From Torpedo marmorata (lineage: Eukaryota): DNA of 64,000 nt. Under the pieces are notes generated by a model. That model had not been told where the DNA came from. It saw nothing but the letters and a program-made list of their open reading frames with translations, and ran no database searches. The translations under genes and the position numbers were made by a program. The stretch's first letter is position 1; each line of letters begins with the position of its first letter. This document shows positions 1 through 64,000 of the stretch, in pieces. The stretch is taken from NCBI GenBank assembly GCA_977017645.1, contig OZ360223.1, forward strand, positions 233,678,001 to 233,742,000, written 5' to 3'.

Positions 1-990
1 AGAAAGTTTATATAAAATGCCAAGCCTTGAATCCACAATACCATGTGGCCAGTCCAGTTAAGTTTCTAGTCAATGGTGACCCACAGGATGTGTATGTTGA
101 ATAACACTGGACAACATATTTTTTCCAAAAGGTTTGCTTCCTGAAAAATAATTGGGGATTGTGATAGACAACCTCAAGCTGAATACAAGGATAATTTCAC
201 ATTTGCTGCATCATGTAGGAAGTTGGAGAAACATTAAATTAACTTTTATTAAATTTAGCATGTTTAATCGCATAATGATGCTGACACATTGTGTTAGTTC
301 AACTGACCTAAAAATGTTTTGCCGCTGATTTTCATTTGTACTCAGCATCTGATGCCTCAATAGTCCAACAATAGTCGGCCAGCATTGATGGATTCCAGTT
401 GCCCTGATACCACTTTTCCATGGTTGCAATGTCCTGGTGAAACCTTTCACCATGTTCGTCACTGACTGCACCAAGATCAGCAGGGAATAAGTCCAAGTGC
501 AAATACAGAAAATTAATTTTCAATGACATGTTGCACTTCATGGTTTGTATGGTTGAAATAGACTTAGAATATGACAGGAAATCACAAAAATAGGCTATAT
601 TTTAAAAACGGTACGTGATAGGAAAGTTTTAAGGTGAGTTTTGTGATCAGCAGCCTAAAATCCATAAAATATACTCAAAAGTGTTCAGGAAGCAAAATCT
701 TCGTTGTCCAGTGTAATGGCTTTGGAGGTTAGGGGAGGTGATTAACAGAATTGGATATGTCCTTCATACCAAGGCAGAGATGTTGAACCAAGTGTTTCAA
801 CTGGTCTGGATTGGAGATAGTAGTTCTGATAAACAAGTTTTCAGTACTATTGTCAAACGAATCCAAGATCTCATTATCTTTCCTGCATCCAGTGCAGTTC
901 AACCACTTCTTGATATCATGTGGAATGAACTGAACTGGCTTTTGCAATGAAGCTAAAATTAGTCATCCACTTGGAATTGTTCCCTCAGAT
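1..990 (-). mobile_element. Old L2/CR1-group LINE RT remnant split by the Chapaev insertion
   Basis: Minus strand reads ...ISNSVNHLP (729-947) and resumes with HILWVTID*KLNWTGH (before 104), resembling the LINE thumb region NHLP...ILGVTIDxKLNW. Confidence 0.55.
105..713 (-). mobile_element. Internally deleted Chapaev3 (CMC superfamily) DNA transposon
   Basis: TIRs CACTGGACAAC...GTTGTCCAGTG and a TAA duplication (102-104, 714-716). ORF 332-541 has CNMSLKIxFL.xHLD.FP..LGAVSDEHGERFHQDI..ME..YQG.W...MLADYCW, the Chapaev transposase C-terminus. Confidence 0.9.
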
Positions 991-1009
991 GACTGCAAAT
1001 GCTGCAAAG

Positions 1010-1277
1010 GTTCAAAGATTCCTTTTACTGTTAGGTAATAACAAATTAAAAATGTAATATACATGATATACTTCAACTTTTGTCTGCCATAAAGCAAACA
1101 AAGAGTCACCATGAGCATTGCCCGACGCCCCTAACAATGGGAGAAAGAGGAGAAAAAGAGAGTCCCTTCAGAGACACTGAGTGTCCGTGGATTCGCCCCC
1201 AGCATTCCCGCAGCCTCTGCAACCGCAGACTCCAGTTCAAACCATCGGCAACCCAAGCTTCAGATCCAAACCTCACT
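1010..1277 (-). mobile_element. 5'-truncated copy of a non-coding retroposon (same family as 41803-42600)
   Basis: Shares GAGTGTCCGTGGATTCGCC..CAGC..TCCCGCAGCCTCTGCAACCGCA and the AAGATTCC tail end with 41803-42030. Confidence 0.7.
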
Positions 1278-1656
1278 GCAACAGTACAGTCTTTGGTCGA
1301 TTGAAGGAAAAGGTATTTGAAGATCAAGTCATCAGAGCCACATATAGTAACTTATGATTTACTGCTTGGCAGTTAGTTCTGCCTTGCTATATCCTTCTGA
1401 GACTCGGACTACCAGTAGCAGGTATCGCAAGGCACCATAAAGATCCCACCAATACTGTCTCCAAATTATCCTCCAAATTCATTGGAATAAGCAAGCCAAC
1501 ATCAGTGTTCCCTCCCAACCTAACATCCCTAGCATTGAGTCAGCCCCAGGTTACTTTCAGATGGCTACTTTGGCCAGGCCCGACACCAGACTCCTCAAAC
1601 AGACACATCATTCTGAGATCTATCAGGGGAAGAGATTAATAGGTAGAGAGAGGAAT

Positions 1657-1848
1657 GTCTGTAAGGAGTTTGTACGTTCTCCCCGTGTCTGCGTGGGTTT
1701 TCTCCGGGGGCTCCGGTTTCCTCCCACCCTTCAAAATGTACCGGGGGTGTAGGTTAATGGGATGTAAATTTGGCGGCACGGACTCGTAGGGCCGAAAGGG
1801 CCTGTTACAGTGCTGTATGTCTAAATTTAATTTAAAATTTAAAAAATG
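1657..1848 (+). mobile_element. V-SINE (HE1-like), 5'-truncated
   Basis: V-domain GCGTGGGTTTTCTCCGGGGGCTCCGGTTTCCTCCCAC, LINE-type tail GGGCCGAAAGGGCCTGTT...GCTGTATGTCT and AAATTT repeats. Confidence 0.8.
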
Positions 1849-1849
1849 T

Positions 1850-2208
1850 AACACCCGCTCCTCCATTATCTCCCCCTGTCTCCTTTCCTCCAGTTCTCTC
1901 TCTCTCCCTTTTCCCTCTGTCTCCCTTCACCGAGCCAAAATCAATTCTCACCTTTCCTCTTATCATATCCAATTAACACCTTTTGGCTGTTGGTCTTTAC
2001 TCCTCTCCCTCCCTTTCTTCCCCCTTTCTCTCCCCAGTCTTTTAATTCAGACGCCTGCCTGCTTTTTGCTTATACCTTGAGGAAGGGCTCAGGCTACCAG
2101 TAATATATCTTTACCTCCTATGGACGCTACAAGACCGGCTGAGTTACTCCAGAATTTCTGTGTGTTTTTACTACAATCACAGTGTCTGCAGACTTTCGTG
2201 TTTCACTC
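1850..2208 (+). mobile_element. Penelope-like element 3' terminal fragment
   Basis: Pyrimidine tract, degenerate hammerhead (TTGAGGAAGGGCTCAGGCT) and GCTGAGTTACTCCAG...GTCTGCAGACTTTCGTGTTT end shared with 12400-12570. Confidence 0.7.
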
Positions 2209-2641
2209 TGTTCACTGACCCACCCTGTCATCCCCCTCTTTCCCAATCTGTGCAAGAGTCCAAGGGTCCCACATTAGCCCCAAGAGCTACTTCATAACCG
2301 ATAAGAATAGTGTGGAAACAAGTCATCCTTAATCTAGGACGAGCTAAGAAGCCTCCATGGCACCCTCACTAAATTGGCTCCATTTTTAAAATATGTCTGG
2401 TGCAGTTTCTACACAAGGTTCTGTGTTACTCATTGAGCAAGTGCTGGCCTCCTGACATGATAGTACTGATTGTGATGGAATTTGAATTTGCTGCTTTTCA
2501 TTGTCCATCGTACAATAGGATGGCCTGTTTTTGACATTGATTTTTACAGAATCTATCTTATTCAGCAGAGTGAGGTTAGTCTCAGTCTGAAGTCAGTTTC
2601 CCTTCACAAGAAGATTCCTATCAATATTGTAAACTGATGCA

Positions 2642-2956
2642 AAAACACAACGCTGAAGAAACTCAGCAGGTCAAGCAGTGTCCTTTATATAGCAAAGATA
2701 AAAATACATAACTGACGTTTCGGGCTTGAGCCCTTCATCAAGATATGGAAAAATGTCGGCAGGTGTCCGAACAAAAGAGTAGGGTTTGTTCGGACGCCTG
2801 CTGACATTTTTCCATACCTTGATGAAGGGCTCAAGCCCGAAACGTCTGTTATGTATTTTTATCTTTGCTATATAAAGGACACTGCTTGACCTGCTGAGTT
2901 TCTCCAGCTTTGTGTTTTTACTTCAACCGCGGTGTCTGCAGATTTTCGTGTTTTAC
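2642..2956. mobile_element. Palindromic Penelope-derived element (two inverted 3' termini)
   Basis: Arms of about 134 bp (2642-2775 and 2785-2919) are near reverse complements. 15-bp TSD TTGT(A/G)AACTGATGCA at 2627-2641 and 2957-2971. Confidence 0.85.
2819..2846 (+). ncRNA. Minimal type I hammerhead ribozyme-like motif (mirror copy on minus strand at 2714-2741)
   Basis: TTGATGA-A-GGGC-TCAA-GCCC-GAAA-CGTC gives core boxes, a 4-bp stem II, a palindromic ACGT stem III and a GUC cleavage triplet. The core is a C3U variant. Confidence 0.65.
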
Positions 2957-3224
2957 TTGTGAACTGATGCACTGGGTAACAATGAGAGTGTACAATATCT
3001 AAAAAGGTTTTCTACCCAGCCCACAATGATTCTCTCACCCTTCATGACTTGCTAAAGTCCATGTGGAGAATGTTTCCTGCCCTGGCCTCATCAATCCTCC
3101 TGGTCACCTCTTCAGAAAACACAATTAAATTGTGCGACACAATCTCCCACACACAAAATTATGCTATCATTTCTTGTCTTCTCAAATGCAGGTTGATTCT
3201 GTCTCTCAGAATCTCCTCCAAGAA

Positions 3225-3724
3225 CTTTCAGATTTATTGTCAGAGTACATACATGACATCACATACAACCCTGAGATTATTTTTCCTGTGGGCAAGGCAG
3301 AATTACCACTTATTGGTAGTACAAAAAAAACTATAAGCAACGTACACATGTAAACAAATAAAGAACTGTAAACAGATAACGAATGTAAAGAAACTGTGCA
3401 ACACAGAGAGAATTAAAAAAATCAATAAAGTGCAAAGGTAAGAGTCCTTAAATGAGTCCCTGATTAAGTTTGTTGTTGAGGAGTCTGATGGTGGAGGGGT
3501 AGCAGCTGTTCCTGAACCTGGTGGTGCGAGTCTTGTGGCACCTTTACCTCTTTCCTGATGGCAGCAGTGAGAACAGAGTGTGTGCTGGGTGGTGTGGATC
3601 TTTGATGATTGCTGCTGCTCTCCAATGGCAGCATTCCCTGTGGATGTTCTCGATGGTGGGGAGGGTTTTGCCTGTGATGAGGTGGGTTGTGTGCACTACC
3701 TTTTGCAGGGCTTTACACTCAGGG
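3225..3724 (-). mobile_element. Rex1/Babar-type LINE 3' fragment (second family)
   Basis: Minus strand ends in ACAATAAATCTGAAAG. Coding remnant resembles LFSLLPSGKR...TRFRNS, the Rex C-terminus. Confidence 0.65.
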
Positions 3725-4375
3725 ATCCTAAAACTGATGCTCAGCTCACAAGCCTGTCGTTCCCTGACTTGTCCTCGCAGCCCTTCTTCAGGAAAGGCAC
3801 AACATTAGCTTGCCTCCAGTCTTCTGACACCTGAGCTATGGCTAACAATGTGACAAGTATCTCTGACAGGAACTTCTTTTCTGGCTCCCACATTGCCCTC
3901 GGATACACTTGGTCTTGCCCCAGGGATTTGTCCACTTTAACATTGCCAGTATCTCCTCTTTTGAAATGTGGATATGTTTCAGGACGTCACTATTCTCTTC
4001 CCTGAATTCCCTACCTTCCATGTCCTTCTGCATGGTAAATTCAGTTGCAAAGTATTCAAGACCTCATCCATCTCCTAGAGCATCACACATAGATCACTAC
4101 ACCAATCCTAATGGGAAACTATTCTCCCCCTAGTTATCATTTTGCTCTTAATATGCTTCTAGAATCTCTTGGGATTTTCCTGATCTGCCAAAGCCAGCTC
4201 ATGTCTTCTTTCTACCCTCATGATGTCCCGTTTACGTGCACTGCTACATCCCTTATACTCAATGGATTCATGATTCCAGCCACCTAAACCTGATGTATGC
4301 CTCTTTTTTCCTGACCACATCCTCTCTATCACTTGTCAGCCAGCATGCCCTAATTCTTCCACTCTCCTGAGAACA
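3725..4375 (-). mobile_element. Degenerate CR1 ORF2 fragment
   Basis: DKSLGQDQVYPR and EDWRQANVVPFLKKG..DKSGNDRLVS motifs. Confidence 0.75.
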
Positions 4376-4849
4376 TATTGATATTAGCTTGATGATGGAC
4401 GTGATTTATTTTTGCTTTTTTAAGTTTCTTTCAAAAGGCATTTCTATGTTGACTACTAATTTGGTCTCTAAAAAATTATATAGAAATCAGTCGACTTCCT
4501 TTTTTCTGTTTGGTACTTGATGAAACTCAAGTGTGTTTATTTATTCCTAGAATGTGGACAACATGAGGAGTATCAGCGTTTTATAGTACACTCCTTACTA
4601 TCCTGAAACTGAGGAGGCATTCACTTGTCAACCATATTGATGGGACTGAGGCCACACAATGGATAGTCAATTGGAAACACATAGGAGTTAAAATTCCACA
4701 TGGCAGCTGGTGAATTTAAATTAATGTGGCGATAAAACCAGTTGCTGGAGTGAGGGACTTGGGAGAGCTGTGAGTGTCAGGAACCAACTTGAGGTGAGTG
4801 CATTTAAAAAGGGAGCGGAGGGCAAGTTAAGGGCTAAATAGAATGGTGA

Positions 4850-7140
4850 TTGGTGGGAGGAGTAATAAAGATAAGGGGCAATTACAAATAAAAAGAGGGG
4901 TAGCTCAAGCGGAGCAGCTAGTGTGTGAGTGGCTCAGGGTAGGAGTGGGGGACTTAGAGGCTTTGGCGAGAAGAGGCTGAGGACCAGCTTGTTTCCAGCA
5001 AGTTAAAATCAGGTAAGATCTTTGTATTTAAATTAGGAATAGATAATGGAGGCAGCAGCTAGGGCAGTGGAATGCTCTGAGTGCAGCATGTGGGAAATCT
5101 GGGACAGCACAATTGTCCCTGATGACTACACCTGCAAGAGGTGCATCCAGCTGCAGCTCCTGGAAGACCGAGTTAGGGAGCAGGAGCTGGATGAACTCCA
5201 GATCATTTGGGAGGCAGAGGCAGTGATAGAGAGGAGCTTCAGGGAGACAGTCACCCCCAAATGTCAGGAGGCAGGTAGCTGGGTGACTGTTAGGAGAGGG
5301 AAAGGGAAGAGGCAGACAGTGCAGAGCACCCCTGTGGCTGTTCCCCTCAACAATAAGTATACGGTTTTGGATACTGTTGGGGGGGATAATCTACCAGGGA
5401 CAAATCGTGGTGGTCACGTCTCTGGCGCAGAGGCTGGCCACTCGGCTCAGAAGGGAAGGGGGAGAAGAGGAGAGATATGGTGATTGGGGACTCGTTGGTT
5501 AGGCGTGTGGATAGGAGGTTCTGTGAACGAGATCGAGGCTCCTGGATGGTATGTGCCAGGGTCAGGGATGTCTCTGATCGAGTTCACAGCATTCTGGAGG
5601 GGGAGGGTGGGCAGCTAGATGTTGTGGTCCACGTGGGGACCAATGACATAGATAGGAGTAGTGATGAGGTCTTGAAGTGGGAGTTTAGGGAGTTAGGTAA
5701 GTTAAAAAGCAGGACCTCAAGGGTGGTAATCTTGGGAATGCTGCCTGTGCCACGCACCAGAGAGGGTAGGAATAGGAAGTTGTGGTTGTGGCAGATGAAT
5801 GCGTGGCTGAAGAGTTGGTACAGGGGTTCAAATTTGTGGATCATTGGGATCTCTTCTGGGGAAGGTCTGACCTGTACAAAAAGGACAGGCTGCACCTGAA
5901 CTGGAAAGGGACCAATATCCTGGCTGGCAGGTTTGCTAGAGCTGTTAGGGAGGGTTTAAACTAGTTTGGCAGGGGGGGTGGGAACCAGAATGTGAATGCA
6001 GAGAATAGGGCAGAAGGTCAAAAGCATGATGCTATGTGTTCTGAGTTTGTGAGGAAGGACAGGCATAAATGTAGCCAGTTAGAGGGTTTGAAATGTGTCT
6101 ATTTCAACGCTAGGAGTATTAGGAATAAAGGGGATGAATTTAGAGCATGGATCAGTACATGGAACTACGATGTTGTGGCCGTTGAGACTTGGCTGGAGGA
6201 AGGGCAGGTTTGGCTGATGCAGGTACCAGGGTTTAGGTGTTTTAAAAGAAATAGGATGGGAGGTAAGAGGGGGGCAGGAGTAGCATTACTGGTCAGGGAT
6301 AGTATCACGGCTATAGAAAGGGAGGACGCTGCAGAGGGAGTGTCTACTGAGTCGGTGTGGGTGGAAGTCAGAAATAGGAAGGGAGTAATCACTGTACTAG
6401 GAGTAGTCTATAGACCCCAAAATAACCCTCAGGACACTGAGGAGCCGATAAGCAGGCAGATTTTGGAATGGTGCAGGAAATACAGGGTTGTAGTTATGGG
6501 TGATTTCAACTTCCCTAATATTGATTGGCACTTCCTGACTGCAAGAGGGATAGATGGGGCTGAATTTGTCAGGTTTGTTCAAGAAGGATTCCCTGACACA
6601 GTATGTGGACCAGCCGACGAGAGGAGAGGCCATACTGGATCTAATTCTGGGTAATGAACCTGGTCAGGTGGCGGACTTCTCAATTGGGGGAGCATTTTGG
6701 TGAGAGTGACTTTAACTCCCTGAGCTTTAGCATAGCTGTGGATAAGGATAAAAGCAGACAAAATGGGAAAGTGTTTAATTGGGGAAGGGCTAATTATGAT
6801 GGGATGAGGCAGGAACTCGAGAGAGTAAATTGGAAACAGATGTTCAAGGGTGAAAGCACAGAACTAATGTGGAAGAAGTTTAGGGACCACTTGTGTTGGG
6901 TTCAGGGGTAAGTTTTTAAAAAAAAATATAAACTCAGAGTTGTGGGTGCCTGGAATGCCTTGCCAGGGATGGTGGTGGAGGCTGAAATATTAGGGGCATT
7001 TAAGAGACTCTTAGCCAGACACATGGATGGAAGAAAAATAGAGGGTTACTGGGTTTAGTACTTTTTTTTAAGGAATATATGGGTTGGCACATTGAGGGCC
7101 AAAGGGTCTGTACTGTGCTGTAGTGTTCTATGTTCTATTA
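4850..7140 (+). mobile_element. CR1/L3 LINE with 5' UTR, ORF1 (zinc finger plus SGNH esterase), APE endonuclease and 3' tail, RT deleted
   Basis: CxxC...CxxC (5046 onward), GDS/HVGTND/DxLH esterase motifs, YFNARS/VETW/VYRP/MGDFN endonuclease motifs. Jumps near 6905 to the CR1 3' end with a GTTCTAT tail. Confidence 0.9.
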
Positions 7141-7194
7141 CTACTCACGAGACTGCTGGCTATTACAACAATCTAATCCTAAAAGAGATCTACT

Positions 7195-7720
7195 ATCTCT
7201 TAGCCAAATACAATCCACTGGAGGAACTCAGCAGGTCCAGGAGCACCAGGGGGAGAAAAAGAATGGTTTTAGGCAGGAGAGCTTCATCAAGACTGCAAAT
7301 GCAGAGAGAGAAGGCAGTGCAAATAGGAGGAGCAGAACAGGGGCCATGTGGGATTGGTGAACCCAGGAGAAGCAAAGCATGATGGACAGAAGCAGAAGAT
7401 TGGCAGATGCCAGACAGAGAGGCAAGGAAAACAAAAGGGATCAGATGGAAGAAGATGGGTCATTCAGCGTGGAATGGGTGATTAGAAGACAAAGGCTGCC
7501 AGTGTTGGAATCAGATAAGAAGGGAAGGTGATAGTGGTACAGTCCAAAGAGAAACCAGATAGACCTGGGGGGGTGGGTGGAAAAGAGGGAAAGCAGAAGA
7601 ATCTAGTGGGGAATTGGGGAAAGCGGATGAGAATGGATGGGGGGGGGGGTTTGGGTGGGAGAGGGGACAAAACAAAAAAAAAGGGAAAAAGAGGAAAGAA
7701 CAGAAGGGGTACCAGAGGTT
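7195..7720 (-). mobile_element. Old Penelope 3' fragment
   Basis: GGAGGAACTCAGCAGGTC end, degenerate TTGATGAAG..CTAAAAC motif and purine-rich tract on the plus strand. Confidence 0.6.
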
Positions 7721-8119
7721 AGAGATGGATATAATCACAACATTTAAAAAGACAGTTGGATTGGTGCATTGATGGGAAAAATAAGCAAGCGCGATAAGCT
7801 AAGGTAGACAACTTGGTCAGCGTGGACATTGGGACAAAGGAGTCAGTTTCCTCGAATTCTATGATTGGTGTCAAGCTTCTTGAGTGTTGATGAAGCAACA
7901 CTCATCAATGCAAGTGGAGAGTATCCCATCACACTTCTGTCTTGAGGCTTGCAGAGGTGGTGGACCAGCTTTAGGGACCAAGTGTTAGCATCATTTTCCG
8001 TTCAGATTCAGATTTTCAATGCCTGCAATTTTTAAATTCTCACATCTCATGCCGCAGCAGACTGCACTCTGTGACAAATTTTGTTTGACGCAGGGAAAGA
8101 TTTCTATGCGATGATAAAA

Positions 8120-8395
8120 ATGCTTTGATAATTTTCTCAAAGCCTCCGTGGGGGAAAAAAATGCAACCCTTCCAGTGACTCCTGGGAATTCGCTAGCTCA
8201 TGAATGCTCAAAGTGGAGAAGGAACTTTTAGAATGGAACTGAGAACCTTTGCAATACATTGGCAGCAAGTGGATGCTCAGGGTAAACGGCAGAAGAAGCA
8301 CACACCTCACCAACTACACATCCCAGCTAGGCACCTCCTGTGATGGTGTCTGTAGGTCACACATTAGGCTCATCGGTCATCTCAGAACACACTAA
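8120..8395 (+). mobile_element. RTE-clade LINE 3' remnant
   Basis: Ends in C..VCRSHIRLIGHLRTH, the C2H2-like C-terminus of RTE elements. Confidence 0.55.
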
Positions 8396-9371
8396 AGCAA
8401 GGCACTGTATAAGAATTAAAACATCTACTACAGTACATGGTAACATTTTTAATTGATGTTTTTTTGTGCTGATTGCCTATTTTCTCAGTGTGTGTCAAAA
8501 ATGTTGCCAATTTATCTCATAACTGCAGCAGATCAAAAACCCACTTCTGCCCAAATGCAATTACCATTTACAATGAGATGTATAGAAATTAAAAAAAGCA
8601 GAATTGTCAAACAAACTTGGTCATTGCATTATCCACAGTTTAAAAAAAATCAGATTAGTCTGGTGTCTCCGTGGAATTAAAGACTAATTTATCTGAAGGA
8701 AAATTATATGAACATTTAAAAATTTCATCCATCACTTTTAGAAGGACAGATTAGATATATTTTCCCCATTAAACAATCAGGTAATGGTGAGTGCTCATTT
8801 TCCAATTAGTGAGGAAGTGTGATATCACATGATGCAGTGTCACATAACCAGGAACAGACAGGCTGGTTGAAAGCTGGATGACAATCCCTGCAGGTTCATG
8901 TTGAACCAATCGGCAGAGTAGTCTTTACACCATTTGACCTTATCTATTTATACCACAGGAAGCTCCTCGGTTTCAAGCTCCTGACTTATAGACATCCTGT
9001 GCATATAAACAATCTCCAAAAATATTAAATGAAAAAGTCTAGTATCTGTTCATTCTTTCGAACCTCAGAACTAGTTTTATCTTCTCTCCCTCTTTTGTTC
9101 TTTCTTATCTGCTCTATTGCTTTTGATGCCATTTCGTTACAAATCTCTGGCAGTATGACTACCATGTTCAGCAACTTTTGTGCATTTTCTGACCTGTGGA
9201 CAAAATCAACTCATCTGTGAAAACAGAACCCATTTGTTACTTGCAGACGGTGTGTGGAAGAAACAGAAAATGATGGAAATGGTCAGTAAGTTGAGCAGTA
9301 CCCAGAGAGAACCAGTTAGTTCCAGATTAGTAAACTTTTAATTTTAATGAGGAAACATTTATGGGATTTTT

Positions 9372-9580
9372 TTAAATTTTAGAGATACAGCGCAGTAACT
9401 GGCCCTTCCAGCCCAGGAGCCCGCGTTGCCTAAATACATCCACGTGACTAACCCTGTACATCATTGCAGGTTGGGAGGAAACCGGAGCACCCAGAGGAAA
9501 CCCACACAAGTCACAGGGAGAAAATACAGACAGCACAGGATTCGAACCCAGGTCGCTGATGCTGTAATAGCATTGAGCTG
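9372..9580 (-). mobile_element. V-SINE (HE1-like)
   Basis: Reverse-complement V-domain (GGGAGGAAACCGGAGCACCCAGAGGAAACCCAC) and B-box GGTTCGAATCC. Confidence 0.75.
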
Positions 9581-10119
9581 CTTAAATATTTCTTCGTCTA
9601 AATTAAATTAATGAAAAAGTGCAGACAGGAGGTGGTAATCAAGCAGGTTTTCTTGCCCCAGTTTAACATGATGCCATAGCAGTTCATGGGATCCAGTCAA
9701 TATTGAGCACTCCCTGGGCAGATCCCTCCTTACGATAAACTCCTGTGCCACTGTCTCTGCTGGGTCTGACCTGCTGGGGGGACATGTCGTACCCAGCGAT
9801 GGACATGGTGGTGACTGTGGTGTAAAGTAAGATTCTGAGTAGGACTATATCAGGTTGTGGCTTGGATATGGAGTGTTAGACAGTTCTCCCAATTTTGGCA
9901 CAAGCTTCCGGATGTTTGTAAGAAATGTTGGCTCGATTTGTGAAGCTCAGATCCATTAAATAAAAAAGGCAGTGTCTGTGACATCAAAGGGACTTTGACC
10001 TGAAACATTAACAGAGTTTATTTTTCCACAGATAGTCAAGGCTGCTGAGTATTTTCAGCATCTTGTTTCTAACTATAAGAATGACATGACCTGCCAGTGG
10101 AACTGTCTGTGTAATTCAG

Positions 10120-10590
10120 TCCTCAATGCTGAGGATGTTGTCTTGGGGAAGGGTACTGACCTGGTTTGTTTACCCTTACACTAAATTTGGAGACTGTTGC
10201 AGGAATAGTATTGGCATTTCTGAAGTGCCTGTTAGAGGTAGCACACATCTCAGAAGCATACAGAAGGGCAAGGATTACTGCGACCCAGCATTTTATCTGT
10301 GGTTTCATCTTCAAACATACTTTATCCTCAGTCAGCCAAAGGTTATGCAAATGCACAGTGATCATTGATGTCTTCCTTCAAGTGAAAGGTGGCTCTCAAG
10401 ATCTGAGATGTGGCCTGCATTTTCTGGGATCTTGCTGTGTATATTCATCATTGGAGGGTGGTGTTTTAAAGCAGAGGACCTTTGTTTTGCAAATGTTGAC
10501 TGTACGGTCTTCCCTTACATCCTCTGATGAAGGATTTGATGATGACAGAACTTGTCATCCTTGTGTCCAAGTTTAGGTGTTGCTTGCACC
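10120..10590 (-). mobile_element. Degenerate RTE LINE RT fragment
   Basis: AVILALLYASE...RH motif (RTE LLYGSETW-like) in ORF 10123-10365. Confidence 0.55.
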
Positions 10591-10787
10591 CTACTAAGAT
10601 TAGAACCATAAAGTACGACAGCACAGAAACAGGCCCTTTGGCCCATCTAGTCTATGCTGAACTATTATTCTGCCTGGTCACAAGGACCTGCACCTAGACC
10701 ATAGCCCTCCATACCCCTCCCATCCATGTACCTGTCCATTTTAAAATGTCAAAATCAAGCCCACATTCACCACTCCAGCCAGCAGCT

Positions 10788-12570
10788 TGTTTCATCTTAC
10801 CTTGACTCCATCTTTTCTCCCCTGGTCCAATCCCTCCCCACCTACATCCGCGACACCTCACATGCCCTCCATCTCCTCAATGGCTTCAGATTCCCTGAAC
10901 CGGACCGCATCATCTTCACCATGGATGTCCAATCCCTTTATACCTCTATCCCCCACACAGAAGGTCTGAAAGCACTTCGCTTCTTCCTGGATCAAAGACC
11001 TGATCAGTCACCCTCTATCACCACCCTCCTCTGCCTGGCAGAACTTGTCCTCACTCTCAATAACTTCTCCTTTAACTCATCCCACTTCCTCCAAATCAAA
11101 AGAGCAGCCATGGGTACCCGTTTGTGGGCTTTGTGGAGCAATCCATGCTGCAAGCCTACACAGGCAAGACCCCTCATCTCTTCCTCCGTTATATCGACGA
11201 CTACATCGGGGCTGCCTCATGCACCCGCGATGAGCTTGTCAACTTCATCCACTTCGCAACCAACTTCCACCCCGATCTCAAACTCACCTGGTCCATCTCT
11301 GATAACACTCTCCCCTTCCTGGATCTCTCTGTCTCTATCTCGGGAGACAAGCTTTCCACCGACATTTACTACAAACCCTGCAACTCCCACAACTATCTGG
11401 ACTACACTTCCTCACACCCTGTCCCCTGCAAGGATTCCATCCCCTTCTCTCAATTTCTCCGTCTCCGCCACACTGTTCCCAAAATGAGGTCTTCCAGTAC
11501 AGATCTTCTGAAATGTCTGCCTTCTTCCACAAACGTGGCTTCCCCTCCACCACCATCAACTCAGCCCTCACCCGCATCTCCTCCATTTCCCGCTCATCTG
11601 CCCTGGCCCCCTCTGCCCCCAGACGCAACAAACATAGAATCCCCCTCATCCTCACCTACCACCCCACCAGCCTCCGCATCCAACACATTATCCACCGGAA
11701 TTTCCGGCACTTACTACAGGATCCCACCACCAGACATATTTTTCCTTCTCCTCCCCTCTCGGCCTTCCGCAGGGATTGCTCCCTCCACGATTCCCTCGTG
11801 CTCTCATCCCTCCCCACCTACTCGTACCCCCGACACCTTCCCCTGTGCCCGCAGGAGGTGCAACACCTGCGCCCACACCTCCCCCCTCACCACGGTCTGG
11901 GGCCTCAAACAGGCCTTTCAAGTGAAGCTACACTTCTCGTACATCCAGATAACTTATTTACTGCATCCGGTGCTCCCTTTGTGGCTTTCTCTACATCGGA
12001 GAGACCGGTCGTAGATTGGGAGATCGCTTTGCTGAGCACCTCCTCTCCGTCCACAACAACAGCGACCTCCCAGTAGCCAGCCATTTCAATTCCGAGTCAC
12101 ACTCCCATGTCTGTCCATGGCCTTATGTACTATCCCACCCAGACGACCTGCAAATTGGAGCAACAACATCTCATTTTCCGTCTGGGCACTCTCCAGCCAG
12201 ATGGCATTAACATTGACTTTTCTGCTTTCCACTAAACCTGCTTGTCTTTTCCTTCCCCTCCCCCCTCACCTGTCCTTCCTGTTTTTTTCCACCTACCCAG
12301 CCATCCCTCCTCCCCCTCTTTGCTGCTGTCCCCTCCCTCCTTTCTCCACCTATCATCTCCTGCCTTTGCCACCCCCCTCCCCCCACCTCACTCTTTTGTT
12401 CGGACGCCTGCCGGCATTTTCTCATACTTTGATGAAGGGCTCAAGCCTGAAACGTCGGTTATGTATTTCTACCTTTGCTACATAAAAGACACTGTTTGAC
12501 CTGCTGAGTTTCTCCAGCATTTGTGTTTTTTACTTCAACCACGGTGTCTACAGATTTTCGTGTTTTACTT
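10788..12570 (+). mobile_element. Penelope-like retroelement (Neptune type), 5'-truncated and frameshifted
   Basis: RT motifs MDVQSLYTSI, AMG, RYIDD, FLD, YYKP. Cys linker CxxxxCxxC. GIY-YIG endonuclease YCIRC..C...YIGETGRRLGDRFAEH. Hammerhead-bearing 3' end. Confidence 0.92.
12429..12456 (+). ncRNA. Minimal hammerhead ribozyme-like motif in the Penelope 3' end
   Basis: TTGATGAAGGGCTCAAGCCTGAAACGTC. Confidence 0.6.
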
Positions 12571-13488
12571 TCTTCCACACTCTCATCACTTTCTGCATGA
12601 AGAAGTTCCGCCTAATGTTCTCTTTAAACATTTCACCTTTCACTCTTAACACGTGCCCTCTAGTTCTTGACTCACATTCTCAGTGGGAAAAGTCTGCTTG
12701 CATATACCTCTCATAATTTTGTGTACCTCTAACAAATCCCTGCTCATTCTGCTACGCTCAAGGGAATAAAGTTCTAATCTTTCCCTGTAACTCAGTTCAG
12801 GTCCAGGCAACATCCTCGTAAATCTCCTCTGCACTCTTTCAGTCTTGTATCTTTCCCAATTGGGATATATTGGAGTAGTCACTTAGTCATGCACATTAGC
12901 TCACTGCATCAAGCAGCTTGATGAAGACGAGCAGCAAAAATCACAATGGGAAAGATCAGAAAAGTGTTAGGTCAGTGACACAACCTTTTTCAACATTGGT
13001 GTGTTCTGGTTGCCCCTGTTCTAAACGCATTGGTTAGTATCATGGGTCACATGATGAACTTTTGTGGACAGACAGATTGGAGGAGGGTATCCCATAGTAC
13101 CTTCTGGCTGACAGAGTCAGAAACTTTACTGATTTTGAACAAGGCCACTTATGGTGTTTGGTGCAACTCTCCTCATTTCTCATATCTGTGTTGTTGCCAA
13201 ATGGACAGAAATCACACTGAAAGTCAGAGGGCAGCTTTTTGACAGAGGAGGGAGGCCCAGGTGATGTCTACCCCTGATAAGGCCAGCAGGGAGACCTGAA
13301 GATGGTCCTGACAACAGATTCTCCAGATCCTGAAATTCTTCATTTCAACAGCAATGTTGTGTGGTCCTGGAACCTTGTTTTTCAGTCAGCATATGACTTC
13401 TTCTGATCTTCTGTTGGTCAGGAGTGGTAGCGAGGCTGCAGCGGAGGGACAGAATCGAGCATGCTTACATCAAGGGCTGAGACATAGT

Positions 13489-15274
13489 TTTTTGTTTTTT
13501 TTAAAATATTTTATTTAAAATTTTTAAATCACAAAATACATAAAATAAAATATAAAATTATCAAAGTATTTGTGATACATTTTCACCCCCCTCCCCCCCT
13601 CCCCAACCCTCCCAACCCCACTAATCTAATAAAAATATAAAATAAAAATAGAAAAAGAAGAAGAAAAAAGAAAGAAAAAGATAGAGTAAGGAGAATACCA
13701 ATCTATAAACTAATTCTATTATGGAGGTCAAGTATGCCAGTAGATCCGATATCCAGAGATCTTCAAATCCTTAAACCAACAACTTTCATATATGGGCTCC
13801 AAATTTTTAAGAAGAAATTATATTTATTACGTAAATTATAAGTAATTTTCTCAAGTGGTATACACGAACGAAGTTCTGCATTCCATCTTTCTAATCCTAA
13901 ATCTAAATCAGATTTCCAAGTAATAGCAATGCATTTCTTTGAAACAGCTAAAGCAATTCGCAAAAATTCTATTTGATACATATTTAATTTCATCTTAATA
14001 CTAAATTTTCTAATATCTCCAAACAAAAATATCATAGGATCCATTGGAAATGTAATCTTAAATACTTTATCTAAGAAATTTTTAACTTTCAACCAAAAAT
14101 CATAAACTTTTGGACAAAACCATGTAGAATGTACAAAAGACCCTTCCTCTTTATTACATCTAAAACATAAACTTGATAATATTGGATTAAATTTCTTTAG
14201 TTTTTTAGGTGTTAAATATAATTGATGAAAAAAATTGTATTGTACTAATCTATATCTAATATTAATAATCTTCGTCATACTTAATTTACATAATTCTTTC
14301 CAATGATTTTCATCTATTCTTACATTCAAATCTAATTCCCATTTTAATCTTGATTTATGAATTCCTACTTTAGGCATTTTCCTCTGAAACAATTTATACA
14401 TTTGAGAAATAAATTTATTGACGTCTCCTTTAGTAACTAATAATTCTATTCATTCTGTCTTGGTAAAATCAAAGCATAACCTAATTTCTCAATCAGAAAA
14501 GCTCTAATTTGATAATAAGCAAAAAGTGTATTATCTAATATATTAAATTTATCTTTCATTCTTTGAAAAGTAATAAATTTCCCAGCTTCAAAACAATCAT
14601 TAATTTTCTTAATTCCTTTTTGAAACCAAATTTTAAATAATTGATTATTAATAGTAAATGGAATGTCCATTTTGATATAAAGGCATCCTTGAAGAAATCA
14701 ATCCTTTTCCTCCTATTTCCTTATCCGTCTTATTCCATATTTCTAACAAATGTTCAAAAATAGGCGAATTTTTCTTTCTTGTTGATATTAATTTAGAATC
14801 CCATTTATAAATAACTTCTTCTTTGGAATCTTCTCCTATATTATTTAATTCTATTTTAATCCAAGCAGAAGATTTAGTTGAATCAAAAAATTCATTAACA
14901 AATTTTAGTTGAGCTGCTTTATAATAATTTTGGAAATTAGGAAGTTGTAAACCACCTATTTCATAATTCCAAGTTAATTTTTCCATACCTACTCTTGCTT
15001 ACTTTCCTTTCCATAAAAACTTTCTAATAATTGAATTTAAATCTTTAAAAATGTTTTGAGGAATTTCATAAGGAATTGATTGAAAAAGATATTGAATTCT
15101 TGGAAAAACATTCATTTTAATACAATTTACTCTTCCCATTAAAGTTATAGGTAAATCTTTCCAATTTTCTAAATCTTTCTTTATTTTCACAAATAATGGT
15201 AAATAATTTAATTTATATAAATTAGCCAATTTTGTGTCAACCTTTATTCCCAAATAGTTAATTCCTTCCTTTGT
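13489..15274 (-). mobile_element. 5'-truncated L1/Tx1-group LINE (AT-rich family)
   Basis: ORF2 C-terminus (GRVNCIKM, GGLQLPN, CFRC...HSTWFC), poly(A) tail and 14-bp TSD GGCTGAGACATAGT at 13475-13488 and 15275-15288. Confidence 0.93.
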
Positions 15275-16744
15275 GGCTGAGACATAGTGAAGGTAATCTT
15301 CTAAGTGTTTCTTCCAGCTGACGCTATGCTTCTCTGTACTTGATGAATTCGGTGTCTGTTTTAAAGGCCTCTGCAGAGAGAGTGAATAGTATCTCTATGA
15401 TTCCGTGTATTAAACAGTGAAGTGTATGAGTCACTGTATTGTGTTCCATTTTATCTCCCGCTCCAATCAATCCATCATTTGTTCTATTCCAACTCCAGAG
15501 AAAGTGAGAAATCACTACTACAAATTTCCTCCTTGTTCTGCAGTAGACGTTGGCCAGCTTGCATCAACTGGAAGTATTTTAGCACAAAATTATTAAAATT
15601 TGAACAGAAGCTAAAAAGGCCCAATTTCAGAGTAAGGCTGCATTTACACAAGCTACAATGGAAAACTAAACTGAACACTGCTCAATTGTTGTCTCTCCTC
15701 CCCCCACACCCCCGTCTTCAGTCACCAAATGCCTTGTACTTCTTCCATTGTTTTACTGGGTAAGGTCAGGGTGTAAAAGTGAACAGAACAGCTCCATTGC
15801 TATTCCAATACTCATCTTCCCAAATGTTCTGAATGGTTTCTGACTCTGCAAACTGCAACTCATTTACATTATCATGCACATTTTGAACAAACGCATCATA
15901 CAACTCCAATCCACCAAAGGTGGTACAAATCAATTTTAACATTCTTATCTTACATTATATTTAAATCTTTCCATGGCCTTGCTCTCCCAATCCTCAGTGA
16001 GTTCCTTCAGTCATAAACACCTACAATCCTTCCACCGTAAATACTGACCGAATTGGTTGGAACTTAATTTACCTCAGCACAAGTTTCACCCTTGTTACTA
16101 TGTTATTCCTGAAGTCATGCAGGAATTTGTTGAACAGATAGAAAGGCCAAATGTCCTGGAGTACAAATCTGAAGGTTTCTGATTAATGCAAAACTAAATT
16201 GACGTATTACCTGTGAAAGAATGTTTAGGTAGAGTTAGTGTGGTGTTGGACTGGTGCTGGGGTGTAGGGTGCTTATTGTTGACAGGAGCTAGAAACATTG
16301 GTTTATGTACTAGTTCCAAAAGTGCAACGTAGTTGTGGGAGATAGTTTCTGACCCATAGCCATGATGATGGTTACAGAAGCAACACACAAAGATAGGCAG
16401 TGGTCAAAGAGGTGTTCGTAAACTTTATCAATTGGTCTATAGAAATGGGTTCAGGAAAATATTTCATTGAACACTTTGATGATTAAAGGGTTATTGGTGT
16501 TGTGGAAGGCAATAGCCCCATAAAAAGAGTGACCATAATACCTCCAACCAACATTCTGAGTATCTGCAACACATCACTGGGGTGGGAGTAGTAAGTTGCT
16601 GGATTTTATACATATATAAAATACAGTGATCATCAGACCTATTGAATGCAGATCTTCCAAGTTAGAGGTACAGTTTATTGCAGAATAATTGTAACAACAT
16701 TCAATGGTAAAAATAAAAATAAAATGCTGGAAACACTCAGGTCA

Positions 16745-18123
16745 GTCAGAGGTTCCCACCTGCTTCAAAAGGGCATCAATCATCCCAGTACCCAAGAAGA
16801 GTAGTGTGGGCTGCCTCAACGACTACCGCCCAGTAGCACTAACTTCTACTGTGATGAAGTGCTTCGAGAGGCTGGTCATGGCCAGAATTAACACGTACCT
16901 AAGCAAAGATCTGGACCCACTACAATTCGCCTATCGTCACAATCGCTCCACAGCAGATGCAATATCGCTGGCTCTCCACTCAGCTCTGGATCACCTCGAA
17001 AACAGCAATTCATACATACGGCTGCTCTTCATCGACTACAGCTCAGCCTTCAATACCATTATTCCCTCAGTGCTGGTCAAGAAGCTACAAACTCTAGGCC
17101 TCTGTACCCCACTCTGCAACTGGATCCTTGACTTTCTCATCGGAAGACCACAGTCAGTACGAATTGGAAACAACGTCTCCTCCTCACTGATTATCAACAC
17201 AGGCGCACCCCAAGGATGCGTGCTTAGTCCACTGCTCTACTCATTATACACCCATGACTGTGTGGCCAGGCACAATTCCAATGCCATCTACAAGTTTGCC
17301 GATGTCACCACAGTTGTCGGCAGAATCACAAACAGCATTGAGGAAGCGTACAGGAGGGAGATAGATCAGCTCGTTGAATGGTGTAACGACAACAACTCAA
17401 CGCCAGCAAAACCACGAAGATGATTGTGGACTTCAGGAGGAAGTCAGAGGAACACGACCCAGTCCTCATCGAGGGCTCAGTAGTGGAGAGGGTCAAGAAC
17501 TTCAAATTCCTGGGTGTCAACATCTCCGAGGATCTGTCCTGGAACCTCCACGTTGATTTAATCACGAAGAAGCTCGTCAGCAGCTATACTTTGTGAGGTG
17601 TCTGAGGAGATTCGGTATGTCACCGAAGACTCTCGTAAACTTCTACTGGTGTACCGTGGAGAGCATTCCGGCTGGTTGCATCACTGCCTGGTATGGAGGC
17701 GCCAACTCTCAGGACAAGAATAAATTCCAGAGGGTTGTTAACTCGGCCTGTGACATCACAGGCACCAAACTTCACTCCATCGAACACATCTACATGAGGT
17801 GGTGTCTTAAAAAAGCAGCCTCTATCCTCAAAGACCCCTACCACCCAGGCCATGCCCTCTTCACTCTGCTACCATCGGGAAAAAGGTACAGGAGCCTAAA
17901 GACGAGCACTCAACGGCACAAGGACAGCTTCTTCCCCGCTGCCATCAGATTCCTGAATAATCAATGAACCAAAGACACTGCCTTACTTTTCGTGCACTAT
18001 TATTTATAATTTTTTATAGTAATGTCGTAAGATGGTTACAATATGAATGTTAATTGCCCTGTGATGTTGCCGCAAAACACCGAATTTCATGACTTGTTCA
18101 TGACAATAAAATCTGATTCTGAT
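16745..18123 (+). mobile_element. Rex1/Babar LINE, 5'-truncated
   Basis: [39 protein letters not shown] motifs and an AATAAA-(TCTGAT)n tail. Confidence 0.92.
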
Positions 18124-18801
18124 CTACGGAGAGATAAAAAGCAGAGTTAACATTTCAGGTCAATAACTAGTTCAAGCCACCAACTTGCCATGTTAAAGGT
18201 TTCTTTCTCTGTGGATTTTGCCTGACACAAGTTTTGCCACATTTTGTGTTTTTCAGATTTCCAGCATTCACAACTATTCACGTTTTAGAGCAATGATTTA
18301 CATTGCAAAAGAAAATTAGAAACCTAATTGGGATGAAAGTCAAATTGATACAAATATGTCATAACTGTTGAATTGGACAAATAAATCTTTTAGGAAATTT
18401 GAGACCAAATATGATCAGTTCATTCTCAAAGTTAACAGCAATGCTTTCAATATTTAATTCTACAATGAAATACAAAAAAAAATCATGTTAAATTTGTGAA
18501 ATGAACACATTTAGTGAGTTTTATTTCTCATGTACCTTGATTAAGTTCAGAGCAAGTTTGAATTACAAAAGATCTATTCAGTTGCAAGATTACTGCAGTC
18601 TTTCGTTAAATTGAATCATTAAATCAAAATGGTTAAGTCAAAATTCAGAGAGGAATTAATGAGTTAAGGCACAAAAATTGGGAACACCACAAGAATCATT
18701 CAGTAATAGCACAGATGATTTTTCTTTAAAAATATTTCTTTGTGCTGCTGAAGTTTGACCTACTACAATTATCAATATTTGAAATCAAAATTATATAGTC
18801 C

Positions 18802-19159
18802 TGTAGCGTGTCGCTACGGTTATAGCTCTGCGCGTCGAGTTGGTCGTCGCTCTGGTTCTGGAGCTCAGGAGAGAGATACACTCCCTCCGAGCGTCAAGAC
18901 AGAACTGCCTATTCTGCCATCGGCTCTGCCTTTTATAGGCAGGGCCGAGCCTGACTGCCACGTCATGGATGGGGCATGGCCTAAGGCGCGACGCCCAGGA
19001 TTGGTCGGGCCACGATCCAATCTTAGGGATTGGCCCGTTCCCTCGTTGCCGTTGTGGCCTATGGGAACGGGCCGTCCGAATCACGTGCCGCCTGCGCGAT
19101 CGCCGTGTTCGTACACGGCTCTCTGTATCGGCCTGCGGAGTAGGTCGCGGGCCGCTACA
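18802..19159 (-). repeat. 3' LTR (358 bp), preceded by polypurine tract 19163-19174
   Basis: Direct repeat of the 5' LTR. GGGAGGGGGGGG lies just upstream on the minus strand. Confidence 0.95.
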
Positions 19160-19164
19160 CGACC

Positions 19165-22100
19165 CCCCCCTCCCAGAATCGGCGATCTGTGCGGTGGCCT
19201 TGTCCTTGGGAGGCCACCCCCTGCGGCGTGGATAGGGTGATTGATTGGTTGGCCAGGGTCCAGGTGTGCAGGCTTGAGTCGGTCAACCGCAACCGTTTCC
19301 TCCCTGCCGCCAACATCTATAACACAAGTGGAGCAGTTGTGTTTGATAACCCGGTACGGCCCTTCGTACGGTCGTTGGAGTGGTGGCCGATGCGCCCCTC
19401 GCCTTATAAGCACATGCCTGCAGTCCTTCAAGTTCTTTGGAACATAAGTTTTAGGCTGGCCGTGCGCCCTGGGCTGTGCCGGGGCCAACGTACCCAGTCG
19501 TTGCCGCAGGCGAGTCAGGGCTACCGCTGGAGTGTCCTCTGTGTTCCGGGAACTCACCCGGGATGACCAGGGGTGCACCATAGACCATTTCCGCTGCAGA
19601 CACGTCGAAATTGTCTTTGGGCGCGGTGTGGATGCCCAGGAGAACCCAAGGCAGTTCATCAGCCCAGTGCGGTCCCGTGAGCCGAGCCATGAGGGCCGCC
19701 TTGAGGTGCCTGTGGAACCTCTCCACCAACCCGTTGGCCTGAGGATGGTATGCCGTAGTATGATGGAGTTGTGTTCCCAGGGTGTTGGCCAAGGCCGCCC
19801 ATAGGCTGGAGGTGAACTGGGCACCTCTGTCCGACGTCAGGTGCTCTGGGACTCCAAACCGCGCCACCCAGGTGCTTAGCAAGGCCCTGGCACACGACTC
19901 TGCAGATGTTTCCACAAGCGGGACTGCTTCCGGCCACCTAGTCATACGATCCATCATGGTCAATAGGTATCGAGCACCTCTTGACACTGGCAGTGGGCCT
20001 ACAATGTCCACATGCACATGGCTGAACCTCCGTCGTGCCGGCTCAAATGACTGGAGAGGGGCTTTAATGTGCGTCTGCACCTTTGATGCCTGGCAATGCG
20101 TGCAGGTCTTGGCCCACTGACTAACCTCCTTACGGAGACCATGCCATACGAAACGGCTGGCCACCATCTTAACCGTGGTTCTGATGGCTAGGTGCGCCAG
20201 GTTGTAGATCGTGTCAAAAACCCGTTTTCTCCATGCTGCGGGTATGACGGGTCTAGGCGTACCAGTCGAGGTGTCGCACAAAAGCGTCTGCTTTTCTGTG
20301 CCGATGCGAACGTCCTCCAGACGGAGACCGGTTACTGCCGTCCGGTATGCAGGTATGCTGAGGTCTGCTTGTTGTGCCTCAGCCAGGGCTGCATAGTCGG
20401 TGCCTGGGGTGAGGGCGTGTATTTCAAGTATGGCTGGCCGGGATAGCGCGTCAGCCACCACATTCGACTTCCCGGCAATGTGTGCTATATCCGTGGAAAG
20501 CTCGGTACGTAGGACAGGTGCCTTTGCTGCCTGGCTGACCATGGGTCCGACACTTTGCCGAAAGCAAAGGTGAACGGCTTGTGGTCCGTGAATATTTTGA
20601 ACCTCCTGCCCTCCAGGAAGTATCGGAAATGTTGGACCGCCAGGTATAGAGCTAAGAGCTCCCGATCAAAGGCACTGTACTTGAGCTCTGGTGGGCGGAG
20701 GTGCTTGCTGAAAAAGGCCAGCGACTGCCATTGTCCAGCGATCAGCCACTCAAGTACTCCCCCGACCGCTGTGTTGGAGGCGTCCACAGTGAGGGCTGTC
20801 GGGGCATCTGTCCGAGGATGCACCAGAAGGGTAGCGTTTGCCAGGGCGTCTTTGGCGGCTTGGAAAGCCTCTGATGCCTCCTGTATCCATTCGATTTCCT
20901 TCTTTGGGCCTGCCATGAGGGAGAATAAGGGCCGCATGATTCCAGCTGCTGCCGGTATGAAACGATGATAAAAGTTAATCATACCGACAAACTCCTGCAG
21001 GCCCTTTATCGTTGCGGGCTTTGAAAATGATCGGATGGCCTCCACCTTTTCGGGCAGTGGCCTGGCCCCATCCCTGCTAATACGGTGCCCCAGGAAATCG
21101 ATGGACTCCCGCCCGAACTGGCACTTGGCAGGGTTGATTATCAGCCCGAACTCCTTCAGGCGGGTGCACACCTGTCTTATATGGATGGCATGTTCAGCAC
21201 GATTGTGGCTGGCTCTCAGTATGTCATCCAAATAAATGAAGGTGAACTTGAGATCCCGGACCACCGTATCCATCAACCTCTGGAAGGTTTGAGCTGCTTT
21301 CTTCAGGCCGAATGGCATCCTCAGAAACTCAAACAGGCCCAAGTGGGTGATAATGGCGGTCTTGGCGATGTCTTCCGTCTGGACTGGGATCTGGTGATAG
21401 CCCTTAACGAGGTCCACCTTTGAGAATATCCGTGCCCCCTGTAGGTTAGCGGTGAAGTCCTGGACGTGGGGCACCGGATATCTGTCCGGTGTGGTGGCCT
21501 CGTTGAGACGGCGGTAATCCCCGCATGGTCTCCAGCCTCCTGCTGCCTTGGGCACCATGTGGAGTGGGGAGGCCCAGGGGCTGTCAGAACGCCGCACGAT
21601 GCCCAGCTCTTCCATCTTCCGGAACTCTTCTTTGGCGAGATTGAGCTTCACAGGAGGAAGGTGGCGCGCCCTGGCGTGATGGGGAGGTCCTGTCGTCACG
21701 ATATGATGCTGAACTCTATGCCTAGGTTCCGCCGAGGAAAAATGTGGCGTCGTGATGGCAGGGAATTCGGCCCTAATCCGTACCATCTCATTGTCCGTAG
21801 TTGCTACCGAGTGCAGACGGGGGGCAGTGAGCTCAGTCCCACTCAGGGAAAGAGTCTGAAAAGTTGTGGCATGCTCTAATCTTCGCTCCTTAATGTCCAC
21901 TTGTAGGGGATTGGCCCTAAGGAAATCCGCACCCAGGAGCAGCTGCCGCACCGCCGCCAGCGTGAACTCCCAGGTAAAATGATTATCCCCAAAACGGAGG
22001 GGGATGGTGCAGGTGCCAAAAGTGCGAATATCTGAATTATTGGCCGCTCTCAGGCCCTGTCCAACCCTGCTGCTGCGGATGTCAGAACTGGAAGGGGGAA

Positions 22101-22203
22101 AAACACTGACTTCAGCCCCAGTATCGACCAGGAACCGGCGGCCCGACAGGATGACCTGTACATGGAGTAGGTTGTGATGCAGGCCGACCACTGCAACCAT
22201 CAA
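19165..22203 (-). pseudogene. pol: Gypsy pol (protease, RT, RNase H, integrase), with frameshifts near 20500 and 19550
   Basis: LVDTGA, DLVKGYHQIP, YLDD, VDAS...TDHKP, HHCC-like zinc finger (first His apparently replaced by Tyr), HVDIVG/SDRG/VERFH (DDE) and PYEGPY. Confidence 0.92.
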
Positions 22204-22895
22204 CGGTGGCCGGCGCTAGCGTTTCCCTGAAACGCACAGGGGGAACGGCATCGACGGGCCTCGGAACCCCACCGCTGGTGGTAGAAACAGTACTCCTGAC
22301 CGGTGGGCTCCATCGGTTGGCGGGTCAATTGTTCGGGGAGCCGCCTACTCGTTCGCAGTGGACGAGACGTGGATACTTGCTCCATTATCGCACAGTCATC
22401 TTTCTTCGCCGCCCAGAGCACGTCCGCTCGGGCAGCTACCTTCCTGGGGTCGCTGAAATCCACTTCTGCAAGCAACAGCCGGATGTCCTCTGGCAATCGC
22501 TCCAGGAAAACCTGCTCGAACAGCAGGCAAGGTCTGTGGTCATCTGATAAGGCAAGCATGTCGCTCATGAGGGCGGAAGGGGCCCTGTCCCCCAAGCCGT
22601 CCACATGCAACAATCGGGCTGCCCGCTCTCGCCTCGAGAGCCCGAAAGTGCAGGACAACAGCTCCTTGATGGCCACATACCTCCCCTGCTCTGGAGGACA
22701 CCGCAGGAAGTCCACAATCCTGGCCTCTATCTCCTGCTCGAGGGCGCTTACCACGTGGTAATAGCGGTCGGTGTCGTCAGAGATCCTTCGAAAAGCAAAC
22801 TGTGCTTCGGCTTGCTCGAACCATACCAGCGGCTGCGATGTCCAGAAGCTCGGCAGCTTCAACAAAACCACGTTGATTGAAGCTTGTTCCATCTT
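22200..22895 (-). CDS. gag: Gypsy gag
   Basis: KLPSFW...WFEQAEAQF capsid start and C-terminal CFYHQRWG..A.RC..PC motif. Confidence 0.9.
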   Translation of the reverse strand, partial: KMEQASINVVLLKLPSFWTSQPLVWFEQAEAQFAFRRISDDTDRYYHVVSALEQEIEARIVDFLRCPPEQGRYVAIKELLSCTFGLSRRERAARLLHVDGLGDRAPSALMSDMLALSDDHRPCLLFEQVFLERLPEDIRLLLAEVDFSDPRKVAARADVLWAAKKDDCAIMEQVSTSRPLRTSRRLPEQLTRQPMEPTGQEYCFYHQRWGSEARRCRSPCAFQGNASAGHR

Positions 22896-22920
22896 CGGGT
22901 CCAAATCGCCGTTTGGACCA

Positions 22921-22933
22921 GTCGGGGTCACCA
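22921..22933 (-). promoter_or_regulatory. Primer-binding site complementary to the tRNA-Trp 3' end
   Basis: TGGTGACCCCGAC one base after the 5' LTR. Confidence 0.85.
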
Positions 22934-22934
22934 C

Positions 22935-23291
22935 TGTAGCGCGTCGCTACAGTTATAGCTCTGCGCATCGAGTTGGTCGTCACTCTGGTTCTGGAGCTCA
23001 GGAGAGAGATACACTCCCTCCGAGCATCAAGACAGAACTGCCTATTCTGCCGTCGGCTCTGCCTTTTATAGGCGGGCCGAGCCTGACTGCCGCGTCACGG
23101 ATGGGGCGTGGCCTAAGGCGCGACGCCCAGGATTGGTCGGGCCACGATCCATCCTTAGGGATTGGCCAGTTCCCTCATTGCTGTTGTGGCCTATGGGAAC
23201 GGGTCGTCCGAATCACGTGCCGCCTGCTTGATCGCCGTGTTCGTACACGGCTCTCTGTATCGGCCTGCGGAGTAGGTCGCGGGCCACTACA
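22935..23291 (-). repeat. 5' LTR (357 bp)
   Basis: About 95% identical to 18802-19159, with TATAAAA on the minus strand. Confidence 0.95.
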
Positions 23292-23461
23292 GTCCATTAT
23301 ATTCCCTGAAGTAACTGATTCAGACTAAATGCACCCACTTAACACAAACAGCAAATTAGAAGCAATGGACCTCAAGGACAATTAGACTTGGAGAAGGGAA
23401 TTGCAATGAAACAACTCTTATTGGGGGGAAAAACCCCTACTGAAACGTTGTACCTTGAATC

Positions 23462-26158
23462 AGAATCAGAGGGGCAAGAGGGGTGGAGTTGCATTACTTG
23501 TTAGAGAAAATATCACAGCGGTGCTTAGGAACAATAGAATAGAAGGCTCATCCAGGGAGGCTATTTGGGTGGAGTTGAGGAATGAGAAAGGGGAAGTTAC
23601 ACTTTTTGGGGTGCATTATAGACCACCAAATGGGGAACGCGAACTATTGGAGCAAATTAGTAGGGAGATAGCAGATATTTGTAATAAGCACAGGGTAGTG
23701 ATTGTGGGGGACTTTAATTTTCCAAATATTGATTGGGAAACCCATTCCGTGAAAGGGCTGGATGGTTTGGAGTTTGTAAAATGTGTGCAGGATAGCATTT
23801 TACAGCAATATGTGGAGGTACATACTAGAGAGGGAGCTGTGTTGGATTTACTGTTGGGAAATGAGATAGGTCAGGTGACGGAGGTATGTGTTGGGGAGCA
23901 CTTCGGGTCCAGTGATCATAGTGCCATTAGATTCGATATAATTATGGAAAAGGATAGGTCTGGGCCCAGAGTTGAGGTTTTCGAGTGGGGAAAAGCTAGG
24001 TTTGAGGAGATGCGAAAGGATTTACAAGGGGTGGATTGGGACAATTTGTTTTCTGGGCAGGATGTAGGAGAGAAATGGAGGTCTTTTAAAGGAGAGATTT
24101 TAAGAGTACAAAATCTTTATATACCTGTTAGGTTGAAAGGTAAGGTCAAAAGTTTGAGAGAGCCATGGTTCTCAAGGGAGATTGGAAATTTGGTTCGAAA
24201 AAAGAGGGAGGGCTACAATAAATATAAGAAGCAGGAAAAAAAAGGAGATGTTCGGACACTATATTGAAAGTAAAAAGAATCTTTTAAGAAAGAAATTAGA
24301 AAAGCTAAAAGAAGGTATGAGGTGGCTATAGCAGGTAGGGTGAAAATAAATCCAAAGGGTTTCTATAAATATGTAAATAGCAAAAGGAAAGTGAGGAATA
24401 AAATTGGTCCCATAGAGAATCAGAGCGGACAAATGTGTGTGGAGCCAAAAGAGATGGGGGAGATCTTGAACAATTTCTTTTCCTCAGTATTTACTGAGGA
24501 GAAGGATATTGAACTGTGCAGGGTAAAGGAAGCAAAGGGGGTATATATGGAGACTATAGTGATTAAGAAAGAGGAAGTACTGAAGCTTTTGAAGCATATA
24601 AAGGTGGATAAGTCTCCAGGCCCTGACGGGATTTTCCCCAGGACCTTGAGAGGTTAGTGAGGAAATAGCGGAGGCTCTGGCAGTGATTTTTCAAATGTCA
24701 TTAGAGACGGGTATAGTACCGGAGGATTAGCGTGTTGCGCATGTGGTTCCTTTGTTTAAAAAGGGTTCGAGGAGCAAGCCTAGAAATTATCGGCCTGCAA
24801 GTTTGAAGTCTGTGGTGGGTAAATTAATGGAAAGCGTTCTTAGAAATAGTGTGTATAAGTATCTGGGAGACAGGGTCTGATCAGGGACACTCAACACGGA
24901 TTTGTGCGTGGAAGGTCATGTTTGACCAATCTTGTTGAATTTTTTGAAGAGGTGACTAGGAATGTTGATGAAGGGAGAGCAGTGGATGTTGTCTATATGG
25001 ACTTCAGTAAGGCCTTCGATAAGGTTCTGCATAGGAGGTTAGTTAGGAAGGCTCAGTTGTTAGGTATTAATTTGGAGATAGTCAATTGGATTCAACAGTG
25101 GCTGGAAGGAAGGTGCCAGAGAGTAGTAGTGGATAATTGTTTGTCAGGATGGAAGCCGGTGACAAGAGGTGTGCCTCAGGGTTCGGTATTGGGACCATTG
25201 CTGTTTGTCATATACATTAATGACCTGGAAGATGGAGCGGTAAATTGGATTAGTAAATATGCAGATGATACTAAAATAGGGGGAATTGTGGATGATGAAG
25301 AGGGTTTTCAAAGATTGCAGAGTGATTTGAACTGCTTAGAGGAGTGGGCTGAAAGATGGCAGATGGAGTTTAATGCTGATAAGTGTGAGGTGCTTCATTT
25401 TGGAAATAATAATCAAAGTAAGACATACATAGTAAATGGGAGGGTATTGAAGAATGCAGTGGAGCAGAAAGATCTAGGAATAACAGTGTATTGTTCCCTA
25501 AAGGTAGGATCGCATGTGGATAGGGTGGTGAAGAAGGCCTTTAGTGTGCTTGCCTATATAAATCAATGCTTAGAATATAGGAGTTGGGAAGTGATGATGA
25601 AACTGTACAAGGCCAAATTTGGAGTACTGTGTGCAGTTCTGGTCACCGAATTATAGGAAGGATATCAACAAAATAGAGAGAGTGCAGAGAAGATTTACAA
25701 GAATGTTGCCTGGGTTTCAGCATCTGGAATACAAAGAAAGATTGAACAAATTAGGTCTTTATTCGTTGGAACGTAGAAGGTTGAGAGGAGATTTGATAGA
25801 GGTATTTAAGATTATGAGGGGGATAGTTAGAGTTGATGTGGATAGACTTTTTCCATTGAGAGTAGGAGAGGTCATGGGTTGAGAGTTGACGGGAAAAGGT
25901 TCAGGAGTAACATGAGGGGGAACTTCTTTACTCAGAGAGTGGTTGATGTGTGGAATGGGCTTCCGGGAGAGGTGGTGGAGGCAGGGTCAATACTGTCATT
26001 TAAGGAAAAATTGGATAGGTATATGGATGGGAGGGGAATGGAGGGATATGGGAAGGGTGCTGGTAGGTGGGATTAGAGGAGGGTACTTGGATCGGTGCGG
26101 ACTAGAAGGGCCGAACTGGCCTGTTTCCGTGCTGTAGTTGTTATATGGTTATATGGTC
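23462..26158 (+). mobile_element. CR1/L3 LINE, 5'-truncated ORF2 (EN plus RT) with disablements
   Basis: GDFN, SDH, DFSKAFD, PQGSVLGP, YADD motifs and a (TTATATGG)n tail. Confidence 0.93.
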
Positions 26159-27175
26159 AGGAACAAGTCATGAAATTCGGTGTTTTGCGGCAGCATCACA
26201 GTGCAAACATTCATATTATAACCATCTTATGACATTACTATAAAAATATATATTTATAAATAATAGTGCACGAAAAGTAAGGCAGTGTCTTTGGTTGATT
26301 GATTATTCAAAAATCTGATGGCAGGGGGGAAGAAGCTGTCCTTGTGCCATTGAGTGCTCGTCTTTAGGCTCCTGTACCTTTTTCCCCGATGGTAGCAGAG
26401 TGAAGAGGGCATGGCCTGGGTGGTGGGGGTCTTTGAGGTCAGAGGCTGCTTTTTTAAGACACCGCCTCATGTAGATGTCCTCGATGGAGTGAAGTCACAG
26501 GCCAAGTTAACAACCCTCAGGAGTTTATTCTTGTCCTGAGAGTTGGCGCTTCCATACCAGACAGTGATGCAACCAGCCGGAATGCTCTCCACAGTACACC
26601 TGTATAAGTTTACGAGAGTCTTCGGTGACATACCGAATCTCCTCAGACACCTCATAAAGTATAGCCGCTGGCGAGCCTTCTTTGTGATTGCATCAACGTG
26701 GAGGCTCCAGGACAGATCCTCGGAGATGTTGACACCCAGCAATTTGAAGTTCTTGACCCTCTCCACCACTAAGCCCTCGATGAGGACTGGGTCGTGTTCC
26801 CCTGAATTCCTCGTGAAGTCCACAATCATCTCCTTGGTTTTGCTGATGTTGAGCGCAAGGTTGTTGTCGTTACACCATTCAACGAGCTGATCTATCTCCC
26901 TCCTGTACACTTCCTCATTGCCATTTGTGATTCTGCCGACAACTGTGGTGTCATCGGCAAACTTGTAGATGGCATTGGAATTGTGCCTGGCCACACAGTC
27001 ATGGGTGTATAACGAGTAGAGCAGTGGACTAAGCACGCATCCTTGGGGTGCGCCTGTGTTGATAATCAGTGAGGAGGAGACGTTGTTTCCAATTCGTACT
27101 GACTGTGGTCTTCCGATGAGAAAGTCAAGGATCCAGTTGCAGAGTGGGGTACAGAGGCCTAGAGTTTGTAGCTTC
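26159..27175 (-). mobile_element. Rex1/Babar LINE fragment, cut by the adjacent L1
   Basis: Near-identical to 17090-18100 in reverse, with [10 protein letters not shown]. Confidence 0.9.
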
Positions 27176-30100
27176 TTTTTTTTTTTTTTTATTTATAATT
27201 TTATTTAATTTTTTAAAATCACAAAATACATATATCAAAAAAAAATAATATATTATTGAAAATACATGTGATATATTACCACCCCCCTTCCCACCCTCCC
27301 CTCCCCAACCCTCCCACGCTATCTAATAAAAAAAAAAGAAAAAATAGAATATAAAAATGTTAGTTAAAAGAAAAGAAATAGATTGAATAATAAAGTTAAG
27401 AAAGTTAGTGTTAGTGTGAGGAGAAAACTATTTCAAGCTAACTCTACTTATATATTGGAGGTTACTTTGTCAGCGGTACTAACTTCTAGAGAATTAATTC
27501 ATACCCATAATTCTCATATATGGGCTCCATATTTTCAGAAAGAAATGATATTTATCTCGTAAATTATACGTAATTTTTTCCAATGGTATACACGAGCGTA
27601 ACTCTGCATGTAATCTATCCAAATTTAAATCTAAGTCTGATTTCCAAGTAATAGCAATACATTTTTTTGAAATTGCTAACACAATTCGTAAAAATTCTAT
27701 TTGATACATGATCAATCTATTTCTAATACTGATTTTTTAATATCTCCAAACAGAAATATCATAGGGTCCATTGGAATCGTAATATTAAGAATTCTATCTA
27801 AAAAATCCTTGACTTTAGACCAAAAAATTTTAATTTTCAAACACGACCATGTACAATGTACAAAAGAACCTATTTCATCTTTACATCTAAAACACATATC
27901 TGACAATGCCGAATTGAATTTCTTTAATTTTTTAGGTGTTATATATAATTGATGAAAAAATTATATTGTACTAATCTATATCTAACATTAATAATCTTAG
28001 TCATACTCAATTTACATAGTTCTTTCCAGTGTTGTTCATCTATACTAGTATTTAGATCTGATTCCCAATTTAATCTAGATTTATGTAGTCCTACTTTAAG
28101 CATTTTTTTCTGACGTAATTTATACATTTGCGATATAAATTTGTTAACATTTCCATTAGTAATTAATAACTCTAACCCATCTTGTCTAGGGGATATTAAT
28201 TGATTCCCTAATTTCTCAACTAAAAATCCTTTAACTTGATAATAAGCCAAAATTGTATTATCCATTATTCCAAATTTTTCTTTCAATCTAGAAAAAGTAA
28301 CAAATCTTCCTGCCTCAAAACAATCTTTGATCTTCTTAATTCCTTTTTGATACCATAATTTTAAAAATTGATTATCAATAGAAAATGGTAATAATAAATT
28401 CTGATATAATGGCATATTTAAAGAAATTGATCCTTTTCATCCTATTTCATTATCTAATTGATTCCAAATTTCCAATAGATGTTTAATAATCGGTGACTTT
28501 TTCTTTTTAATCAATAATAATTTAGAATTCCATTTATAAATAATATCTTCCTTATTTCTTTCTCCTATATTACTCAATTCTATATTAATCCAAGCCGTAT
28601 TTTTAGTTAAATCAAATAGTTCATTTATAAATTTTAATTGTGCTGCCTTATAATAATATTGAAAATTAGGGAGTTGTAATCCACCCATTTCGTATTCCCA
28701 AGTTAATTTATCTATACTTACTCTTGCCAATTTTCCTTTCCATAAAAACTTTCTAATAATAATTTTTAAATCTTTAAAAAATTTTTGAGGAATACCAAAA
28801 GGTATAGATTGAAAAAGATATTGAACTCTTGGAAAAATATTCATTTTAATACAATTCACTCTTCCCATTAAAGTTATGGGTAAATCTTTCCAATTATCCA
28901 AATCCTTCTTTATTTTCTGAAATAAAGGTATGTAATTTAATTTATATAAATTTTCTAACTTTGTATCCACTTTAACTCCCAAATATTTAATAGCTTCTTT
29001 AGCCCATTTAAATTTTGTAACTTCTTTACACTTAGTATAGTCTCCTTGAGATAAAGCCATTATCTCACTTTTATCCGAATTAATTTTATATCCAGATATT
29101 TCACCATAATCCCTCAATATTTTATCTAATTGTTGAAGTGATTTAATAGACTTTGTCATATATATTAATACATCATCTGCAAACAAACTAATTTTATGCT
29201 CTTCTACACCTACTTTTATCCCATTTATATTAATATCTTTCCTAATCATTTCCGCCAACGGTTCTATTGCCAATACAAATAAAGCAGGTGACAATGGACA
29301 TCCTTGTCTTGTTGACCGCGTCAAAGAGAATTTAGATGATATTTGACCATTTGTAATTACTCTGGCTGTAGGTTCCTTATATATAGTCTTAATCCAGTTT
29401 ATAAACGTATTTCCAAATCCATATTTCTCTAAAACCTTAAATAAAAACTTCCATTCTACTCTATCAAATGCTTTTTCTGCATCTAATGCTATCACTAACG
29501 GCAAATCCTGTTTCTTTTTTTGTAAATTAATCAAACTTATTAATCTTGCTATATTATCCTTTGAATATCTATTTTTGATAAATCCTGCTTGATCTGGATG
29601 TATTAAAAATGGTAAAAACTTAGCTAGTCTATTTGTCAAGATTTTTGCCATTAATTTATAATCTACATTTAACAATGATATAGGCCTATACGATTCAGTT
29701 TTTAATACATCTCTATCCTTCTTTGGTATAACTGTAATAATAGCATTTAAAAATGTTTTCGGTAATGAATGAGTTTCCTTTATTTGAGTTAATACTTCCA
29801 TATATATAGGTATCAATAAATCTTTAAACTTCTTATAAAACTCTACCGGAAATCCATCATCACCGGGAGATTTACCACTATTCAATGATGATAAAGCCTC
29901 ACCTACTTCTCTCATTGTAATTGGTAAATCTAACAAATCTCTATTAAAACTATTTAATTTGGGCAATGTAATTTTGGCTAAAAAATCATCAATTTTAACA
30001 ACATCTTGATTCATTTGCGAAGTATATAAATTTTGATAATACTCTTTAAATTAATTATTTATTTCTTGAGGTTTATAAGTTATTTCTCCAGTACTTTTCT

Positions 30101-30570
30101 TTATAGCATTTATAGTTTTAGAAACTTGTTCTTTCTTTAATTGCCATGCTAAAACTTTATGTGCTCTTTCTCCCAATTCATAATATCTTTGCTTTGTTCT
30201 ACCAATTAATTTTTCTATTTTTCGAGTTTGTAATATATTATAATGTAATTTTTTCCCAATTAAACGTTGTCTCTTAAAAATTGTTTTATTTCTTTGAAAA
30301 TCTTTTTCCATAACTTCAATTTCTCCCTCCAGTTTTTCTTCTTCTTTCACATAATCTTTTCTGATTTTTGCCGAAAAGCTTATTATCAATCCTCTTAAAT
30401 ATGCTTTTAAAGATTCCCAAATTATAAACTTATCCTCAACTGAATTATTATTAATTCTGAATTCCTGAATTTCTTTCTTATATATTCACAGAAATCTTTT
30501 CTATTTAATAAAGAAGAGTCTAATCTCCAGTTATATACAGTTTTTTCTTTCTCTGGAATTATACATGTGA
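27176..30570 (-). mobile_element. 5'-truncated L1/Tx1-group LINE (same AT-rich family as 13489)
   Basis: 525-aa RT ORF (YRPISLLN, DAEKAFD, RQGCPLSP, FADD) and poly(A) at 27176-27190. No TSD found. Confidence 0.92.
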
Positions 30571-30618
30571 GTACGCACGCAGGCACTAATGTCACTGATG
30601 GTACCCGGTAAGTCAAGT

Positions 30619-30805
30619 AGACCATTCACACCGCCAGAAGGCGATTAGTGAGTTAACTCGGCTGGGCTCTGATACTTGCCCCCACCATGTATCAAAGCCC
30701 AGTTGAAATTGACTTGCCTTGCCGGGTTATGTCTTTTCACACCGCACAATTCTTCCCTCCAATTTGGAGGGTTAACTCACATGTAATCGGCGGTGTGAAA
30801 AGGCC
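30619..30805. mobile_element. Probable PIF/Harbinger-type MITE remnant
   Basis: Ends in GCGGTGTGAAAAGGCC followed by TAA. Internal TTCACACCGC copies and short palindromes. Confidence 0.5.
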
Positions 30806-31537
30806 TAATGATTTTTTAAAAATCCTTTTGCGGCCCCTGGGAAGGACAGCCTGTGAAAACATGTAACCACGTATGTTCAAAAAACGTTCTGGAGGTTCTG
30901 GATCACTGCATCAGGGCGTGCAGAAGATCAAGCTGCAATCTCCACACTGGATAAATGACAAATTAAATAATGGTCTGAATTATGACAACTCCAGCCCATC
31001 GCTCAGGGAACTTTTTGGAGCGAGGCCAATGCAGCAACAAGGCCTCAGACGAGGCTGCTAAGGCCCCTGTTCAGGAGTCTGCTGTCAAGATTCTTTTAAA
31101 AGATATTTTAAATATCTCTGATAATCAGAGATGTTTAAAAGGGAATATTTGGAGAGGAAAGTACAATCTGGGAAGGTACAATAATGGCAATCATAAATAA
31201 TAACAGAAAATGCTGGAATTGCTCAGAGGTCTGGCTACATCTATGAAGAGAAAGACTGATCCAAAAATATAAGGAAGGCATGTGATAGGGCTCCATATTC
31301 ATTTATCATGGAAGGTTTTGCAAAATAACCCTGAGCATCCCTTCCAAGTATGCTCACCTCTTTCTGCTAAATAATTCTGATGCTAACCTGTTAGTTTGGA
31401 TGTACCCAATCATACACCAACTATTTAGTGGGGAAAAGCCTCCATACCTCATCCTGCCCAGGTCAGAGCAGCTACTGAGATTATTACAACCAAAATATAA
31501 TGCATTTTAATCTTGCAAGTCATTAGTTTTTGAAAAA

Positions 31538-33350
31538 GTGACAAAGGTGTTTGATGAGGGTATGACAGTGGGTGTTGTCTACATGGAATTCAGTAAAGAA
31601 TTTGATGAAGTCTTCCATGGTAGGCTGATCAAAAAAAATAAAGCATGTGCGATCCACAACAAGGTGGTAAATTGGATACTAAATTGGTATTGTCATAGAA
31701 TACAGAAGGTAGCTGTGGAGGAATGTTTCTCTGACAGGAGGTCTGCAATCAGTGGTGTTCTGCAAATAATAAATATCAGTGCTGGGAGCTTTCTTGGTTC
31801 CCTGAAAGTGGCAACAGTTGGCTGGGTGGTAAAGATCATAGGAGCAGAAGTAGGCCATTTGGCCCATTGAGTCTGCTCCACCATTCCATCATGAGCTGAT
31901 CCATTCTCCCACTCAACCCCACTCCCCTGCCTTCTCCCCATAATCTTTGATATCCTGACTTTTTTTTTTTTTTTTTTTTTTAAATTATTTTATTTAAATT
32001 TTTAAAATCACATAATACATAATTCAGAATCCAAAATATATAATTCCAAAATACAGTGATATAAATTTCCTCCCCCCACTCCCTCCCACCCCTCCCCAAC
32101 CCCCCAGTCCCACTATACTAAAAATAAAATAGATAAAGAAAAAAAAAGAGAAAAAGAGAAAGAGATTAATAATGAGGAGAGAGCCATCTAAAAACTAATT
32201 CTAATCTGGAGGTTAAACTCGCCAATAGACCTAGTTCCCAAAAAATTTCAAATCCTCAAACCCATAACCCTCATGTATGGGCTCCAAATTTTTAAAAATA
32301 AATGATATTTATTCCGTAAATTATAGGTAATTTTTTCCAAAGGAATACATGAACGAAGTTCTGCATGCCATCTATCTAAATTCAAATCTAAATCTGATTT
32401 CCAAGTAATAGCGATACATTTTTTTGAAACCGCTAAAACAATACGTAAAAACTCTACCTGATACATATTCAATCTGTTCCTAATACTAAATTTTCTTTGA
32501 TATCCTGACTATTCAGATACCTATCAATCTCTGCCTTAACGACTTGGCCTCCACAGCCGCCCGTGGCAGCAAATTCCAGAGGTTCACCACTCTCTGGCGA
32601 AAGAAATTCCTCTGCATCTCTGTTTTAAATAGGTGCCCTTCAATCCTGAAGTTGTGCCCTATTATCCTAGACTCCCCTAACATGGGGAAACAACTTTGCC
32701 ACATCTTCTCTGTCCAGGCCTTTCAACATTCAAAATGCTTCTACAAGGTCCCCCTCATTCTTCTCGACTCCAAGTAGTACAGTCCAAGAGCTGTCAAACC
32801 TTCCTCATGTGCTCATCCCTTTTTCCAAGAATTATTCTTGTGAATCTTCTCTGAACCCTCTCCAATGCAAATGGCATAAAACATGTTTGCCTTTGTTGAT
32901 TTAGGCATCAGGTTGGGAGGTCAAGTTGTGGCTGCATAAAACTTTGGCCAGGCCACAATTGAAGTACGATATGCAGTTATGATTGCCACACTACAGGGAG
33001 GATGTGGACACTTTGTGGCGAAAGTTCACCAGGATGCTGCCTTGATTATATTAGTTATGAGCAGAGGTTCAGCAAACTTGGATTTTTTTTCCTCTGGAGT
33101 ATCAGAGACTAAGACCTGATAGGAAGATATAAAATAAAGAGAGTCACAGATAGGGGAGACAGTCAGAGCCTTTTAACCCCCTCCCCACCCCCCCAACCCC
33201 CAAAGATGGAAATGTGAAATATCAGAGATATTAAGGCAAGACAAGTTTAAACAGGATTTGCAAGGTGAAGTTTGTTTCAATCCCACAGACAATGGTAGGA
33301 GCCTGAAATGCACTGCCAGGGAAGGTATAGAAGCAGATACAATAGCAACA
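31538..33350 (+). mobile_element. Old CR1 remnant hosting a younger minus-strand CR1 3' fragment (about 31834-32868)
   Basis: VVYMEFSKEFDEV motif. Sequence resumes after 32870. The inner fragment has NFFRQRVVNLWN on the minus strand. Confidence 0.7.
31961..32493 (-). mobile_element. Short L1 3' fragment
   Basis: Poly(A), ORF2 end KKCIAITWK...EKITY and 17-bp TSD TCTTTGATATCCTGACT at 31944-31960 and 32494-32510. Confidence 0.92.
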
Positions 33351-34653
33351 TCAGAATCAGAATCAGAATTTATTGTCATGAACAAGTCATGAAATTCGGT
33401 GTTTTGCGGCAGCATCAGAGTGCAATTAACATTTATATTAACCATTCTAACGACATTACTATAAAAAAATTTATAAACAATAGTGCATGAAAAGTAAGGT
33501 TCATTGATTATTCAGGAATCTGATGGCAGCGGGGAAGAAGCTGTCCTTGTGCCGTTGAGTGCTCGTCTTTAGGCTCCTGTACCTTTTCCCCGATGGAAGC
33601 AGAGTGAAGAGGGCATGGCCTGGGTGGTGGGGGTCCTTGAGGATAGAGGCTGCTTTTTTAAGACACCGCCTCATGTAGATGTCCTCGATGGAGTGAAGTT
33701 TGGTGCCTGTGATGTCACAGGCCGAGTTAACAACCTTCTGGAGTTTACTCTTGTCCTGGGAGTTGGTGCCACCATACCAGGCAGTGATGCAACCAGCCAG
33801 AATGCTCTCCACGGTACACCTGTAGAAGTTTACGAGAGTCTTTGGTGACATACCGAATCTCCGCAAACACCTCACAAAGTATAGCAGCTGACGAGCCTTC
33901 TTTGAGATTGCATCCACATGGATGCTCCAGGACAGATCCTCGGAGATGTTGACACCCAGGAATTTGAAGTTCTTGACCCTCTCCACGACTGAGCCCTCGA
34001 TGAGGACTGGGTCGTGTTCTCCTGACTTCCTCCGGAAGTCCACAATCATCTCCTTGGTTTTGCTGACGTTGAGCTCAAGGTTGTTGTCATTACACCACTC
34101 AACGAGCTGATCTATCTCCCTCCTGTACGCTTCCTCATTGCCGTTTGTGATTCTGCCGACAACTGTGGTGTCATCGGCAAACTTGTATATGGCATTGGAA
34201 TTGTGCCTGGCCACACAGTCATAAGTGTATAACGAGTAGAGCAGTGGACTAAGCATGCATCCTTGGGGAGCGCCTGTGTTGATAATCAGTGAGGAGGAGA
34301 CGTTGTTTCCAATTCGTACTGACTGTGGTCTTCCGATGAGAAAGTCAAGGATCCAGTTGCAGAGGGGGGTACAGAGGCCTAGAGTTTGTAGCTTCTTGAC
34401 CAGCACTGAGGGAATAATGGTATTGAAGGCCGAGCTGTAGTCAGAATCAGAATTTATTGTCATGAAATTCAGTGTTTTGCAGCAGCATCATAGTGCAAAC
34501 ATTCATCTTACGACATTACTATATAAAAAAATATATAAATAATAGTGCATGAAAAAGTTGATGAAGAGCAGCCGTATGTATGAATTACTGTTTTCGAGGT
34601 GATCCAGAGCTGAGTGGAGAGCCAGCGATATTGCATCTGCTGTGGAGCGATTG
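33351..34653 (-). mobile_element. Rex1/Babar LINE, 5'-truncated, containing an extra copy of its own 3' tail (34441-34557)
   Basis: 320-aa RT ORF and (TCTGAT)n tail. The ORF resumes at 34558 (LLFI|DYSSAF). Confidence 0.9.
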
Positions 34654-35059
34654 ATGACATTTTGACCACTTGCAATACCGATTAATGTAATTAGCTCTGT
34701 CGTGGCCAACTGCTCTTTGTCTAAGTGCTCACAACTGGAATTAAGTTGTCAGCAAAACTAGAGCATTACAAACCATGGAACCACAAACCTAATTACAGAA
34801 AGAGTATGAATGTCATTCAAAGAGATGTTTAAAGAAAATCTGAATGTCAGAGACCAAGTGTGAAAATAAAGTCAATGAAATTGCATATTTATGAATTCTA
34901 GTTAATTTTAATGCTATCAAAATGTTCAGATTTAGAAAAATTACACCATTACATCCTTTTCATCAATATTTGAATAATCTGATTTGTTATCAAGATAAAT
35001 TGAAGTATTATTCCTTATAATTCTTTTTCAATAGCACCAAGTGAAAGCACATTTATACA

Positions 35060-35482
35060 GTAAACCAACTTAACCAGAACTAAATCTGAAAGGTTTTATT
35101 GCAGCATTGAACTGCAGGCCTATTGTACAAAAGGATTACATTTTTATTTTTCTGTGACTGCTCTCTTTTCAAATCTTATATCTATCATTTATCTATAGCT
35201 GCACTTTCATTTGTAATTTCTAATTTTCTAACAAAACCTGCACAAGTTACTTTATTTATCTGAAGAACATTGGCAGGATTTAAGTTATGTATAATTGTAG
35301 GATCATCTTCCACTGTATAAAAGGAACATTTCAAAAAGCATTTGGAGATTAAACTCCAACATGGGTTTGCTAATTACCAGTTTGCTGTCCATGATATACT
35401 TGAATATAGGAAAATGTAATCAGTCAATTCCAATCATTTAAACCATTGTAGAAATAAGATTTTAACATGAATAGAGATCAAA
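35060..35482 (-). other. BRDT: Probable BRDT 3' UTR
   Basis: AT-rich, repeat-free sequence after the stop codon. Minus-strand AATAAA candidates lie near 35251, 35144 and 35095. The true end is unknown. Confidence 0.5.
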
Positions 35483-35566
35483 TTAGTGCCAAGGTTTTGA
35501 ATCCAGATTTTCTTCAAATGTTGCCATAATATCACTCTGTAAATTCATGTCAAAGGTTGTTGCCAT
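35483..35566 (-). CDS. BRDT: BRDT-like terminal coding exon, MATTFDMNLQSDIMATFEENLDSKPWH* (P-TEFb-interacting C-terminal motif)
   Basis: ccttttacag acceptor. DMxxQSDIMxxFExN matches the BRDT/BRD4 CTM. TAA stop at 35485-35483. Confidence 0.88.
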   Translation of the reverse strand: MATTFDMNLQSDIMATFEENLDSKPWH

Positions 35567-36029
35567 CTGTAAAAGGATGGGAATACATTTGTGAATAACA
35601 TTAATCTCCAACAACTCTAATTCCTAAATTTCCCATGGAGAAAAGCATTCCTGGTGGAAAGGTGTTCTCTTTCAAGCAAAGTAATTATTTGGGAATAAAA
35701 GGAACAATTTGAAATTTCTGCAACTGCTACAAAATTCAGATTGAATTTCCAAATGATAGTTTAAATTATTGGTTGAAAAAAGTTTTGGAGGCTATTTATG
35801 AAGAATTTTTACTGTTGTTACATTATTCTCATAATACTTGGCAGTTAATGTCTCTATCACTCAGGTTTTAATCAGGTGTTTGCCTTCTGTAAAATTAAAA
35901 TTGCTCCATGTTTTAAATAGCAAAATCAAGGTTATACAAGCTAGAAATAGAGGATGATTTTAACAAGGTATGTATTATATCCATTAGGGTTAATTAGTTT
36001 AGTTTTGTTGGTCAGTTCCTGACAGTTTA

Positions 36030-47135: not shown

Positions 47136-49109
47136 TAGAGATAATATAACTTCAAATCATGAAAAATCATAAACTCTGATAATAGTCGATAAAAGAACCC
47201 CAAATATTAGTACATTTTAGGTTTAATTTAATATTTGAACATCTAATTTTTTCTAATGTTAAATAGGACATTAAACTTGATAGCCAATCTTCATAGATAG
47301 GAGGATTACCATCCTTCCATTTTAGCAAGATCTGTCGCCTTGCAACCAGAGAAGAAAAAGCAATCACATGTTTTTGATTATTAGTAAGATCATGATTACT
47401 AGGATCATTTATACCAAATATTGCTATAAATGGATTTGGATCTAATTGAGTAGCTAAAACCAAAGAAAGAGTACAAAAATTTTTGTTCCAAAATCTAACT
47501 AACTTAGGGCATAACCAAACTTGTTAGAGTTCTTTGAGGACATAATGGGTGTGGTAGATAGAGGGGAACAGGTTGATGTTGTATATTTGGATTTCCAGAA
47601 AGCGTTTGATAACGTGCCGCACAAGAGACTTATCAGTAATTTACAGGTGAATGGAGTCCAGGGAAATATATTGGCATGGATTGAGGATTGGTTGTCTGAC
47701 AGGAGGCAGAGAGTCGGGATAAATGGGTGTTTTTTCTGATTGGCAGACAGTGGTAAGTGGGGTGCTGCAGGGGTCGGTGCTGGGCCCACAACTGTTCATC
47801 ATTTACATTGGTGATTTGGAGGAGGGGACAAAATGTGGTGTCGCCAAGTTTGCGGATGATACTAAATTGAGTGAAAGAGCAAATTGTACTGAGGATGTGG
47901 AGAGGCTGCAGAGGGATATAGTTAAGTTAGGTGAGTGGGCAAAGGTCTGGCAGATGGAGTACAATGTTAGTAAGTGCGAGGTTATCCACTTTGGCAAGAA
48001 AAATATTTAAATGGTGAAAAACTGCAGCATGCTGTTGTGCAGAAGGACTTGGGAGTGCTTGTGCACGAATCGCAAAAAGTTGGGTTACAGGTGCAGCAGG
48101 TTATTAAGAAGACAAATGGAATGTTGGCCTTCATCGCTAGAGGAACTGAATTCAGGAGCAAGGAGGTAATGTTGTAACTGTACAAGGTACAAGGTACTGG
48201 TGAGACCGCATCTAGAGTACTGTGTGCAGTTCTGGTCTCCATATTTGAGGAAGGATATACTGACCTTGGAGGCAGGTGAGATGAAGGGGTTGACTGATGA
48301 TCATCTGGGATTATACTTGCTCGAGTTCAGAAGAATGAGAGGAGATCTTATAGAAACATATAGAATTATGAAGGGGATGGATAGGATAGAGGTAGGAAGG
48401 TTTTTTTCACTGGCGGGTGAGACCAAAACTAGGGGACACAGCCTCAAGATTCGGGGAAGTAGATTTAGGACAGAGATGAGGAAAAACAGTTTTTCCCAAA
48501 GAGTGGTGAATTTGTGGAATTCTCTACCCAGGGAAGCGGTTGAGGCTGCTTCATCGAACATATTTAAGGTTCAGTTGGATAGATTTTTACATAAAAAAGG
48601 AATTAGGGGATAAGGGGAAAGGGCAGGTAGGTGGAGTTAGGTCATTGATCAGATCAGCCATGATCTTATTGAATGGCGGAGCAGGCTCGATGGGCCGGTT
48701 GGCCTACTCCTGTTCCTAATTTCTTATGTTCTTATGTAACATGTGAAATAATGTACCTTCATGAACATTACATCTATCATATATAGATGATATATTATCT
48801 CTACAGGTCAGTGCAATTCTGGGGTGGGGGTAGGTGGTAGGCTAGTTTAGATTTTATAAAAAAATGTATCACAATGAAATTACTATATTATCTTTTTTTT
48901 GTGGCTTGGTTCTTTTTATACCTATTGGTATAATAATACTAAATTGTAAAGAAAAAAATTAATATATATCTGTAAAGTATACTCTGTTATGGATGGATTA
49001 ATGGAACATGTGATAATGCTTTTCTTTGTTTTTTCTCTGTAAACGTATATAGTGAATGAACTGTTATATCCATGATTTTATGGAATTAATAGAGAGATTT
49101 AAAAAAGAA
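47136..49109 (+). mobile_element. L1-C: short L1 with inverted 5' segment (47136-48790) and forward 3' UTR/A-tail (48791-49109)
   Basis: 14-bp TSD AAGAAGTTATACTG at 47122-47135 and 49110-49123. 16-bp inverted overlap at 47133-47148 and 48791-48806. Confidence 0.85.
47521..48737 (+). mobile_element. CR1 LINE 3' part inserted in L1-C
   Basis: DFQKAFD and FADD motifs, (TTCTTATG)n tail. Host frame GTLFHMF|WLCPKL is split at this point. Confidence 0.9.
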
Positions 49110-51831
49110 AAGAAGTTATACTGGATCAGTCTGTATCTGGCATTAATAACCGCCGTCATACTATGCCTACACCAGTCTGACCAGCAACGTTCGTGAATTG
49201 TTGTACCCAGGTCCGACTCCCACCTCTCCCTCGATCTATCTATGCCTGGTTTAGGGCTTTCACTCTGTAAAACAAAGTACATTCTGGATGTAAATTTGAG
49301 TGAGTTTCCCAGTCGATGTTTCTGCTCCACCTCGTTGCTAATAGGTGGGGTCATTGTAGGGCCCCACCTTTTTCGCAAAAAGGATCTTAATTGGAGAAAA
49401 CAGTAAAAGTTTCTATTAGACAAATCATATTTATCTCTAAGTTGTTCAAAGGACTTGAGTTTTCCATTGTGATAGCAATCCTCAATATAACGAATCCCAT
49501 TTTGGTACCAATTTTCCCATATTTTGTTGCCCAGATTCATGGGTATAAGTTTGTTTTGAAACAGAGGTGTATTGGGAGATATTCCAACTTTTTCTCCAAT
49601 ACAGTCGTTAAGTTCTTGCCAGATTTTAACCATATGCTTCAGAATGGGATTATCCGTTCTTTTGGATATTAGCTTGGTATTCCATTTGTGAACAAAATCT
49701 TCAGCTATTTTCTCCCCTATAGCGTTCAGTCCAATTTGGACCCATGGAGGGGTATCACCCTCTTCAAAAAAAGTTAGAAGAAACCTCGACTGGGCTGCTA
49801 AATAGTATTTCTTAAAATCTGGTAATCGTAAATCCCCAGTTTATAATCCCACGTCATCTTTTCCATGGAGATTCTAGAAACTTTGCCATTCCAAATAAAC
49901 TGTCTTACACATCCATTGAGTGTTTTAAAAAAGGTTTGCGGCAAAGGTATAGGTAAAGATTGAAAGAGATATTGGAGTTTCGGCATCACCACCATTTTGA
50001 TACAGTTTACCCTGCCCACTAATGTGATGGGCAGGCTTCTCCATCTAAGTAAATCATCCTTGATCTTTCCAAGCATCGAGAGGTAGTTAAGTTTGTACAA
50101 ATTCTGTAAATTATTGTCAATCATTATTCCTAAATATTTCATACCTTCTAGTTGCCATTTAAAGCAACTCCCCTGTTGATATTTCCTATGGTCAAATTTC
50201 TTAAGTGACATAATTTCACTTTTGTCTATATTTATTTTGTATCTTGAAATCATTTCATAATCCTCCAGTGTAGTCTGCAATTTGGTCAAAGACTCAGCCG
50301 GGTCTATTAGATTTAACAATACATCATCTGCAAACAGGTTAATCTTGTGTTCCACCTGATCCACCTTGAAACCCTTTATTTCTGGATCCCTCCTGATAGT
50401 TTCCCCCAAAGGTTCGATTGCTAGCACAAAAAGCCCTGGAGACAGTGGACAACTCTGTCTGCTAATGAAAATGTCGACGATATTTGCCCATTTGTTATAA
50501 TTTTGGCCCGGGGTTTATGATAAAGTGTTTTTAACCCATTGAACAAATAATTGTCCAAGTCCAAACTTTTCGAGTACTTTAAATAAAAAAGGCCATTCCA
50601 ACCTATCGAAAGCTTTTTCTGCATCTAAAGACACGGCTATGCTTGGGTCTATTTTGGATTGTGCCAAATGTATTATACAAAGTAGTCTACCCAAGTTATT
50701 GGCAGAGTGTCTCCTCTTCACAAACCCAACTTGGTCTGAATTTATCAATTTTGGTAAATATTGACCTAGTCTGTTAGCCAATGCTTTGGCTATTATCTTA
50801 TAATCAGCATTTAGTAATGAAATAGGTCTATATGAGGACAGCTTTAGTGGGTCTCTATTTTTCTTAGGTATAACTGTAATGATAGCTGTTGAAAAGGATT
50901 TTGGGAGAGTCTGTGTTTCTGCCGCCCGATTGACCACATCCATAATAAGAGGCAGCAACAAATCTTTAAATTCTTTGTAGAATTCGGGCGGGAAACCATC
51001 ATCCCCCGGTGATTTATTAGTTTGTAATGTACTCAAGGCTTTTTTGATCTCCTCACTAGAGAAAGGGGAATTCAATTTCGCCTGATCGTCTTGGTCCAAT
51101 CTGGGCAAATCGACCTTGGACAAAAAATCATCTATCTTAGATAAATCTTGAGGTAACTCTGATTTGTATAATTCTGTGTAGAACTCTCTGTCATTTATCT
51201 CTCTCGGGTTATGTGTTATTTAATCTGGCCCTGATTCAATTGCATTAATTATCCTGGATGTCTCTTCTGCTTTCAATTGCCAAGCCAGGACCTTATGGGC
51301 TCTTTCGCCCAGTTCATTATTCTTTTGCTTGGTTCTCAAAATGGTTTTCTCTACCTGATACGTCTGCAAAGTATTGTATTTAAGTTTTTTGTTTACCAGA
51401 GTTTGGTATTTTTCCTTTGAGCCGGATTGTTGATATTCCTTTTCCAATTCCAGGATTTCTCGTTCTAGATCATTTACTTCCGCCAAATATTTCTTTTTAA
51501 CATTTTTGGTGTATGAAATTATTTGCCCCCTCAAATAAGCCTTCAAAGTATCCCGTATTAAGAAACTATTATTAGTGGAGGGGCAATTTGTCTCACAGAA
51601 CAAATTTATCTGACCCCTTATAAAGTTACAAATGTCTGTCCTTTTCAACAGCGTAGGATTATACATTTGCCTGTTTTTCTGGCATTACTATAGATAAGAT
51701 CAAAGGTGCATGATCTGATAATAGTCTAGCTAGGTATTCCGATTCGATCACTCTGCCTTCCAACTGTGCCGACATTAAAAAGTAGTCAATTCTGGTCAAT
51801 CATGGGGTTTGGAATATAAGGAGTAATCTCT

Positions 51832-53115
51832 GGATTTGTGAGCGGAAGGTCCTGTTTGACCAATCTGATTGAATTTTTTGAAGAGGTGACTAGGAATGTG
51901 GATGAGGGTAGCGTGGTGGATGTTGTCTATATGGACTTCAGTAAGGCCTTCGATAAGGTTCCGCATGGAAGGTTAGTTAGGAAGGTGCAGTCTTTAGGTA
52001 TAAATTCTGAGATAGTCAAATGGATTGAACATTGGCTGGAAGGGAGAGGCCAGAGAGTGGTAGTGGATAATTGTCTGTCAGGTTGGAGGCCGGTGACCAG
52101 CGGTGTGCCTCAGGGATCTGTATTGGGCCCATTGTTGTTCGTTATATATATCAATGATCTAGATGATGGGGTGGTAAACTGGATTAGTAAATATGCAGAT
52201 GATACTAAGATAGGTGGAATAGTGGATAATGAAGAAGGTTTTCAAGGATTGCAGAGGGATTTGGGCTGCTTAGAAAAGTGGGCTGAAAAATGGCAGATGG
52301 AGTTTAATGCTGATAAGTGTGAGGTGCTTCATTTTGGTAAGAAGAATCAGAACAGGACATATGTAGTAAATGGGAGAGCATTGATGAATACAGAAGAGCA
52401 GAAAGATTTAGGAATAACGGTGCATCGTTCCCTGAAGGTGGAAACTCATGTGAATAGGGTGGTGAAGAAGGCTTTTAGTATGCTGGCCTTTATCAATCAT
52501 TGCATAGAATATAGGAGTTGGGAAGTGATGTTGAGATTATATAAGGCTTTGGTGCGGCCTAATTTAGAGTTCTGTGTGCAGTTCTGGTCGCCAAATTATA
52601 GGAAGGATATCAACAAGGTGGAGAGAGTGCAGAGAAGGTTTACCAGAATGTTACCTGGGTTTAAGAATCTAGAGTACAAGGAGAGATTGAGCATATTAGG
52701 TCTTTATTCTTTGGAGCATAGAAGGTTGAGAGGGGATTTGATAGAGGTATTTAAAATTATGAAATGGATAGACAGAGTGGATGTGGATAGACTATTTCCA
52801 TTAAGAATAGGAGAGATTGAAACAAGAGGACATGAGCTAAGAGTTAAGGGGCAGAGGTTTAGAGGTAACATGAGGGGGAACTTCTTTACTCAGAGAGTGG
52901 TAGCGGTGTGGAATGAGCTTCCGGGAGAAGTAGTGGCGGCAGAGTCAATTTTATTATTTAAGAAAAAGTTGGACAAGTATATGGATGAGAAGGAAGTGGA
53001 GGGTTATGGGCAGGGTGCAGGTAGGTGGGACTAGATAGGAATGTTTGGTTCGGTGCGGACTGGAAGAGCCTAATGGCCTGTTTCCGTGCTGTAATTGTTA
53101 TATGGTTATATGGTT
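51832..53115 (+). mobile_element. Young CR1 3' part inserted in the L1-B endonuclease region
   Basis: Uninterrupted 398-aa RT ORF and (TTATATGG)n tail. Same family as 23462-26158. Confidence 0.93.
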
Positions 53116-56100
53116 GTGGGTACAACCGTCTCCATGCATCTATTAGATTTAAATCTTTCATGAAGGCCATGGTGGTTCTGGCCGCCCTGGCCTTCGTTAC
53201 TGTCTTTGCAGACTTATCTAGGACAGGATGAAGACAAAAATTAAAATCCCCTCCTATTAACACATTCTGTCTCCCCCCTGACACCTTCAGAAATATATCT
53301 TGCATAAAAGTCTCATCATCAAAATTTGGTGCGTAGAGGTTCAGAAGTGTCCAGGGTTCTGAGTAAATTTGACAATGTATCATCACAAATCTCCCAGCTG
53401 AGTCAATAACCGTATCCTCCACTGCCACTGGAACCTTTTTATTTATTAAAATAGCCACACCCCTCGTCTTGGAATTAAAAGAAGACGCGATCACCTGTCC
53501 CACCCAATCCCTTTTCAATTTGATATGGTCCTTATTCGTAAGGTGAGTTTCCTGTAGAAAAACTATATCCGCTTGCATATTTATTTATTTTTTTTTTTTT
53601 TTAAAGGTGTGCCAGAACTCTTTTTCTTTTTATGGGCCCATTTAATCCATTGACATTAAAACTAATAAATTTTATGGTCTTATTCATTGTAGTATTTCCA
53701 CATTGATATATTACTTTCATAACCCCTTTGTACATTTCTTCCCCGGTGTGCGTTCTTCATTACAAAATGACCCGTATGTTTCCCCTGCACTGACGGTGAC
53801 GTAAACATAAAACCCCAAAAGCCCGCGAAAAAAGGCTGCGGGACAAAAAGAAAAACCCTCCCCTTTGCTTCAGCGCCATCTTGCAAAATACCTCGTCCCC
53901 TGGCGCCATCAACCCCCTTAAACTGAGGTACAGTTCATGCCCGTTCTACCATAGCTTCCCAGCCATTCCCGGGCTCCCCTTATTATATTATATAATATTC
54001 TTATTTAAATAAAAAAGATGAGCCTAGGCAAACCCAACATTCTCGCAATTTAATATTTAAAATTCAGCTCGCAATCCCTCTTTTACCCAACGTCTCAGTA
54101 TAGTTCTTTAACCGTCTTCAATCTTCACTTCTTCTCCTCCCCTTCCGATCTTAGGATCTCTCCCGGAGACCCCGAATGAAATCCTCTGCCTCCCAAGGTG
54201 TGTTGAGGAACTTTCTCTCGCCCTCCGGCAATTCCAGCCTCAGCGTCGCAGGATAGAGCATTGCATACGAAATGTTCTTTATCCTCAGCTGCCACTTCAT
54301 CACATCATACTCCTTCCGACGTCTCACCAAGGCCACACTCAGGTCCTGAAAGGAAAGAATCTTGACGCCGTCGAGCTCGACGGGCCCGCCCGTTTCTTTA
54401 GCGCATGCCGCAGCCACACGCAGAATATCCTCCCCGTCCCGGTACCTCAGCTGGCGTACCAGCACCGGTCGCGGTTGCTGATCGGGCGATCTCCGATGGC
54501 CGAGGGTCCGGTGGGCTCTCTCCACCATCAGGGGTCTTGCAAAACGTTCTTGTCCCAGAACGTCTGGGATCCATTTCTCAAAGAATCCCACCGGGTCTCT
54601 TCCCTCGGTCCCTTCCTTCAGTCCGATTACTCTGACATTATTTCTTCTGCTGAAGTTCTCCATGTGGTCGAATTTGTCGAGGATCTCCTTTTTTTCCCTC
54701 TGCCAGGCATCGTTATCATTTTCTAAGCTTCCCAGCCAGGTTTGTATTGCCTACGATGTCTGCTCCACCTTCTCCACACGAGAGGTCAAAATGGTCATTG
54801 AGCTTTTAAGCTCTTTAATTGCATCGAGCACAAGACAAGTCTCCACTCTTCTAAATCTGCTGGCCAAGTTTCCGACAACCTCCGCTATATCTGGGGGTGA
54901 GTGTATCAACTCCCCATTTGTCTTCTTCTTGGCCAGCGTCATTGCAGAGGCTTGCACTTCACTGCTCCCGTGTGGATTTTCAATTGACGAATCTGTTGAA
55001 CTGGGAGATCCTCCTGTCGCCAAAAGTTGAGATTTATTTTTCTTTACCATTATATTAGCCTTTTTTTGCTTTAAATCAATGAGTTGGGTGCTTTAACTCA
55101 AATTTAAACGGAGAGCCCAAGAATCCACGTCCTCCCAGCTGCTCCGCATCACGTGGCCCCGATCTTTATTCTTTTTAGGAATAAGAGAGATTGAAGCTTC
55201 ATAAAAAGTATCCGGTAATTTCCCAGCAGCCAAGGAGTCAGAAAGAACCGAATCCAAATGAGGTATCAATAAATGGGAAAAAGTCTTATAAAACTCTGCT
55301 GGGAAACCATCGGGACCGGGAACTTTGCCGGACTGCAAAGATGCAAAGAGTTAATTGTTGCAGCAATCTCCTCAAAAGAAATAGGCTTCTCCAACAGTAA
55401 CTGCTTCTCTGAAGATAGTGAAGGAATATTTAAATTATCCAAAAATTTCACTACAGAAGCTGAATCTTTAATCGATTCAGTACTACAGAGCTTAGAATAA
55501 TATTGACAAAAAGCTTCATTTATCTCAACATGATCAGTAGTAGTCACTCCATCATCTTTACGGATCTCTGTAATAAGCCGTTTAGCTGTATAGTTTTTAA
55601 TTTGGCTGGCTAAAAGGTTCCCAGCCTTATCTCCATGTATGTAGAATTTAGATTTACTTTTTAAAAGTTGGGTCTGTATAGGGTAAGTAAGAAGCAAATC
55701 ATGTCTAGTTTTGAGTTTGACCCTTTTTTTTTTTTAAAAAAAAAACCTCAGGTTTTGGCATATTAAGGCATATTGTTGATCAATACATTTCAACTGGTTG
55801 GCCAGTTCATCTCTCTCTGAATTGGCACTCTTTCTTACTTTAGCCATAAAAGAGATTATTTGACCTCTAATGTATGCTTTAAAGGAATCCCAGATTACCA
55901 AACCAGAGAGGAGGAATTTTTATTAAAAAAAAGGCAATTTGATCTTTCATAAATTTCAAAAAATCAGGATCAGACAATGAGATTCAAACGCCATTGCTTC
56001 GTGGTTCTAGGTAAGTCTAGGATATTAATAGATAAAACCAGTGGAGAATGATCTGAAATTATTATACTCTCATATTAACAAGAGTCAACAAGTGGAATTA

Positions 56101-56918
56101 ATTGTTGGTCTGCAAGGAAATGATCAATCCGTGAGTAAGTATGATGTACATTAGAAAAAAAAGAAAATTCTTTATCATTAGGATGGAGAAATCTCCAAAC
56201 ATCTATAATACCAGACTGCAACATAAATGAGTTAGTAAGTATAGCGGACTTATTTAAAGTAACAGTTTTGGGAGATGAACGGTCAAGCACAGGGTCTAGC
56301 CAACAGTTTAAATCGCCTCCTACAATCAAAGAATACAAATTTAAATCCGGTAAAAGAGAGAAGAGACGTTCGAAAAAATTGTAATGGAAGAGCCCACATG
56401 ACCAGAGCCTGAACTAGGAGGAATCTGTGCTGGAAAAACTCAGCAGGTCACGCAGTGTCCATAGGAAGTAAAGAGTAACCAACATTTTGGGCCTGGGCCC
56501 TGCGTCAGGGCTGTTTTGTGTCCCTTTGATGAGGACAATGGAAGGCTGGGTACCTGTAATCAAATGGTTTGGTAGGAGCCCAAATACATAGGAAGTGGAT
56601 CCCAGAAGCAAAAAAGTTAGAAATATTCCAACAGAACTTAACTGTTAAACCTGAAGAACAAGAGGGTATTGACATAGTTAATCAGGTTGACCTCTATAAC
56701 CAGCATAATGGGAAAATCAAGGCTTTGTGTTCTGAAAATTATCGCTGAATAAAGTACGATTCACTGTGTTGGAGGCAATGTTCACTTTGGACACTGACAC
56801 AATGATATATTTGGGAATAGTGTCAGGAGTGTTCTTATCCACTTAACTGGACTATTGGTGCTGGCAAAGGAAGGTTACTTTTACCAGTTTACAACCTATT
56901 CATTGGGTATAACGTTAC

Positions 56919-57139
56919 CTTTTTCGCTCTGTTGCCTCATTCTTTCTTTCGCTCTCACTTAGCTCGAGGTGCCTTCTTTTAATTTCTGCCTGCGCTTTTG
57001 AAGCTTTTTCACGTACTTCTTTTTGCAGTGCTGCTTTCCTGAACAACTTGAAGCTTTCACTGGAAGATTTTATCACCGATGTGGGTGCCACTACTTTGCC
57101 CAAACTTGCCCAGGAATTTGCATTCTTGATCTCGACTTT
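56919..57139 (-). CDS. BRDT: BRDT-like exon, [45 protein letters not shown]...EATERK
   Basis: cattag acceptor and AAG|gtaacg donor, 221 nt (phase 0 to 2). IKNxxSWxSLGK...KSS..F..FRKAA..KEV is the conserved BRD4/BRDT C-terminal block and is closer to BRDT. Confidence 0.85.
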
Positions 57140-57567
57140 CTAATGTATTGAAATTAAATATTTTGTGAAATTGAAAGGAAAAAAAGGCAAATATTTTGAT
57201 ATTTTCAATATGCTAATTAATCATTTGTATTCTGAGTCAACAGGACATCTCGTCATGCATTGAAAACAAGAAATAAAATCTGATTAGCAAACACAAGTTA
57301 ACCAAGTTTGCCACCATATGTTAAATGAGAATTTTAAAGAGGTAGTGACCAATTCCAGATGGCAGGAGGACCGGTATGACAGATGTGTCATGTCAAAAGG
57401 GAACTACATCCAATAAATAAAAATTGAGGGAAATTATTAATTTGCAGTCCAGAACAAACGAGCAACTTGTTATCAAAACATAATTCCATACTTAACAGAT
57501 AAAACAGGTAAACTACCGGTATTTTATTTCTGTCTTAAATCAATAATTCTGAAACAAGAGATCCTAC

Positions 57568-57656
57568 CTTCTTTGGGTCAAGTGAGGCTTTCGACTCTGA
57601 CACCAGTTTAAAGTTACTGTTTGTTTTTGTTTCATCGGGATGGACATGCTCCATAT
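57568..57656 (-). CDS. BRDT: BET-family (BRDT-like) internal coding exon, (D)MEHVHPDETKTNSNFKLVSESKASLDPKK
   Basis: tttcag acceptor and AAG|gtagga donor. 89 nt, open frame, ends in phase 0 and joins the next exon in frame. Confidence 0.75.
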
Positions 57657-57777
57657 CTGAAATATTTAAAATATTAAAACTATCATACTAAAATAATAAC
57701 ATGCAATAGACAATCATAATAAAGCAAGCTATATTTGAACATTCATCCGAATCCTTTTTCGATGCCATTGACAAGAG

Positions 57778-59623
57778 CATCCATTCTCAGCGGGGGCTAA
57801 ACCGCCCCCCTGGGGGTCACGGACTGAAATCCTTAGTAAGGGGGGGCCCAATGTGTAGAGGGTAGCATGGAAATTAAACGGATTAAGCATTTTTTGGGGG
57901 AAGGAAAGGGCTTTGCTGTATAGTTGCCAAACAATGCAAGATTTTTTCCAAGGTTGAAGGCATTTGGAGACAACATAGATAAATGTGGAAAATTAACAAT
58001 GTTTTCAGTGTGTTCCTTGCTTTGACATGATTGGTTTTGACTGACATGGAACCAGCTTTGGCTATGAATTGCCTTCCATGTAGTTTTCTGCTTTTGTTCC
58101 ATTGCCTTCAATTCAAGGAAACAAGCATGCAGGCTGAAAGGTTTTGCTCCATATTTCATGTCCGCAAGCACCCTCATTTTGCTTCAAGTTTTTGTGATGA
58201 GTCGTGAACACTGTTCCCTCTAAGCTGTGTGTGTGCGTGCGCACACACGTTTCGCAACCAGCGCACAAAGGAAATTAATGTGCGCAAAAAAGGTTAGTTA
58301 CCTAAAATAATGTAGTAATTAATAATTATACTTATTGAAAATAATCTCTTAGCTAACTGTTTCTGTTAACTAGTTAGTCGGTTTTTCAAATTCCACATCA
58401 CTAATTTACGTCACCTCACCTTTCCTGTTCCGGTTTGTACAACTGCAACACGGCTGCAGCCATGTTTGGCGGACAGTGTTCATATCGTAAAGTTTACGAA
58501 GATCTGTTTCAAATTCTGTAGATAGCTTACTGAGTTTTTATTGAAAAAAATATTGATTCACTATGTCGAATTCAAAAGAAGCGAAGGGCATGAAGCGCAA
58601 AAGAACTGCAAGTTTCAAGTTTACATTTGCACAAGCATTCAGTGTGCACATACTTTTGTCACAGGAAAAAAATTTGCACAACATAAGATTTTTGCGCACA
58701 CTGACTACTAAAAATTAGAGGGAACATTGGTCGTGAATGTATGTCTCCTTCTGCTATCTTTTATTGAAGGTATGCATTATACATTATTTTCCATAAAATT
58801 TATGCCGACTTTTGAGTTAACACTTGTAGGAAGAGCTTTCGTTCTGTAACAGTTAATTTTTGTTACTTTCAGAAATAATCTTACCCGTGAACTCCTTGGC
58901 AAAAAAGTGTCAGCAGTATTCGGTGGAATACTTATCATATGGTTTCATTACGTCTCCACAAAACCCTTCTCTGCCCATAGGTTTGATTTGTTTGAATACA
59001 TTTTCATACAAAAGCATGAGGCCAAGAAAGCTGAAACAACATTTGGAGACCGTATATAAAGAGAAGAAAGACAAACCCTTTGATTACTTTAAAACCCTTG
59101 GAGATAATTTCAGGAGAAGGCCAATGCTCAAACAGATGATTACGGACACATAACAGAAATTAGAAAAGGGTCGTCTTGCTTCATTCAAGATGAGCGAATT
59201 GATTGCTAAAAGAGGAAATGCTCGTAACATCGCTGAGTCACTAATTTTGCCTTCAGTGTCCATAATAATATCTGACGTCATGAATTTAAATGTCATAGAA
59301 ACTATTCAGGCAATTCCTTTGAGTAATTTCAGTTTCTAGAAGAATTGATGAGATGGTAAGGAACATTAAAAAACAATTAGTCATTTCATTACAATCCAAA
59401 AAAAATTCTTTACAATTAGACATATCCACTCTGCAAGAAAATAAAGCTTTTCTTCATGGCTTATGCCAGATTCTGGAATGGAAACAAGCTGATGGAAGAG
59501 ATGTTTTTTTCCACAAAGATTAAAACAGATACTAAGAGACTGACTATTTTCGAATTTAAGAATTACATAAACAAGAACAGTATTCCTTTCAAGAACATAT
59601 TTCCCTGTGCAACTGATGGTGGC
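57778..59623 (+). mobile_element. hAT Buster/Charlie-type transposon, 5' part with decayed transposase
   Basis: Left TIR CATCCATTCTCA. BED-finger remnant QYSVEYLSYGF...P..LIC..F....MRP.KL..HL and catalytic CATDG. Cut by an LTR at 59624. Confidence 0.85.
58209..58729. mobile_element. hAT Tip100-type non-autonomous element
   Basis: TIRs CA(C/A)TGTTCCCTCTAA, perfect 8-bp TSD GTCGTGAA (58201-58208, 58730-58737) and GCGCACA subterminal repeats. Confidence 0.9.
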
Positions 59624-61427
59624 TGTAATGGATCTGTGGTAATATTAATATTTAGGTTAATGTTAAACTATATTTCCTATAAATATGTTTTAGTTAATGT
59701 AATGGGTTTGGAACAGGGTTACACACACCTATACAATACATTCAGATGAGGTCATCTTTCGGAGTCGTGATGTTTGCAAGACAGAGTTATGAAGTTCACA
59801 TGGTTTCCAAGAATTGAGACTGATCTCATTGATGATGTAATGTCACATGATTTTGTGGAATATATTGTCAAATCCAGACCTTTTGAGTCAGTTCAGAAGT
59901 CGAGACCCTTGAAAAAGGATAGAGTGGAATTACAGTAACCGGAACAGGTGCTGTTATGTGTTACTCCTAATCAAAGGGGAATACAGAAATAAGTGGATTT
60001 GGAAAGGGAGACCACTTCCCGACTGCTCTTTTGAAAATAAAGGGTGCAGCCTCATCGTGGAAAGAAACTCCATAACTCTTAAGAAAATAAGAGGGAGTTG
60101 AAGATCACCAGTGTGAGAGTTTAAGAAGAAATCTCTTCCTGGAAAACAGCTCAACAAGATTTGAGAGTTTGGAAAGTCTAAGGACTGAATCAGTGTTAAC
60201 AAATACTTCATTACTGCTTTTAAGCAACAATTCAAAAGAACTTGATGCTTCGCATTTGCTTCGTAATCACTTCTGAACTACAATTTAACAGACCTTCAGG
60301 TTCAACAAGACTTTAAAATACTGGACTTTTCACATTGACTTTCCAGAATTGAGTTTTAAACTGTAATGGTTTGAAACCTGACCACACACGCATTTACACA
60401 ATTACATTCGCGCATAGTGGGGTTAAGCTTAGAGTTAAGTAAGTTTAGAGTTAAGAAAGAAATGTTATGTGATTAATAGTTTAATAAAAAGTATTATTTT
60501 GAATTTCCCACTGTCTGGTGCATCTTCCATTGCTGTTCCTGTGTTAGTGCTAGCAAGGGCTTGTTAGTTCATAACATAAATTGGGGGCTCGTGTCCGGAA
60601 TTGAACCAAAAATCTGAACTTCATGAGAGTTAATTTGATCGATTAATATTCGATTTGTTTGGTTAAAAATCTTTTTGAAAGCCAATTAAAAGGCTTATAG
60701 TGTGTGTGGATAAACAGCAGCAATGGATATTAAAACATTTTTGGGTTCACCAAACTTTGCAGATTTGCAGAAGGCAAAAAAGGAGGAGTTGTTGCTTATC
60801 GCAAAAGAGTTGAAACTTACGGAGATAAAAGCGTGGATGAGGAAAATTGAGATCCAAAGGATTATGACTGACTACTATGTGAAAGAAGATATTTTTGAAG
60901 AGGTGTTAAAACAACTTTCTGAGAGTAAATCTCTTGAGCAGCAGTTAAAGCTGAGAAAGATGGAGTTAGAAAAAATTAGAATTGAGTGTGAGAGAGAGAA
61001 AGACAATAGACAGCATGAGCTAGAGATAGAAAAACTTAAATTAGAGGGAGAGAGAGAACAGAGGCAGTTTGAGCTAGAATTAGGGAAGCTTAGACAAAGG
61101 AGACAAGAGATACAAAGGGAGGTTGAGAGAAAAAGGGAAGATTGGAAAAATTCTGTTACGTTTCCAGATGGTTATGTTTTAAATCCAGATTTTAAATTAA
61201 AGCCAAGTGAAACTCTTCAAAAGGGACAAAATTCTGTTACATTTGCAGATAAGAATCACAATGTGAAATTTGTGCCCAACAAATCTATTCAAGAAGGTGA
61301 TTTGAAATACCCAACTAAGTTTGGAACTAAATGAGGAATTATTGCCAGCGAAAGTGCTGTGCAACCTGATTTAACAGCTGTGTCTAAAAGCTTTGCCAGT
61401 GGAAAAACTGGACAGATTGATTTAAAG

Positions 61428-63338
61428 CAGTGGTTCCCAAACTTTTTCGGGCTGCTGCCCCCTTGGCTCCCAGGCCACATCCCTAGTGCACCACCTCCCA
61501 CCACCACCCCCCCCCCACACACACCCCCCCCACACACACACACATACAATGAACACACACCTCTTTCTTGGTATTAGGTCTACTGCAAATTTAAAACAAC
61601 AACTATTGTGTCTCGCCCTTGTAACTTGTAGATAGATACACATCACCTTTTTAATTGGTGTGCCGTGCCTGCTTGTCGCAATACGGGTGGTAGGTACTGA
61701 TTGTATGAACCCACGAATTAACATCGGTATTGTTTCACAAACTTGTATCAGAACATTACTGGTTTGCAGCAGGTGTATGTGTGTCTCCTGTTATGTATTG
61801 GTGTTGTGTGTAAATAAAGTTCACCGCTTTGTACTGCCACGTAGCGAGGATTGTCACTATTTGAACCCTTCGAATTTGTTTTCCCAACACAGATTGGAGC
61901 TACGAGAATGGTTCAAGGAAAAACAACCGGGCAATTGGGTGGGAGCGATGTTCTGGCAAAAGGCTAAAATGAAGGGCCCCACTTATGCAGGGGACAGAGT
62001 ATCGTGGTCGATCAAAGATACTGCTGGGTTCGGCAGTCTGGCCAGCGTGCTGGAGGAACATCGCAAGCCGATGGAATGGTCAGATAGCGTGGACTTGTAA
62101 AGGGAGGACATTGGCCACCATCTTGTGTCCCTCCTCAAATAATCGGAGTTCACGGGATGTAAGGGGAGCCATAGAGGGATCTTTTGGCTGCTGACAGTCT
62201 TCCTGCGGTACCGACACAAAGCCTTGAGACGAAAGGAACACGAGATCACCCAGTTAAAATTTGAGGTGTAAACGCTGCTGCAAGAGTTGCTCCCCGATGG
62301 GGAAACCTGGGCCAGAAAGAATAAAGGCACGCAGCTAGCGTGCAGGCTGGTCAATGTATGGTAGTTTGAGCTGTGGCCACATGGCTGCTCCAGATCTGGG
62401 ACGCGGTTGGTACCAACATGAGCTTACCCCATCGGAAGCAGGTATCTGGGTGGGTTATCCAGTCAGGAAGCCATGAACAACGGCCTGCGGATGCCGTCTG
62501 AGGCCATGGAGGGTAACACATCCTTATGGATCCGGGAAGAAGCTGCTGTCCGGGTGACGGGCCGTTCCTTGCTGCAGTGGGATTTACAGTCGCGGGCAAA
62601 GCCAGAGTGGCATACGGTAGAGGATGTGATTAGGGCCCTTAGTGACTGGGCTCTAGTTACTGGACTATATGTGGGCGCCCACGGCCGTGAGACCCCTGAG
62701 GGCTCCGGATTACCACTGCAGTGGCGGGACACCTGGTTACCACCATCCTTCCCTATCTGAAGGGGATTGTGCTTTCTTTAATCTGTCCAGCGGTTGGTAA
62801 GATAGCGAGGGAGACTGCTGGAAGGGCTGGAGTACTTGGAGAGGGCCGTGCGTGTTCGGGCCCGGAATGTAGAAAAGAATGTAAGGCTAACTAAGGACTG
62901 GATCAACGCGATATTCGCCTTCGCCCTGTATGCAATCTGGAAGGAGCATTGTGCAGGGAAGTTGAGCGATGGAATGGGATCCGTCCACAAAGGGCACAGG
63001 TTGGGCCATCCCCCATCGGCACCTCCTCCAGGCCACGCCGAGGCCCTGCATGCATTCATCGATGCCCTGCAGGAAGCAGTGGTGGAGCTGCAGTGTCAGA
63101 AGGGGTGGACCAGTGTATGGCGACGGTCCACTCCGCTGCAGTAGGATTGTGGCCAGATCTCCCGGCAGTTCACCCGTCATTTTCCGGCCGGGAATTTCGA
63201 GGCCCAATATCCCAGACCACGTAACCAAGATACAAACAAACGTTCGGACCGCCCCCTTTTTCCTCAACGCCCCCTGACTACCTCCTTTTTCCTCACCGCC
63301 CCCATGGATCTTTCCACCGCCCACTTTGGGAATCACTA
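61428..63338. mobile_element. 1.9-kb hAT (Charlie-type) element inserted in the Gypsy gag and carrying non-transposase cargo
   Basis: TIRs CAGTGGTTCCCAAA / TTTGGGAATCACTA, TSD ATTTAAAG/ATTTAAAA (61420-61427, 63339-63346) and CGCCCCC subterminal repeats. Confidence 0.85.
61900..63100 (+). pseudogene. gag: Class III (ERV-L/Fv1-like) retroviral gag remnant
   Basis: Collinear motifs across frameshifts: LASVLEEHRKPMEW, IFWLL...coiled coil, VATWLLQIWD, YLGGLS, SLWIREEAAVR, WHTVEDVIRAL. Confidence 0.65.
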
Positions 63339-64000
63339 ATTTAAAACAACCGGCACAGAAACAGGCAGGCTGTCAGATAAAACAAACAGGCTATGATGAC
63401 TCACCAGTCACTTTGAACGTTTCTTTGTTAGATCAGAAATCTGATTTTAAACCTGAAAGTAATGACTTGTTGTGGTATCGAGAAGAGTTTATACAGAAGC
63501 CAGAAAAGGAAAAACTTTCTGGTCAATTTTGTAATTATTGTAAGAAACCTGGTCATGTGGTAGCAAATTGCTTTTTCTTGAAGAGGAAAAGGGAACAGGA
63601 AACCATACCAGAGGCTTGTATTCAAAGAGGTGAAACACAGGGAAGTAAAAAAGGGTTTGCTGGTAAAATTAGGAAGGAATTTAAATATTTTGTTTCAGAG
63701 GGTAAAGTTTCACTAGAGGAAGGATCACCACAGGTGACAATACAAATACTCAGAGATACTGGGGCAGCTCAGTCACTTGTGTTGGCCAGTGTTTTGGAGT
63801 TTAGTGATAAGACTGCCACAGGTGAAATAAATTTGATTAAAGGTTATGGAAGTGATTCGGAGGCGATACCTTTGCACAAAATAATGTTGAAATCTGAATT
63901 AGTTAATGGACCTGTTAAAATAGGGATCAGATCAAGTTTACCAGTGGATGGTATTTCATTGTTATTAGGGAATGATTTGGCAGAGGGTAAAGTTGTCCCT

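What the first reader, a model, noticed from the sequence alone, without database searches (positions are those of the whole stretch)
61428..63338. A hAT DNA transposon whose interior is an ERV-L/Fv1-like retroviral gag
Seen: hAT TIRs and an 8-bp TSD (1 mismatch) bound 1911 bp, and the host Gypsy gag resumes after it. The interior has no transposase. It holds a GC-richer 1.2-kb stretch translating, over stops and frameshifts, to LEEHRKPMEW, FWLL plus coiled coil, VATWLLQIWD (62373), YLGGLSSQ, SLWIREEAAVR and EWHTVEDVIRAL. Established: class III ERV-L Gag, the source of the restriction factor Fv1, has these blocks in this order (WLLRxWD, LGxLS, SLW, WxxxExGIxxL). No flanking LTR pair or pol is visible. 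Inference: this is a Pack-type hAT that captured a retroviral capsid gene and moved it, and it records an ERV-L-like lineage in a probable cartilaginous fish. A cut-and-paste vehicle spreading capsid genes would be raw material for Fv1-like domestication.
Basis: partly seen in the sequence, partly recalled or inferred. Interest (0 to 1): 0.8.

Follow-up and report, generated by a model that had tools for sequence, protein, structure and literature searches.

The report
Cut-and-paste transposon spreading dead retrovirus piece
A cut-and-paste DNA transposon carries the broken front end of an old retrovirus in place of its own enzyme gene and has pasted it into several hundred places in this genome; it likely picked the piece up already dead, so it is an unusual fossil carrier, not a source of antiviral genes.

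Summary
61428-63338 is a non-autonomous Buster-type hAT (14-bp TIRs, 8-bp nnnTAnnn TSD). Its transposase interior is replaced by 1606 bp of a class III endogenous retrovirus: LTR 3' end, a PBS matching the Ser-type one of relatives, gag and the start of pro. It is a family: 383 exact hits of one cargo 24-mer (about 600-800 copies), and 38 of 44 two-ended copies have their own TSD. Full-length parent hATs and cargo-free siblings share its arms. The Gag matches proteins annotated Fv1-like and free-standing class III proviruses in this genome (about 40-50% aa). These resemble XtERV-S more than ERV-L proper: no dUTPase was seen. The donor provirus was not found. The Fv1-raw-material idea fails. 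Three stops, three frameshifts and a ~355-nt deletion are shared by nearly all of 79 copies, and there is no selection signal, so the cargo was dead before it spread. The arms match the sibling majority, which favours capture of an old provirus by a young hAT. The same hAT also packed a histone H1 5' end. About a third of copies hold a second Pack-hAT carrying a Greatwall kinase exon. Published animal multicopy Pack-TIRs are rare and low-copy.

The parts
61420..61427 (.). left target-site duplication ATTTAAAG (TA at positions 4-5)
   Evidence: family pattern
61428..61605 (.). left hAT arm (178 bp; TIR 61428-61441); the end that lies 3' of the parent transposase
   Evidence: shared with cargo-free siblings and full-length parents L295, L297 up to position 178
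61606..61891 (+). LTR-derived segment, likely the 3' part of a 5' LTR; poly(A) signal AATAAA 61813-18; ends in CACA
   Evidence: 61770-61935 aligns to the LTR end, PBS and leader of relatives, score 55-90 against shuffle maxima 35-48 in 7 of 9 tested; 61606-61775 gave no significant match in 6 of 6
61841..61848 (.). site GTAGCGAG; in about a third of other copies it is duplicated around a nested Pack-hAT carrying a Greatwall exon (absent from this copy)
61895..61912 (+). primer-binding site, decayed; colinear with TGGCGCTGCGAGCAGGGT of relatives (tRNA-Ser assignment recalled)
61948..63144 (+). broken class III gag: start MFW at 61948; stops at 62098, 62140, 62269; about 355 nt missing before 62373 relative to relatives; three frameshifts in the capsid region; terminal TAG 63142
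62373..62830 (+). capsid-like block (WLLQIWD, LGGLS, SLW, WHTVEDV, LPYLKGIV), split over two frames
   Evidence: 42-58% identity to the open gag of L133; fold of a natural open relative weakly capsid-like
63145..63211 (+). first codons of pro after the gag stop
   Evidence: tblastx to the same place in L133, L142, L150
63212..63338 (.). right hAT arm (127 bp; TIR 63325-63338) with GC-rich subterminal repeats
   Evidence: shared with siblings and parents from position 1785
63339..63346 (.). right target-site duplication ATTTAAAA
60714..64000 (+). host LTR-retrotransposon gag-pro, interrupted by the element
   Evidence: ORFs; frame check; contigs of other copies skip the insertion

Best explanation
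This is a non-autonomous Buster-type hAT transposon whose interior is a broken 5' piece of a class III endogenous retrovirus, likely copied in once from an already decayed provirus during repair of a transposon break and then spread to several hundred sites, presumably by the parent family's transposase acting in trans. Shown: the arms belong to a parent hAT that carries a Buster-type transposase; the ERV piece replaces about 2.5-2.8 kb of the parent's interior; copies have their own TSDs; the lesions are shared; drift since has been neutral. Inferred: template switching (abortive gap repair or fork switching) as the capture step, trans-mobilisation, and no host function.
For: Own TSDs at 38 of 44 two-ended loci, all 38 with TA at positions 4-5. 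That is the Buster consensus (PMC3517528, passages). Parents L295 (2810 bp) and L297 (3066 bp) share element positions 1-178 and 1785-1911 and carry a decayed transposase of FAM200/GTF2IRD2/SCAND3 type (score 0.96; Dimer_Tnp_hAT only E 0.008). Left-arm majority letters of 52 composite and 28 cargo-free copies differ at 0 of 120 columns. The cargo's stops sit in 77, 78 and 75 of 79 copies, and the deletion has the same size in 74 of 79. The three frameshifts are in 73 of 75, 74 of 78 and 78 of 79 copies. So the vehicle was young and the cargo old. The same hAT also packed a histone H1 5' end. pN/pS is 0.85 against 0.83 and 0.90 in control frames.
Against: The donor provirus was not found, so the junctions cannot be checked against a parent and microhomology is unproven. 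The first 170 bp of the cargo match no relative's LTR. The LTR segment starts TGTG and ends CACA, so it could be a whole short LTR, which would fit insertion. The arm comparison covers only about 190 columns, and the right arm had 6 sibling copies and one clear difference. No intact transposase was seen among the 5 parent loci fetched.
Confidence: 0.72

Rival explanations
1. A provirus inserted into a full-length hAT copy and decayed there. Deletions on both sides removed the transposase and the rest of the provirus, and the remnant was mobilised later.
For: The segment 61607-61891 has TGTG...CACA ends like a complete LTR. Nested insertions are common in this genome, including a second hAT inserted into this family. 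Siblings show many internal deletions (401-1485 bp in 16 of 30).
Against: It needs an insertion plus two deletions. Arms that sat through the cargo's decay should have drifted too, yet they match the sibling majority at 120 of 120 left-arm columns. Relatives' LTRs are about 785 bp; in three intact-looking ones a TATA-like box lies 460-540 bp before the end. No intermediate was seen among the loci held.
Confidence: 0.2
2. The captured template was an RNA or cDNA copy of a defective, still transcribed provirus, not chromosomal DNA.
For: The cargo seems to begin downstream of where relatives have their TATA box and runs LTR-PBS-gag as a transcript would. Deleted non-autonomous proviruses are common among the relatives.
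Against: The start does not match a predicted transcript start. The Greatwall cargo runs past a likely exon end (splice site recalled) and the H1 cargo includes upstream promoter sequence, which points to DNA-level capture by hATs in this genome.
Confidence: 0.05
3. The family spreads capsid-coding sequence that the host uses, or could readily use, as an Fv1-like restriction factor.
For: The Gag is of the same broad kind as proteins annotated Fv1-like. Hundreds of copies exist, and only 79 were examined in full.
Against: The frame from the start codon is 50 aa in most copies and 81 aa at most; the longest stop-free sense stretch in any of 79 copies is 173 aa; the capsid block is split by shared frameshifts; no selection signal. 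All 101 scored protein candidates gave matches with stops or in fragments. Open gag frames exist in free-standing relatives, which would be better raw material.
Confidence: 0.03

Closest known systems
Animal Pack-TIRs / Pack-hATs (Tan et al. 2021, PMC8277862; passages and section 7 read)
   Same: TIR ends around a foreign, GC-richer interior; multicopy spread shown by distinct TSDs; hAT is the commonest vehicle; template switching proposed for multicopy cases.
   Different: That survey found only 4 multicopy cases among its reference-genome Pack-TIRs, and its example has 3 copies; this family has hundreds. Its cargo is non-TE host sequence with a known parent; here the cargo is retroviral and the parent is unfound. 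'shark' and 'retrovir' do not occur in its main text.
Buster-family hAT non-autonomous derivatives (Charlie/MER-type MITEs; Mar, PMC3517528, passages read)
   Same: Short TIRs, 8-bp nnnTAnnn TSD, no coding capacity, a related transposase-bearing parent.
   Different: The interior is foreign DNA, not a deleted piece of the parent, and this derivative is about as numerous as the cargo-free siblings sharing its left arm (383 against 291 exact hits of 24- and 25-mers).
XtERV-S, class III ERV of Xenopus (PMC8278194; passages, sections 7 and 11 read)
   Same: Ser PBS, ERV-L-type gag, gag and pol separated by an in-frame stop. Free-standing relatives here show an env-like start with a CWIC motif (2 of 10). 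Their RT is 61% identical to a Xenopus pol (P0022; that this is XtERV-S is my inference).
   Different: XtERV-S is intact and has a dUTPase after integrase; none was seen in relatives here. The cargo itself lacks pol, env and the 3' LTR.
ERV-L / Fv1
   Same: Gag capsid blocks in the same order; linked through P0006 to a lizard protein annotated 'Friend virus susceptibility protein 1-like' (66% to P0006; direct match to the cargo E 1e-9).
   Different: The PBS matches the Ser-type one of relatives (Leu for ERV-L is recalled), and no dUTPase was seen. Fv1 is an intact, selected single gene (recalled); this is a neutral, broken, multicopy passenger. No mammalian ERV-L or Fv1 sequence was compared directly.

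Membership tests
hAT, Buster group | short TIRs and 8-bp TSD | tested here: met
   (38 of 44 with 0-1 mismatch)
hAT, Buster group | nnnTAnnn target consensus | tested here: met
   38 of 38; consensus from PMC3517528
hAT, Buster group | Buster-clade transposase in a parent with the same ends | tested here: met
   L295, L297; atlas FAM200/GTF2IRD2/SCAND3-like 0.96; Pfam support weak; no tree built
Pack-TIR (multicopy) | foreign interior moved repeatedly with distinct TSDs | tested here: met
   34 different TSD sequences among 38 loci
Pack-TIR (multicopy) | interior copied from an identifiable parental locus outside the transposon | tested here: inconclusive
   no donor among 90 gag-hit stretches (some overlapping) and 60 integrase-linked stretches; best long matches 65-76% nt; searches score only top candidates
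Pack-TIR (multicopy) | interior is non-TE host sequence (definition in PMC8277862 Fig. 1 legend) | tested here: not met
   the cargo is an ERV fragment; it works like a Pack-TIR, and the H1 and Greatwall siblings fit this feature better
class III ERV | Gag homologous to ERV-L-type Gag | tested here: met
   profile hit P0006 E 4.7e-4 in 1.84e9 proteins; hhalign probability 98.7; tblastx to own-genome proviruses E down to 7e-44
class III ERV | RT groups with spuma-like retroviruses | tested here: inconclusive
   the cargo has no RT; a relative's RT has foamy Pol as best solved match (E 5e-18, against 2.5e-15 for the next best) and 46-70% identity to RTs from vertebrate and unnamed records; no tree with named references
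class III ERV | LTR end, PBS, gag, stop, pro order | tested here: met
class III ERV | retroviral capsid fold | tested here: inconclusive
   model of a natural relative, pLDDT 84.7; VIA Z 5.7 MOAP1 CA-like (rmsd 3.1, 82 aligned), Z 5.2 foamy capsid (rmsd 5.2, 145 aligned), tied with unrelated helical proteins; Foldseek none at E 0.001
ERV-L proper | dUTPase after integrase | tested here: not met
   tested on relatives only: 0 of 142 scored integrase matches ran into the query's dUTPase; 0 of 10 loci by tblastn; the donor itself is unknown
ERV-L proper | Leu tRNA primer (recalled) | tested here: not met
   the PBS matches the relatives' TGGCGCTGCGAGCAGGGT, which I recall as Ser-type; no host tRNA gene was compared
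Fv1-like domesticated gag | open frame under purifying selection | tested here: not met
Fv1-like domesticated gag | expression and restriction activity | not testable with these tools
   no run on record as RNA was listed

The most novel reading that the evidence does not exclude
This genome runs a plant-style Pack-hAT system at high copy number. hAT ends repeatedly grab GC-rich 5' ends of genes and proviruses (an ERV front end, a histone H1 promoter and start, a Greatwall first exon), nest inside each other and amplify them up to hundreds of times. The ERV-laden family is the main surviving record of a class III retrovirus that has otherwise vanished from the genome.
Probability: 0.45. Interest if true: 0.68.

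Novelty: new variant of a known kind. Interest (0 to 1): 0.5.

Why it matters
It shows a retroviral fragment changing vehicle: amplified by cut-and-paste, not reverse transcription. ERV copy counts and ages taken from gag hits in such genomes would then mislead, because these copies date the hAT burst and not an infection. It raises the copy number of an animal Pack-TIR well above the cases in the one survey read, and adds a Pack nested in a Pack. It documents abundant XtERV-S/ERV-L-like class III proviruses in a probable cartilaginous fish. It does not offer a route to Fv1-like genes, since the cargo was already broken.

Tried and rejected
Pfam, PDB sequence search and the word-indexed protein search found nothing for the stop-read-through cargo. 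P0005 is a repeat-driven false hit; P0003 and P0004 are other copies of this family. The MLVIN_C search returned epsilon-like ERVs by my reading, with no link to the cargo tested. Two exact patterns for a solo or 3' LTR outside the hAT gave 0 hits; they need exact matches and do not show absence. No donor turned up among 90 gag stretches and 60 integrase-linked stretches. The idea that the window copy is a deletion of the long form was rejected: the extra piece has its own TIRs, an 8-bp TSD and free-standing copies, and both forms have the same column majority (39 against 28 copies). The search for the parental Greatwall gene returned 88 hits; the 12 inspected were transposon-borne or unresolved, so the gene was not located. 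No RNA holder was listed, which says nothing about expression. Foldseek gave no significant capsid match, and the viral fold library did not answer. No RT tree was built, for lack of named reference sequences. Literature searches and earlier-finding look-ups showed no report of a hAT carrying retroviral gag. Repbase, Dfam and subscription journals were not searchable, and no supplements were read.

Full report
Observation. The window lies in a 6.2-Gb genome. At 61428-63338 there are 14-bp TIRs (12 of 14 paired) and an 8-bp duplication with one mismatch. The flanking gag-like frame of the host retrotransposon is consistent across the insertion, and contigs from a public run skip it.

It is a family. 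A DNA search gave 3152 first-look candidates; of the 40 scored, 17 others were near full length at 91-93%. An exact 24-mer at the gag start occurs 383 times (control 0), and an exact 19-mer at the right end 428 times. These words are exact in 31 and 34 of 56 distinct high-scoring loci, which gives roughly 600-800 copies. My notes say 700-1000; that was before the second calibration. Of 30 position-ordered cargo hits, 29 show a hAT arm and the last shows the end of the nested element; none is a free provirus. Of 30 right ends, 26 are preceded by cargo. Among 44 loci with both ends in view, 27 have a perfect TSD, 11 have one mismatch and 6 have more. The 38 good ones give 34 different sequences, all with TA at positions 4-5, the Buster consensus (PMC3517528, passages). 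Copies differ by 6.1% pairwise and by 3.3% from the column majority (2.1% without CpG; 79 copies). That means one burst. It would date to about 10-15 My at the mammalian rate, or 95-150 My at the shark rate assumed in PMC4422223 (first part of the text read), so the age is uncertain tenfold. Runs under seven coded organism labels cover the element, and listed contigs from four of them bridge the right junction. If the labels are distinct species, the family predates their split.

The vehicle. A pattern for the left arm with a non-cargo continuation has 291 hits. None of 30 sampled matches the cargo; 16 show both ends and span 401-1485 bp. Two full-length parents (L295, L297) share element positions 1-178 and 1785-1911, have TSDs, and carry a decayed transposase of FAM200/GTF2IRD2/SCAND3 type. 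Pfam support is weak and the PDB gave none. The cargo (61606-63211) therefore replaces the parent's interior.

The cargo. Direct searches failed. A profile of 14 copies hit an intact 521-aa protein, P0006, at E 4.7e-4. Its relatives include a lizard 'Friend virus susceptibility protein 1-like' and newt and monitor-lizard proteins. P0006 found 6374 candidates in this genome. These are free-standing LTR elements, three of 20 with paired ~785-bp LTRs and some with pro, RT and RNase H. The cargo is colinear with them at about 40-50% aa (E to 7e-44; hhalign 98.7): LTR 3' end with AATAAA, PBS, leader, MFW start, capsid blocks, stop, start of pro. A relative's RT is closest to foamy Pol among solved structures and is 70% identical to a stingray protein. 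Of 60 stretches upstream of class III-like integrases, 33 carry a cargo-like gag. None of 142 integrase matches runs into a dUTPase, and 2 of 10 are followed by an env-like start with CWIC. This fits an XtERV-S-like class III lineage (PMC8278194; passages, sections 7 and 11) better than ERV-L proper. A model of a natural relative's capsid region is confident. Its fold matches are weak: retroelement capsids take four of the top five rows and only the foamy capsid spans both lobes, but Z is at most 5.7 and Foldseek found nothing significant. The donor family itself was not found.

Dead before it spread. Stops at 62098, 62140 and 62269 occur in 77, 78 and 75 of 79 copies, and the shortened spacing before the capsid block in 74 of 79. 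The three frameshifts occur in 73 of 75, 74 of 78 and 78 of 79 scorable copies. The frame from the start codon is 50 aa in 59 of 78 copies and never exceeds 81 aa; the longest stop-free sense stretch is 173 aa. pN/pS is 0.85, like the two control frames (0.83, 0.90). By comparison with relatives, the LTR promoter is probably not included (inference). The Fv1-raw-material reading is therefore not supported.

Mechanism. The left-arm majority is the same in 52 composite and 28 cargo-free copies at all 120 columns compared; the right arm shows one clear difference on 6 siblings. A heavily decayed cargo between undecayed arms is what capture of an old provirus by an active hAT predicts. Insertion followed by long decay in place would have aged the arms too. 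I put capture by template switching at about 0.7 and insertion plus erosion at about 0.2; the TGTG...CACA ends of the LTR segment and the missing donor keep the latter alive. Spread is by cut-and-paste (TSDs shown); the transposase source is inferred.

A wider pattern. The same hAT carries a histone H1 promoter and 5' coding piece in at least 4 of 30 siblings (14 read by eye; H1 E 1e-7). In 11 of 30 sampled composite copies a second TIR element sits at 61841-48 with an 8-bp TSD. It carries an antisense exon matching Greatwall kinase (E 3e-9; 565 candidates) and has free-standing copies with their own TSDs. Plain and nested forms share one majority sequence, so the nesting happened during the burst. 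[quoted passage not shown]

Novelty and verdict. Five literature searches and two look-ups of earlier findings showed no hAT family carrying retroviral gag. Repbase, Dfam and closed journals were not searchable, so the family may exist as an unannotated repeat consensus. It is a new variant of a known kind: a real, high-copy, Pack-like hAT with retroviral cargo, of interest to transposon and paleovirology specialists, with no sign of function. Interest 0.5.

Noticed in passing
L024, L027, L030 (inside the element at the site equal to window 61841-48); free-standing L253-L255: A second Pack-hAT of about 1-1.3 kb (TIR CAGGGGCGTAGC, 8-bp TSD) carrying a Greatwall/MASTL-like first exon; 565 first-look candidates; nested in about a third of the composite copies. 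The parental gene was not located.
   Followed up: partly
L266:1948-2175, L277, L288, L290: A subfamily of the same Buster hAT carrying a linker histone H1-like promoter (TATA) and 5' coding piece, multicopy; L266 and L290 have perfect TSDs.
   Followed up: partly
L250 (1466 bp), L268: Further siblings with the same ends and other interiors. L250 holds a different repeat; L268 holds a 5S rRNA-like piece (label recalled).
   Followed up: no
L133-L222, L300-L369: Thousands of free-standing class III proviruses in several families (Ser-type PBS, 785-bp LTRs in one family, some open gag frames, many pol deletions, an env-like start with CWIC in some, no dUTPase seen).
   Followed up: partly
L078 and one search list: A young, high-copy ERV family with many identical-length 1372-aa open pol frames; epsilon-like by my reading, untested.
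   Followed up: no
window 58857-59749: A decayed Charlie/Buster-like transposase relic just upstream of the host retrotransposon (motif likeness to the parent transposase by eye; no Pfam hit).
   Followed up: no
window 18801-23291: A near-complete LTR retrotransposon on the minus strand with 95% identical ~360-bp LTRs, a DUF7041 gag, RT and RNase H.
   Followed up: no
window 36418-36953, 2635-2925, 12286-12570, 40719-41098: Palindromic MITE-like elements; the first three are related to each other.
   Followed up: no
L106 / L233: One composite copy has an internal inversion of about 900 bp of the cargo.
   Followed up: no
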